DNA from: an uncultured Candidatus Rokubacteria bacterium
Lineage (GTDB): Bacteria; Methylomirabilota; Methylomirabilia; Rokubacteriales; CSP1-6
DNA length: 64,000 bases
Reading direction: 5' to 3'
Assembly (NCBI GenBank): GCA_963747235.1
Contig: CAVVEU010000024.1
Coordinates: 64,001-128,000, forward strand
A program made the position numbers and the translations under genes. The stretch's first letter is position 1, and each line of letters starts with the position of its first letter. This document shows positions 1-64,000 of this stretch, in pieces. The notes below the pieces were generated by a model, which was given only the letters and a program-made list of their open reading frames with translations, was not told the DNA's origin and searched no databases.

Positions 1-304
1 GTGCGCGAGCTGGCGGGGGGCGCCTTCCAGAACTTGCCGTCGTCGGAGGCGAGCTTCCTCTCGCCGGAGACGCCGCGCCGCACACCGAGCGCTACTACCA
101 GTCCACCACGACCAGCGCCCGCGACCGGGTCAAGCTGCTCAAGCTCGATCTGGGACTTCATCGGCACCGAGTACGGCGGGCCGCCAGCTCCAGTACGAGA
201 TGTTCTACTCGGCGGCCCAGCCGGTGGTGAATCGCCGGATGTTCCGCTCCTACGACTGGGCCGCCGCCAAGGCCATGGTCGATCGCCTGCTCTCGGAGTA
301 CTGA
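1..304 (+). CDS. C-terminal part of 4-hydroxyphenylacetate 3-hydroxylase (HpaB)-family flavin monooxygenase; 5' truncated, frameshifted
   Basis: Stitching frames gives VRELAGGAFQNLPSS..ERYYQS..RVKLLKLIWDFIGTEYGGRQLQYEMFY..MVDRLLSEY*, matching the HpaB C-terminal WD.IG.E.GGR motif. Confidence 0.75.
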   Translation, partial: CASWRGAPSRTCRRRRRASSRRRRRAAHRALLPVHHDQRPRPGQAAQARSGTSSAPSTAGRQLQYEMFYSAAQPVVNRRMFRSYDWAAAKAMVDRLLSEY

Positions 305-335
305 TCGGGCCTGCGCGGGATCGCCGCGGCCGGCC

Positions 336-1937
336 TCAGGCGACGCCGGCGGCGCGGCGACGGAGCACGCGGCCGGGGAGGGCGCCGGTGTGCTGCCCCG
401 CATCCACCGCCACGACCCCGTTCACGAGGACCGTCCCGATACCGCCCGCGTACTGGTGCGGGTCGTCGTACGTGGCGCGGTCGATGATGGTCGCGGGGTC
501 GAAGGTGGTGATGTCGGCCCAGTAGCCCTCGCGCAGGAGTCCGCGCTCCGCCAGTCCGAGGATCCGGGCCGGGGCGCCGGTCATCTTGTGCACCGCCTCG
601 GGGAGCGAGAGCAGGCCCAGATCCCGCGCGTAGTGGCCGAGCACCCGCGGGAACGTGCCGTAGAACCGCGGATGCGGGCGGCCCTGCCCGGCCACGCTGT
701 CCGGCGCGACCGCCCGGCCGTCGGAGCCGACCAGCACCGCGGGCGAGCGCAGGAGCGTCTGCACGTCGACCTCGTCGATGGAGCAGACGACCACGAAGGT
801 GGCGCCCGCGTCCGCCTCGAGGAGATCGCAGAGCAGATCGATCGGCTCCACGCCGGCGCGGCGCGCCAGCTCGGCGATGTTCCGCCCCGCGTCCGCCGAC
901 CGCGTCCGCGAGGTGCTGATGCTCACCGCATCCCACGAGGCGATGCGCCCGAAGCTGGTGAGGCCGCGCTCGTCGATCTCGCGCATGACGCGGCGGCGCA
1001 CGGCGGGGTCGCGGAGCCGGCCGAGCATCGCGGCGAGGCCGCCCTCCTGGACCCACAGCGGGAGCAGGTTGCGCAGCGGGTTGGCGGCGCAGGTATACGG
1101 GTAGGCGTCGCAGTCGACGCGCACGCCTCGCGCCCGGGCCGCGTCGATCAGGGCCAGCAGCTCCGCGGCCCGCCCGCGGTTCTCGAGGCCGGAGAGCTTC
1201 ATGTGGACGATCTGCACGTGCACGCCCGTTTTCTCGGAGGCCTCGATCGCCTCGCGCACCGCCTCGAAGACGCCGGCCGACTCGCTGCGGAGGTGCGTCG
1301 CGTACGTGCCGCCGTGCTCCCGCACCACGCCGAGCAGGGCGTGCAGCTCGCCCGGCTGGGCGAACGAGCCCGGCGCGGTGAAGAGCCCGGACGATATCCC
1401 GAGCGCGCCCGCGGCCAGTCCTTCCGCCACGAGCCGTCGCATCGTCGCCAGCTCGTCCGGGGTCGGCGCGCGATCGTCCATGCCGACCGTCATCAGGCGC
1501 AGTGTGTTGTGGCCGACCTGCATGATGGTGTTGACCGTCGTCGCGGGGAAGTTGTCCATGTACTCGGCGAACGTGGTCTCCCGCGTCTCGATCCAGGGCG
1601 CGAAGCCCGCCAGGTACTCCTGGAGGAGTCGCGCGCGGCCGGACACCACCGGCGCCAGCGAGAACCCGCAGTGGCCGACCACCTCGGTCGTCACGCCCTG
1701 CCGGATCTTGCTCTCGGCCCGCGGGGCGTACGGCAGGGTGAAGTCGGAGTGGGTCTTGATGTCGATGAACCCGGGCGCGACGATGAGTCCAATCGCGTCG
1801 ACCACGCGCCGGGCCGGGCCCGAGTGCTTCGGCGTGATGGCGGCGATCCGGCCGTCGCGCACCGCGAGGTCGGCGCGCACGGGCTCGGCACCCGTGCCGT
1901 CCAGGATCATGCCGCCACGGATGACGAGATCGTCCAT
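336..1937 (-). CDS. N-acyl-D-amino-acid deacylase (D-aminoacylase, amidohydrolase superfamily)
   Basis: MDDLVIRGGMILDGTG, PGFIDIKTHSD, GHCGFS, THLRSE, GSDG, HPRFYGTFPRVLG motifs. Confidence 0.9.
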   Translation of the reverse strand: MDDLVIRGGMILDGTGAEPVRADLAVRDGRIAAITPKHSGPARRVVDAIGLIVAPGFIDIKTHSDFTLPYAPRAESKIRQGVTTEVVGHCGFSLAPVVSGRARLLQEYLAGFAPWIETRETTFAEYMDNFPATTVNTIMQVGHNTLRLMTVGMDDRAPTPDELATMRRLVAEGLAAGALGISSGLFTAPGSFAQPGELHALLGVVREHGGTYATHLRSESAGVFEAVREAIEASEKTGVHVQIVHMKLSGLENRGRAAELLALIDAARARGVRVDCDAYPYTCAANPLRNLLPLWVQEGGLAAMLGRLRDPAVRRRVMREIDERGLTSFGRIASWDAVSISTSRTRSADAGRNIAELARRAGVEPIDLLCDLLEADAGATFVVVCSIDEVDVQTLLRSPAVLVGSDGRAVAPDSVAGQGRPHPRFYGTFPRVLGHYARDLGLLSLPEAVHKMTGAPARILGLAERGLLREGYWADITTFDPATIIDRATYDDPHQYAGGIGTVLVNGVVAVDAGQHTGALPGRVLRRRAAGVA

Positions 1938-2014
1938 GCTCGAGGGGACGCGCTGAAGGGAGTGTACCAAGACCTGCTCCCGAGGGGCAAAGGTTCCGCG
2001 CTTCAGGAGAGGAG

Positions 2015-2344
2015 CTACTTCTTCGTAGGCGGTGGGGGTGGTGGCGGTGGTGGGACCTTCGTTTTTGGTGGTGGCCAAGTCCCGGCCAGACGCAGTCTCT
2101 TCTTGGCGTACCGGCGCACGGCCGCAAGAGGGATGAATCCGGTTGGGGCGCCTTGGAGCACGGTATCTCGCATGGCAATCTTGCGCAGGATAGATGCGGG
2201 TACCCGCAGGCGCTTGGCTGCTTCAGTGATTCTCACGCAGGGTTCGCCTTGGCGGTTGTGGCGAACAAGACCCCAGAAAGGGTGGGCCTTCTTCGTGAGG
2301 CGACCGGACCGCGGTGCCAGAATGCGGCGCTTGAGCACAGTCAT
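2015..2344 (-). CDS. Small basic hypothetical protein with possible HTH and C-terminal polyproline tail
   Basis: 109 aa; ITEAAKRLRVPASILRK resembles a MerR/excisionase HTH; ends WPPPKTKVPPPPPPPPPTKK; its ATG overlaps the upstream TGA (ATGA). Confidence 0.5.
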   Translation of the reverse strand: MTVLKRRILAPRSGRLTKKAHPFWGLVRHNRQGEPCVRITEAAKRLRVPASILRKIAMRDTVLQGAPTGFIPLAAVRRYAKKRLRLAGTWPPPKTKVPPPPPPPPPTKK

Positions 2345-2448
2345 GTGTTGGCTCTCTTCGGCAGCGGGGGAGGCGGCGGGGGCGGCGGGGGCGGGGGCGG
2401 AGTCGGTCGCGCCGGCGGGGGCCAGTCCCGCTTGTCAGTAGGGCGCGG
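2341..2448 (-). CDS. Short polyproline peptide (start uncertain)
   Basis: Reads PRPTDKRDWPPPARPTPPPPPPPPPPPPLPKRANT*; mixed Pro codons; stop coupled to next ATG; no canonical start nearby. Confidence 0.35.
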   Translation of the reverse strand, partial: PRPTDKRDWPPPARPTPPPPPPPPPPPPLPKRANT

Positions 2449-2453
2449 ATCTA

Positions 2454-2959
2454 CTAGGCGGGCGCCGGCAAGCCGTGGAGCTCGTGAACCTTGGCCTGCC
2501 AGCGCAGCATACGCCGAGGCTGATAACGAAATGTGGCGCCTGTTTTGGAGAGCTCCGCTCCCGGGCATCCAATGCGGTCAGACGAGTCGGAGCGTCCTCG
2601 GCGTACATGTCTTCCCACAGTCGCTCGTACTCGCCCGCAAGGACGTTCCAGCGGAAGTGCAAGTCTGCGCTGGCTGTCGCCTGGACCTGGAACTGCATAA
2701 CGAGGCCGTACAGGCTCAGGGCGGCGGTAAGGAGGGCCAGCGTGGGCGCGACCCAGGCCAGCTCGTTCGGCAACCGGACCAAGATGGTAAGAGCGGCACC
2801 CGACGATGAAACGAGCGTAGCCCATGTGGCGCCGCGCTGACGAGCCTGGTATGAGCCGGCCAAGTCGGCGAAGTAGTACGCACGCATCTCCGCCGTGAGC
2901 CATCCCTCCCACGTTCGTTTCTGCTGATTCTCGTTCAGCCTGATGACTAGCTCGGCCAT
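2454..2959 (-). CDS. SLATT-like two-transmembrane protein (frameshift ~2562)
   Basis: AEMRAYYFADLAGSY, two hydrophobic helices, then ADLHFRWNVLAGEYERLW; continues in the next frame as GAELSKTGATFRYQPRRMLRWQ; purine-rich RBS. Confidence 0.6.
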
Positions 2960-3201
2960 GCTTTCGTCCCCCTACTCGGAATATCATGCCATACCTCGCG
3001 AGCCCCTTCATCACATGATCGTCGCTGGTGTCTTCAACGGGTCTTTCCACAATCGCACTGGCCCCTCCTGCAAGGCCACCCACGGTATTGGATGTCTGGG
3101 ACGAGTCAATGGCAAAGTGTCCCTACTGCGTAGGTTCGGTTTCCGGGCTTGGGTCGCGAGAAACGGGCCCGTGTTCCGGAGTGACCGGAGCGGCGCGAGT
3201 G

Positions 3202-4351
3202 CTAAGGACGGAACGCGGGCATGACCTCCCGCGCGAAGCGGGTGAGCTGCTCGACCATGAGGTCGCGCGGCGTGCCGATCGCCCAGCCGATCATGACGTG
3301 GTCCAGCCCCGGGTAGCGCCGCTCCACGTCCTTCAGATAGGCCACGATGTCGCCGGACGGGCCGCAGAGCCACGAGCGGTTGCGCACGCCGTTTTCCAGG
3401 GTGGCCGCGGTCGGCGATTGCGGCTGCCGCGCGGCCACCGCGCGCACGTGCTCCTCGCTGTAGCGCAGCATGCCCAGCGGGGCCATGACCTTGGCGTGCT
3501 CCTCGAAGTACGGGCGCGCGCGCTCGATGGCCCGCTCCACCGTGTCGTCGATGCACATGCGGAAGCCGAGGATCAGCTCCTCGCCGAGCTGGAGCTCCCG
3601 GCCGTGGCGGCGCGCGGTCTCCTGGTAGTCGCGGACCCAGCGCTGGACCAGCTCCTCGGCGGTGGCGGAGATGACGCCCTTGATGCGGTGTCGGGCCATG
3701 AAGTCGAGGCCCCGCGCGCTGCCGCTCACGATGGGCTGCCAGACCTCGACGGGCTGGGTCCGGGGACGCGGCACCAGGGTGATCTCCTTCAGCGGATAGC
3801 CGCGATAGGGGACCTCGGGCGGGAGGGTGTAGTGCTTCCCCCGGTGCGAGAACGACTCCTCGCGAAACGCCTTGAGGATGATCTCCACCTGCTCCTCGAA
3901 GAGCTCGCGGTTGGCCTCGGCGTCCAGCATCGGGTTGCCGAGCGTCTCGACCTCGCGGGTGTGGTACCCGCGCCCGACGCCGAACACGACCCGGCCCCTG
4001 GTCAGGATGTCCGCGACCGCGTAAGTCCTCGGCGAGACGCAGGGGATGCCACGCGGGGACGACGTTGAAGGCGCAGCCGATCTTCACGCGCTGGGTGCGG
4101 TGGGCCAGGTCCACCGCCAGCATGGGGATGCTCGGGATGCACTCGTACCCCTCGTGCTGGAAGTGATGCTCGGCCAGCCACAGGGTCTCGTACCCGAGCG
4201 TGTCGGCGGCGCGGGCCAGGGCCGCCGCGGTGTCGAACGTCTCGGCGAGGCGCTCGTTGGCATAGCGCCGGTCGTCGGCGGGCACGCCCGCGAGGCCGCA
4301 TTGCTCCAGCTCGATGTGGCCGACGTAGAGGGTCGAGAAGCGCGTGATCAC
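3202..4351 (-). CDS. Luciferase-like (LLM class) flavin-dependent oxidoreductase (frameshift ~4022)
   Basis: WLAEHHFQ, WHPLRLAED/YAVADILTRGRVVFGVGRGY, FAREVMPAF. Confidence 0.9.
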
Positions 4352-4361
4352 CGCGGACGCC

Positions 4362-5180
4362 TCAGTAGTACACCGACCGCCCGGCGCCGCCCGTCGCCAC
4401 GATGAGCTCGCCCGAGATCGCCCAGGCCTTGTCGGAGGCGAGGAACGCGGTGACGTAGGCGATCTCCGTCGCGTCCACCATCCTGCAGATGGCGTTGCCG
4501 CGCGGCGAGTCCGGCGCGAAGTCGGCCTTCTCCACCGCGGCGGCGTCCACGCCCAGCTCCCGGGCGCGGGCGGCGAGGAGGCGCGGGGTGCGCTCCGTGC
4601 GCGTGATGCCGGGATGGACGCAGTTGACGGTGATGCCGAAGCGGCCGACCTGCACGGCCAGCGTCTTGCTGAGGTGCACGAGGGAGGTGTTGCGCGCTCC
4701 GCCGCTCAGGTTGCCCGCGTTCCGCGCGTTGGTCCCGCTGATGTTGATGATGCGCCCCCATCCCTGCTCCTTCATGAACGGGATGGCGGCGCGGGCGCAG
4801 CGGAGCGCGCCCACGTACTTCACGTTGAAGTCCTGGAGCAGGTCCTCGTCCACGATGGTCTCGATGGGGCCGGTGGCGGTGGCGGAGCCGCCCGGCGCGG
4901 AGCCGCTGTTCACCAGGATGTGCAGCCCGCCGAGCTGCGCCGCGGCCTGGACGACCATGGCGTCCACCTGCGCCCGGCTCGTCACGTCGGCGACCAGCGG
5001 GATGACGCGGCGCCCGGTCTCGGCGGCCAGCTCGCGCGCCGCCGCCTCGAGCGTGTCCTTCGTGCGCGCCACGATGGCGACGTCGGCCCCTTCGCGGGCC
5101 AGCTCTCGCGCGATCGCCTTGCCGATGCCGAGGCTGCCGCCGGTGACGATCGCGCGCTTGCCTTCGAGTCCGAGGTCCAT
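4362..5180 (-). CDS. SDR family oxidoreductase
   Basis: MDLGLEGKRAIVTGGSLGIG, ILVNSG, GITVNCVHPG. Confidence 0.9.
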   Translation of the reverse strand: MDLGLEGKRAIVTGGSLGIGKAIARELAREGADVAIVARTKDTLEAAARELAAETGRRVIPLVADVTSRAQVDAMVVQAAAQLGGLHILVNSGSAPGGSATATGPIETIVDEDLLQDFNVKYVGALRCARAAIPFMKEQGWGRIINISGTNARNAGNLSGGARNTSLVHLSKTLAVQVGRFGITVNCVHPGITRTERTPRLLAARARELGVDAAAVEKADFAPDSPRGNAICRMVDATEIAYVTAFLASDKAWAISGELIVATGGAGRSVYY

Positions 5181-5287
5181 CGGGTGTCCTCCTGGCGCCC
5201 AGCCGGGGTCGATGCAGCCCACAACGCTACCTAAAGACGCGCCGACGAACAAGCGGCTCTGATATGGTTGGGCCGGTGAGGAAACCG

Positions 5288-6553
5288 ATGACCCTCGACA
5301 CGAGCTGCGACACCCTCGTCGTGCTCGGCCCGCACACGCGCGACGGGCACACGCTGTTCGCCAAGAACAGCGACCGGCCGCCCGACGAGTGCCAGCCGCT
5401 CTTCCGCGCGCCTCGGCTCGCGCATGAGGCGACGAGCCGGCTGCGCTGCCAGTACGTCACGATTCCGCAGGTGGCGGAGACGCTCGCGGTGCTCGGGAGC
5501 CGGCCGTGGTGGCTCTGGGGCTTCGAGCACGGGGTCAACGAGCGCCGCGTGGTGATCGGCAACGAGGCGCTGCACACGCGCGAGGAGCTGGAGGCGACGG
5601 GCCTCCTCGGCATGGACCTCGTGCGGCTCGGCCTCGAGCGCGGCGGCACCGCGGCCGAGGCGAAGCGGGTCATCACGGGGCTGCTCGAGCGTCACGGCCA
5701 GGGCGGCAACGCGAGCCACCGGGAGGCCCGGCGGTACAACAACTCGTTCATCATCGCCGATCCCATCGAGGCGTGGGTGCTCGAGACCTCCGGGCGCCAC
5801 TGGGTGGCGCGCCGCGTCCGTGATCGCGCCGCGATCTCGAACTGCGCCACCATCGAGGACGACTGGGACGAGGCGTCGGCCGGCATCGAGGCCTATGCGC
5901 GCGCCCGCGGCTGGTGGTCGGAAGGCGCGGGCCGCCGCCTGAATTTCCGGCAGGCGTTCGAGAACCCGGCGCCGCGCTACCGGGCGGAGGCGCGCCTCGA
6001 CGCGAGCTGCCGCTTCCTGGCCGAGTCCGCGGCGCCCACGGTGGCGAGCATGATGCGCCACCTCCGTGATCATCACGAAGGCGGCACGATTCCCGTGCGC
6101 GGCCGGAAAGACGGCGATCCCCTCGGCTGGTCGGTGTGCATGCATCCCGAGCCCGGGGTCTCGGCGACGGCCGCGAGCCTGGTGGCCGAGCTGCCACGGG
6201 ATCAGGCCGTGCCCGTCGCGCTCTGGTGTAGCCAGGGCACGCCCTGCACGAGCGTGTTCCTGCCGGTCGGGATGGACGCGCCGCTGCCCGCCGCGCTGGC
6301 CGCCGGGGGCGGCGAGCCCGATCCGGTGTCGTCGTGGTGGTCGCAGAAGGCGCTGGGCGATGCGCTCATGGCGGATCCCGCCCGGCTGATTCCGCCGGTG
6401 CAGCGCGCGTGGTCCGCGTGGGAGCGGGAGCTCGAATCGGAGGCCGCCTCCGATCGCGCGGGCGCGGGACGACGGCTCGAGGCGCGCGTCGCGAGCATGC
6501 TCGAGCGCAGCCGCGCGCTTCGCGCGGACGTGGACGCCGGCCGCGGCTATTGA
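5288..6553 (+). CDS. C69 family dipeptidase / secernin-like Ntn-hydrolase
   Basis: SCDTLVV..LFAKNSDRP, WGFEHGVNE..IGNEA, GLLGMDLVRLGLER. Confidence 0.88.
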   Translation: MTLDTSCDTLVVLGPHTRDGHTLFAKNSDRPPDECQPLFRAPRLAHEATSRLRCQYVTIPQVAETLAVLGSRPWWLWGFEHGVNERRVVIGNEALHTREELEATGLLGMDLVRLGLERGGTAAEAKRVITGLLERHGQGGNASHREARRYNNSFIIADPIEAWVLETSGRHWVARRVRDRAAISNCATIEDDWDEASAGIEAYARARGWWSEGAGRRLNFRQAFENPAPRYRAEARLDASCRFLAESAAPTVASMMRHLRDHHEGGTIPVRGRKDGDPLGWSVCMHPEPGVSATAASLVAELPRDQAVPVALWCSQGTPCTSVFLPVGMDAPLPAALAAGGGEPDPVSSWWSQKALGDALMADPARLIPPVQRAWSAWERELESEAASDRAGAGRRLEARVASMLERSRALRADVDAGRGY

Positions 6554-6632
6554 CCGGGTCGCGGGAATCGGGGTATCGTCCCGCCAGCATCGCTCGATGG
6601 CCGCCCCTCCTCTCACGCTCAAGGACAACGGC

Positions 6633-8189
6633 ATGAAGACCAGGCTCTCGACGCTCGTCTCGCTTCTCATCTCTGGCCTTCATCCTGTTGCCGGCCGTCG
6701 TGCCCGCCGGATGCGGCCGCGCAGGCCGCGCCCAAGCAGGGCGGGACGCTGCGCGTGGCGCTCACCGGCGAGCCGCCCACCATCGACGTGCACCAGACCG
6801 GCGCGACGCTCGTGCTCAACATCGCGTGGCACATGGTCGAGGGGCTCTTCACGCTCGACAAGAGCTTCTCGGTCATTCCCATGCTGGCCGAGGGATACCA
6901 GGTCAGCGGCGACCGGCTCACCTATACCGTGAAGCTCCGCAAGGGCGTGCCGTTCCACAACGGCCAGGAGATGACGGCCGACGACGTGGTGGCCTCGCTG
7001 CAGCGCTGGGGCCGGCTCGCCGCCACCGGCAAGGCGCTCTTCGCCAACGTCGAGTCGGTCACCGCCAAGGACAAGTACACCGTCGAGCTCCGGACCAAGG
7101 AGATCTCCGGCGTGGTGCTCGCCTCCCTGGCCAACCCGAACCAGATGGCCGCGATCTACCCGAAGGCGCTGATCGACGCCGGCGGCGACAAGCCGATCCG
7201 CGACGTGGTGGGGACCGGCCCGTTCCAGCTCAAGGAATGGGCGCCCGATCGGCACATCCGCATGACGCGCTTCGAGAAGTACGCGGCGCTGCCGGGCGCG
7301 CCCAACGGCTACGGCGGGCGCAAGGTGGCGTACCTGGACGAGGTGGTGTTCGTGCCGTCGTCGGAGCCCGCCTCGCGCGTGCTCGGCGTGGAGGCCGGCG
7401 ACTTCGACCTCGCGGACTGGATCCCGTCGGACTCCTACGAGCGCCTCGTCAAGGTCCCGAAGGTCAAGACGCTCGCGGTGAAGCCGAAGGAGTGGATCGT
7501 GGCGCCGTTCAACACGACGACCGGTCGCCTCTTCGCCAAGCGCGAGCTGCGGCAGGCCGCGCAGGCCGCCATCGACAGCGAGAAGGTGATGCAGGCCGCC
7601 ATCGGCCGGCCCGACTTCTATCGCCTGAGCCCGGGCCTGCTCTTCCCCGAGCAGGTGTGGTTCTCGACCGCGGGCAAGGAGCTCTACAACCAGAAGAACC
7701 CGGCCAAGGCGCGCGAGCTGCTCAAGAAGAGCCGGCTACGCGGGCGAGGAGATCCGCTGGCTCACGACCAAGGAGTACGAGTGGATGTATCGCTCCTCCC
7801 TGGCCGCGACCCAGCAGCTCCAGGACGTCGGCTTCAAGATCAAGCTGGACGTCGTGGACTGGGGCACGCTGCTCAAGAACCGCAAGGAGTACGACGTCTT
7901 CGTGACCGGGCTGGTGGTCTACACCGACCCGACCCAGGTCCACGCGCTGAACTGCTCCTGGCTCGGCTGGTACTGCGAGGAGCGGCACATGGCGATGATG
8001 AAGGAGCTCGCGGGCACGACCGAGTTCAAGGCCCGCAAGGCGCTCTTCGACAAGATCCAGGCGCACTTCTACGAGGAGGCGCCCGCCCTGAAGTTCGGGG
8101 ACCTCTTCTCCCTGCGCATCCACCGCGACACGGTCCAGGGCTTCGCCAACATGCCGGAGCTCTTCGTCTGGAACGTGTCGAAGCTCTAG
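6633..8189 (+). CDS. Peptide/nickel ABC transporter substrate-binding protein, family 5 (frameshifts ~6680-6720 and ~7732)
   Basis: Signal peptide; GGTLRVAL, YTVKLRKGVPFHNG..MTADDVVASLQRW, VGTGPFQL. Confidence 0.88.
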
Positions 8190-8208
8190 GGGCGCCGCCC
8201 CGGGGCTG

Positions 8209-9153
8209 ATGCTCCGCTACGCGCTGGGACGGCTCGCCGCGCTCGTCCCGGTGTGGCTCGTGGTGTCGCTGGTGGTGTTCCTGCTCATCCACCTCATCCC
8301 GGGCGATGCCGCCCGGGTGATGGTGGGCGGAGACGGGACGGAGGCGGACGTCCAGGCCATGCGCGAGCGGCTCGGCCTCAACCAGCCGCTCGCGGCGCAG
8401 TACCTGAGCTGGCTCGGGCGCGCGCTGCGGGGCGACCTCGGCCAGTCCATCTTCCTCGGCCGCTCCGTCACGCAGGCGATCGCCGAGCGGCTGGAGCCGA
8501 CCATCAGCCTCACCGCCTGGGCCACGCTCTTCGCGGTGCTGATCGGCCTGCCGGTCGGGATCCTCAGCGCGATGCGGGCGGGCCGCGCGAGCGACCAGCT
8601 CCTGATGAGCCTGGCCTTCCTGCTGCAATCGCTGCCCAGCTTCTGGACGGGCCTGACCCTCATCGTGGTCTTCAGCGTGACGTGGAACCTGCTGCCGTCC
8701 ACCGGCTATGCGTCCTTCTCGGCGAGCCCGTCCCGGCACCTGCAGCACCTGGCGCTGCCCGCCATCGCGCTCGGGATCGGGCAGGCCGCGCTCATCGCGC
8801 GCATGGCGCGCTCGTCGCTGCTCGAGGTGCTCGGGCAGGACTACGTGCGCACCGCCGAGGCCAAGGGCCTCGGGTGGCCCGCGGTGGTGACGAAGCACGC
8901 GCTCCGCAACGCGCTGATCCCGGTGGTCACGGTGGTGGGCCTGAGCTTCGCGGTGCTGCTGGCCGGCGCGATCGTGATCGAGACCGTGTTCAACCTGCCG
9001 GGGGTGGGCCGGCTCGTCATGCAGTCCATCCTCCGGCGCGACTATCCGGTGATCCAGGGCGTCCTGCTCTTCATCACCACCACGTACGTCCTCGTGAACC
9101 TCGCGGTCGATCTCGTGTACGGGGTGATCGACCCGCGCGTCCGCCACCGGTGA
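8209..9153 (+). CDS. Peptide ABC transporter permease (DppB/OppB-like)
   Basis: IPGDAA, GDLGQS, DYVRTAEAKGL..KHALRNALIP, RDYPVIQG. Confidence 0.92.
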   Translation: MLRYALGRLAALVPVWLVVSLVVFLLIHLIPGDAARVMVGGDGTEADVQAMRERLGLNQPLAAQYLSWLGRALRGDLGQSIFLGRSVTQAIAERLEPTISLTAWATLFAVLIGLPVGILSAMRAGRASDQLLMSLAFLLQSLPSFWTGLTLIVVFSVTWNLLPSTGYASFSASPSRHLQHLALPAIALGIGQAALIARMARSSLLEVLGQDYVRTAEAKGLGWPAVVTKHALRNALIPVVTVVGLSFAVLLAGAIVIETVFNLPGVGRLVMQSILRRDYPVIQGVLLFITTTYVLVNLAVDLVYGVIDPRVRHR

Positions 9154-9980
9154 GCCGCGTGCCCCGCCTCCTCGGCCGGCGCCTGACCCTCGTGCTGGGC
9201 GGGGTGCTCACCGGCGTCGTCGTGTTCATGGCGATCGGCGCGCCGTGGCTGACCGCCGAGGATCCGAACCGCGTGAACGCGGTCCAGCGCCTGCAGGCGC
9301 CGGGAGCCGGCCGCGGCCTGGGATCCGACGACCTCGGCCGGCCGCTCTGGAGCCGCGTCGTCTACGGCGCGCGCCTCTCGCTGACCATCGGCCTGTCCGT
9401 GATGGTGGGCGTGACGCTCGTGGGCAGCGGGCTCGGCCTCGCGGCCGGGTTCTTTCCGCGGGTCGATCGCGTGGTGATGCGGGTGATGGACGGGCTCATG
9501 GCGTTTCCCGACGTGCTGCTCGCCATCGGGCTCATGGCGGTGCTCGGGCCGCGGGTGAGCAACGTCATCGTGGCGCTCGTGGTGGTCTACACGCCGCGCA
9601 TGGCCCGCGTGGTGCGCTCGGTGGCGCTGGTCACCGGCGAGACCGTCTACGTGGATGCCGCGCGCGCCCTCGGCGCCTCCGACGCGCGCCTGCTGTGGCG
9701 CCACGTCCTGCCCAACTGCCTGAGCCCCGCGGTGGTGCAGGCGACCTTCACGTTCGCCCTCGCGGTCCTGACCGAGGCGGCGCTCGGCTTTCTCGGGGTG
9801 GGCGCGCCGCCGCAGCTCGCGAGCTGGGGGACGATCATCAGCGAGGGGCGCCTGCTCGTCCGCGAGGCGCCGTGGCTCACCATCGTCCCGGGCCTCGCCA
9901 TCGTGGTGACCGTGGTGGGCCTGAACCTCACCGGCGACGGGCTCCGCGACTACCTGGACCCGCGCCAGCCCGCGAGCTGA
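9150..9980 (+). CDS. Peptide ABC transporter permease (DppC/OppC-like)
   Basis: LGSDDLGR..GARLSL, YVDAARALGA..RHVLPN, GDGLRDYLDPR. Confidence 0.92.
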   Translation: MSRVPRLLGRRLTLVLGGVLTGVVVFMAIGAPWLTAEDPNRVNAVQRLQAPGAGRGLGSDDLGRPLWSRVVYGARLSLTIGLSVMVGVTLVGSGLGLAAGFFPRVDRVVMRVMDGLMAFPDVLLAIGLMAVLGPRVSNVIVALVVVYTPRMARVVRSVALVTGETVYVDAARALGASDARLLWRHVLPNCLSPAVVQATFTFALAVLTEAALGFLGVGAPPQLASWGTIISEGRLLVREAPWLTIVPGLAIVVTVVGLNLTGDGLRDYLDPRQPAS

Positions 9981-9998
9981 GGGGCCCCGCGGCGCGCG

Positions 9999-11228
9999 CT
10001 ACGTCACGTGTTCGCGGGCGAAGCCGGCGATGCGCTTGTACTCGTCCGAGAGGCGCTCGAGCTCGGCGCGGGTGATGTAGCGGTCGAGATCGTCGAACGG
10101 GACGTCGCCCACCAGCTCTTCCACTCGGCGAATGAGATAGTCCGGTGGATGCTCGCGGTTGGTGCGCACGACGCGGGCCGTCGGCGCCGAGCGCGCGGCC
10201 TCGTAGGCGGCCAGCGCGGCCAGGGGATCGCCGCCCGCGGCCAGGCCGTCGGCGAGCGTGCGCGCGTCGAGGATGGCCTGCGCCGCGCCGTTGGAGCCGC
10301 GCGGGTACATCGGGTGCGCGGCGTCGCCCAGCAGGGTGACGCGGCCGAAGGTCCAGCGGTCCACCGGGTCCCGGTCCACCATCGGGTACTCGAAGATGGC
10401 GTCCGAGCGGCGGAGCAGGTCGGGGACATCGAGCCAGTCGAAGGTCCATCCCGCGAAGATGGGCAGGAAGTCCTCGAGCCGGCCCGGCTTGTTCCAGTCG
10501 TTGCGCTCGTAGCCCGGCTGCGCGACCTGGGCGGTCCAGTTGATGAGCTGCCGCCCCTCGCCGTCCACGTCGTCCACGATCGGATAGATCACGAGATTGC
10601 CGGACTGGATCGAGCCGATGCGCACGTAGCTGCGGCCGGTCAGGAAGGGCTTCGCGCGCGTGACCCCGCGCCAGGTATTGATGCCGCCGAAGCAGAGCTC
10701 CTCGCCCGGGTAGAACTGCCGGCGCACCGCCGAGTTCACCCCGTCGCAGGCGATGGCGATGTCGGCGGTGACGGACGGGCGCGTCGCGCCGGTCGTGGTC
10801 GAGCGGAAGTGCAGCGTGACCTGCCGGTCGGTCTGGTCGAGCCCGACGCACTGGTGATCGGTGAGGATGTGCGCGGCGCCGAGCCGCTCCATCGCGGCGC
10901 GCCAGAGCGTCAGGTGCACCCGGCCGCGGTGGATGCCGACCTCGGGCACCGGGTAGCCCGCGGCCCGGCCGCGCGGCTCCGAATAGATGAGCTGGCCGAA
11001 GCGATTGAAGAAGCAGCTATCGCGGTTCTCGATGCCCTGGGCCGCCAGCGCCTCCCCGAGGCCGAGCGCGGTCAGCTCGCGCATGCCGTGGGGCAGCAGC
11101 GTGATGCCGACGCCCAGCTCGCGCACCTCCGGCGCGCTCTCGTACACGCGGCAGGGGATGCCGCGCTGGTGCAGGGCGAGCGCGAGGGTGAGCCCGCCGA
11201 TGCCGCCGCCGACGATCGCGATGTCCAT
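9999..11228 (-). CDS. FAD-dependent monooxygenase (salicylate-hydroxylase-like)
   Basis: GGGIGGL, CDGVNS, TLLGDAAHPMYPRGSNGAAQAILD. Confidence 0.9.
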   Translation of the reverse strand: MDIAIVGGGIGGLTLALALHQRGIPCRVYESAPEVRELGVGITLLPHGMRELTALGLGEALAAQGIENRDSCFFNRFGQLIYSEPRGRAAGYPVPEVGIHRGRVHLTLWRAAMERLGAAHILTDHQCVGLDQTDRQVTLHFRSTTTGATRPSVTADIAIACDGVNSAVRRQFYPGEELCFGGINTWRGVTRAKPFLTGRSYVRIGSIQSGNLVIYPIVDDVDGEGRQLINWTAQVAQPGYERNDWNKPGRLEDFLPIFAGWTFDWLDVPDLLRRSDAIFEYPMVDRDPVDRWTFGRVTLLGDAAHPMYPRGSNGAAQAILDARTLADGLAAGGDPLAALAAYEAARSAPTARVVRTNREHPPDYLIRRVEELVGDVPFDDLDRYITRAELERLSDEYKRIAGFAREHVT

Positions 11229-11250
11229 GTGTGCGGGGCAGCCCGGGGGG

Positions 11251-12129
11251 TCAGGATCGGCGCGTCACGCGCCGGAGCTCGGCCCGCATCGCGTCGAGCG
11301 CCATCGAGTGGTGGCCCTGGCGCCAGACGAAGAAGGTCCGGGCCTTCGACACCGCCGGGGGCAACGCGTAGGTCGCGACGCCGGATGCGGCCAGGCTGAC
11401 GCGAATGACCGAGCGCGGAACGATCGCGATCCCGGCGCCCGCCGCGACACAGGCCACGATCGCGTGGTACGAGCCGAACTCCATGACGCGCTCCGGCACC
11501 ACCTTCGCGTCCCCGAGCCACGCCTCCAGCCGCCGGCGGTACGAGCAGCCCGTCGCGAAGACGATCAGCGTCGTGTGGCCGATGTCCCGGGGCGTCCTCA
11601 CCTTGCGGAAGCTCCTGGGGGTGATCAGGACCAGCTCTTCGCAGAAGACCGGGTCGCCCTCGAGGGCGTCCGCGGTGAAGGGCTCCGCGACGAACGCCGC
11701 CTCGATCTCGTGGTTCATGACCTTGGCGATCAAGGCGCCGGTCGTACCGGTCACCAGCTCGAGCCCCACCGCCGGATAGCGCCGGTGAAAGCGGGAGAGG
11801 ATCGGCGGGAGCCGGGTCGCCGCGGTGCTCTCGAGGGCCCCGATCTGGAACGCGCCCGCCGGCGAGCCGTTGCGACACGCGGCCTCGGCCTCGGACGAGA
11901 GATGCAGGAGCCGGTCGGCGTACCCGAGCAGGCGCTTGCCCTCCGCGGAGAGCACGAGCCGCCGGTTCCCGCGGAGGAAGAGCTTGGTGCCCAGCCGCTC
12001 CTCGAGCTGCTTCACCCGCGTCGTCACGTTCGACGGCACGCGGTGGAGCCGGGTCGCCGCCTTCGCGATGCCGCCCTGCTCGGCGACCGTCTTGAAGATC
12101 TCGAGCGCGGTCAGGTCGATGTTTCCCAT
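11251..12129 (-). CDS. LysR family transcriptional regulator
   Basis: GGIAKAATRLHRVPSNVTTRVKQLEERLG HTH; divergent from nitronate monooxygenase. Confidence 0.93.
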   Translation of the reverse strand: MGNIDLTALEIFKTVAEQGGIAKAATRLHRVPSNVTTRVKQLEERLGTKLFLRGNRRLVLSAEGKRLLGYADRLLHLSSEAEAACRNGSPAGAFQIGALESTAATRLPPILSRFHRRYPAVGLELVTGTTGALIAKVMNHEIEAAFVAEPFTADALEGDPVFCEELVLITPRSFRKVRTPRDIGHTTLIVFATGCSYRRRLEAWLGDAKVVPERVMEFGSYHAIVACVAAGAGIAIVPRSVIRVSLAASGVATYALPPAVSKARTFFVWRQGHHSMALDAMRAELRRVTRRS

Positions 12130-12168
12130 ATCGAGAACACTCCTATCACAATAATTCACTTTTCTGAA
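12123..12168. promoter_or_regulatory. Putative LysR operator region
   Basis: AT-rich patch with dyads TTC-N9-GAA (12123-12137) and TTCA-N6-TGAA between divergent genes. Confidence 0.45.
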
Positions 12169-12208
12169 GGGCCCGGTAGGGACGAGACTGCGGGCATGGA
12201 GGTGTCTC

Positions 12209-13287
12209 ATGGCGCGCGCGACGATCCTGACCGGTAGGCTGGGCCTGCGACACCCGGTGATCCAGGCGCCGCTGGCCGGCGGCGGGGATACCCCGGCGCT
12301 GGTCGCGGCGGTGTGCGAGGCGGGCGCCCTGGGCTTCATCGGCGCGTCCTATCTGACGCCCCGCCAGATCGCCGAGGCGTCGCAGGCGGTGCGCGCCCAG
12401 ACGGGCCGCCCCTTCGGCGATCAACCTCTTTGCGCCGCTTCCCGCTCCGGAAGCGCCGCGCGAGCCCGGGCGGGCCCTCGAGCGTCTGGAGGCATTCTAC
12501 GCCGAGCTCGCGTTGCCGCGTCCGGAGCTCCCGACGCTCGCGGCCGATTCGTTCGCCGAGCAGCTCGCCGCGGCGCTCGAGTCCGGCGCGTCGGTCTTCA
12601 GCTTCACGTTCGGGGTGCTGCCGGCGGCGGCGCTGGAGGCGATCAAGGCGCGGGGCATGTTCGTGATGGGGACCGCGACGACCGTGGAGGAGGCGGTCGC
12701 GCTGGAGACAGGCGGGCGTGGATGCCATCGTCACGCAAGGCAGCGAGGCGGGCGGGCATCGGGGCACCTTCGCGGGCGCCTTCGAGGCGGGGCTGGTCGG
12801 CACGATGGCGCTCGTGCCGCAGGTCGTGGACGCGGTGCGCCTGCCCGTGATCGCGTCCGGCGGGATCATGGACGGCCGCGGGATCGCGGCGGCCCTCGCC
12901 CTCGGCGCCGGCGCGGTGCAGATGGGCACGGCCTTTCTGACCTGCCACGAGGCCGGGATCCCGGATGCGTACAAGGAGGCGATCCTCGGGGCGCACGAGG
13001 ACGGGACGCGTCTGACGCGGGCCTTCTCGGGCCGCCCGGCCCGCGGGATCGTGAACCGCTTCATGACCGAGATCGACCGCACGCCCGAGGCCATCCTGCC
13101 CTTCCCGCTCCAGAACACGCTCACGCGGCCGCTGCGGAGCGCGGCGGCCAGGCAAGGCCGCGCGGAGTTCCTGTCGCTCTGGGCCGGCCAGGCCGTCCGG
13201 CTGGCCCGCCGGCAATCCGCCGCGGACCTCATCGCGCGGCTGGAGAAGGAGACCGACGAGGCCATCGGCCGACTGACGCGCGATTGA
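12209..13287 (+). CDS. Nitronate monooxygenase family flavin oxidoreductase (frameshifts ~12420 and ~12712)
   Basis: [47 protein letters not shown]. Confidence 0.9.
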
Positions 13288-13348
13288 GGCGGGCGCGCAG
13301 TGTCGATTCCGGGCCGCCCCGTTCGACCATCCGGTGAAGGAGGAGAAC

Positions 13349-13827
13349 ATGGTCGAAAGCACCGGAACCTTGACGCTGACCACGCCCACCGACCGCGAGA
13401 TCGTGCTGACGCGCGTGTTCGACGCCCCGCGCAGCCGCGTGTTCGACGCCCTGACCCGGCCCGACCTGCTCGAGCGCTGGCACGGACCGCGCGGCTGGTC
13501 GGTGGTGGTCTGCGAGGTGGACCTGAAGCCGCGCGGCGCCTATCGGCTCGTGCGACGCCGCAGCGCGAACGGCGCCGCCTGGGGATGGGCGGCGTCTACC
13601 GCGAGGTCGTGCCGCCCGAGCGGCTGGTGCACACCGAGCAGTTCGACCGGCCGTGGTACCCGGGCGAGGCGGTGATCACGACGGTCCTGGACGAGCGGGA
13701 TGGCCGGACCACGCTCACGGCCACGCATCGCTACCAGTCGCGGGCGGCCCGCGACCTGGTCCTCGGCTCGCCCATGGAGGACCGCATCGCGGAGAGCTAC
13801 GACAAGCTGGCGGAGCTGCTGAGATGA
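13349..13827 (+). CDS. SRPBCC/AHSA1 family protein (frameshift ~13575)
   Basis: TPTDREIVLTRVFDAPR..CEVDL..GVYREVVPPERLVHTE; strong AGGAGG RBS. Confidence 0.88.
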
Positions 13828-14112
13828 CGACCGCGATGGCGCCGCCCCGGAACGTGGCGCGGAGCATCGGATCGTCTACGCGATCCTCGGGAGCTACATC
13901 GCCGCGCGGCTTGCGCCGCGCAACCCGATGCGGCCGCGATGATCCTGGGCGCCATCGGGGTCCCGTTGAGCGCCATCGGGGCGATCGTGGCGATCACCAT
14001 GATGGACGTGGGCCCGGCCTGGTACCCGATCGCGCTCGGCTACGCCTTGCCCTGCGCCTGGCTCGGCGGCGCGCTCCACCGCGCCGGGCCGCTCACTTCG
14101 GCACGTACTTGA
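13824..14112 (+). pseudogene. Small membrane protein remnant with apparent internal deletion and frameshifts
   Basis: MTTAMAPPRNVARSIG jumps to IVYAILGSYIAARLAPRNPM..GPAWYPIAL..LPCAWLGG; the first TM segment seems to be missing. Confidence 0.5.
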
Positions 14113-14640
14113 ACTGCTGGCCGCCGATCGTCGCTTCCGCCATCGCGCCCGTGATCGGCCTGACGACGACGGCGATCCCGTCGATGAACGTGGCGTTCAC
14201 GGCCGCGGCGTTCTGCAGGATCATCGCCGCGACGCCGGCCGTGAAATCGACCGGGCTCAGCTTGAAGCGGTCCAGGGCGGCCTTGTTCTCGAACACGATC
14301 AGCTCGCTGAAGGTCTGACCCCCGATCTGTGGGCCGACCGACCCCAGGGTCAGGTCGGCATAGCCGACGTGCTGCCCCTGCTCGTACACGACGCCCTGGC
14401 CGTAGCCGCCGCCTACGCCCAGCCCGGCCTTCACGACCTCCGGGAACAGGGCGTAGCCGTAGCCCTTGCGCACCAGGCGCTTCCACTCCGGGATCCATGC
14501 GGTTCATGTCCTGCATCGCGAGCGTCGCGTGCTCGAGCAGCGCGGCTGCGGCTCTCCGGGGTCGGTGGCGCGGTGGTGCAGCCGACCAGCAATCCGGTGG
14601 CAACGGCGAGGACCATGACGGCCCGGGTGATGGAATTCAT
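14093..14640 (-). CDS. SYLF/Ysc84-domain lipid-binding lipoprotein (frameshifted)
   Basis: Lipobox LLVGC; GYALFPEVVKAGLGVGGGYGQG, SVGPQIGGQ, GAMAEATIGGQQF. Confidence 0.8.
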
Positions 14641-14643
14641 GGG

Positions 14644-15282
14644 TCATTCTCCTCCTGGAGGCGTGATGCGGGACAGGACGATCTCCACGGCCCGGGTCAT
14701 CATCGCCACGTCCATGCTCGGCTCCTCGAGATTGTGCGCGGCCACCATCGAGGGCAGGAACGGCAGGTGGATGAAGCCGGTCGGGATCGCGAGTGCCCGT
14801 TCGTCGAGGGCATGGAGCGTGGTGTAGGAGATGTCGTTGCAGAGGTAGGTGCCGGCGGTGTTGGAGATCATCGCCGGAATGCCCTCCTCGGTCAGCGCGG
14901 CCAGCATGTCCCGCAGGGGCAGCGTGCTGAAGTAGCCCGGCGGCCCGCCCTCCACGCACGCCACGTCGCGCAGCACCTGCCCGTGCGCGTCCGGCCGCGA
15001 GTAGTCCATCACGTTGACCGCCACGCGCTCGAGCGAGATGCGCGCGCGCCCGCCCGCGAGGCCGAGATGCACCACCGCGACCAGCCCCGGCGCCTCCAGC
15101 AGCGGGGCCACCACCGCGCGCGCCGCCTCGTGCTGCACCGGCAGGATCACGCTGCGCACCACGCAGTCGCCGATCACGCGGCCGTCGAGCTGCTTCGCCA
15201 CCTCGCCCGAGGGGTTGACGGTGTCGCCGTCGAAGGGCTCGAAGCCGGTGAGCAGGATGTGGCGTGGCGGGCCGGGGGTCAC
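14644..15282 (-). CDS. pcp: Pyroglutamyl-peptidase I
   Basis: ILLTGFEPF, LERVAVN, SNTAGTYLCN, GFIHLP. Confidence 0.93.
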   Translation of the reverse strand: MTPGPPRHILLTGFEPFDGDTVNPSGEVAKQLDGRVIGDCVVRSVILPVQHEAARAVVAPLLEAPGLVAVVHLGLAGGRARISLERVAVNVMDYSRPDAHGQVLRDVACVEGGPPGYFSTLPLRDMLAALTEEGIPAMISNTAGTYLCNDISYTTLHALDERALAIPTGFIHLPFLPSMVAAHNLEEPSMDVAMMTRAVEIVLSRITPPGGE

Positions 15283-15803
15283 GCGGGCTGCACTCCCTTG
15301 CGGTGGCGCTGGGCCAGGGCCTGGTAGCCGGCCGGGTTCATCTGCACCCAGCGCTCGGCGGCGGTGCCCGCGAGCGGGCCCTTCACCTTGCAGGGGGCGC
15401 CCATGGCCAGCATGCCGTCGGGGATCTCGGTGCCCGGCGTCACCAGGGAGCCGGCGGCCACCATGGCGCGCACGCCGATCTTGACGCCGTCGAGCAGCGT
15501 GGAGGAATTACCGACCAGGGCTTCCTCGCCGACGGTGGCGGCGTGGACCAGGCAGAGATGCCCGACGGTGGCGCCGGGGCCGATGTCGACGCCGCCGGCC
15601 GGGGTGACGTGGATCACCGCGCAGTCCTGCACGTTGGCGCCCTTGCGGATCACGATCGGGTTGAAGTCGGCGCGGAGGACGGTGTTGTACCAGACCGAGG
15701 CGTTCTCCTCCACGGTGACGTCGCCGATCAGGTTGGCGGTGGGGGCGATGAAGGCGCTCGGGTGCACGCGCGGGGACTTGCCTTCGAACGAGAAGAGCGG
15801 CAT
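15279..15803 (-). CDS. Gamma carbonic anhydrase family protein
   Basis: PRVHPSAFIAPTANLIGDV, VLRAD, NVQD..IH, TVGH..VH hexapeptide repeats. Confidence 0.9.
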   Translation of the reverse strand: MPLFSFEGKSPRVHPSAFIAPTANLIGDVTVEENASVWYNTVLRADFNPIVIRKGANVQDCAVIHVTPAGGVDIGPGATVGHLCLVHAATVGEEALVGNSSTLLDGVKIGVRAMVAAGSLVTPGTEIPDGMLAMGAPCKVKGPLAGTAAERWVQMNPAGYQALAQRHRKGVQPA

Positions 15804-15896
15804 CCGCGGCTCCTTGATGACGAGGGGATAGCAGCGCGCACGATATTGCGCTCGTCGCCTGGACAAGGCAAGGGGGCGGGGTGTAGCCTCCGATTC

Positions 15897-16922
15897 ATGG
15901 CCGCGCCGAAGATCGCTGCCGTCGCGACCGCGACTCCCCCCTGGCGCTACGATCAGGCCACCGTCCTCCGCATGTCGGGCTACGACGATCCGCGTCGCAT
16001 GGGCTTCTTCAACAACAGCCTGATCGAGACCCGCCACCTCTACTTCGACCCGGAGACGTTCACGCCCGACGAGAGCGTGGACCAGCTCAACGAGCGCTGG
16101 CGTCGCGGGGCGGTGGAGGTGGGCAAGGCGGCGGTGGCGCGCGCGATCGAGCAGGCGGGCTGGCGAAGCTCAGACGTGGACTTCCTCGCCACCACCACCT
16201 GCACCGGGCGCGTGTGCCCGAGCCTCGACGCGCAGATCATCAACGAGCTGGGGCTCAAGTCCACCATCCAGCGCGTGCACGTGGGCGATACCGGCTGCGC
16301 CAGCGCGATGGTGGCGATGCAGCAGGTGTCCAATCACCTGCGCGCGTTCCCGGCGCATCGCGCGGTGATGGTGGCGGTGGAGATCTGCTCGGCGGCCTAC
16401 TTCCTGGACGACCGGCTCGAGAGCGCGGTGGCGCACGCCATCTTCGCCGACGGGGCCGGGGCGATCGCGTTGAGCACCGAGGCGGCGGGGCCGGAGATCG
16501 TCGAGCACCGGACGATGTTCCGCTCCGAGCACCTGGGCGCGATGGGCTTCGAGTATCCGGGCGGGCGGCCGCGGGTCGTGCTCTCCAAGGACGTGCGGCG
16601 CATCGGCGCGGGCATGATGAAGGAGATGGCCGACGCGCTGCTGGCCACGCACGGGCTCAAGCAGGAAGACATCGCGCACTTCGTGCTGCACTCGGCGGGG
16701 CGGCGCGTGATCGAGCAGGTGGGCAAGCTGATGGAGCTGGACGAGAGCCGGCTCGTGCATTCGCGCAACGTCCTGCAGCAGTACGGGAACATGTCCTCCG
16801 CCACCGTGGTCTTCGTGCTCGACGACCTGCTGCGCTCGCGCGAGGCGGCGCCGGGGGACTGGGGCCTCATGATCGCGCTCGGGCCGGGCTTCGCGGCCGA
16901 GGGCGCGCTGCTGCGCTGGTAG
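15897..16922 (+). CDS. Type III polyketide synthase
   Basis: Catalytic Cys (GDTGCAS), His (VLHSAG), Asn (YGNMSSA); VEICS, IFADGA, ALGPGF. Confidence 0.92.
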   Translation: MAAPKIAAVATATPPWRYDQATVLRMSGYDDPRRMGFFNNSLIETRHLYFDPETFTPDESVDQLNERWRRGAVEVGKAAVARAIEQAGWRSSDVDFLATTTCTGRVCPSLDAQIINELGLKSTIQRVHVGDTGCASAMVAMQQVSNHLRAFPAHRAVMVAVEICSAAYFLDDRLESAVAHAIFADGAGAIALSTEAAGPEIVEHRTMFRSEHLGAMGFEYPGGRPRVVLSKDVRRIGAGMMKEMADALLATHGLKQEDIAHFVLHSAGRRVIEQVGKLMELDESRLVHSRNVLQQYGNMSSATVVFVLDDLLRSREAAPGDWGLMIALGPGFAAEGALLRW

Positions 16923-16923
16923 C

Positions 16924-17646
16924 ATGCCCTTCTTTCCGCCGCTGGCCCGCGCCGCGGGCGTGCTCGAGATCATCGACGGGCCGCCCGTCCCCTTCAAGGA
17001 CATGGCGTGCTGCATGACCGACATCTCGCGGGTCAACGCGCTGTTCGGCGGCCGCATGGTCACGATGGTCCACGTCAAGCGGTTGCTGGCGACGCTGCCC
17101 GCCGATCGGCTCGTCACCGTGCTCGACGTGGGCACCGGGGCGGGGGACATCCCGCGCGAGCTGGTGCGCTGGGCGCGGCGGCAGGGCCGGCGCATTCGCG
17201 TCTTCGCGCTGGATCGCGACGCGGCCACGCTCCAGATCGCGGCGACGCTGGTCCGCGACTATCCGGAGATCCGCTTCCTGCGCGGCGATGCGCTCGCGCT
17301 GCCGATCCGCGCGGGCGGGGTGGATCTCACGATCTCCGCGATGACGCTCCACCACCTGGAGCCGGACGCGGGCGTGCAGTACCTGGCCGAGATGGATCGG
17401 GCGGCGCGCGTGGGCTTCGTGGTCAACGACCTGGTGCGGAGCCGTGTCGCGCACTGGGTGGTGTGGCTGATCACGCGGTTCATCACCCGCGGCGCGATCT
17501 CGCGCCACGACGGGCCGCTGTCCGTGCGGCGGTCGTACACGCCGGGCGAGGTGAGCGGGCTCTGCGCGCAGGCCGGGCTCGAGGACGTGGACGTCGTGCA
17601 CCACTGGCCGTACTTCCGCTTCTGCGCGGTCCGCGCCAAGCAATGA
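16924..17646 (+). CDS. Class I SAM-dependent methyltransferase (T3PKS-associated)
   Basis: VLDVGTGAGD, TLHHL, VNDLVRS, HDGPLSVRRSYT. Confidence 0.9.
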   Translation: MPFFPPLARAAGVLEIIDGPPVPFKDMACCMTDISRVNALFGGRMVTMVHVKRLLATLPADRLVTVLDVGTGAGDIPRELVRWARRQGRRIRVFALDRDAATLQIAATLVRDYPEIRFLRGDALALPIRAGGVDLTISAMTLHHLEPDAGVQYLAEMDRAARVGFVVNDLVRSRVAHWVVWLITRFITRGAISRHDGPLSVRRSYTPGEVSGLCAQAGLEDVDVVHHWPYFRFCAVRAKQ

Positions 17647-17656
17647 CCGCCAGGCC

Positions 17657-18859
17657 ATGATCGACGTCGTGGTCGTCGGCGGCGGGCCCGCGGGGAGCGC
17701 GGCCGCCATCCTGCTGGCCGAGCGCGGCTGGTCCGTCACCCTGCTCGACAAGGCCGCGTTCCCGCGCCCGAAGATCTGCGGCGAGTACCTCTCGCCCGAA
17801 GCGGCGCGCGTGCTCGATCGCCTGGGCGTGCTGAAGGCGGTGGACGCGGCGGGGGCGCAGCCGTTGAGCGGCATGCGCATCGTCGCGCCGGACGGCACCG
17901 TGCTCGACGGCGCGTATCCGACCAGCGGGCCGTGGCGCGGGTATCGCGATCACGCGCTGGCGATCCGGCGCGAGGTCTTCGATCGCATCTTGCTGGAGCG
18001 CGCGCGGGCCCTGCCGGTGGACGTGCGCGAGCGGCATCGCGTGACCGGGCTGATCGTGGAAGGTGGCGTCGTGCGGGGGGTGAAGGCGGAGGACGCCGAG
18101 GGCGCGTCGCTGGAGCTACGGAGCCGCCTGGTGGTGGGCGCCGACGGGCGCGCGTCGGTGGTGGCGCACGCGCTCGGGTTGGTGCGGCCGCATCGGCTGC
18201 GGCGGCTGGCGCTGATCCAGCACGTGAGCGGCATCGAGGGGCTGGGCGATCGCGGCGAGATCTACGTGGATCCGCCGGACTACTGCATCCTGAACCCGGT
18301 GGCGCCGGGCATCGTCAACGTGGGCCTGGTGGTGCCGCTGGCGCACGCGAAGCCGTACAGCTCGCGGCTCGAGACCTTCATGGAGGCGCGGCTGCGGCAG
18401 CTTCGCCACGTGCCGGCGCGCCTGGCCGGCATGAAGGCCGAGGGGCCCGTGATGGCGATGGGGCCGCTGGCGTATCGCGTGGGGGAGCCGCGCGTGGGTG
18501 GCGTGCTGCTCGCGGGAGACGCGGCGGGCTTCTACGACCCGTTCACCGGCGAGGGGCTCTACACCGCGCTGCGCTCCGCGGAGCTGCTCGCGGAGGTGGC
18601 GCACCCCGCGCTGACCACCGGCGATGTGTCGGCGGCCGCGCTCGCGCCCTACGCGCAGGCCCGGCACGCCGCGTTCGCGGACAAGGCGCGCGTCACGCAG
18701 GCGCTGCAGCTCATCATCGCGCACCGTCGCCTGGCCAATCTCGCCGCGCGTTTCCTCCAGCGCCGCCCGGCGCTGCTCAGCACGCTGATGGGCGTCATCG
18801 GCGACTTCATCCCGCCCCGCGCCCTCCGGGGTCAGGTCTTGAATTCCGACATTTCGTAG
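17657..18859 (+). CDS. FAD-dependent oxidoreductase (geranylgeranyl-reductase/hydroxylase-like)
   Basis: VVVVGGGPAG, FPRPKICGEYL, GADGRAS, AGDAAGFYDPFTGEG. Confidence 0.88.
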   Translation: MIDVVVVGGGPAGSAAAILLAERGWSVTLLDKAAFPRPKICGEYLSPEAARVLDRLGVLKAVDAAGAQPLSGMRIVAPDGTVLDGAYPTSGPWRGYRDHALAIRREVFDRILLERARALPVDVRERHRVTGLIVEGGVVRGVKAEDAEGASLELRSRLVVGADGRASVVAHALGLVRPHRLRRLALIQHVSGIEGLGDRGEIYVDPPDYCILNPVAPGIVNVGLVVPLAHAKPYSSRLETFMEARLRQLRHVPARLAGMKAEGPVMAMGPLAYRVGEPRVGGVLLAGDAAGFYDPFTGEGLYTALRSAELLAEVAHPALTTGDVSAAALAPYAQARHAAFADKARVTQALQLIIAHRRLANLAARFLQRRPALLSTLMGVIGDFIPPRALRGQVLNSDIS

Positions 18860-18914
18860 ATTGTCAGGTAGAGCGCTGCCCGATGAGAATGTCGTAATTC
18901 AAGACCTGACCCCG
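18827..18914. repeat. Inverted repeat (REP/REPIN- or MITE-like) between convergent genes
   Basis: CGGGGTCAGGTCTTGAATTCCGACATT ... AATGTCGTAATTCAAGACCTGACCCCG: 27-nt arms, 1 mismatch, 34-nt spacer. Confidence 0.85.
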
Positions 18915-18916
18915 AG

Positions 18917-20356
18917 CTAGCGGCCGCGAGCGCGGCGGCGCGGCGTCGGGGCGGGCGCGGGGCGTTCTTCGCTCGCGCCCGCCGCCGGCTGATCGGACTG
19001 CAGCAGCGGGATATTGGCCTCGCGGAGCGGGCGGCCGACGTGGTCGCGGATCCACTTGCCGTCCCACCACTCGACCGGCGTCACCGAGACGCCCTGGATG
19101 AGCACCTCGAAGTGCAGGTGATCGCCGAGCGCCAGGCCGGTGGCGCCGCTCTTGCCGAGCTCCTGGCCCTTCTTCACCTCGTCGCCTTCCTTCACCTCGA
19201 GGGTGGAGAGGTGGCCGTAGAGGGTCTGCAGCCCCCAGCCGTGATCCACCACCACCGTGTTGCCGTAGATGTTGAGCGGCGCCGCGTAGACGACCACGCC
19301 CGAATTGGCGGCGGGAATCGCGCTGTTCTTCAGCGACGCCAGGTCGTAGCCCAGGTGCACCTGGGTGTCCACGTCCTTGCCCTGGTAGCGGTAGGTGCGC
19401 GTCTCCGCGAAGTTGGAGAACACCTTCGTGTTGCGCGGCTGGATGAAGGCGCCCTCGAAGAGCGGCGACGGCTTGCTCTTCTGCGCGAGCTTCTTCTTCA
19501 TCTCCTCGGCTTCCTTCCGCTTGTCGCGGTTCACGATCAGGAAGGCGGAGAGGAGCTGGTCGGGCGCGATCTGCCCGCGCTCGGGCAGGAGCTCGGGCAT
19601 CTTGCTCGCGAGGAACTGCTCGCTCACCTCGATGGTGTCCATCGGGAACTTGCGCGGGCGGATGTCCACCGCGAGCGCGCGCGAGACCGCGTTGCCGGCT
19701 TCGTCCTGCGCGGTGGCGGTGACCGGCGCGTTCGGGACGAGGTTCCACGGCAGCGCGTAGAGCACCGCGTGCAGCCCGGTGTCCGGGGCGCCCGCCGGGA
19801 AGCCGGGGAAGAACAGGTCGCCCACGTTGACGCCGACGCGCGCCGCGCCCTTGGTGCGCACCGCCACCAGGGCGCCACCGCCGCGGGAGAGATAGCGCGT
19901 CGAGGCCAGGACCTCGAGCGTGGGTGGCGTGAAGTCGAGCATGATCGGCAGGTTCGCGATCATGCGGTCGTCCACGCGGATGGGCCGCCAGAAGCCGTCG
20001 CGCGCGCGCACTTCCAGGTTGGCCGCGCCCTCGCGCAGGCCGAGCGTGCCGCCCGCCACGATGAGCTGCACGCGCTGCTCGTTGCCGGCCGGGCCGCCCG
20101 AGAAGGTCTGCTGCGCGACGTTGACGCGCGTGCCGCCCTGGTTGAGCCGGATGTCCACCGACTCCACCCCGCCGCGCGTGGCGCGCAGGACGAGCGTGAT
20201 CGGGGTGCGCGCTCCGATGAACTGCGGCACCGGCTGGAACTCCACGCGCACCGCGGACACACTCTGCCGCCACGCCAGATACCCGATCGCCCCCAGCACG
20301 AGGACGATGGGCACCACGAAGATGACGAGCCACACGCGCGCGCTCGAACGAGCCAC
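18917..20356 (-). CDS. M23 family metallopeptidase with N-terminal membrane anchor
   Basis: HLGYDLA, YGNTVVVDHG..TLYGHLS, GDHLHF. Confidence 0.9.
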   Translation of the reverse strand: MARSSARVWLVIFVVPIVLVLGAIGYLAWRQSVSAVRVEFQPVPQFIGARTPITLVLRATRGGVESVDIRLNQGGTRVNVAQQTFSGGPAGNEQRVQLIVAGGTLGLREGAANLEVRARDGFWRPIRVDDRMIANLPIMLDFTPPTLEVLASTRYLSRGGGALVAVRTKGAARVGVNVGDLFFPGFPAGAPDTGLHAVLYALPWNLVPNAPVTATAQDEAGNAVSRALAVDIRPRKFPMDTIEVSEQFLASKMPELLPERGQIAPDQLLSAFLIVNRDKRKEAEEMKKKLAQKSKPSPLFEGAFIQPRNTKVFSNFAETRTYRYQGKDVDTQVHLGYDLASLKNSAIPAANSGVVVYAAPLNIYGNTVVVDHGWGLQTLYGHLSTLEVKEGDEVKKGQELGKSGATGLALGDHLHFEVLIQGVSVTPVEWWDGKWIRDHVGRPLREANIPLLQSDQPAAGASEERPAPAPTPRRRARGR

Positions 20357-20426
20357 GCAAGCCATGATAGCAGCCGGTAGGCGGCTCGCGGCCGAACGGT
20401 CGACGCGGCAGAACCGTCGGGGCCGA

Positions 20427-20470
20427 AGCTTTGCGAGGTGAGCCGAAGGCGAGCCGAGCGCATTCAAAAA
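20427..20470 (+). repeat. GA-hairpin dispersed repeat, copy 1 (intergenic)
   Basis: GCGAGGTGAGCCGAAGGCGAGCCGAGC; matches copies at 33555, 52790 and 53974. Confidence 0.8.
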
Positions 20471-20502
20471 GAGAAGCCCCCGTTTATGCTAGACAGGGAC
20501 CC

Positions 20503-20966
20503 GTGTCCACCCACCGCCCGAGACTGGGGAAAAATCTTCCGCGTCAACCGCCACGGCAGGCTTCGTCGCCAGCGCCGCGCTCCACCTCGCCACGTTCACC
20601 CCGTTCCCGCCCGCCTACGCCGCCGCGGTCGCCCTGGTGCTGTTCGCGGGCGCCTTCGCGCTGCTGGCCGCCCTGATCGTGCGCCTCCGCGAGGCCGGCG
20701 CCCCCGCGCGCGGGCGGGGCGCGATCCGGATGGTGGAGTGGCGCGGGCTGGCGGCCCTCATCCCGATGGGGGCGCGGCGGGTCGGCGTGGCGGTGGTCGC
20801 GTACGTCCTGATGAACCTGGCGCTGTCGCTCTTTCTGATCGACGACGGCGTCGGGAGCGTGCGGCTGCTCTCCGGCCACCTGCTGCTCTTCTACCTGATT
20901 CCGCTGATGTATTTCCGCTTCGTGGAGCCGCGGCTGCGCGACGGCGGCGAGCCGCCGCGTCCTTGA
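20503..20966 (+). CDS. Hypothetical integral membrane protein (start uncertain; probable frameshift near 20530)
   Basis: About four hydrophobic segments (GFVASAALHL, VALVLFAGAFALLA, VAVVAYVLMNL, GHLLLFYLIPLMYF). Confidence 0.55.
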
Positions 20967-20991
20967 CACCCTGATCCCTTTCCCTTAGAGT
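20963..20991 (+). promoter_or_regulatory. Sigma70-type promoter for nuoLMN
   Basis: TTGACA-N17-TAGAGT about 30 nt upstream of the nuoL ATG. Confidence 0.65.
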
Positions 20992-21020
20992 GATGCGGGT
21001 TTGCACCCGAAACCACACTC

Positions 21021-22902
<1,882 letters not shown>

Positions 22903-22907
22903 CCCGC

Positions 22908-24425
22908 ATGGCCTACCTGCTCTCGCTCGTCACCTTCCTGCCGGTGCTGGGCGCCGTGCTCGTCCTGCTGCTGCCGCGCCGCCAGGAGCACGTGACCAAG
23001 CTGGTGACGCTGGGCGCCACCCTCGTCACCTTCGTGATCTCGCTCCCGCTCTACTTCCGCTTCGACCCGACCTCCGCGGACTACCAGTTCGTGGAGCAGA
23101 AGGCGTGGATCCCGTCGCTGGGGGTGAGCTATCACCTGGGCGTGGACGGCATCAGCGTGCTGCTCGTGCTGCTGACCACCTTCCTGATGCCGCTGGTGAT
23201 CCTGTCCTCGTGGACGTCGGTGGAGTCGCGGTGGAAGGAGTTCGCGGTCACCATGCTGCTGCTGGAAGCGGGGATGATCGGGGTCTTCGTGGCTCTCGAC
23301 CTCTTCCTCTTCTACGTCTTCTGGGAGGCGATGCTGATCCCGATGTACCTCATCATCGGGATCTGGGGCGGCCACAACCGGATCTACGCGGCGGTCAAGT
23401 TCATCCTCTATACGCTGGCCGGCTCGCTCCTGATGCTGGTCGCCATCCTGGCGCTCTACTTCCAGCACGGCGCGGCCACCAACGTCTACACCTTCGACCT
23501 GCCGGTGCTCGCGCGCTACGTGCTGCCGGGCGGGCGGGCGCAGGACCTGATGTTCTTCGCCTTCGCGCTCGCCTTCGCGATCAAGGTGCCGATGTTCCCG
23601 TTCCACACGTGGCTGCCCGACGCCCACGTGGAGGCGCCCACCGCGGGCAGCGTGATCCTGGCCGGCGTGCTCCTGAAGATGGGCACCTACGGCTTCCTGC
23701 GCTTCTGCCTGCCGCTGTTCCCGGACGCGAGCCTGCACTACGCGCCGTGGATGTTCACGCTCTCCGTCATCGGCATCATCTACGGGGCGTGGGTCTCCAC
23801 CGTGCAGCCCGACATCAAGAAGCTGGTGGCCTATTCCAGCGTGAGCCACCTGGGCTTCGTGGTGCTCGGGCTCTTCACGCTCACCGCGCAGGGGATGGTG
23901 GGCGGCCTCATCCAGATGGTGAGCCACGGGCTCAGCACCGGCGCGCTCTTCCTCATGGTCGGGATGATCTACGAGCGGCGGCACACCCGGCTGATCGCCG
24001 ACTTCGGCGGGCTGTGGAAGGTGATCCCCGCCTTCAGCGTCATCTTCCTGGTGGTGTGCCTTTCCTCGGTGGGGCTGCCCGGGCTCAACGGCTTCGTGGG
24101 CGAGTTCCTCATCCTGGTGGGCGCCTTCCAGGTGAACCGGCTCGCCGCGGTGCTGGCGACCTCCGGCATCATCTTCGCCGCGGTCTACCTGCTGTGGATG
24201 TACCAGCGCGTGTGCTTCGGCGAGGTCACCCACGAGGCGAATCGCCGGCTGACCGATCTGAACCTGCGGGAGTGGGCGGTGCTGCTGCCCGTGCTCCTGT
24301 TCATCTTCTGGATCGGGGTCTACCCGACCACCTTCACCGCGATGACCGAGCCGAGCGTGCAGGCCCTGATCGCCCAGGTGCAGAGCAAGGCGCAGGCGAC
24401 CGCCTCCGCGATGGTGACGCGGTGA
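22908..24425 (+). CDS. nuoM: NADH-quinone oxidoreductase subunit M
   Basis: LGVDGIS, FYVFWEAMLIP, KVPMFPFHTWLPDAHVEAPTAGS, AYSSVSH. Confidence 0.95.
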   Translation: MAYLLSLVTFLPVLGAVLVLLLPRRQEHVTKLVTLGATLVTFVISLPLYFRFDPTSADYQFVEQKAWIPSLGVSYHLGVDGISVLLVLLTTFLMPLVILSSWTSVESRWKEFAVTMLLLEAGMIGVFVALDLFLFYVFWEAMLIPMYLIIGIWGGHNRIYAAVKFILYTLAGSLLMLVAILALYFQHGAATNVYTFDLPVLARYVLPGGRAQDLMFFAFALAFAIKVPMFPFHTWLPDAHVEAPTAGSVILAGVLLKMGTYGFLRFCLPLFPDASLHYAPWMFTLSVIGIIYGAWVSTVQPDIKKLVAYSSVSHLGFVVLGLFTLTAQGMVGGLIQMVSHGLSTGALFLMVGMIYERRHTRLIADFGGLWKVIPAFSVIFLVVCLSSVGLPGLNGFVGEFLILVGAFQVNRLAAVLATSGIIFAAVYLLWMYQRVCFGEVTHEANRRLTDLNLREWAVLLPVLLFIFWIGVYPTTFTAMTEPSVQALIAQVQSKAQATASAMVTR

Positions 24426-25894
24426 ACCCGGCGCTCGTGCTCCCGGTGGTGGACCTGCGGCCGCTCCTGCCGATGCTGGTGCTCGCCGCGACCGCGGTCG
24501 TGGTGATCCTGCTCGACCTGCTGCCCCCGCGGGACCGCAAGGACCACCTGGGCTTCGTCAGCGCGCTCGGCGTGGTGCTGACGCTGGTCATGACCTACTG
24601 GATGACCTTCTCGATCGGCGGCGGCGAGCTGCGGGGTTTCCGCGGCATGGTGGTGCTCGATCCCTTCGCGCTCTTCTTCAACGTGGTGATCGGCTACGCC
24701 ACCGGGCTCGTCATCCTGCTGTCGATGGACTACATCCGCCGCGAGGGCCAGGAGGCGGGCGAGTTCTACATCCTGATCCTGCTCTCCTCGCTCGGCATGA
24801 TGCTGATGGCCTCCGCGGGCGACCTGATCATCGTCTTCCTCGGGCTCGAGACGATGTCCATCGCGCTCTACGTGCTCACCGGATTCTTCCGCCACCGCCT
24901 CGAGGCGGGCGAGGCCTCGCTGAAGTACTTCCTGATGGGCGCCTTCGCCTCCGGCTTCTTCCTCTACGGCATCGCGCTCATCTTCGGGGCCACCGGCTCC
25001 ACCAACCTCGACCGCATCGCCAACGCGGTGGCCGCGGGGGCGGGGCGCGATCCGATGCTGGCGATCGGCTTCGGCCTCCTGCTGGTGGGCTTCGGCTTCA
25101 AGATCTCCTCGGTGCCGTTCCACATGTGGGCGCCCGACGCGTACGAGGGCGCGCCCACCTCGATCACCGCCTTCATCGCCACCGGCTCCAAGGCGGCCGC
25201 CTTCGCCTCGCTGCTGCGCGTGCTCCTCACCGCGCTGCGCGGCGCCCCGCTCGACTGGCCCATGCTCATGTGGGGCATGGCCGCGATCACCATGACGGTG
25301 GGCAACGTGATCGCGCTGGCCCAGCAGAACATCAAGCGCATGCTCGCCTACTCCTCGATCGCCCACGTGGGCTACATGCTGGTGGGCGTGGTGGCGGGCG
25401 GCTCGCTGGGCAACGGCGCCGTGCTCTTCTACCTGCTCGTGTACACGTTCACCACCGCGGGCGCCTTCGGGGCGGTGCTGCTGCTCGAGCGCAACGGGCG
25501 CGAGGCGGTGCAGCTCGCCGACTACGGCGGCCTCGCCACGCGGCACCCGGTGCTGGCGGTGGCGCTGTCCGTGTTCCTGCTCTCGCTGATCGGCATCCCG
25601 CCCACCGCGGGCTTCGTGGGCAAGTTCTACCTCTTCGGCGCCGCCGTGAAGTCGGGCTACGTGTGGCTGGCCGTGATCGGCGTGCTGAACTCCGCGGTCG
25701 CCGCCTACTACTACCTGCGCCTCATCGTCCTCATGTACATGCGCGAGCCCGAGGGCGCGCCCACCGTGATGGCCCCGTCGCTCTCCGGCGCCCTGGCCCT
25801 GGTGGTGGCCCTCTGGGGCGTGGTGCAGCTCGGGGTGGCCCCCGGCCCCCTCTTCGACCTGGCCCAGGCCGCCGTCATCCCGCTGCTGCGGTAG
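24422..25894 (+). CDS. nuoN: NADH-quinone oxidoreductase subunit N
   Basis: EASLKYFLMG, FKISSVPFHMWAPDAYEGAPT, KRMLAYSSIAH, GIPPTAGFVGK. Confidence 0.95.
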   Translation: MNPALVLPVVDLRPLLPMLVLAATAVVVILLDLLPPRDRKDHLGFVSALGVVLTLVMTYWMTFSIGGGELRGFRGMVVLDPFALFFNVVIGYATGLVILLSMDYIRREGQEAGEFYILILLSSLGMMLMASAGDLIIVFLGLETMSIALYVLTGFFRHRLEAGEASLKYFLMGAFASGFFLYGIALIFGATGSTNLDRIANAVAAGAGRDPMLAIGFGLLLVGFGFKISSVPFHMWAPDAYEGAPTSITAFIATGSKAAAFASLLRVLLTALRGAPLDWPMLMWGMAAITMTVGNVIALAQQNIKRMLAYSSIAHVGYMLVGVVAGGSLGNGAVLFYLLVYTFTTAGAFGAVLLLERNGREAVQLADYGGLATRHPVLAVALSVFLLSLIGIPPTAGFVGKFYLFGAAVKSGYVWLAVIGVLNSAVAAYYYLRLIVLMYMREPEGAPTVMAPSLSGALALVVALWGVVQLGVAPGPLFDLAQAAVIPLLR

Positions 25895-25901
25895 TGAGCT
25901 C

Positions 25902-25984
25902 ACCCTCACCCCAACCCTCTCCCTCAGGGAGGGAGAGGGGGTCGGAGGTCTCCCTCCCCCTGGGGAGAGGGCAGGGTGAGGGGT
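25902..25984. repeat. CCCTCACCCC/CCCTCTCCC..GGGAGAGGG-type palindromic REP element (two inverted units)
   Basis: CCCTCACCCCAACCCTCTCCCTCAGGGAGGGAGAGGGG ... CCCTCCCCCTGGGGAGAGGGCAGGGTGAGGG. Confidence 0.8.
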
Positions 25985-25988
25985 TCTA

Positions 25989-26768
25989 GTGCGCCCCAAG
26001 CTCCCCTATCGCGGCTGGCTCTTCGACCTCGACGGCACCGTCTACGTCGGCGACCGCCTGATTCCCGGCGCGGCCGAGTGTCTCGCGACCCTCCGCGCGG
26101 CCGGCCGCCGGATCGCGTTCCTCACCAACAAGCCGCTCCAGACCCGCGCCGAGTACGCGGCCAAGCTCACGCGCCTGGGGGTGCCCGCCGCGCCCGACGA
26201 CGTCATCAACTCCTCGCTGGTGCTCGCGCGCTACCTGCGCGACCGCGACCCCGGGGCGCCGGTCTTCGTGATCGGCGAGCCGCCGATGCTCGAGGAGATG
26301 CGCGCCCACGGCTTCGAGGTGCGGGCCGACGAGCGCGTGCGCTGGGTGGTGATCGCCTTCGACCGCACCTTCGACTACGCCAAGCTCAACACCGCGCTGC
26401 AGGCGGTGAAGCAGGGCGCGCGGCTCATCGCCACCAATCCCGATCGCACCTGCCCGGTGGAGGGCGGCGAGATCCCGGACTGCGCGGGCATGATCGCGGC
26501 GGTGGAGGCGGTGACCGACCGGAAGGTGGAGACGATCGTCGGGAAGCCGTCGCCGATCATCCTGGAAGTCGCGCTCGCCGCGCTCGGCGTCCCCGCGGGC
26601 GAGGCGGTGATGGTGGGCGATCGCATCGACACCGACATCGTGATGGGCCGGCGCCTCGGCCTCGGCACCGTGCTCGTGCTGAGCGGCGTCACGCGCGCGG
26701 ACGATCCGCGAATCGCCGCGGTCGCTCCGGACCACGTGGTACGATCCATCCGGGACTTGGTGGAGTGA
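25989..26768 (+). CDS. HAD-IIA family hydrolase (NagD-like phosphatase)
   Basis: FDLDGTV, FLTN, IATNPD, VGKPS, MVGDRIDTDI, VLSGVT. Confidence 0.92.
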   Translation: MRPKLPYRGWLFDLDGTVYVGDRLIPGAAECLATLRAAGRRIAFLTNKPLQTRAEYAAKLTRLGVPAAPDDVINSSLVLARYLRDRDPGAPVFVIGEPPMLEEMRAHGFEVRADERVRWVVIAFDRTFDYAKLNTALQAVKQGARLIATNPDRTCPVEGGEIPDCAGMIAAVEAVTDRKVETIVGKPSPIILEVALAALGVPAGEAVMVGDRIDTDIVMGRRLGLGTVLVLSGVTRADDPRIAAVAPDHVVRSIRDLVE

Positions 26769-28402
26769 GCGCGCCCGCGAATCGGCTGGAAGGGCTTGAC
26801 GGCGCCGCGCTGGACGCCGTGGTGATCGGCGGCGGCATGGCGGGGGCGGGAGTGGCGCGCGACCTGGCTCTCCGCGGCGCCTCGGTCGCGCTGTTCGAGA
26901 AGGGCGATTTCGCCTCCGGCACCTCGTCGAAGTCCTCCAAGCTGATCCACGGCGGGCTTCGCTACCTCGAGCTGGGCGACTTCAAGCTGGTGCGCGAGTC
27001 GCTGCGCGAGAAGAAGACGCTCGAGCGCCTCGCCCCGCACCTGGTGCGCCCGCTGCCCTTCCTGGTGCCGGTCTACCGCGGCGCCTCGCGCGGCCTCATC
27101 AAGGTGCGCCTGGGCATGTGGCTCTACGACCTGCTCACCCCGGGCAAGAACAGCGAGCGCTACCGCGTGCTGCGGCCCGAGGCCGCGCTCTCGATGGAGC
27201 CGAACGTGCGGGCGGAGGACCTGCGCGGAGCCGGCTACTACTTCGACGACCTGCTGCTCTTCCCGGAGCGCCTCTGCCTCGAGAACGTGCTCTCGGCGGC
27301 GCGCCACGGAGCCCGGGTCCTCAACTACTGCCAGGTCGAGGCGTTCATCCCGGGCGCCCGCGGGCTCGACGGCGTGCAGGTGCGCGATCTCCTCTCGGGC
27401 CAGGTGCAGGCGGTCAAGGCGCGCACGATCGTGAACTGCGCGGGGCCGTGGGTGGACGGCCTGCGCGCGCTCGCGGGCATGGCCGAGCGGAGCCCGCGGC
27501 TGCTGCGCACCACCAAGGGCATCCACTGCCTGCTGCCGCGCATGACCGACCGCGCGGTCTACCTCTCCACCCACGACGAGCGGATGATCTTCGTCATCCC
27601 GTGGCACGGCTTCTCACTGGTCGGCACCACCGACACCGACTTCGACGGCGATCCGGACCGCCTGTGGGCCACCCGCGACGAGGTGACCTACCTGCTCGAC
27701 GAGGTGGCCAAGGTGCTGCCGGACAAGCGCGTCGCCTTCGAGAACGTGGCCTACACCTACGCGGGCGTGCGGCCGCTCTCCTTCGAGCCGGGCCGCTCCG
27801 CCTCCGCGGTCTCGCGCGAGCACCGGGTGATCCCGGAGGGGCCGGACGGACGCTTCCTCTCCGTCACCGGCACCAAGCTGACCTGCTTCCGCAGCCTGGC
27901 CGAGGACGTGGGGGACCGGGTGATGCGCGTGCTGGGCCGCAAGGAGGCCTCGCGCACCGCGCGGGCCATGCTCGACGGCACCGACGAGGAGGCCGGCAAG
28001 ATCGAGGTGCGCGCGTGGATGGACGTGTCAGAAGAAATGGCGTCCACCGGCTTGTCCCGTGCGACGCTCAAGACGCTGGTGGAGACCTACGGTCGTGCCT
28101 TCCCGCGCGTGCTCGAGCTGGGGCGCAAGCTGCCCGACGGCTTCGAGCGCCTCTGCCCGAGCAATCCCGAGATCGTGGCCCAGCTCCACCATGCGGTCCG
28201 CGAGGAGCTGGCGGTGTCGCTGCAGGACGTGATGCTGCGGCGCACCGGCATCGGCCAGAGCCGCTGCCAGGGCCTCGACTGCGTGGAGCCCATCGCCGCG
28301 CGCATGGCCGAGCTGGCGGCCTGGACGCCGCGCCGTCTCGACGCCGAGCTCGAGGCGTACTCGCAGCACGTGGAGCTGAGCCGGCGGTTCCGGCACCGCT
28401 GA
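26765..28402 (+). CDS. glpD: FAD-dependent glycerol-3-phosphate dehydrogenase/oxidase
   Basis: IGGGMAG, DFASGTSSKSSKLIHGGLRYLE, VGTTDT, YAGVRPL. Confidence 0.92.
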   Translation: MSAPANRLEGLDGAALDAVVIGGGMAGAGVARDLALRGASVALFEKGDFASGTSSKSSKLIHGGLRYLELGDFKLVRESLREKKTLERLAPHLVRPLPFLVPVYRGASRGLIKVRLGMWLYDLLTPGKNSERYRVLRPEAALSMEPNVRAEDLRGAGYYFDDLLLFPERLCLENVLSAARHGARVLNYCQVEAFIPGARGLDGVQVRDLLSGQVQAVKARTIVNCAGPWVDGLRALAGMAERSPRLLRTTKGIHCLLPRMTDRAVYLSTHDERMIFVIPWHGFSLVGTTDTDFDGDPDRLWATRDEVTYLLDEVAKVLPDKRVAFENVAYTYAGVRPLSFEPGRSASAVSREHRVIPEGPDGRFLSVTGTKLTCFRSLAEDVGDRVMRVLGRKEASRTARAMLDGTDEEAGKIEVRAWMDVSEEMASTGLSRATLKTLVETYGRAFPRVLELGRKLPDGFERLCPSNPEIVAQLHHAVREELAVSLQDVMLRRTGIGQSRCQGLDCVEPIAARMAELAAWTPRRLDAELEAYSQHVELSRRFRHR

Positions 28403-28764
28403 TGGCGCGCCTCGCCCGCGGTCTCGTGCTCCTCCTGGTCGCCGCCCTGGCGCTCGGCTGGGCCGCGCCGGCGCGCGCGGCCGACGACGCGTGGCTGCTC
28501 GGCCGCTGGGAGCTGACGCGCTCGCCGGACGGCGACAAGAAGGACTGGCTCGAGTTCGCCCCGGACGGCCGGATGACCTCGATCACGTCGGACGGCCGGC
28601 GCCTGGGCGGGCAGTACTCGGTCGCGGGGCAAGAGGTCCAGCTCAACTACAAGGTCGGCAACCAGTCCATCCTGATCACGCTCACCTACGGGCCCGACAG
28701 GGCGCAGCTCTACGCGCGCTCGGCCCGGACCGGGTACACCGCGGTCTACGAGAAGCGGCCATAG
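28402..28764 (+). CDS. Hypothetical secreted beta-rich protein
   Basis: Signal peptide ending ARA-ADD; LLGRWEL..LEFAPDG (lipocalin-like pattern); TGATG coupling to glpD. Confidence 0.65.
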   Translation: MARLARGLVLLLVAALALGWAAPARAADDAWLLGRWELTRSPDGDKKDWLEFAPDGRMTSITSDGRRLGGQYSVAGQEVQLNYKVGNQSILITLTYGPDRAQLYARSARTGYTAVYEKRP

Positions 28765-28776
28765 CCGGGTCAACAG

Positions 28777-28890
28777 TGCTATATTCCGACCGCCCGCGAG
28801 ACGGTACCTCGGGGGACGATACGGAAACGTGATTCGGCCGCAACCCGGCCGAGATACCTGATCGATAGCCTGAGCCACCACGGTCCACAA
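28777..28890 (+). promoter_or_regulatory. Extended -10 (TGcTATATT) followed by a structured 5' leader of ugpB
   Basis: Nested stems CTCGGG/CCTGAG, CGAT/ATCG, ACG-GAAA-CGT, TCGGCCG/CGGCCGA. Confidence 0.45.
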
Positions 28891-28908
28891 AAACACTGGA
28901 GGGTCACC

Positions 28909-30272
28909 ATGCCACAGACAAGGAAGTCCTGGTGGATCGCGCTGGCGTCGCTCGTGCTGATCGGCGCCGCCGCGCTCGGGTACCACGCGCAGCCGGCGCG
29001 GGCCCAGTCCCCACGCGTGACGGTGGAGTTCTGGCACGGGCTGGCCATGCCGCTCGGCGGCATCCTCGAGAAGATCGTCACCGACTTCAACGAGTCGCAG
29101 ACCCAGTACCAGGTCAACGCCACCTTCAAGGGCTCGTATCCCGAGACCATGGTGGCGGCGATCGCCGCGTTCCGGGCCGGCAACGCGCCGCACATCGTGC
29201 AGATGTTCGAGGTGGGCACCGCGACCATGATGTCGGCGCGCGGGGCGATCAAGCCGGTGCACGAGCTGATGAAGGAGTCCGGGGTGGCGTTCGATCCCGC
29301 CGCGTACCTGCCCTCGGTGGCGCGGCTACTACAGCCTGCCCGACGGCCGGATGATGGCGATGCCGTTCAACAGCTCGACCACGATCATGTTCTACAACAA
29401 GGACGCCTTCAAGAAGGCGGGGCTCGATCCGAACAAGCCGCCCCAGACCTGGACCGACCTGCGCGCCGCGGCCCAGAAGATCCGCGCGGCCAACGCGACG
29501 CCGTGCGGCTTCACCACCGCGTGGCCCACGTGGGCGCAGTTCGAGCAGTTCAGCGCGATCCACAACGTGCCGCTGGCCACCAAGGCCAACGGCCTGGACG
29601 GGCTCGACGCGGAGCTCAAGATCAACAGCCCGCTGCACGTGCGCCACGTGCAGATGCTGATGGACATGCAGAAGGAAGGCAGCTTCAAGTACGGCGGGCG
29701 CGACGCGGCGGCCGACGCGCTCTTCCCCTCCGGGGAGTGCGCGATCATCCACGCCTCGTCCGGGCTGCGCGCCCGCATCGCGCGAGGAGGCCAAGTTCGA
29801 GTGGGGCGCGGCCATGCTGCCGTACTACCCGGGCACGCCCGACGCGCCCAAGAACTCCATCATCGGCGGCGCCGCCTTCTGGGTGATGACCTCGCCGACC
29901 CGCAAGCCCGAGGAGTACAAGGCGGTGGCCGAGTTCTTCCGCTTCATCAGCCGCCCGGAGGTGGTGGCCAAGTGGCACACCGACACCGGCTTCCTCCCGG
30001 TCACCTTCGCGGGCTACGAGCGGGTGAAGGCCTCCGGCTTCTACCAGCAGAATCCCGGCACCGACATCCCGTTCCTGCAGATGACCCGGACCCCGACCAC
30101 CGAGAACTCGAAGGGCCTGCGGCTCGGCAACATGCCGGAGATCCGGAACATCATCCAGGAAGAGCTGGAGAAGGCGTTCCAGGGGCAGCAGACCGCGCAG
30201 CAGGCGCTCGACAACGCGGTGCAGCGGGGGAACGTGGTGCTGCGCAACTTCGAGCGGGCGAACCGCTCGTAG
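28909..30272 (+). CDS. ugpB: sn-glycerol-3-phosphate ABC transporter substrate-binding protein (frameshifts ~29322 and ~29785)
   Basis: FKGSYPETM..AGNAPHIVQMFEVGTATMM, MPFNSST, KGLRLGNM. Confidence 0.9.
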
Positions 30273-30301
30273 CCGGGAGGGGACGCGGCCGCTGATCGGC
30301 C

Positions 30302-31184
30302 ATGCAGCGCCGGGTCGTCTTCGACGGCAAGGTCCTGCCCTATCTGCTCCTGGCGCCGCAGCTCCTGATCACGCTCGTCTTCTTCTTCTGGCCGGCCGCG
30401 CAGGCGGTCTACTATTCGTTCCTGCTGCAGGACGCCTTCGGCCTGCGGCAGAACTTCGTCTGGTTCGATAACTACCGCGTCCTCCTCGCCGACCCGCTCT
30501 ACCGGGGGGCGGCGGCGCGCACGCTCGTCTTCACGCTCGCGGTCACCGTGCTGTCCATGGCGCCCGCGCTGCTGCTCGCGGTCATGGCCGACAAGCGCAT
30601 CCGCGGGGCCGCCGCCTACAAGACCCTGCTCATCTGGCCCTACGCGGTGGCGCCGGCGGTGGCGGCGGTGCTCTGGCTCTTCATCTTCCACCCGTCCATC
30701 GGGGTGCTCGGCCAGGCGGTGCGCCGGTGGGGCGTGCTCTGGGACTACAAGCTCAACGGCGTCCAGGCGATGTTCCTGGTGGTGCTCGCCGCGAGCTGGA
30801 AGCAGGTGAGCTACAACTTCCTCTTCTTCCTGGCCGGCCTGCAGTCCATCCAGAAGCCGGTGATCGAGGCCGCCGCCATCGACGGGGCCGGCCCCACCCG
30901 ACGCTTCTGGAGCATCATCTTCCCGCTGCTGTCTCCGACCACGTTCTTCCTCCTGGTCGTCAACATCGTGTACGTGTTCTTCGACACCTTCGGCGTCATC
31001 CACGCGCTGACCGCGCGGCGGGCCCGGCAAGGCCACCGAGACCCTCATCTACAAGGTCTACGTGGACGGGGTGGTCAACCTGGACCTGGGCGGCTCCTCG
31101 GCCCAGTCGGTCATCCTGATGATCTTCGTCATCGCGGTGACCGCGGTGCAGTTCCGCTACGTGGAGCGGCGGGTCCACTACTGA
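30302..31184 (+). CDS. ugpA: Glycerol-3-phosphate ABC permease (frameshift ~31014)
   Basis: [36 protein letters not shown]. Confidence 0.9.
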
Positions 31185-32035
31185 TGGTCGAGCGCAAGTC
31201 GCGCGCCGCCTGGCTGCCCCACGCGATCCTCCTGGCCGGGGTGATGATCTTCGCCTTCCCGATCTACACCGCGCTGATCGGCTCCACCCACGACGCGGCG
31301 ACCATCGGGCGCGGGGACCTGCCGCTCTACCCGGGCCCGCACGGGGTGGAGAACTACTCGCAGGCGTGGTCGCAGGGGAGCGGGGTGCGGGTGAAGGGCT
31401 CCCCGGTGGCGCGGATGATGGCCAACAGCTTCCTGATCGCGGTGGTCATCGCGGTGGGCAAGATCGCGGTGTCGCTGATCTCGGCCTACGCGGTGGTGTT
31501 CTTCGCGTTCCCGCTCCGCATGTTCTTCTTCTGGATGATCTTCATCACCTTGATGCTGCCGGTGGAGGTGCGGATCATCCCCACGTTCAAGGTGGTGTCC
31601 GATCTCCACCTCATCGACACCTTCGGCGGGCTCACCCTGCCCCTGATCGCCTCCGCCACCGCGACCCTGCTGTTCCGGCAGTTCTTCATGACCATCCCGG
31701 ACGAGCTGGTGGAGGCGGCCAAGATCGACGGGGCCGGCCCCCTGCGCTTCTTCCGCCACATCCTGCTGCCGCTGTCGCGGACCAACATCGCGGCCCTGTT
31801 CGTGATCCTCTTCCTCTACGGCTGGAACCAGTACCTCTGGCCGCTCCTCATCACGACCAGCAGCAGCATGAACACCATCGTCATCGGCATCACCAAGATG
31901 ATCGGCACCGGCGACGCGCAGACCGACTGGAACCTGATCATGGCCACCGCGATGCTCGCCATGCTGCCGCCGGTGACCGTCATCCTGCTCATGCAGCGGT
32001 GGTTCGTGAAGGGCCTGGTGGAGACCGAGAAGTGA
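31184..32035 (+). CDS. ugpE: Glycerol-3-phosphate ABC permease
   Basis: [41 protein letters not shown]. Confidence 0.92.
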
Positions 32036-32865
32036 AGGGGCCGCTCCTGCTGGCCCTGGGCCTGGTCGCGGTCACCGCGGTGGTGGGCTCCGTCACCGCG
32101 GCCGCGCAGGGCATGATCGCCCCGCTCTTCGCCGCGCACCGGGGCGGCGCGCTGCTCTGGGCGGAGAACAGCCTGCTCGCGTTTCGCAACGCGCTGGCCC
32201 TGGGCGCCGACTTCCTCGAGCTCGACGTGCACCTGACGCGCGACGGCGAGGTGGTGGTGATCCACGACGCCACGCTCGAGCGCACCACCACCGGCACCGG
32301 CCCGGTGCGCGCGCGCACGCTCGCGGAGCTGCGGGCGGTGCGGCTCAAGGACCGCGACGGGGCGGTGCTCGAGGAGAGCGTGCCGACGCTGGACCAGGTG
32401 GTGGCGCTCGCGGTGCTGGGCAGGCGGCAGATGCTGCTCGAGATCAAGACCGACGAGCGGCGCCAGCGCTACCCGGGGATCGAGGAGAAGGTGTTCGCGG
32501 TGCTCGATCGCCACGGCTTCACCCCCTTCACGGTGGTGATGGCCTTCGAGAGCCGCGACGTGGCGCCGCGTGCGCCAGGTTCGCCCCGACGCCCGGGTGG
32601 CGGCGCTCTACTCGGCGCGCATGCTGCCTCCGCCCGCTACCCGTCGGGGCAGCTCGAGACGCTGCGCCAGGCCGGCGTGAGCTTCGTCGGGCTCGACCAG
32701 GCGCTCGTCACCGCCGAGGTGGCGAAGCAGGCGCGGCTGGCCGGCCTCACCCTCGGGGTGTGGACGGTGAACGAGCGCGCGGCCATCGCGCGCTTCATCG
32801 ACCAGGGCGTCGGCGTGGTCATCACCGATCGCCCGGATCTGGCCCAGGAGCTGCTCGGCCGGTGA
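32032..32865 (+). CDS. Glycerophosphodiester phosphodiesterase (GDPD) with signal peptide; probable compensating indels ~32550-32640
   Basis: [37 protein letters not shown]. Confidence 0.88.
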
Positions 32866-34404
32866 GCGCGCGGCGCTTCGTCCTGGCGCTGGACCAGGGG
32901 ACGACCGGGTCCACCGCGCTCGTGATCGATCCGGACGGCGGCGTGCGGGCGCGCGGGTACGCGGAGCTGCCCCAGCATTACCCGCAGCCGGGCTGGGTGG
33001 AGCACGATCCGGGGCAGATCTGGGCCACCACCGTGCAGGCCCTCGGCCAGGCGATGGCCTCGGCCGGGATCACGCGGGCGGAGATCGCGGCGGTGGGCAT
33101 CACCAACCAGCGGGAGACGACCATCCTCTGGGAGCGCGCGTCCGGGCGCCCGGTGGGCAACGCCATCGTGTGGCAGTGCCGGCGCACCGCCGCGCTCTGC
33201 GACCGGCTGAAGGCCGACGGGGCCGAGCCCGAGATCCGGCGGAAGACCGGGCTCGTGGTGGACGCGTACTTCTCGGGCACGAAGATTCGCTGGATGCTCG
33301 ACCATGATCCGGCGCTGCGCCCGCGCGCGGAGCGCGGCGAGCTGTGCTTCGGGACGGTGGACTCGTGGCTGCTCTGGCAGCTCACCGGCGGCGCGGTGCA
33401 CGCGACCGATCCGTCGAATGCCTCGCGCACGCTCTGCTTCGACATCCATCGCCGCGCGTGGGACGAAGGGCTCTGCCGGATTCTCGGCGTGCCGATGGCG
33501 CTGCTGCCGGACGGTGAAGCCGTCAGCGGGCGTGTTCGGAGAAACCGCAGCTTGGCGAGGCGCAGCCGTAGGCGAGCCGAGCGGATACAGAGAGTCGTCG
33601 GGGCTGCCGGGCGGCATTCCGGTGGCGGGGATCGCGGGGGACCAGCAGGCCGCGCTGTTCGGCCAGGCCTGCGTCGAGCCCGGCATGGCCAAGAACACCT
33701 ACGGCACCGGCTGCTTCGCGCTCCTGAACACGGGCGAGCGCGCCGTCGCCTCCACTGAGGGCCTGCTCACCACGGTGGCGTGGACGGTGGAGGGGAGCAC
33801 CGCCTACGCGCTCGAGGGCGCGGTGTTCATCGCGGGCGCGGCCGTCCAGTGGCTGCGCGACGGCCTCGGCATCATCCGACAGGCCGCGGAGACGCAGGCG
33901 CTGGCCGAGTCCGTCCCGGACACGGGCGGCGTCTATCTCGTGCCCGCCTTCGTGGGGCTGGGCGCGCCCTACTGGGATCCCTATGCGCGGGGCACGCTGG
34001 TCGGCATCACGCGCGGCACCGGCCGCGCCCACCTGGCCCGCGCGGCGCTCGAGGCCATCGCCTACCAGAGCCGCGACGTGCTCGACACCATGAAGCGCGA
34101 GTCGGGCGTGCCGCTCACGTCGCTTCGAGTCGATGGCGGCGCATCGGCGAACGATTTTCTCTGCCAGTTCCAGGCCGACATGCTGGGAGTGGAGGTGCTG
34201 CGCCCGTCGGTGACGGAGACCACCGGGCTCGGCGCCGCCTACCTGGCCGGCGTGGGCGTGGGGCTCTGGAAGAGCCGGGAGCTGGCCACGCGCTGGAAGC
34301 TCGAACGGAAGTTCACCCCGACGATGTCCGACGGCGCGCGCGAGGCGGCCTACGGCGGCTGGCGCCGCGCGGTCGAGCGGTCGCTGCGGTGGGCGCAGCC
34401 GTAA
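32862..34404 (+). CDS. glpK: Glycerol kinase (frameshift ~33510; contains in-frame repeat insertion)
   Basis: [51 protein letters not shown]. Confidence 0.95.
33549..33594 (+). repeat. GA-hairpin dispersed repeat, copy 2 (in frame inside glpK)
   Basis: GCGAGGCGCAGCCGTAGGCGAGCCGAGC, encoding RGAAVGEPS. Confidence 0.8.
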
Positions 34405-34454
34405 ATGTCTCGCCAACCCCCCGTCACCATCGAACCCGCGCAGAGGAGAGACCC

Positions 34455-35780
34455 ATGAGTAACGGACGCGCTCCCTACCTGTACATCGTCCTCGCCTTCG
34501 CCGGCCTGCTCGGAGCCGCCGCTCCGTCCTTCGCCCAGCCGCAGCCGGTGAAGATCACCCTCTGGCACGCCATGGGCGGGGCGCGGTACGACGCCATCAC
34601 GAAAGACATCGCGGCGGGCTTCAACAAGGCCAACCCCAGCTACGCGGTGGAGCCGCTCTTCACCGGCAGCTACGCCGAGACAGTGACCAAGGCCATCGCG
34701 GCGATCCGGGCCGGCAATCCGCCCCACATCGTCCAGGTCTTCGAGGTCGGAACGCAGACCATGCTGGATTCCGGGGCGATCATCCCCGTGACCGAGATGG
34801 TGAAGCCGGGCGAGATCGATTTCGACGACTACATCGCGCCGATCCTGAACTACTACAAGGTGGGCGGCAAGCTCTACTCGATGCCCTTCAACTCGTCCAC
34901 CGCCATCATTTACTACAACAAGGAGGTCTTCCAGAAGGCGGGGCTCGACCCGAGCAAGCCGCCCGCGACCTTCAAGGACGTGGAGGAGATGGGCCGGAAG
35001 ATCGTGGCCTCCGGGGCCGCGCGGGCCGCCATCACCTTCGGCTGGCCCTCGTGGATGCTCGAGCAGTCCCACGCTCTCGCGAACCGGCTGTACGCCGATC
35101 ACGACAACGGCCGGAACGGCCGGGCGACCCGAGTGCTGTTCAACGAAGGCTTCGGTGTCGAGGTGCTGACCCGCTGGAAGCGCTGGGTCGACGAGAAGCT
35201 GCTGGCCTACGGAGGCCGCGAGTACGCTCCCAACAGGGCCTTCCTCTCCGGCGAGGTCGCGATGCTGATGCAGTCCACCTCCCAGGTGACCACGATCGAG
35301 AAGGCGGCGAAGTTCCCGGTGGGCACGGGTTTCCTCCCGCGCATCGAGGGCCAACCGGCGGGCAAGTCCGTCATCGGCGGCGCCTCGTTCTGGGTGCTCA
35401 AGGGCAAGGGCCGGACGCCCCAGGAGATCGACGCGATCGTCAAGTTCTTCAAGTTTGTCGCCGAGCCGCAGGAGACCGCGAAGTGGCACGAGGAGACGGG
35501 ATACTTTCCCGCGACCAGGACCGCCGTAGCCCTGCTGACCAGGCAGGGCTGGTTCATCCAGCATCCCAACCACGAGACCGCCTTCAAGCAAATCCAGGAG
35601 GGCCCGGACTCGCCCGCGACGCGGGGCGTGCTGCTCGGCAACTTCGTCCAGATTCGCAATATCACCGACACCGCGATCGAGAAGGCGCTGTCCGGCAAGC
35701 TCTCGCCGAAGGCGGCGCTGGACGAAGCCGCAGGGGAGGCCAACAAGTTACTGGACGAGTACAACCGGATCAACAAGTAG
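34455..35780 (+). CDS. Second UgpB-like ABC substrate-binding protein
   Basis: Signal peptide; GSYAETV..AGNPPHIVQVFEVGTQTM, SMPFNSST, GVLLGNF. Confidence 0.88.
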   Translation: MSNGRAPYLYIVLAFAGLLGAAAPSFAQPQPVKITLWHAMGGARYDAITKDIAAGFNKANPSYAVEPLFTGSYAETVTKAIAAIRAGNPPHIVQVFEVGTQTMLDSGAIIPVTEMVKPGEIDFDDYIAPILNYYKVGGKLYSMPFNSSTAIIYYNKEVFQKAGLDPSKPPATFKDVEEMGRKIVASGAARAAITFGWPSWMLEQSHALANRLYADHDNGRNGRATRVLFNEGFGVEVLTRWKRWVDEKLLAYGGREYAPNRAFLSGEVAMLMQSTSQVTTIEKAAKFPVGTGFLPRIEGQPAGKSVIGGASFWVLKGKGRTPQEIDAIVKFFKFVAEPQETAKWHEETGYFPATRTAVALLTRQGWFIQHPNHETAFKQIQEGPDSPATRGVLLGNFVQIRNITDTAIEKALSGKLSPKAALDEAAGEANKLLDEYNRINK

Positions 35781-35799
35781 CGGCGCCGGCCCGGCCACG

Positions 35800-36681
35800 A
35801 TGGAGGGGAGGTTCCCCAATCGCGTCCTGCCGTACCTCCTCCTCCTCCCCTCCGTCGCGGTGGTGCTGGTCTTCCTGGTCGTTCCCTCGATCCAGGCGCT
35901 CCGCCTGAGCCTCTTCGAGGTGTCACCCTTCACCGGACGCGGGACCTTCGTCGGCCTCGGCAACTTCCGCGAGCTGCTGGGCTCCGACGTGTACCGGCAC
36001 AGCCTGAGTGTGACCCTCGTGTTCGCGATGGCGGTGGTCACCGGGGGGATGTCGGTGGCGCTGGGGCTGGCGGTGCTGGCGAGCCAGCCGCTCCGAGGCC
36101 TCGGGATGTACCGGGTGGCCATCCTGTGGCCCTATGCGCTCTCGCCCGCAGTGGCCGGCACGATCTGGGCGCTGCTGTTCGACCCCTCGACGGGACCGGT
36201 GACGGTGCTGATTCGCGAGCTGACCGGCGCAAGCCCGAACTGGATGATGGACGGCGGGTACGCCCTGGCGGTCACGGTGGTGGCCGCCGCGTGGAAGATG
36301 CTGGGGTTCAACGTCGTGTTCTTCCTCGCCGGGCTCCAGGCGGTGCCGGCCGAGTTCCGGGAGGCCGCCCAGGTGGACGGGGCGGGCGCCCTCCGAGTGT
36401 TCTGGCGGATCACGTTCCCGATCCTTTCCCCGGTGACGTTCTTCCTCCTGGTGATGAACTCCCTCTACGCCTTCTTCGAGGTCTTCGGACTCATCGACGT
36501 GATGACCCAGGGCGGCCCCGGCGGAGCGACCGATCTGCTCATCTACCGTCTGTACCAGGACGCCTTCGTCTCCGCCCGCTGGGGCATTGGCTCGGCCCAG
36601 TCCATCCTGCTGTTCGTGATGGTGGGCGCGCTGACCGTGCTGCAGTTCCGCTTCGCGGGGCGCCGGGTCTTCTATGGTTAG
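35800..36681 (+). CDS. Carbohydrate ABC permease (UgpA-like)
   Basis: LPYLLLLPS, WKMLGFNVVFFLAGLQAV..EAAQVDGA. Confidence 0.88.
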   Translation: MEGRFPNRVLPYLLLLPSVAVVLVFLVVPSIQALRLSLFEVSPFTGRGTFVGLGNFRELLGSDVYRHSLSVTLVFAMAVVTGGMSVALGLAVLASQPLRGLGMYRVAILWPYALSPAVAGTIWALLFDPSTGPVTVLIRELTGASPNWMMDGGYALAVTVVAAAWKMLGFNVVFFLAGLQAVPAEFREAAQVDGAGALRVFWRITFPILSPVTFFLLVMNSLYAFFEVFGLIDVMTQGGPGGATDLLIYRLYQDAFVSARWGIGSAQSILLFVMVGALTVLQFRFAGRRVFYG

Positions 36682-37504
36682 ACGCCGCATCGCCTACGCG
36701 GTAACGGTGCACGCGCTCCTCGCCGTCGGGACGGCGGTCGCGGTGCTGCCCATCCTCTACGCGTTCCAGATCAGCACGCTCGGGTTCCAGGACGTCTTCG
36801 TCTTTCCGCCGCGGATTATGCCGGGCGACGCGTTCCTGGACAATCTGACCCGCGCCTGGGAGAAGGTGGGGCTGGGTCGCTTGCTCACCAACTCGCTCGC
36901 GATCTCGCTGGCCGTCGCGCTCGGCAAGCTCGTGCTCTCGGTGATGGCCGCGTTCGCCTTCACATATTTCGGGCGATTCCCCGGCAAGGGGATCTTCTTC
37001 GTCCTCATCCTGATCACCCACATGCTCCCCCTCCCGGTGCGCATCGTGCCCAGCTATCAGCTCATGCAGAGCTTCGACTGGATCAACTCGTACCAGGCCC
37101 TCACGGTGCCCTTCTTCGCCAGCGCCACCGGCACGCTGCTCTTCCGCCAGTTCTTCCTCACCATGCCGCCCGGGCTCTCCGAGGCCGCGCGGATCGACGG
37201 GGCCGGGCCGCTGCGGTTCCTGTTCCGCATCCTGCTGCCCCTGTCCGCGAACAACCTGGCCGCCCTGTTCATGGTGGAGTTCCTCTACATGTGGAACGAA
37301 TACCTGTGGCCGCTGATCATCACGAACTCGGACGACATGCGGGTCATCCAGGTGGGGATCAAGATGCTGGTGGCCACCGACGCGCAGGCCGAGTGGAACG
37401 TCATCATGGCCGGCGTCGTGGTCGCCATGGTCCCCCCACTGGTCGTCCTCGTCCTCCTGCAGCGGAGCTTCGTCCGCAGCATCGCGCTCGGCCAGGAAAA
37501 GTAG
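36674..37504 (+). CDS. Carbohydrate ABC permease (UgpE-like)
   Basis: [38 protein letters not shown]. Confidence 0.88.
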   Translation: MVRRRIAYAVTVHALLAVGTAVAVLPILYAFQISTLGFQDVFVFPPRIMPGDAFLDNLTRAWEKVGLGRLLTNSLAISLAVALGKLVLSVMAAFAFTYFGRFPGKGIFFVLILITHMLPLPVRIVPSYQLMQSFDWINSYQALTVPFFASATGTLLFRQFFLTMPPGLSEAARIDGAGPLRFLFRILLPLSANNLAALFMVEFLYMWNEYLWPLIITNSDDMRVIQVGIKMLVATDAQAEWNVIMAGVVVAMVPPLVVLVLLQRSFVRSIALGQEK

Positions 37505-37584
37505 CATTCCTCCGCTCTAGCTTGTGCTTTACCGACAGGGTTCGTTCGCTGGTTTCCTCAGAGTAATTGAGGGGTTGCGAGTTC

Positions 37585-37613
37585 TTGTCAGGCCTGGGGG
37601 CCTGTGATAGTGT
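37585..37613 (+). promoter_or_regulatory. Putative sigma70 promoter of the atp Fo operon
   Basis: TTGTCA-N17-TAGTGT with TG extension. Confidence 0.5.
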
Positions 37614-37623
37614 TCCTGTTCAC

Positions 37624-37860
37624 ATGGCTCCGGAGGAGAGGGGGCCGTCGCGGAGTCAGACCGCACAGCTCGTCAATCTGGGCACGCTGCTGTTCGCGTG
37701 CGTGGCCGTCGGGCTCGCGGCGGGCTACTTCGCGGATCGCTGGATCGGGACGAGCCCGTGGCTCTTGCTGATCGGCCTCGCATTGGGCATCGTGGCGGCC
37801 GGCGTGAACTTTTACAGGACCATCAAGACACTGAACGAGTCGAACCGCGATGACCGCTGA
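37624..37860 (+). CDS. AtpZ/AtpI-family (gene 1) ATP synthase accessory protein
   Basis: GYFADRWIGTSPWLLLIGLALG motif; position upstream of atpB. Confidence 0.85.
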   Translation: MAPEERGPSRSQTAQLVNLGTLLFACVAVGLAAGYFADRWIGTSPWLLLIGLALGIVAAGVNFYRTIKTLNESNRDDR

Positions 37861-38218
37861 TCTCGCCGCCCGCGTCACCTGGACGGGAGCCGCCACCGTG
37901 GCCGCCATGACGGCGGGCGCCTGGTGGCTGGCGGGCGTGCCCGCGGCGGCCGGCGTGAGCGGCGGCGGCGGCATCGCCATCGTGAACTTCCGGTGGCTGG
38001 CCCGCGACGTGGGCCGCGCCACCGCGCTGATCGCGGAGGGCTCCACCGGGATCGGCCGCATCAGCCGGGTGGGGCTGCGCCAGCTCTTCACCTTCGGCGC
38101 GCTCGGGGTGCTGGTGGCGCAGGGCTGGGCGCATCCGGTGGCGGTGGTGGTCGGCCTCGCGGCCCTGCCGCCGGTGCTGCTGGCCCAGGGCCTGCTCGAC
38201 GCGCGGAGAAACGCCTGA
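37850..38218 (+). CDS. atpI: ATP synthase subunit I
   Basis: 4-TM small protein with GGGIAIVNFRWL, directly before atpB. Confidence 0.7.
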   Translation: MTADLAARVTWTGAATVAAMTAGAWWLAGVPAAAGVSGGGGIAIVNFRWLARDVGRATALIAEGSTGIGRISRVGLRQLFTFGALGVLVAQGWAHPVAVVVGLAALPPVLLAQGLLDARRNA

Positions 38219-38219
38219 C

Positions 38220-38975
38220 ATGGAGCTGATCGAGCACCCCCCGATCCTGCACATCGCGGCCATCCCGGACCACATCCTCTATACGTGGATCGCGATGGCC
38301 ATCCTGGTCGTGGTGTCCTTCGTGGCCTCGCGGCGGGTGCAGCTCGTGCCGACCGGCAGCCAGAACTTCATGGAGATCGTCCTCGAGCAGTTCGTGAAGG
38401 AGCTGGACGAGACGATCGGGCACGACGGGCGGCGCTACCTGCCGCTGATCGCCACCCTCGGGCTCTTCATCCTGGTCTCGAACCTCATGGGGCTCGTGCC
38501 GGGGCTGGTCGCCCCCACCGCGAACCTCAACACCACCGCGGCGTGCGCCCTGATCGTGTTCGTGACCTATCACGTGATCGGCGTCCGCAAGCAGGGGTTC
38601 ATCCCGTACCTGAAGCACTTCGCGGGGCCGGTGCCCGCCGTGCTGAAGCCCCTGATGTTCGTGATCGAGATCATCAGCCATTGCGCCCGGCCGCTGTCGC
38701 TCTCGCTCCGCCTCTTCGGCAACATGATGGCCGGCCACATCCTCCTCGCCATCTTCTTCTTCATGATGGGCTTCGACGGGATGCTGGGCTGGGCCCTCCG
38801 CGGCTCGGTGGCGGGACTGGTGATCGGAGCGCCCGCCGCGCTGATCATGGTCGTGTTCGTCGTGGGCTTCCTGTTTCCCCTGAAGATCCTGGTCGCCTTC
38901 ATCCAGACCTTCATCTTCTGCAAGCTGGCCATGCTGTACATCGCGGCGGCGGTCGAGGAAGCCGAGCATCACTAG
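38220..38975 (+). CDS. atpB: F0 ATP synthase subunit a
   Basis: SNLMGLVP..PTANLN, RPLSLSLRLFGN, VAFIQTFIF. Confidence 0.95.
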   Translation: MELIEHPPILHIAAIPDHILYTWIAMAILVVVSFVASRRVQLVPTGSQNFMEIVLEQFVKELDETIGHDGRRYLPLIATLGLFILVSNLMGLVPGLVAPTANLNTTAACALIVFVTYHVIGVRKQGFIPYLKHFAGPVPAVLKPLMFVIEIISHCARPLSLSLRLFGNMMAGHILLAIFFFMMGFDGMLGWALRGSVAGLVIGAPAALIMVVFVVGFLFPLKILVAFIQTFIFCKLAMLYIAAAVEEAEHH

Positions 38976-39006
38976 GTCGCAGTCACCCTCAACAAGGAGG
39001 AGCGCC

Positions 39007-39324
39007 GTGCAACGCATTATCACCATGAGCATGATGGCGATTCTGGCAGTCCCGGGGATGGCCTGGGCCGCCGATGCCGCGGGTGGGGCCGACATGGCCA
39101 AGGCCTTCGCGGTACTGGCCGCGGGCCTGGGCTTCGGCCTGGCCGCGGGTCTCTGCGGTCTCGGTCAGGGCCGTGCGGCCGGGCAGGCGGTGGACGCGAT
39201 GGCGCGGCAGCCCGGCGCGATCGCCCGGATCCAGACCGCGATGCTGCTCGGTCTGGCCTTCATCGAGTCGCTCGTGCTGTTCGTGTTCGTCATCGCGGTC
39301 ATCCTGCTGTTCGTCAAGTCGTAA
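39007..39324 (+). CDS. atpE: F0 ATP synthase subunit c with N-terminal signal-like extension
   Basis: GLGQG, ARQP, AFIESL; AAGGAGG RBS. Confidence 0.93.
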   Translation: MQRIITMSMMAILAVPGMAWAADAAGGADMAKAFAVLAAGLGFGLAAGLCGLGQGRAAGQAVDAMARQPGAIARIQTAMLLGLAFIESLVLFVFVIAVILLFVKS

Positions 39325-39346
39325 GGTAGCGGCGCACTCGAAGATA

Positions 39347-39422
39347 CCGTCCCGGGGCCACGCCCCGGGACGGCACGCGGGCATTCCCGCGAGGCGGCCC
39401 CGACGGGCGCGGTGAGCGCCCG
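39347..39422 (+). other. Three consecutive perfect GC hairpins between atpE and rex
   Basis: 12-bp CCGTCCCGGGGC/GCCCCGGGACGG, 6-bp CGCGGG/CCCGCG, 7-bp CGGGCGC/GCGCCCG; no U-tract. Confidence 0.6.
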
Positions 39423-39431
39423 GGAACAAAC

Positions 39432-40082
39432 ATGGCGCGACGGTCACCGTTCAAGATTCCCCGGATCCCGGAGATGACGGTGCGCCGCCTGTCCGTCTAC
39501 ACGCGGAGTCTCCAGCAGCTGGAGGAGGATGGCGTCAAGACCATCTCCTCCCAGGAGCTGGCGGAGCGCTTCAGCCTCAACTCGGCCCAGGTCCGCAAGG
39601 ACCTCGCGTACTTCGGCGAGTTCGGGGTGCGCGGCATCGGCTACTACGTCTCCGGCCTCAAGGCCGAGCTGCAGCGCATCCTGGGGCTCGACCGGGAGTG
39701 GCAGGTGGCGCTCGTGGGCTTCGGCAACCTCGGCTCCGCCCTCTTCCACTACAAGGGGTTCGCCCGCCAGGGCTTCCGGATCTCGACGATCTTCGACGAG
39801 GATCCGGCCAAGTGGGGCAAGGCGGTGGACGGCGTCGTCATCCAGTCCATGGAGGACCTGCCGCGCGAGGCCAAGGCGCGCAATCTCCAGATCGCGATCG
39901 TGGCGGTGCCCGGGGAGTCCGCCCAGGTGGTCACCGAGAAGCTGGTGGCGGCCGGGATCAAGACCATCCTCAACTTCGCGCCGGGACGGATCAAGGCGGG
40001 CAAGGACGTCCGCCTGAAGAACGTGGACCTGGCCATCGAGCTGGAGACGCTCTCCTTCTATCTCGCCCAGGGCTCCCGGTAG
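39432..40082 (+). CDS. rex: Redox-sensing transcriptional repressor Rex
   Basis: TVRRLSVY, ISSQELA..SAQVRKDLAYFGEFGVRGIGY, VGFGNLG, ILNFAP. Confidence 0.95.
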   Translation: MARRSPFKIPRIPEMTVRRLSVYTRSLQQLEEDGVKTISSQELAERFSLNSAQVRKDLAYFGEFGVRGIGYYVSGLKAELQRILGLDREWQVALVGFGNLGSALFHYKGFARQGFRISTIFDEDPAKWGKAVDGVVIQSMEDLPREAKARNLQIAIVAVPGESAQVVTEKLVAAGIKTILNFAPGRIKAGKDVRLKNVDLAIELETLSFYLAQGSR

Positions 40083-40131
40083 TTTGACGCGGGTCGCCGC
40101 CGGTGGTACCTCTGATGTGCTGTCGTCCGTG

Positions 40132-43100
40132 ATGATCGTGCCTGCCGGGTCCGTCCTGTCCCGCTGGGCCGCGCTCGAAGAGCTGCTCGCGGCCCTCCCA
40201 AAGGGAGCACTCTGCCTCCGCGCCGACGGCCTCTGGGGCTCCTCGCGCGCCCTGGTGGTGGCCGCGCTCCGGGAGCGCACCGGACGGCCGATCCTCCTGC
40301 TCACGCCGGGACCGTCCCCGCGTCACCGGATGGCGCAGGACGCCGCCTTCTTCGTGGCCTCGATCTCGGGCGGCCCCGCCGCGGGCGGCGACGACGGCGA
40401 GCACGCCCGCGTGCTCGAGTTCCCCTCGGGCACCGGCACCTCCTGGCGCGGCACTCGCCACCGGGAGCCGGACGCCGAGCGCGCGCTGTGCTGCCGGCGT
40501 CTGCTCGACGGCGACGCGGTGGTGATCGTGGCCACGCCGTCCGGGCTCTCGGAGCCGGTGCCGCCGCCCTCCGCCTTCCGGCGCCGCACGTTCACCTTGA
40601 CGGTGGGGGAGAGCAGCGATCGCGAGATCCTCCTCGAGCTGCTCCAGGCGGCCGGCTACGAGCGCGTCGAGACCGTGATGGAGGTCGGGCAGTGGAGCGT
40701 GCGCGGCGGCATCGTGGACGTCTTCTCGCCCACCCACGCGCGGCCGGTGCGCGCCGAGTTCTCCGGTGACGAGGTGGAGTCCCTGCGCGTCTTCGATCCC
40801 ACCACTCAGCGCTCGATCGCGCCGCTCCGCGAGCTGACCGTGCTGCCGCTGGGCTCGAAGGACGCGGCGCCGGTCACGCTGGTGGACTATCTGCCGCCTG
40901 CCACGCTGGTGGTGCTGGAGGATCCCGCGATGCTCGAGGCGCCGCCCGACGACGCGCCCTCGGCGGCGCCGCTCGCCTCCGTGCTCGAGCGCTTCCAGCG
41001 CCTCGAGCTGCCGCTGCTCCAGCGCAGCGAGGGCGCGATGTCGATGGGCACGCGCGGGGTGGGCGGCTACCGCGGCCAGTTCAAGACGCTGGCCGGCGAG
41101 ATCCGCACCTGGCGCGGCGAGGGCTTCACGGTGCGCCTGGTGGTGGACGACGATCGGCAGAGCGCGCGGCTGCGCCAGATGCTGGCCGAGCACGATCTCG
41201 AGCCGTGGCCCGAGGGCACGCTCTGGAGCCAGGAAGGGCTCGCGGTGATCGTGGGCGAGTGCGCGGCGGGCTTCCAGATCCCGGCGGTCGGCCTCATCGT
41301 GCTCTGCGAGGAGGAGATCTTCGGGGCCCAGCGCCGCCGCCTCCGGCGCCCGCTCTTCCAGCGCGGCGCGGCGATCGCCTCGTTCAACGACCTGGCCGCC
41401 AACGACCTGGTGGTGCACGAGCAGCACGGCATCGGCCGCTACCACGGCCTCCGCACCCTGTCCTCCGAGGGGCACGACGCCGACTTCCTGCTGCTGGAGT
41501 ACGCCGACGGCGGCCGGCTCTACCTGCCCGTCGAGCGGCTCGACCTGATCTCCAAGTACATGGGCGCGCCCGAGGGCTCGGCGCGGCTCGACCGGCTCGG
41601 GGGCGGCGCGTGGCAGCGCCTGAAGGAATCGGTGCGGGCCGCGCTGCGCGACATGGCCGAAGCCCTGCTCAAGCTCTACGCCACGCGCTCGGTCGCCGAG
41701 CGGCCGAACTTCTCGGACGACACGCCCTGGCAGGGCGAGTTCGAGGCCGCCTTCCGCTTCGAGGAGACGCCGGACCAGCTCCGCGCGATCGAGGAAGTGA
41801 AGACGGACATGGTGGGCGGCCGGCCGATGGACCGCCTGGTGGCGGGTGACGTCGGCTACGGCAAGACGGAGGTCGCGCTCCGCGCGGCGTTCAAGGCGGT
41901 GGCCGACGGCCGGCAGGTGGCGGTGCTCGTGCCCACCACGGTGCTGGCCCAGCAGCACTTCAACACGTTCGTGGAGCGCTTCGGTCCGTTCCCGGCGCGC
42001 GTCGAGCTGCTCTCGCGCTTCCGCAGCCCGAAGGAGCAGAAGCAGGTGGTGGCGGGGCTCGCCGCGGGCGCGGTGGACGTGGTGGTGGGCACGCACCGGC
42101 TCCTGTCCAAGGACGTGGCGTTCAAGAATCTCGGGCTCCTGGTGGTGGACGAGGAGCATCGCTTCGGCGTCTCCCACAAGGAGCGGCTCAAGCAGCTCCG
42201 CACCTCGGTGGACGTGCTGACGCTCACCGCCACCCCGATCCCGCGCACGCTGCACATGGCGCTGTCCGGGGTGCGCGACCTCTCGGTCATCGAGACGCCG
42301 CCGCTGGACCGGCTGCCGGTGGAGACGGTGGTGACCGCGTTCAGCCGCGGGGTCATCAAGGAGGCGATCGAGCGGGAGCTGAACCGGGGCGGGCAGGTCT
42401 TCTTCGTCCACAACCGCATCCAGTCGCTCGCCTCCATGACGACCTTCATCAAGAGCCTGGTCCCGGAGGCCCGGGTGGTGATGGGACACGGCCAGATGGC
42501 GGAGCGGGAGCTGGAGAGCGTGATGGTCAAGTTCGTGGACGGCCAGGCCGACGTCCTGGTCTCGACCGCCATCGTGGAATCGGGCCTGGACATCCCGGCC
42601 TCGAACACGATAATCATCAACCGGGCCGACCGGTTCGGCCTGGCCCAGCTCTACCAGCTCCGGGGGCGGGTGGGGCGGGAGCGGCAGCAGGCCTACGCCT
42701 ACCTCCTGGTGCCCGCCGACGGGCGGGTGGACGAGACGGCCCAGCGGCGGCTGCGGGTGATCGAGGAGTCCACCGAGCTCGGGGCGGGGCTCCGACTGGC
42801 CATGCGGGATCTGGAGATCCGGGGTACCGGCAACCTGCTGGGGGCGGCCCAGCACGGGCACATCGCGGCGGTCGGATTCGATCTTTATAGCAAGCTCCTC
42901 GCGGAGGCCGTGAGAGACTTGAAGGGCGAAACGGCGGCCGAGCGCGTCGACCCGGTGATCTCGGCGGACGTCGAAGCGCTCCTGCCCGAAGCGTACGTCC
43001 CCGAGGTGAATCAGCGGCTGGCGCTCTACAAGCGGCTGGCCGAGATCGAGAAGCCCGAGGACGTGGCCGACGCCCGCGCGGAGCTGACCGATCGCTATGG

Positions 43101-43380
43101 CCCGCCGCCGCCCGCGGTGGAGGGGCTGCTGGACGTGGTGGGGCTCCGGGTGGCCGCCCGCGGGCTCGGGATCGAGCGGGTGGAGGCGGGCGGCGGGCGC
43201 GCGGTGCTGACCTTCGCGCCGTCGACGCCGGTGACGCCTTCGCAGATGCTCAAGACGATCGCGGCCAGCCGCGGCGCTCTCAAGTTGAGAAAGGAGTACA
43301 CGGTGGAAGCGCGGATCCCTGCCGAGCCCTGGCCTGCGGTGCGCGACGCCCTCGCGAAGCTCCTGGAGTCCCTCCGATGA
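40132..43380 (+). CDS. mfd: Transcription-repair coupling factor (start uncertain, 40117-40132)
   Basis: VRGGIVDVF, VVHEQHGIG, ETPDQ, GDVGYGKTEVA, DEEHRFG, QLRGRVGR, TRCF C-terminus. Confidence 0.95.
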   Translation: MIVPAGSVLSRWAALEELLAALPKGALCLRADGLWGSSRALVVAALRERTGRPILLLTPGPSPRHRMAQDAAFFVASISGGPAAGGDDGEHARVLEFPSGTGTSWRGTRHREPDAERALCCRRLLDGDAVVIVATPSGLSEPVPPPSAFRRRTFTLTVGESSDREILLELLQAAGYERVETVMEVGQWSVRGGIVDVFSPTHARPVRAEFSGDEVESLRVFDPTTQRSIAPLRELTVLPLGSKDAAPVTLVDYLPPATLVVLEDPAMLEAPPDDAPSAAPLASVLERFQRLELPLLQRSEGAMSMGTRGVGGYRGQFKTLAGEIRTWRGEGFTVRLVVDDDRQSARLRQMLAEHDLEPWPEGTLWSQEGLAVIVGECAAGFQIPAVGLIVLCEEEIFGAQRRRLRRPLFQRGAAIASFNDLAANDLVVHEQHGIGRYHGLRTLSSEGHDADFLLLEYADGGRLYLPVERLDLISKYMGAPEGSARLDRLGGGAWQRLKESVRAALRDMAEALLKLYATRSVAERPNFSDDTPWQGEFEAAFRFEETPDQLRAIEEVKTDMVGGRPMDRLVAGDVGYGKTEVALRAAFKAVADGRQVAVLVPTTVLAQQHFNTFVERFGPFPARVELLSRFRSPKEQKQVVAGLAAGAVDVVVGTHRLLSKDVAFKNLGLLVVDEEHRFGVSHKERLKQLRTSVDVLTLTATPIPRTLHMALSGVRDLSVIETPPLDRLPVETVVTAFSRGVIKEAIERELNRGGQVFFVHNRIQSLASMTTFIKSLVPEARVVMGHGQMAERELESVMVKFVDGQADVLVSTAIVESGLDIPASNTIIINRADRFGLAQLYQLRGRVGRERQQAYAYLLVPADGRVDETAQRRLRVIEESTELGAGLRLAMRDLEIRGTGNLLGAAQHGHIAAVGFDLYSKLLAEAVRDLKGETAAERVDPVISADVEALLPEAYVPEVNQRLALYKRLAEIEKPEDVADARAELTDRYGPPPPAVEGLLDVVGLRVAARGLGIERVEAGGGRAVLTFAPSTPVTPSQMLKTIAASRGALKLRKEYTVEARIPAEPWPAVRDALAKLLESLR

Positions 43381-44459
43381 GCCCGCGCGGCATCGCCGCG
43401 GTCACCTTGCTGGTCTTTCCCTTGATGATCTCGGGCTGCTCGATCCCGACCTGGGTGCCGCTGCTCGGCAAGAGCAAGCCGGCGGCGCCGGCCGAGACCC
43501 CGGTCGCGCAGCCGCCCACTTCCGCGCCGATCCTGACCTCGCGGGATCAGCTCCACGCCTCCGAGGACGTGGTGGATCGCGTGATCTGCGTGGTGAACAA
43601 CGACGCGATCACCCAGTACGAGCTGGACGAGGCCGAGCTCTACTACCTGGCCGAGACGCGGCAGCGGCCCTCCGACGGCGAGGCGCGCAAGGTGCTGCGC
43701 ACCCAGCTCCTGCAGAACCTGATCGAGAACCGGATCCAGCTCCAGCAGGCCGAGCGGGAGAAGGTGGTGATCGAGGACCTGGAGCTCGCCGAGGCGCTCG
43801 GCGACATCATGAAGAAGCTCAAGGCCAGGGACGAGGCCGAATTCGAGAGCATGATCAAGACGCAGGGCCTCACCCTGGAGGGCGTCAAGAAGCGGCTGCG
43901 CGAGCAGCTCATGGTCCAGCGGGTGGTCCGCCGCAAGGTCGCCCTGCGCATCTCGGTCACCGAGCAGGAGATCGACCGGTACCTCACCGAGAACCGCGAG
44001 AAGCTCGAGACCGGCCTCACCTTCGGGGCCCGGCACATTCTGGTGGTGCCGGATCCGGCCAAGGGCGAGGAGGGCTGGACCGCGGCGCGGCTCCGGGCGG
44101 ACGAGATCTACGGACATCTGCTCGAGGGGCAGGACTTCATCGAGCTGGCCAAGAAGTACTCGGACGATCCGTCCGGCAAGGACGGCGGCTCGCTCGGCAA
44201 TCTCAAGAAGGGCGAGCTCGCGCAGGACATCGAGGACGCGATCCTGCGTCTCGCCCCGGGCGAGGCCTCGACGCCGTTCCGCTCGAAGATCGGCTATCAC
44301 CTCTTCCGTCTCGACTCGCGCGACGCCCTCACCGGGGACGCGCTCGTGCAGGCCCGCGGCCAGATCCGCGAGATCCTCTACCGCCAGAAGTACGACACGC
44401 GGCTCAAGGACTGGCTCGTGGAGATCAAGCAGCGCGCGATCATCGATATCCGTATGTAA
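43377..44459 (+). CDS. SurA-like parvulin peptidyl-prolyl isomerase (lipoprotein)
   Basis: Lipobox ISGC; VDRVICVVNND, ARHILV, FIELAKKYSDD..GGSLG, GYHLF. Confidence 0.85.
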   Translation: MSPRGIAAVTLLVFPLMISGCSIPTWVPLLGKSKPAAPAETPVAQPPTSAPILTSRDQLHASEDVVDRVICVVNNDAITQYELDEAELYYLAETRQRPSDGEARKVLRTQLLQNLIENRIQLQQAEREKVVIEDLELAEALGDIMKKLKARDEAEFESMIKTQGLTLEGVKKRLREQLMVQRVVRRKVALRISVTEQEIDRYLTENREKLETGLTFGARHILVVPDPAKGEEGWTAARLRADEIYGHLLEGQDFIELAKKYSDDPSGKDGGSLGNLKKGELAQDIEDAILRLAPGEASTPFRSKIGYHLFRLDSRDALTGDALVQARGQIREILYRQKYDTRLKDWLVEIKQRAIIDIRM

Positions 44460-44466
44460 ATCGGGG

Positions 44467-44496
44467 TTGACAGGGCCGGAAACCGTGTGGGACAGT
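44467..44496 (+). promoter_or_regulatory. Putative rho promoter
   Basis: TTGACA-N18-GACAGT with TG extension; weak -10. Confidence 0.35.
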
Positions 44497-44701
44497 GGTT
44501 CGCGAAGCACGGTAGCCAACCTCCTAGAGAGTAGACCCGCACACACGCAACCCGCCGGAGACGACTATCTCTTCTTCAGAACGTACCCCGAAGCGTCCCT
44601 CGCCGAAGCCGCCGTCTGCCGCCCCCGCCGAGCAGCCCGTCACTGCCGAGCAGCCCATCACGGTTGAGACCAGCGGGGTGGTCGGTGCAGGAGGAAAACG
44701 G

Positions 44702-45955
44702 ATGAACCTGTCCGAGCTCAAGGACAAGACCATCACCGATCTCAACAACGTCGCCAAGGAGCTCGGCGTCCAGGGCACCAGCGGTCTTCGCAAGCAGGAC
44801 CTGATCTTCAAGATCCTGCAGGGGCAGGCCGAGCGCGACGGGCTCATCTTCGCGGAGGGCGTGCTGGAAGTGCTGCCCGACGGCTTCGGCTTCCTCCGCG
44901 CGCCGGACTACAACTACCTGCCGGGTCCCGACGACATCTACGTCTCGCCCTCGCAGATCCGCCGCTTCGACCTGCGCACCGGCGACACCATCTCCGGGCA
45001 GGTGCGGCCGCCCAAGGACAGCGAGCGCTACTTCGCGCTGCTCAAGGTCGAGGCGATCAACTTCGAGACGCCGGAGCAGGCGCGCGACAAGACGCTCTTC
45101 GACAACCTGACCCCGCTCTATCCGATGGAGCGGCTCCGGCTCGAGCACGACTCGGACAACCTGACCACCCGGGCGATGGATCTCCTGTGTCCGATCGGCA
45201 AGGGCCAGCGCGGCCTGATCGTGGCCGCGCCGCGCACCGGCAAGACGGTGCTGCTGCAGAACCTCGCCAACGCCATCGCCAAGAACCACCCCGAGGTGTA
45301 CCTGATCGTCCTGCTCATCGACGAGCGGCCGGAAGAGGTCACCGACATGCAGCGCTCGGTGAAGGGCGAGGTCATCTCCTCCACCTTCGACGAGCCGCCG
45401 CAGCGGCACGTGCAGGTGGCGGACATGGTGATCGAGAAGGCCAAGCGCCTCGTCGAGCACAAGCGCGACGTCGTGATCCTGCTCGATTCGATCACCCGCT
45501 TCGCCCGCGCCCACAACGCGGTCATCCCGTCGTCCGGCAAGGTGCTCTCGGGCGGTCTCGACGCCAACGCGCTCCAGCGGCCCCGCCGGTTCTTCGCGGC
45601 GGCCCGGAACGTGGAGGAGGGCGGCTCGCTCACCATCATGGCCACCGCCCTCATCGACACCGGCTCCCGGATGGACGACGTGATCTTCGAGGAGTTCAAG
45701 GGCACCGGCAACATGGAGGTGCACCTGGACCGGCGGTTGATGGACAAGCGGATCTTCCCGACCATCAACATCGAGCAGACCGGCACCCGGAAGGAAGAGC
45801 TCCTGCTGGAGAAGGACGAGCTGCAGAAGGTCTGGCTGCTCCGCAAGGCCCTGTCCCAGCTCAACCCGGTCGAGGCCATGGAGCTGCTGCTCGACAAGCT
45901 CAAAATGGTCAAGAGTAACAAGGACTTCCTGAACCAGATGAACCAGCTTGGCTAG
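44702..45955 (+). CDS. rho: Transcription termination factor Rho
   Basis: [47 protein letters not shown]; AGGAGG RBS. Confidence 0.98.
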
Positions 45956-45964
45956 GCCGGATTT

Positions 45965-45993
45965 TTGCCTTTTCGCGCTCTCCCTGCTATTCT
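45965..45993 (+). promoter_or_regulatory. Putative rpmE promoter
   Basis: TTGCCT-N17-TATTCT with TG extension. Confidence 0.55.
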
Positions 45994-46018
45994 CTGAGAT
46001 CCATCTAGGAGGTGCGCC

Positions 46019-46234
46019 GTGAAGGCTGGCATTCATCCGGACTACGTTGATACGACGATCACCTGCAACTGCGGGGAAGTCATCCACACCCGCTCCACCG
46101 TCCCGACCATCAAGGTCGAGGTGTGCTCCAAGTGCCACCCCTTCTTCACGGGGAAGCAGCGGTTCCTGGACACCGCCGGGCGGGTCGAGCGCTTCCAGCA
46201 GAAGTACAAGAGGAAGACGGTTACCGAGGGGTAG
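46019..46234 (+). CDS. rpmE: 50S ribosomal protein L31 (Zn-binding type)
   Basis: [29 protein letters not shown]. Confidence 0.97.
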
Positions 46235-46346
46235 GGCCCGGCTCGGCGCCGCGCTCGGCGAAGAGCCACAGATCCACCATCCGTTACTCGGTCGTCTCCA
46301 GCCGCGGCGGCGCCCTCTTCCGGGTTTCACTCCCTGAGGCGTCACC

Positions 46347-47417
46347 ATGTTCGACAAGCTCCGGCAGATCGAAGAGCGTTACGGCGAGCTGAACCGCTTG
46401 CTGTCCGATCCCCAGGTGATCGGGCAGCCATCGGTCTATGCGAAGACCGCCAAGGCCGCGGCCGACCTGGCCGACACGGTGCAGAAGTTCGACGACTACA
46501 AGAGCGTGCTCGCCCGCATCTCGGAGGCCCGCCACATCCTGGCCGAGGACTCCGACCGCGAGATGCGCGAGCTGGCCCAGGCCGAGATCGACGAGCTGAC
46601 CGCGCGGCAGGCCAAGCTCGAGGAGGAGCTGCGGGGCCTCCTCATCCCGCGCGACCCCAACGACGACAAGAACGTCTTCCTGGAGATCCGGGCCGGCGCG
46701 GGCGGTGACGAGGCCGGCCTCTTCGCGGCCGAGCTGTTCCGCATGTACACCAAGTACGCGGAGCGGCAGCGCTGGAAGTGGGAGGTCATCGACAGCCATC
46801 CCACCGGGGTGGGCGGCCTCAAGGAAGTGGTCGCGCTGGTGCAGGGCCGCGGGGCGTGGAGCCGGCTCAAGTACGAGCGGGGCGTGCACCGCGTGCAGCG
46901 CGTGCCGGCCACCGAGTCGAGCGGGCGCATCCACACCTCGACCGTGACGGTGGCGGTGCTGCCGGAGGCGGAGGACGTGGACGTGAAGGTGGACGAGAAG
47001 GACATCCAGGTGGACGTCTACCGCTCCTCGGGGCCGGGCGGGCAGGGCGTCAACACGACCGACTCCGCGGTGCGGCTCACCCACCTGCCCACCGGGCTGG
47101 TCGTCACCTGCCAGGACGAGCGCTCGCAGATCAAGAACCGCGCGAAGGCCCTGCGGGTGCTGAAGGCGCGCCTGCTGGAGCGGGCGCAGGAGGAGCAGGC
47201 CGCCGCCATCGCGGCCGACCGGCGCAGCCAGGTCGGCACCGGGGAGCGCAGCGAGCGCATCCGCACCTACAACTTCCCCCAGGGCCGCGTCAGCGATCAC
47301 CGCATCAACGTCACGCTGCACCGGCTGCCCGCCGTGCTGGAGGGCGATCTCGACGAGCTGATCGACGGGCTGCGCGATCGCGAGCAGAGCCAGAAGCTCG
47401 CGGAGAGCGTGACGTGA
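46347..47417 (+). CDS. prfA: Peptide chain release factor 1
   Basis: GGQ motif and PAT (RVPATES) RF1 tripeptide. Confidence 0.97.
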
Positions 47418-48343
47418 TCGGGGTCGCCGCGGATTCGACCGTTCCCGCGCTGCTCGGGCGCGCGGCCGCCGCGCTCGAGGAGGCCGGGATCGAGACCGCG
47501 CGCCCGGAGGCCGAGTGGCTCCTGGCCGGGCTCCTCGCACGTCGAGCGCTTCGCCCTCTATCTCGAGCCGACGCGCCGGCTGACCGAGGCGGAGGCCGCC
47601 CACTACCGGGAGCTGATCGAACGCCGCGCGCGCCGCGAGCCGCTGCAGTACCTGCTCGGCTGGGAGGACTTCCACGGCCTGCGCCTGGCCGTCACCCCCG
47701 ACGTGCTGGTGCCGCGCCCGGAGACCGAAGGCCTCGTGGAGTGGGCGCTGGAAGTCCTCGCGGGCCGCCTGGATCCGGTGATCGCCGACCTCGGCACCGG
47801 CAGCGGCGCCATCGCCTGCGCGCTGGCGGCGGCGCTGCCCCGCGCCGAGGTGCTGGCCGTCGAGCTGGCCGGGGGCGCCCTCGCCGTCGCGTCCCGGAAC
47901 GTCCGCGAGCTCGGGCTCTCCGAGCGGGTGCGGCTGCTCGCGGGGGATCTCTTCGCGCCGCTCGGCGCGCTCTCCGCGAGCCTCGACATGGTGGTGGCGA
48001 ACCCGCCGTACCTGCGGAGCGCGGTGATCGCGTCGCTGCCGCCCGAGGTCTCACGGCACGAGCCGCGCGCGGCGCTGGACGGCGGCCCGGACGGCCTCGG
48101 CGTGCTCCGCCGCATCGTGGCGGGCGCGCCCCCGGTGCTGAAGCCGGGCGGGTGGCTCCTGATGGAGATCGGCGAGGAGCAGGCGGGCCCGCTCGCCTCG
48201 CTCATGGCCGCGGAGGGATTCTCCGGCATCCGGGCCCGGCGGGATCTGAACGGTGTGGAGCGCTACATCGGCGGGCGCTGGGAGGACACGGAGACGACGC
48301 TCGCGGTCTGCGCCTCCGGCGCGGCCCGACGGGAGGGCTGCTG

Positions 48344-48344
<1 letters not shown>
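47414..48344 (+). CDS. prmC: Release factor glutamine methyltransferase (frameshift ~47540)
   Basis: [37 protein letters not shown]. Confidence 0.93.
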
Positions 48345-49596
<1,252 letters not shown>

Positions 49597-49600
<4 letters not shown>

Positions 49601-50231
49601 CGACCTCGCTGACGCTCGCGCTGCCCAAGGGCCGGCTGCTGGACCCCGCGCTGGCCCTGCTCGCGGGCATGGGCATCCGGGGCTTCGAGCCCGATTCGCG
49701 CCGGCTCCTGCTGACCGACGAGGCGGCGGGGCTGCGCTTCATCCTGCTCAAGCCGGCCGACATCCCGACCTACGTGGAATACGGCGCCGCCGACCTCGGC
49801 ATCGTGGGCAAGGACATCCTGCTCGAGCAGCAGCCGGACGTGTACGAGCCGGTGGACCTGGGCTTCGGCTTCTGCCGCCTGGTCGTCGCCGAGGCCCGCG
49901 AGCTGTGGGAGCGCGACGATCCGGCCAAGTGGTCCTGGGTGCGGGTGGCCACCAAGTATCCGCGCCTGACCGAGGAGTACTTCTCGGAGCGCGGGATCCA
50001 GGTGGAGATGGTGAAGCTCGACGGCTCCATCGAGCTGGCGCCGCTGGTCGGCCTGGCCGAGCGCATCGTGGACCTGGTGCAGTCCGGCGAGACGCTGCGG
50101 GCGAACGGGCTCGTGGAGGTGGCCGAGATCCTGACCTCCACCGCGCGGCTCATCGTCAACCGGGCCTCGCTCAAGACCCAGCACGCGCGGGTCAACCAGC
50201 TGATCACCGCCATGCGCGAGAAAGTCGCGCG

Positions 50232-50235
<4 letters not shown>
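49597..50235 (+). CDS. hisG: ATP phosphoribosyltransferase, short form
   Basis: [32 protein letters not shown]; ~212 aa. Confidence 0.95.
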
Positions 50236-51539
<1,304 letters not shown>

Positions 51540-51543
<4 letters not shown>

Positions 51544-52151
51544 CGGGGAAGACGGAGCCGGCGGTGCCACGGCAGAGCCGGATCGAGCGCAACACGAAGG
51601 AGACGCAGATCGTCCTCACGCTCAACCTGGACGGCACCGGCGCCGCCAAGGTGGACACCGGCATCCCCTTCTTCAACCACATGCTCGAGGCGTGGTCGAA
51701 GCACGCGCTGATGGACCTGGCGGTGGACGCCAAGGGCGATCTCGACGTGGATCTCCACCACACGGTGGAGGACGTGGGGATCTGCCTGGGCAAGGCGCTC
51801 CGCGAGGCGGTCGGCGACAAGAAGGGCATCGTGCGCTACGGGGCCTCGTTCCTGCCCATGGACGAGGCGCTGCTGCACGCCGCGGTGGACATCTCGGGGC
51901 GGCCCTATCTCGTCTTCAACGTGCCGCTCCAGCGCACCCGGATCGCCAACTTCGATCTCGACCTGCTCAAGGACTTCTTCCGCGCGGTGGCGGTGAACGC
52001 GGAGATCACGCTCCACCTCAACATGCACTACGGCGAGAACCTCCACCACATCGCGGAGGCCACCTTCAAGGCGGCCGGCCGCGCCCTCGCCGAGGCCACC
52101 CGCCTCAATCCGCGAATCACGGGCATCCTGTCCACCAAGGGCAGCCTGTAG
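51540..52151 (+). CDS. hisB: Imidazoleglycerol-phosphate dehydratase
   Basis: [34 protein letters not shown]. Confidence 0.96.
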
Positions 52152-52160
52152 AGGCAGCGT

Positions 52161-52845
52161 GTGATCGCCATCGTCGACTACGGCCGCGGCAATCTCGGCA
52201 GCGTGGAGAAGGCCTTCGCGCGGATCGGCATGCCCGCCGTCGTCACCCAGGACCCGAAGGTGGTGGACGACGCGGAAGCGGTGGTGCTGCCCGGCGACGG
52301 CGCCTTTCACGACGCGATGGGTAGCCTCCAGGCGCTGGGGCTGATCGCGCCGCTCCGGGCGTGCTTCGAGAGCGCGCGGCCGTTCTTCGGGATCTGCCTC
52401 GGCTACCAGCTCCTCTTCTCGGAGAGCGAGGAGTTCGGCCAGGGCAAGGGCCTCGACGTCATCCCGGGCGCGGTGCGGCGCTTCCCGGCCGGGTCTCAAG
52501 GTGCCGCACATGGGCTGGAACCAGGTCGCGCACCGGGGCGACCTGCCGCTCTTCGACGGGATCCCGAGCGGGGCGCACTTCTACTTCGTGCACTCCTACT
52601 ATCCGGAGACCGCCGACACTTCGCTCCGGGTCGCGACCTGCACCTACGGGCTCACGTTCCCGGCGGCCGTCTCGCGCGGCGCCCTCCACGCCACCCAGTT
52701 CCACCCCGAGAAGAGCCAGCGCTGGGGCATCCGCATGCTCGAGAACTTCGCGGCCATCGTGCGCGATCGCGCTGAGAGGATCGAGATGGCCGAGGTGCAG
52801 CCGAAGGCGAGCCGAGGAGACCATGAACCGCCGAGCGGATGGTAG
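52161..52845 (+). CDS. hisH: IGP synthase glutaminase subunit (frameshift ~52490; repeat-derived C-terminal tail)
   Basis: DYGRGNL, GICLG, PHMGWN, YFVHSY, QFHPEKS. Confidence 0.94.
52786..52824 (+). repeat. GA-hairpin dispersed repeat, copy 3 (3' end of hisH)
   Basis: ATGG-CCGAGGTGCAGCCGAAGGCGAGCCGAGG-AGA-CCAT. Confidence 0.8.
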
Positions 52846-52853
52846 GTAGCTCA

Positions 52854-53573
52854 ATGTTCGAGATCGTGCCGGCGGTCGATCTGAAGGCGGGGCGGTGCGT
52901 GCGGCTGCTGCAGGGCCGGGCCGACGCCGAGACCGTCTTCTCCGACGATCCGGTGGCGATGGCCCGCCGCTGGGAGGACTCGCGCGCGCGGCGCCTGCAC
53001 GTGGTGGATCTGGACGGGGCCTTCGCGGGCCGGCCGTCCCAGACCGAGCTCGTCCGCGCCATGATCGCGGCGGTGCGGATCCCGGTGCAGGTGGGCGGCG
53101 GGCTGCGCGAGATCGCGCACGTCGAGGCGGTGCTGGAGGCGGGCGCGCGCTGGGCCATCGTGGGCACGCGCGCCGCGCTCGATCCCGCGTTCCTGGGCCA
53201 GGTGTGCGAGCGGTTCGGCGAGCAGGTGATCGTGGGCATCGACGCCTCCGACGGGCGCGTCGCGGTGGACGGCTGGACGCGCGTGCTGGACCTCGACGCC
53301 ATCGCCCTGGCGCGCGACGCGGCGGCGGCGGGGGCGGCCGGCATCATCTATACCGACATCGCGCGCGACGGCACCCAGAACGGCCCCAATCTCTGGAGCA
53401 CCGAGGCGGTGGCCAAGGCGGCGGGCATCGACGTCTTCGCCTCCGGCGGGGTCGGCTCGCTCGACGACATCCGGCAGCTCGCGACGGTCCCGGAGCTGGC
53501 CGGCGTCATCGTGGGGCGCGCGCTCTACAGCGGCGCGGTGGACCTGGGCGCCGCGCTGGCCGCGGTCCGGTAG
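52854..53573 (+). CDS. hisA: ProFAR isomerase
   Basis: [40 protein letters not shown]. Confidence 0.96.
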
Positions 53574-53578
53574 GCGCC

Positions 53579-54378
<800 letters not shown>

Positions 54379-54382
<4 letters not shown>

Positions 54383-55033
54383 GCCCGACCGACGATCTCA
54401 AGTGGGACGCGCAGGGGCTGATCCCGGCGGTGGTCCAGGACACCGAGACCGGCCAGCTCCTCATGGTCGCCTGGATGAGCCCCGCGTCGCTCGAGGCGAC
54501 GCGGCGCACGGGCCTCACCCATTTCTGGTCGCGCTCGCGCAACGCGCTCTGGCGCAAGGGCGAGACGTCGGGGCACACCCAGCACGTGGACGGCCTCTTT
54601 GCTGATTGCGACCGGGACACGCTGCTGGTCCAGGTGCACCAGGACGGCGTGGCGTGCCACACCGGGGCGCGGAGCTGCTTCTTCACGCGCCTCGACGGCG
54701 GGGAGGCCGGGCCCGCGTCGGGCGGCGGCGGGCCCCGCGATGCTGGAAGTCCTCGAGCGGGTGCTCGAGTCGCGGAAGGTGGCGCCGCCCCCCGGCTCCT
54801 ACGTGGCGACGCTGTTCGAGAAGGGGCAGCCCCAGATCTGCCGGAAGATCGGCGAGGAGGCCGCGGAGGTGATGACCGCGGCCCTGGGCGGCGAAGGGGA
54901 CGAGCGCGTGGTCTCCGAGGTCGCGGACCTGTGGTTTCACACCATGGTCCTGCTGACCGCCCGCGGCATCCCCCTCCGCCGCGTCTTCCAGGAGCTCGCC
55001 CGCCGACACAAGCCGGACAAGAAGGACACGTGA
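54379..55033 (+). CDS. hisIE: Phosphoribosyl-AMP cyclohydrolase / phosphoribosyl-ATP pyrophosphatase (probably a fused HisIE, frameshift ~54735)
   Basis: WSRSR..KGETSG, DCDRD, ACHTG..SCF; then [19 protein letters not shown]. Confidence 0.9.
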
Positions 55034-55542
55034 CCGGCCACGCCCTCGCGCGCGCCCTGCTCGCCCTCGTCCTGCTCGCGGGCTGCGCGACGGCGACGGG
55101 GCGCATCGAGAACGGGATGTTCTACTCGGCGAAGGGCTATCGCGTGACGCTGCCGACCACCGGCTGGCGGGTGGATGCCGGCCAGCGGGCCGACCTCGCC
55201 CTGCGCGCGGAGGCGCGGGCGGGCGGCATGGTCGTGGACGCGACCTGCAGCGGTCGCGAGTCCACGCGCCCGCTCGACGTGCTCGCGCGGCATCTGACCT
55301 TCGGCCTCACCCGGCGCGACGTGCTGGAGAACGGCACGTCCACCGTGGGCGGGCGCGAGGCGGCCCACTCGGTGGTCCGCGGCCTGGCGGACGGGCGGAC
55401 GGTCACGGTGGAGGCCCTGGTGATGCGCGCGGAGCCGTGCGTGCACGATTTCCTCTACGTGGCCCCGAGCGATGCCTTCGACGGCGGGCGGCCCGCGTTC
55501 CGGGCCCTGGTCGAGAGCTTCGCGCTGGAGCCGCGCCGGTGA
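55030..55542 (+). CDS. Hypothetical lipoprotein
   Basis: Lipobox LLAGC; coupled to mlaE. Confidence 0.65.
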
Positions 55543-56318
55543 TCGCGACGAAGGATCTGCGGTATCACCTGCGGGAGACCGCCCTGTGGTACGGCGGCCT
55601 CGGGCTGCTCTCGGTGCGGGTGGCCCGCAACCTGACCCTGCCGCCGTCCTATTTCTGGCTGGTCGCCCGCGAGATCGACATCATCGGGGTGCGGTCGCTC
55701 GTGGTCGCGCTCACCGCCGCGCTCTTCACCGGGATGGTGCTGGCGCTCCAGACCGCGGTGAACATGGCCCGCTTCGGGGCCGAGAACTACGTGGGCCCGG
55801 TGGTGGCGCTCTCCATCCTGCGCGAGCTGGGGCCGGTGCTGACCGCCATCCTGGTGGGGGGCAAGGTGGCCTCGGGCATCACCGCGGAGCTCGGGTCCAT
55901 GAAGGTCACCGAGCAGATCGACGCCCTCCGCGCGCTCGGCGTGAACTACATCAAGAAGCTGATCGTCCCCCGGTTCATGGCCGCGGTGCTGGTCTTCCCG
56001 CTCGTCACCATCCTCGCGGACGGAATGGGCCTGCTCGGGGGTATGCTGATCGCCGTGTTCGACCGCAACGTCGACCCGTATCTGTACTGGAACACCATCG
56101 CCTACTGGGTGGTGCTGAAGGACTTCCTGTCCGGGCTCGGCAAGAGCTTCGTCTTCGGCGGGCTCGTCACCTTGATCGGCTGCTACAACGGCCTGGCCAC
56201 CGAGGGGGGCACCGAGGGGCTCGGCCGCTCGACCACCGCGACGGTGGTGCAGGTGGCCATGGGCGTGATCATCTCGGACTTCTTCATCACGCGGCTCTTC
56301 CTCTTCATGTACTGGTGA
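55539..56318 (+). CDS. mlaE: MlaE-family ABC permease
   Basis: [34 protein letters not shown]. Confidence 0.92.
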
Positions 56319-56328
56319 GCCCCAGCAC

Positions 56329-57105
56329 ATGAGACCGTCGCCCGCGCAGCCGCTCCCGCCCACTCAGCCGCTTCTTGAAGTCCGGAAGGTCTGGAAGGCG
56401 TTCGGGGAGAAACAGGTCCTGCGCGGCGTGAGCTTCGCCCTGCCCAAGGGGACGATCCTCGCGGTGATGGGCGGCAGCGGCCAGGGCAAGACCGTGCTCC
56501 TGCGCATCGCCTCCGGCCTCGCGCGGCCCGACTCGGGCGAGGTCCACGTGTTCGGCACGCGCACCGACCGGATGAGCGAGGAGGCCATGCTCCCGCTGAG
56601 GCGGCGCACCGGCTTCGTGTTCCAGGGCGCGGCCCTCTTCGACTCGCTCACCGTGTTCGAGAACGTGGCCTTCCCGCTGCGCGAGCACACGCGCCTGTCC
56701 CTCGGGGAGATCACGGATCGCGTGCACCACTTCCTCGATCTGGTCGGGCTGCCCGACACCGACGAGCTGCTGCCCGCCGAGCTGAGCGGCGGCATGCGCA
56801 AGCGCGTGGGCATCGCGCGGGCCCTGATCGTGGAGCCGGAGATCGTGTTCTTCGACGAGCCCACCGCCGGGCTCGACCCCACCAACGCGAAGCTGGTCGC
56901 CGAGCTCATCGCCCAGCTCCGCACCGGCGTGTGCGACACCGCGATCGTGGTGACCCACGACGTGGAGTTCGCCGAGCTGGTGGCCGACCAGATGGCGATC
57001 CTGATGCAGGGACAGTTCGCGGACCAGGGCACGCCCTCCGAGATCCACCGCTCCGCCAACCCCGACGTGCGCCGGTTCCTCGCCGGCGAGCTCCGGGAGA
57101 TCTAG
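56329..57105 (+). CDS. mlaF: MlaF-family ABC ATPase
   Basis: GGSGQGKT, FQGAALFDSL, LSGGMRKRV, DEPTAGLDP. Confidence 0.92.
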   Translation: MRPSPAQPLPPTQPLLEVRKVWKAFGEKQVLRGVSFALPKGTILAVMGGSGQGKTVLLRIASGLARPDSGEVHVFGTRTDRMSEEAMLPLRRRTGFVFQGAALFDSLTVFENVAFPLREHTRLSLGEITDRVHHFLDLVGLPDTDELLPAELSGGMRKRVGIARALIVEPEIVFFDEPTAGLDPTNAKLVAELIAQLRTGVCDTAIVVTHDVEFAELVADQMAILMQGQFADQGTPSEIHRSANPDVRRFLAGELREI

Positions 57106-57107
57106 CC

Positions 57108-58277
57108 ATGGCCGACGGGCGCCTCGGGCTGCAGATCCGCATCGGGGCCTTCATCCTGTCCGGCCTGCTCGTGTTCTTCGCGATCATCTACCTGCTCGGG
57201 GCCCAGGGCCGCTACTTCGAGCGCAAGTACGACCTGGTCGCCGAGTTCGGCGAGGTGGGCGGGCTCATCGAGGGCGCCACCGTGCGCCTGGCCGGCGTGC
57301 AGATCGGCCGCGTCACCGCGGTCGAGCTGCCCGAGAAGCCGGGCGGCAAGGTGCGGGTGACGATCACGATCGCGCGGCGCTTCTCGGAGCGGGTGCGGCG
57401 CGATTCGGAAGCCAAGATCTCCACCCAGGGCCTCCTGGGCGACAAGATCGTGGAGATCACCATCGGCACCACCGCGGCCCCCGCGCTCAAGCCCGGCGAG
57501 GTCCTGGCGACCCAGGACTCGGTGGAGATGCAGCAGATGTTCAAGGCCGGTGCGGAGACGCTCCAGACCGTGAAGGAGCTCGCCACCAGCCTCAAGACCA
57601 CCGCGGAGCGGGTGGACCGCATCGCCCGGGAAGTCGAGACGGGCAAGGGGCTGGTCCACGCGCTGGTCTACGACGAGCCGGAGGCCTTGACCAAGCTCAA
57701 CGCGATCCTGACCCGCACCCAGTCGCTCCTCGCCCGGGCCGAGCAGGGCGACCACGCGGTGGGCGTGCTGCTCTCGCCGGACAGCGGCAAGTCGGTCCGC
57801 GCGCTGCTCGCCGCGATGGACACGATCGGCCGGACCGCCGAGAAGCTCGAGTCGCGCGACAACCTGCTGTCCGCGCTGCTCCACGATCCGCAGTACAAGA
57901 CGATCGCCGACGATCTCCGGGCCGTGGCCCACAATTTCCGCGACGTCTCGGAGCGGGTGGCCCAGGGCCAGGGGCTGCTGGGCCAGCTGACCCGTGACGG
58001 CGGCACCGACGGCGCGCTGGGCTCGCTCGGCGACGCCACCGCCGACTTCCGCGCCGCGATGGCCAACCTGCGCGCGGTCACCGACCGGCTCAAGCAGGGC
58101 GAGGGCACGGTCGGCGCGCTCCTGGAAGACCCGACCGTGTACGAGAACCTCGTGCAGTTCCTCGAGGGCTCGCGGCGGAGCTTCCTCCTGCGGACGCTGA
58201 TCCGCTCGACCATTGATGCTGGCCGCGCCGGCGACTCCGGCGCGGCCGGCAACGCGGGCGGGAGCGGAGGCCGCTGA
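57108..58277 (+). CDS. mlaD: MlaD/MCE family protein with long helical region
   Basis: TM anchor, VGGLIEGATVRLAGVQIGRV, QGLLGDK. Confidence 0.9.
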   Translation: MADGRLGLQIRIGAFILSGLLVFFAIIYLLGAQGRYFERKYDLVAEFGEVGGLIEGATVRLAGVQIGRVTAVELPEKPGGKVRVTITIARRFSERVRRDSEAKISTQGLLGDKIVEITIGTTAAPALKPGEVLATQDSVEMQQMFKAGAETLQTVKELATSLKTTAERVDRIAREVETGKGLVHALVYDEPEALTKLNAILTRTQSLLARAEQGDHAVGVLLSPDSGKSVRALLAAMDTIGRTAEKLESRDNLLSALLHDPQYKTIADDLRAVAHNFRDVSERVAQGQGLLGQLTRDGGTDGALGSLGDATADFRAAMANLRAVTDRLKQGEGTVGALLEDPTVYENLVQFLEGSRRSFLLRTLIRSTIDAGRAGDSGAAGNAGGSGGR

Positions 58278-59644
58278 TGGCGCGCGAGCGGACGACGTAT
58301 CGCTGCCAGGAGTGCGGGCTCGCCGCGGCCAAGCCCGGCACCTGCCCCGACTGCGCGCGGGTGGGGACCTATGTGCAGCTCGTGGAGGAGCGGGTCGCGC
58401 CCGCGCGCGGTCTCGCGCGGCCCGGCGTGACCTCGAGCCGGCCCCAGCCGATCCGCGAGATCTCCGTGGGCGACGGCGGGCACCGGGTCTCGAGCGGCAT
58501 GGCCGAGCTCGACCGCGTCCTGGGGGGCGGGGTGGTGAACGGGTCGCTGGTCCTGATCGGCGGGGACCCGGGCATCGGCAAGTCCACCCTCCTGCTCCAG
58601 GTCAGCCGGATGCTGGCCGAGCGGGCGGGGCCGGTGCTGTACGTCTCGGGCGAGGAGTCGGCCGGCCAGGTCAAGCTGCGGGCCGATCGCCTCGGCCCCT
58701 CCCCGGCGGGCCTCTACTTCGTGGCCGAGACCGATCTGGTGACGGTCGAGGCGCACGTGACCGCCATCCAGCCCAGGATCCTGATCGTGGATTCGATCCA
58801 GACCGTGTACCTGCCCGGGCTCGAATCGGCCCCCGGCAGCGTGAGCCAGGTCCGTGAGTGCGGGGCGCGGCTCATGGCCCTGGCCAAGGGGCGGGGGATC
58901 GCCACCTTCCTGGTCGGCCACGTGACCAAGGAGGGGGCCATCGCCGGGCCCCGGGTGCTCGAGCACCTGGTGGACACGGTGCTCTACTTCGAGGGCGAGC
59001 AGCACCACTCGTACCGGGTGCTCCGGGGGGTCAAGAACCGGTTCGGGTCCACCAATGAGATCGGGGTCTTCGAGATGGGGGAGCGGGGCCTGACCGAGGT
59101 CCGCAACCCGTCCGGGTTCTTCCTGGCCGAGCGCCCCAAGGACGCGGCCGGGTCGGTGGTGGTGGCCAGCCTGGAGGGGACCCGCCCCCTCCTGGTCGAG
59201 ATCCAGGCCCTGGTGACCCCGGCCGGCTTTGGCACCCCGCGTCGTACTGTTCTTGGCGCCGACTACAATCGCGTATGCTTGCTGCTGGCGGTGCTGGAGA
59301 AGCGCGTGGGGTTTCCCCTGCAATCGCAGGACGCCTTCGTCAACGTCGCCGGTGGCGCGCGGGTGTCCGAGCCCGCCGCCGACCTGGGACTGGTGCTCGC
59401 GGCGGCCTCGAGCTATCTCGACCGCCCGCTGCGGGGTGACCTGGTGGTGGTCGGCGAGGTCGGGCTGGCCGGAGAGGTGCGAGCGGTGACCGGGCTCGAG
59501 ACACGACTCAAGGAAGCGGCCGCGCTGGGCTTCACCGGGGCCGTGGTGCCCCAGAGCAGCCTGACGGACCGGGGAAGCTATCCCCTGGACGTGCAGGGCG
59601 TGGGGTCGGTGGACGAGGCCGTGAAGGTCCTGCTGGGGCCGTGA
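58277..59644 (+). CDS. radA: DNA repair protein RadA/Sms
   Basis: CQEC..CPDC, GDPGIGKST, DSIQT, KNRFG. Confidence 0.97.
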   Translation: MARERTTYRCQECGLAAAKPGTCPDCARVGTYVQLVEERVAPARGLARPGVTSSRPQPIREISVGDGGHRVSSGMAELDRVLGGGVVNGSLVLIGGDPGIGKSTLLLQVSRMLAERAGPVLYVSGEESAGQVKLRADRLGPSPAGLYFVAETDLVTVEAHVTAIQPRILIVDSIQTVYLPGLESAPGSVSQVRECGARLMALAKGRGIATFLVGHVTKEGAIAGPRVLEHLVDTVLYFEGEQHHSYRVLRGVKNRFGSTNEIGVFEMGERGLTEVRNPSGFFLAERPKDAAGSVVVASLEGTRPLLVEIQALVTPAGFGTPRRTVLGADYNRVCLLLAVLEKRVGFPLQSQDAFVNVAGGARVSEPAADLGLVLAAASSYLDRPLRGDLVVVGEVGLAGEVRAVTGLETRLKEAAALGFTGAVVPQSSLTDRGSYPLDVQGVGSVDEAVKVLLGP

Positions 59645-59651
59645 GGGAGCG

Positions 59652-60665
59652 ATGCAGATAGGTCTGCTCATCGTCCGGACGCTGGTCCTGATGGCGGCCA
59701 CCGCCGCCGGCTTCGCGCTGGCGCACGCCCTCAACCTGCACCCTCCGTACAACCTCTTCCTTGGCGGCGCCGGCCTGCTGGCCGGCGTGCTCGTCGTCCT
59801 GCTCGAGTGGCAGGCCCGGCGCATCCCGGTGGACCGGCTCTTCTGGGGCGCCACCGGCGCCATGCTGGGGGTCGTGCTCGGCCTGGGCCTGGGCACCGCG
59901 GTCGAGGCGGTGGTGCCCGGCGCGGGCGCGCTCGGGCGCGGGCTCTTCGCGCTGCTGCTGGGCTACCTGGGCGCGATGGTGACGCTGGCCAAGCGCGACG
60001 ACCTGGAAGACATGTCGGTCAAGCTCTTCCCCAAGACCGCGGTGAGCCGCCAGGATGGCGACAAGATCCTGGACACCTCGGTGATCATCGACGGGCGCAT
60101 CGTGGACGTCTGCCAGACCGGGTTCCTGGCCGGTACCCTCCTGGTGCCCCAGTTCGTGCTGCGAGAATTGCAGCAGATCGCGGACTCGGCCGACGCGCTC
60201 CGGCGCAATCGCGGCAAGCGGGGCTTCGACGTGCTCCAGCGGCTGCAGCGCGTGCCGCGCGTGAGCGTGCGCATCGACGAGGTGGACTTCCCGCAGGTGC
60301 GCGAGGTGGATCGCAAGCTGATCGAGCTGGCGCGGGCCACCGGCGGCAAGATCGTCACCAACGACTACAACCTGAACCGGGTGGCGGAGCTGTCGGGCGT
60401 CGCGGTGCTCAACATCAACGAGCTCGCCAACGCGCTCAAGCCGGTGGTGCTGCCCGGCGAGCCGCTGCACGTGCACATCGTCAAGGAAGGCAAGGAAGCG
60501 AACCAGGGCGTGGCCTACCTCGACGACGGCACCATGGTGGTGGTGGAGCACGGCAAGCGCCTGATCGGCCAGACGGTGGACGTGACCGTGACCACGATCT
60601 ACCAGACCGCGGCCGGCCGCATGATCTTCGCCCGCCAGCGGGACGAGGAGAGCGCGCCGCGGTGA
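59652..60665 (+). CDS. PIN/TRAM domain membrane protein (YacL-like)
   Basis: ILDTSVIIDGRI, TNDYNL, GVAYLDDGTMVVVE. Confidence 0.92.
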   Translation: MQIGLLIVRTLVLMAATAAGFALAHALNLHPPYNLFLGGAGLLAGVLVVLLEWQARRIPVDRLFWGATGAMLGVVLGLGLGTAVEAVVPGAGALGRGLFALLLGYLGAMVTLAKRDDLEDMSVKLFPKTAVSRQDGDKILDTSVIIDGRIVDVCQTGFLAGTLLVPQFVLRELQQIADSADALRRNRGKRGFDVLQRLQRVPRVSVRIDEVDFPQVREVDRKLIELARATGGKIVTNDYNLNRVAELSGVAVLNINELANALKPVVLPGEPLHVHIVKEGKEANQGVAYLDDGTMVVVEHGKRLIGQTVDVTVTTIYQTAAGRMIFARQRDEESAPR

Positions 60666-61352
60666 CCTACGCCATCGTGCCGGCGGGAGGCCTGGGCACG
60701 CGCATGGGCTCCCGCCGGCCCAAGCAATATCTCCGTCTGGGCCGCGTGCCGATCCTCGTCGCGACGTTGAGAGTATTGACCCGGGCGCGCGGGATCGCGG
60801 GCATCGTGGTGGCGGTGCCGGAGGCGCACGTGGCGGAGACGCGCCGGCTCCTCGCGCGGCTGCGGGTGCCCCGGATCCTCGACGTGGTGGCGGGCGGCGC
60901 CGACCGGCAGGAGTCGGTGTGGCGGGCGCTCCAGCGGATCCCGGAGGCACGCGGAGCGCGTCCTGGTGCACGACGCGGTCCGCCCCTTCATCGACGCGGC
61001 GCTCGTGGCGCGGGTGCTGGCCGCCGCGGCGACGGGCGGCGCGGCCACCTGCGGGATCCCGGTGCGGGAGACCGTGAAGCGCGTGAGCGACGGCGGCGCG
61101 ATCGAGGCCACCATCCCGCGCCAGGGGCTCTGGCTCACCCAGACCCCGCAGGCCTTTACACGCGCGTTACTCTGGGAGGCCCACGACAAGGCGCGACGGG
61201 ACGGCTTCGCGGGGACGGACGACGCGGTGCTGGTGGAGCGGCTGGGTGTGACGGTCGCCATGGTGGCTGGGCTCGGGCAGAATCTCAAGATCACGACGCC
61301 GGAGGATCTCCAGACGGCCCGCGCCTGGGCCGCGCCCCGCCGCCGGGGATGA
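60662..61352 (+). CDS. ispD: 2-C-methyl-D-erythritol 4-phosphate cytidylyltransferase (frameshift ~60950)
   Basis: PAGGLGTRM..PKQY, GGADRQESV, VHDAVRP, QTPQ, NLKITT. Confidence 0.93.
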
Positions 61353-61830
61353 CGGAGTTCCGGTCCGGGCTGGGCTTCGACCTGCATCCGCTGGTCGAGG
61401 GGCGGCCGCTGGTGCTGGGCGGCGTGACGGTGCCCGCCGCGCGCGGGCTGGGCGGGCACTCCGACGCCGACGTGCTCACGCACGCGGTCTGCGAGGCGCT
61501 GCTCGGCTCGCTCGCCCTCGGGGATCTCGGACGGCTGTTCCCGGACACCGATCCGCGCTACAAAGGAGCCTCGAGTCTGGGTCTGCTGCGGTCGGTGATG
61601 GAGCTGATTGCCACCAAGGGAGCTCGCGTGGTCAACGTCGATGTCACGGTGATCTGCCAGGCGCCGCGCCTGGCCCCGTTCCTGCCCGAGATGGCGAAGC
61701 AGCTCGCCGCGACCATGGGCCTGGGACCCGACCGGGTGAGCGTGAAGGCCAAGAGCCCGGAGCACCTGGGGCTGCTGGGGCGGGAGGAAGGCATCGCCTC
61801 GATGGCGGTGGTCAGCGTGGAGACCGCCTG

Positions 61831-61831
<1 letters not shown>
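61349..61831 (+). CDS. ispF: MECDP synthase
   Basis: GFDLH, GHSDADV, GDLG..FPDTD, VSVKAK. Confidence 0.95.
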
Positions 61832-63254
<1,423 letters not shown>

Positions 63255-63258
<4 letters not shown>

Positions 63259-64000
63259 CGCGCGAGCCGCGCGAGCCGCGTGAGATGCCCGAGCCGCCCC
63301 CGCGGCAGGGTCTTCCGGAAGACGGCGCGCCGCTCTTCGGGCGCAACCCGGTGCTCGAGCTGCTCCGGACCGGGAGCCGCCGGGTCGAGGAGATCGCGAT
63401 CCTGTCGGAGGGCCGCGGGCCCGCGCTGCACGAGCTGCTGGGGCTGGCCAAGCGCCAGGGCGTCAAGATCTCGTACCGCACCCGCGATCAGCTCACCGCC
63501 ATGGCGGGGGACATCCACCACCAGGGGGTGGTGGCCCGGGTCGCGGGCGCGAGCTACGCGGCGCTCGGCGATCTGCTCGAGATCCCGGCCGAGCGGGGGG
63601 AGCCGGCCTTCTTCCTTGCCCTGGACCAGGTGCAGGACCCGCGGAACCTGGGGGCGGTGCTCCGGACCGCCGAGGCCACCGGCGCCCACGGGGTCATCGT
63701 GCCCAAGCACCACGCCGCGGGCCTGACGGGCGCCGCCGCGAAATCGGCCATGGGCGCCGCGGAGCTGATCCCGGTAGCGCGGGAGACGAACCTGGTCCAC
63801 GCGCTAGAAATACTCAAGAAAGAAGGCGTGTGGACGGTCGGAGCGGTGCCGGCCGGCGGCAAGCTGCCGTGGGAGCTGGACATGACCGGCCCCGTGTGCC
63901 TGGTGCTGGGCGGGGAGGGGGAGGGGCTCCGGCCCCTCGTGGCCAAGAGCTGCGACTTCCTGGTGAGTCTGCCGATGCGAGGCCGGCTCGAATCGCTGAA
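63255..64000 (+). CDS. rlmB: 23S rRNA (G2251) 2'-O-methyltransferase, SpoU/TrmH family; 3' truncated, early frameshift
   Basis: LFGRNPVLE, HQGVVA, LDQVQDPRNLGA, LGGEGEGLR, LPMRGRLESL. Confidence 0.9.

Follow-up and report, generated by a model that had tools for sequence, protein, structure and literature searches.

A short G+A-rich repeat at operon junctions and, in frame, within enzymes of Methylomirabilota (Rokubacteria)

The window analysed here, a stretch of 64,000 nucleotides from an uncultured Rokubacteria bacterium, contains a glycerol kinase gene (glpK) that carries a short repeat in frame. What kind of element is this repeat, and how can it reside inside enzymes as well as between genes? 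A preliminary description had reported an element of about 45 nt with four copies on the + strand, at 20433, 33555, 52790 and 53974. Searching the window with a covariance model built from 143 copies, with the filters off, we found exactly four copies, all on the + strand and at those places. They scored 49.6-64.5 bits with E-values from 1e-16 to 3e-12, and the fifth-best match scored 16.2 bits. The dispersed repeat is real, and its conserved stretch is slightly longer than had been described. A pattern search placed the cores at 20439, 33562, 52797 and 53981, three of them exact and one, which lacks the bulged C, with 2 mismatches. A test with a loose 20-mer pattern was marginal: 1.5 matches were expected, and 2 of 100 shuffles attained four. 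It is because of the covariance-model scores, not the loose pattern test, that we regard the four copies as beyond chance. The density in the window is about one repeat per 16 kb.

Such matches might in principle come from chance similarity of GC-rich DNA, from convergence on one peptide motif, or from an artefact of assembly or technique, and the marginal 20-mer test, the error-prone assembly of the window and two further loci that look like chance core matches (L055 and L095) would fit that explanation. We consider it extremely improbable, since the copies score 50-65 bits, the best background match reaches only 16, and the flanks beyond the search pattern are conserved. Copies are intergenic as well as in three reading frames, so that the element is not a peptide motif, and the same inserts occur in proteins of several independent sources (JGI, ENA and NCBI), in short-read-style and long contigs alike.

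The glpK gene lies at 32862..34404 on the + strand, its start being placed by alignment to protein P0001. In the assembly it is split into two frames at about 33511, giving open reading frames at 32760-33758 (FGGY_N) and 33304-34404 (FGGY_C). The frame is shifted by one extra base (ccggacGgtgaag, 33509..33513, + strand) about 40 nt upstream of the repeat, which is probably an assembly indel unrelated to it. Intact homologues read through this site (motif LLP[TE]...), and the intact relative P0001 (513 aa) is 97% identical. The window assembly contains many frameshifts, among them those in glpK and hisF.

The repeat unit inside glpK occupies 33550..33591 (+ strand, about 42 nt, ends +/-3 nt), is read in frame and scored 64.5 bits; its hairpin core lies at about 33555-33582 (+ strand). 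The ends were placed from the conservation profile, the 42-nt minimal array period at locus L049 and nested copies. The earlier statement that the copy adds about 14 residues in frame was borne out by the lengths of orthologues with and without it (518 vs 504 aa and 513 vs 499 aa), a net gain of 42 nt or 14 residues. Orthologues without the insert, which had been anticipated, are present. Among the 111 loops that could be parsed in the 120 best GlpK matches, 81 were empty (15-17 residues), 11 had the full insert (30 residues), 4 had 27 residues and 15 had 18-25, and several loops of intermediate length retain AAGRGAA remnants. In the predicted GlpK structure the insert is a coil between strands 222-227 and 253-259, with pLDDT below 50 at residues 233-241. 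It aligns to residues 228-236 of E. coli GlpK, whose Gly234 and Arg236 lie on a surface loop binding fructose bisphosphate (PMC7765489). The glpK copy is probably an old 42-nt insertion into the loop that binds this ligand in E. coli GlpK, which has become fixed in a single sub-clade and has been worn down or shortened elsewhere.

The copy without the bulged C (20422..20472, + strand, 51.4 bits) sits in a spacer between a divergent M23 peptidase gene (- strand) and a small membrane ORF that precedes nuoL (+ strand). Another copy (52779..52830, + strand, 52.0 bits) lies at the 3' end of hisH, where this gene adjoins hisA. In this variant the outer pair is C-G and the tail is GAGGAGACC, and the orthologous site at L011 holds a three-unit array with a period of 69. 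The remaining copy (53963..54014, + strand, 49.6 bits) is inside hisF, which encodes the imidazole glycerol phosphate synthase cyclase subunit, between AIDA and WQVYTHGG. The hisF gene extends over approximately 53579..54385 (+ strand), with ends taken from the alignment of protein P0124 to solved HisF, and is interrupted as assembled: the copy carries a TAA in frame (54005-54007), and its reading frame changes, with a 1-nt gap relative to L090. In HisF orthologues the insert is translated in frame. It was present in all 105 parsable sequences of the 120 best matches, as 1 unit in 19, 2 units in 68, 3 units in 16 and 4 units in 2; the units come in steps of 12 residues, and HisF length ranges from 269 to 309 aa. 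P0124 has 43 residues where solved HisF structures have 3. The preliminary description had overlooked the split frame of glpK, the TAA and frame change of hisF, and the placement of the copies at 52790 and 20433 at the hisH 3' end and in a spacer, respectively.

That description had also proposed that the repeat seeds GAAxGEPS peptides into the proteome, and in-frame copies were indeed found in GlpK, HisF, LeuRS (L005/L063), a TPP enzyme and an unnamed L074 protein, with the frame RGAAEGEPSEY common to LeuRS, the L074 protein and HisF (L090). The idea of a mainly protein-coding repeat did not hold, however. Insertions inside coding sequence account for only about 5 of 75 sites, and most copies lie outside proteins, at gene junctions of operons. 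A peptide search with the 52-residue translation of the L091 array against longer proteins gave nine candidates and one weak match with E = 4.2, which carries scrambled repeat peptides, a word index being ill-suited to such a search.

An exact 21-nt core was found in at least 118 loci (at least 147 matches, about 75 site clusters by flank similarity), all on MAG contigs of 63-77% GC, and 72 of the 118 listed loci belong to bins labelled Rokubacteria or Methylomirabilota. These numbers, together with the empty GlpK sites, agree with the earlier view of a dispersed family inserted at many sites. Two of the 118 loci, L055 and L095, appear to be chance core matches without the flanking consensus. 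Conservation around the core extends from about -9 (weakly from -15) to +35. Outside the search pattern, GGCGA at -5..-1 and CG[GA]ATA at +23..+28 are conserved in at least 90% of 140 copies at each position, the exceptions being G/A at +25 and T at +27 (80%) and A at +28 (75%). The length of the unit, about 42 nt, rises to as much as about 52 nt when its flanks are counted. It is made up of an imperfect hairpin rich in G+A, [GC][GA][GGY][G(C)A][GCC]-GAA-[GGC][GA][GCC][GA][GC], with an A-rich tail behind it, and the 5' flank has a weak motif G-c-a-G-T-n-G. Variation is concentrated in the loop and the bulged C; nhmmer searches of the 118 loci and the window found only 25 non-exact copies, with single mismatches mostly in the bulge or loop. 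Ascertainment by the exact core builds in the invariance of 6 of the 8 pairs. The 52-nt unit had no blastn match in plasmid and phage collections, and neither the core sequence nor such a repeat was found in the Rokubacteria/Methylomirabilota literature, searched by core and by topic. Apparently, this repeat of about 42 bases in Methylomirabilota (Rokubacteria) has not been described before.

At co-directional junctions, 47 site clusters were in the sense orientation and 3 antisense (80 vs 5 by locus; 94% sense), gene strands being assigned by a GC3-phase heuristic rather than a gene finder. The junctions typically belong to housekeeping operons, and flanking neighbours include thiS-thiG, nuoB-C-D, hisG-hisD, mraZ-mraW, ruvC-ruvA, sdhB-sucC and leuC-leuD. 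Loci L001 and L002, separated by 3.3 kb on a single contig, point in opposite directions, and each is in the sense orientation of the genes around it; their orientation tracks transcription rather than replication. The GC skew of the window (+0.017) is too weak for replichore assignment. An upstream stop codon is found at -11, -10 or -8 in 25 of the 101 loci where it could be placed, and the downstream start follows the copy by a few to about 70 nt. At L036, L044, L048, L056 and L086 a single mini-ORF through the repeat(s) overlaps both neighbouring genes, starting with ATGA or TGATG on the upstream stop and ending with TTGA, GTGA or ATGA on the downstream start. Coupling at both ends was seen in these five loci only, most of which belong to a subfamily that has a second hairpin module. 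The commonest subfamily (5' GCAGTGGC) has its stop further upstream, followed by an ordinary Shine-Dalgarno sequence. The core was found at orthologous junctions of different species in 32 multi-species site clusters. Many orthologous junctions do not have the repeat.

This arrangement recalls the mycobacterial interspersed repetitive units (MIRU), which are described as intercistronic units of 40-100 bp with an internal ORF overlapping the flanking genes (Supply et al. 1997; PMC3184786, PMC12548453). The present repeat is like MIRU in its scale (here about 42-52 nt), its dispersal, its head-to-tail arrays of variable copy number and its position between operon genes in gene orientation (here 47 vs 3 sites). 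An internal ORF with 4-nt overlaps, by which translational coupling to the flanking genes survives, is likewise shared, here by a subset of five loci. The repeat differs from MIRU in belonging to another phylum, the likeness being one of arrangement, in centring on a G·A-mismatched hairpin, and in occurring also within enzymes, in frame and VNTR-like (1-4 units in HisF).

We think it fairly probable that the repeat constitutes a lineage-specific short interspersed family of Methylomirabilota (Rokubacteria), MIRU-like and coding-tolerant, which has been copied to many sites. All three sense frames of the core are open and its minimal length is a multiple of three, and for these reasons the repeat can be accommodated in any of three forms: as a tail at the C-terminus of the upstream gene product, as a mini-ORF with translational coupling and, rarely, as an extra disordered loop of an enzyme, the form taken by the glpK copy. 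In the mini-ORF case, a start overlapping the upstream stop and a stop overlapping the downstream start would keep the coupling, as in the MIRU arrangement. A trans-acting protein that copies the repeat may recognise the near-invariant core, copying or retention may be tied to the transcribed sense strand, and the repeat would be mainly selfish or neutral, not required. Its distribution alone leads us to infer that the repeat is mobile; no enzyme, target duplication or DNA-level empty site was seen in the window and the loci examined. Selection for a host function could also explain why orthologous sites of different species have the same core.

Such a function might be exerted by the operon RNA, in which the sense hairpin and A-rich tail would, for instance, signal processing or stability, offer ribosomes a stand-by site or serve in coupling, with the protein copies as by-products. 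The sense bias in operons, the fixed position beside the upstream stop and shortly before the downstream start, and the core kept in the 32 multi-species site clusters are in agreement with this. So are a C/U toggle opposite G that is wobble-compatible in the sense strand only, and a fold that RNA parameters reproduced in three of the four window copies. On the other hand, a structural signal is expected to drift with compensatory changes, whereas here the sequence itself is near invariant across copies, and the whole window gave no match to Rfam 15 at the gathering threshold. The glpK copies decay like neutral sequence, copy number is free to vary between relatives (1-5 units), and many orthologous junctions as well as 81 of 111 GlpK loops do without the repeat. 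Part of the conservation at orthologous sites stems from ascertainment, as the loci were found by an exact core. Taken together, we consider a host-functional operon RNA unlikely.

DNA hairpins gain stability from GAA loops of the d(GCGAAGC) type and from sheared tandem G·A pairs. The repeat could form a hairpin of 29 nt with 8 standard pairs plus G·A mismatches, and the G·A hairpin drawn previously fits the invariant and variable positions. Its RNA-parameter fold in the three copies was not clearly stabler than shuffles (z = -2.2, -1.4 and -0.15), and the glpK copy folded otherwise (z = -1.1). The minimum-energy fold of the glpK copy, an alternative helix pairing -9..-3 with +17..+23, was not favoured, as it needs T and Y at -7/-6, found in only about 40-50% of copies. 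The claimed stability as a single-stranded DNA hairpin was not upheld: with DNA parameters, in an energy model without G·A and triloop bonuses, folding was no better than shuffles (z at least +0.19). With RNA parameters, the + strand gave -12 to -15 kcal/mol vs -8.5 to -11.4 kcal/mol for the - strand. One stem position toggles between C and T opposite G (85 C-G, 58 U-G), and the outer pair switched once from G-C to C-G (3 copies of a single site lineage). Apart from this compensatory switch, the covariation by which the fold was to be checked is near absent by pair counting because the stems hardly vary, and the fold is thereby neither supported nor refuted. The G·A hairpin is plausible, though unproven. 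A terminator was rejected because no U run follows the hairpin, and a K-turn because, as read from the sequence, no 3-nt bulge precedes the G·A pairs.

The preliminary description had suggested mobility by a HUH tyrosine transposase (RAYT or IS200-IS605 type). The repeat would then be a REP-like element whose strand-specific G·A hairpin, capped by a C(GAA)G loop, forms in single-stranded DNA, is recognised and cut at its foot, and is pasted beside a short target. The strand asymmetry of the hairpin (by RNA parameters), the single orientation of copies within each locus and the absence of target duplication at glpK and nested copies are consistent with this mechanism. The weak 5' motif could be a target or guide, and truncated copies in L002 and L012 repeatedly stop at the loop, after GCAGCCG, and start again at CGAGCC. 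However, REP/REPIN sequences carry a conserved GTAG (or CGTC) tag at one palindrome end (PMC3733652), whereas GTAG stands at the tag position (-12..-9) in 8 of 143 copies (GTGG in 37, GTTG in 14). Counted over all of the first 12 alignment columns, which are the 5' flank, it occurs in 21 of 143. None of the 119 sources (118 loci and the window) had copies on both strands, so that REPIN/BIME pairs are lacking, and the 30 multi-copy sources were all direct. Transposase-family matches numbered 0 among 42 window ORFs and 0 among 150 ORFs from 69 loci (0 of 192), which is a weak argument as RAYTs are single-copy. DNA-parameter folding did not rise above shuffles, and the 94% sense bias and the L001/L002 flip fit transcription better than replication direction. 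The tag count, the missing inverted pairs and the lack of nearby transposases speak against the suggestion, and we judge HUH mobility quite unlikely.

Uptake sequences of Pasteurellaceae and Neisseria (USS/DUS) are gained by point mutation and occur in both orientations. They are, like the present repeat, short over-represented motifs found also in coding sequence with preferred reading frames. The repeat was rejected as an uptake sequence because a whole 42-nt block is inserted (GlpK 504 to 518 aa), not point changes, and it differs further in forming arrays. Rickettsia palindromic elements (RPEs) are about 100-150 bp. They are longer than the present unit, are Watson-Crick palindromes, and are not known to lie mainly at operon junctions or to form tandem arrays, and coding copies are a minority in Methylomirabilota. 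RPEs (Ogata et al. 2000, cited in PMC3184786) resemble our repeat in being non-autonomous and in lying in frame in unrelated housekeeping proteins, which are not destroyed and have insert-free orthologues. REP/REPIN sequences (PMC3733652, PMC3337134, PMC2817692) are short GC-rich imperfect hairpins with many copies in one lineage, mostly non-coding and often just 3' of genes. REP palindromes measure 20-40 bp and are extragenic; the Methylomirabilota repeat, with its possible 29-nt hairpin and mostly extragenic copies, recalls them in part. It is unlike them in having no GTAG/CGTC tag, no inverted pairs or BIME alternation and direct arrays only. It is also strongly sense-biased, some copies are translated, and no RAYT was seen in the ORFs checked. 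A MITE was rejected as well, as the inverted repeat is central, not terminal, and no duplication flanks the glpK or nested copies (ends +/-3 nt).

A bolder possibility, which we also rate as improbable, is spread or retention via the transcribed strand. The G·A hairpin in mRNA or in displaced non-template DNA would be recognised by a novel enzyme and copied beside stop codons and into other hairpin loops, and its co-option by Methylomirabilota would have yielded a portable stop-hairpin-restart module that keeps the translation of operon genes coupled. If this is true, the repeat would be a transcription-oriented mobile element of an undescribed kind, not a relative of REP or MITE.

As a MIRU-like, coding-tolerant family, the repeat would provide a second, independent instance of the MIRU arrangement, and the idea that small mobile repeats persist because they preserve translational coupling could be tested outside mycobacteria. 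It would also offer a natural experiment on the tolerance of extra loops, beside a catalytic strand in HisF and in a regulatory loop in GlpK. Methylomirabilota are abundant, largely uncultured soil and groundwater bacteria, and a repeat as dense as in the window (one per about 16 kb) affects their gene calling, binning and protein annotation, as it yields read-through tails, mini-ORFs, gene fusions and length-variable enzymes.

The arrays run head to tail with periods of 36-80 nt and 2-5 copies, and their copy-number variation could mark strains of these organisms. A CRISPR array was rejected, because the 'spacers' are not unique, recurring within loci and between them, and the periods run from 36 to 80 nt. 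Some arrays clearly grew by local duplication, not by re-insertion; at L016 the array unit takes in the first 8 codons of hisD.

The preliminary description had named four plus-strand copies of a G·A-hairpin repeat in the window, at 20433, 33555 (in glpK), 52790 and 53974, and all four were present; the copy at 52790 is at the hisH-hisA junction and that at 53974 is in hisF. A loose 20-mer search of the window with three mismatches allowed found 4 matches vs. 1.5 expected (four or more in 2 of 100 shuffles), which barely exceeds chance. A covariance model of 143 copies, run with filters off, gave four matches at 49.6-64.5 bits, the remainder scoring 16.2 bits or less. There are exactly four copies in the 64 kb, all on the same strand. 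The window has a GC content of 70.5% and carries the housekeeping genes nuoL/M, ugp, glpK, atp, mfd, rho, prfA, hisDBHAF and cysS as identified by Pfam. At least six of its genes are split by frame changes: nuoL (~21800), one of the ugp permease genes (~31000), glpK (33511), hisD (~50600), hisH (~52500) and hisF (54005). The window represents an error-prone assembly or a decaying genome, and the six split genes look like assembly indels rather than biology; frame-based claims on the window are subject to this caveat. At 20430-20467 on the minus strand, the longest ORF of a divergent M23 peptidase gene would begin with MNALGSPSAHLA, which the first repeat copy encodes in antisense. This gene probably starts further in, thus gene callers may over-extend it.

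One scan of a species-representative genome collection with the exact 21-nt core GGYGCAGCCGNNGGCGAGCCGAG identified at least 118 loci with at least 147 matches. The 118 listed loci (L001 to L118) have a GC content of 63-77% with no exceptions. By a tally of record titles, 72 of them are in bins labelled Rokubacteria, Rokuibacteriota or Methylomirabilota. Bins with other labels, including the archaea Nitrosotalea and Nitrosocosmicus, hold the other 46 (Acidoferrum, 13 in one bin; Limnocylindria, 8 in one bin; Nitrosotalea, Dormiibacterota and Verrucomicrobiia, 5 each; Deferrimicrobiaceae, 3; Nitrosocosmicus, 2; these are the named ones). Because many of these 46 loci have orthologous, near-identical contexts common to Rokubacteria loci, and because their GC is foreign to, for example, Nitrosotalea, they are likely to be mis-binned or mislabelled contigs rather than cases of cross-phylum spread. 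L055 and L095 do not share the consensus of the flanks and appear to be chance matches. Neither the core sequence nor such a repeat in Methylomirabilota was found in the literature searched, the plasmid and phage collections gave no match to the repeat, and Rfam contained no matching family.

Conservation was also scored outside the search pattern, with positions counted relative to the core. G at -9 is found in 133 of 140 unique copies, and each position of GGCGA at -5 to -1 is conserved in at least 90% of the 140. CG[GA]ATA at +23 to +28 reaches the same level except for G/A at +25, T at +27 (80%) and A at +28 (75%), and the A-rich run reaches about +35. The loop is mostly GAA, with A at +10 in 106 and at +11 in 134 of the 140 copies. 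The array at L049 has a period of 42 nt, equal to the net gain in GlpK; from this agreement, the conservation profile and nested copies, the repeat unit is about 42 nt. The minimum array period among the genomic loci is 39 nt (L111), the period in HisF is 36 nt (12 residues), and periods up to 80 nt take in a second hairpin module or flanking sequence.

The coding strand of the 300-nt flanks was called heuristically from GC3 phase. The flank strands of the 118 listed loci were (+,+) in 80, (+,-) in 12, (-,-) in 5 and (-,+) in 4, with 17 partly uncalled. After loci with similar flanks were merged into 75 site clusters, co-directional junctions comprised 47 sense vs. 3 antisense clusters; the remainder were between convergent genes (9), between divergent genes (2) or partly uncalled (14). 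L001 and L002, 3.3 kb from each other on the same contig, point in opposite directions, both sense to their own genes; this single pair suggests that orientation correlates with transcription rather than with the direction of replication. Pfam searches on 150 ORFs from 69 loci showed that the flanking genes are ordinary operon neighbours (thiS-thiG, nuoB-C-D, nuoJ-K, hisG-hisD, hisB-hisH, mraZ-mraW, ruvC-ruvA, sdhB-sucC, leuC-leuD, pyrR-pyrB and ABC transporter genes). In L007, L041, L060, L104 and L115 the repeat is nested in a larger structure with left bound TGGGGGGGTCTGGGGGA and right bound GCTCCCCCCCAG; the G7/C7 inverted repeats around these five copies may form another repeat family, of composite structure. 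L007 is among the rare antisense copies.

An upstream stop codon could be placed in 101 loci, and in 25 of these it is at -11 (TAG, 9 loci), -10 (TGA, 9) or -8 (7). In another dozen loci the upstream reading frame passes through the core and stops within the A-rich tail. Downstream starts are 5 to about 70 nt past the core, some of them within the tail (GGATAAATAAATG, GGATTAATG). In L044, L048, L056, L086 and L036 a single ORF runs through all units in the frame GE[AV]QPKASRA, starting with an ATG that overlaps the upstream TGA (ATGA or TGATG) and ending with a TGA that overlaps the downstream start (TTGA, GTGA or ATGA); L044 has three 60-nt units at an sdhB-sucC junction. Two reports describe mycobacterial interspersed repetitive units (MIRUs) as operon repeats of 40-100 bp with ORFs that overlap the neighbouring genes and become coupled at -4 spacing (PMC3184786; PMC12548453). 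A subset of our loci resembles MIRUs as described there in having a repeat ORF that overlaps both neighbouring genes. In the commonest subfamily (5' GCAGTGGC, tail GGATACAAGAAAG), the upstream stop is usually more distant, and the repeat is followed by an ordinary Shine-Dalgarno sequence. The repeat is tolerated by means of open frames and coupling. At L016 (986-1104, hisG-hisD), the HisG frame continues across the repeat to a stop in AAATGA, which overlaps the hisD start. The array unit there is 67 nt and includes the first eight codons of hisD, thus the array expanded through junction duplication. Arrays therefore also grow by plain duplication.

The glpK copy had been described as inserted in frame. 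In the window, the frame is shifted by a single additional base at about 33511, roughly 40 nt ahead of the repeat; the intact counterpart P0001 (513 aa) is 97% identical, and the repeat is translated between FGET and the conserved following segment. Of the best 120 GlpK relatives, which are 77-97% identical and include several under the names Methylomirabilota or Rokubacteria, 111 showed the loop. Orthologues without the insert do exist: the loop is empty (15-17 residues) in 81 of the 111, has the full insert (30 residues) in 11, is 27 residues long in 4 and 18-25 residues long in 15, several of which keep remnants such as AAGRGAA. The proteins differ by 14 residues (518 vs. 504, 513 vs. 499), which corresponds to a net gain of 42 nt. 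The insert aligns with residues 228-236 of E. coli GlpK. Gly234 and Arg236 of this surface loop bind fructose 1,6-bisphosphate (PMC7765489). P0001 was modelled with AlphaFold (80-sequence alignment, mean pLDDT 82.9); the insert was predicted as coil with pLDDT below 50 at residues 233-241, flanked by strands 222-227 and 253-259. The glpK insert is an old insertion in a tolerant loop, retained by one sub-clade and eroding in others.

The hisF copy has an in-frame TAA at 54005-54007 and a gap of 1 nt against its orthologue L090, in which the frame continues uninterrupted through the repeat. These defects may be real or artefactual; because of the other frameshifts in the window, assembly error is the economical reading. 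We compared the best 120 HisF matches (P0121-P0240), orthologues of window 53579-54385, and an insert between AIDA and WQVYTHGG was present in all 105 that were parsable. That no empty site turned up among these top matches says little because the query carried the insert. The sequences contain 1 (19 sequences), 2 (68), 3 (16) or 4 (2) units of AVAGRGAAEGEP in 12-residue steps, with lengths of 269/281/293/305 aa and a parallel series of 273/285/297/309 aa. Solved HisF structures have three residues at this position. The units are directly behind the AIDA strand, which carries a catalytic Asp. The frame RGAAEGEPSEY is found in HisF (L090), in an unnamed protein (L074) and in LeuRS (L005, L063), where the insert separates the catalytic domain from the anticodon-binding domain. 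Sense orientation holds for all clear coding copies, and the antisense strand of the consensus is equally without stop codons. A partial TPP-binding protein from Rokuibacteriota (P0241) contains a scrambled double array with two repeat frames mixed (GRGEPKASRADMTIEPSEYNSAGRGAAE...). Since the start of another polypeptide seems to follow the array, the repeat may have mediated the fusion of two cistrons here.

In the proposed hairpin, stems of 2, 3 and 3 bp are separated first by tandem G·A and then by a G(C)A/GA internal loop, with a GAA triloop on the last stem. Under RNA parameters this was the minimum-energy structure in three of the four window copies (z-scores -2.2, -1.4 and -0.15), and the glpK copy preferred a helix of its 5' flank with GCCGAGC (z -1.1). 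With DNA parameters no window copy folded better than shuffles; to our knowledge, sheared G·A pairs and GNA loops are not parameterized in the DNA model. Under RNA parameters the minus strand folded more weakly (z at least -0.09). Over the 143 copies 99.6% of cells are paired, six of the eight pairs being fixed by the search pattern. Of the pairs not set by the search, one toggles between C-G and U-G (85/58) and one has 5 U-G; the outer pair switches from G-C to C-G in 3 copies of a single site lineage. Non-exact copies, 25 of 175 nhmmer matches, each differ at a single position, in many cases the bulged C, a base missing from the first window copy. A strand-specific hairpin is plausible, not demonstrated. 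A second hairpin module of the same G·A style, CCCGAGC-GGA-GCGAGGG, was seen in the 60-nt arrays of L044, L048, L056, L069, L036, L093 and L118. In L015 (1048-1290) it appears as CCCGTGC-GGA-GCACGGG, with Watson-Crick pairs replacing both G·A positions, and the same array has an intermediate form.

The repeat has been copied and pasted to many sites, has expanded locally into arrays and is biased towards sense orientation. Because the core is nearly invariant while the flanks and loop vary, a sequence-specific trans-acting factor may act on it, and its spread would be linked to the sense strand. Movement by a HUH (RAYT/IS200-like) enzyme had been proposed. The data did not favor this enzyme: a GTAG tag was found in only 8 of 143 copies, inverted pairs in none of 119 sources (the listed loci plus the window), and a transposase by Pfam in none of 192 neighbouring ORFs (those of the window and 150 flanking 69 loci). 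L002 and L012 both have half copies located 60-130 nt upstream of the exact copy; these end in GCAGCCG and resume at CGAGCCGAGCGG. A full copy is between the halves, 4 nt of the loop are missing and the breakpoints are identical. These recurrent loop breakpoints hint at cutting or slippage at the hairpin.
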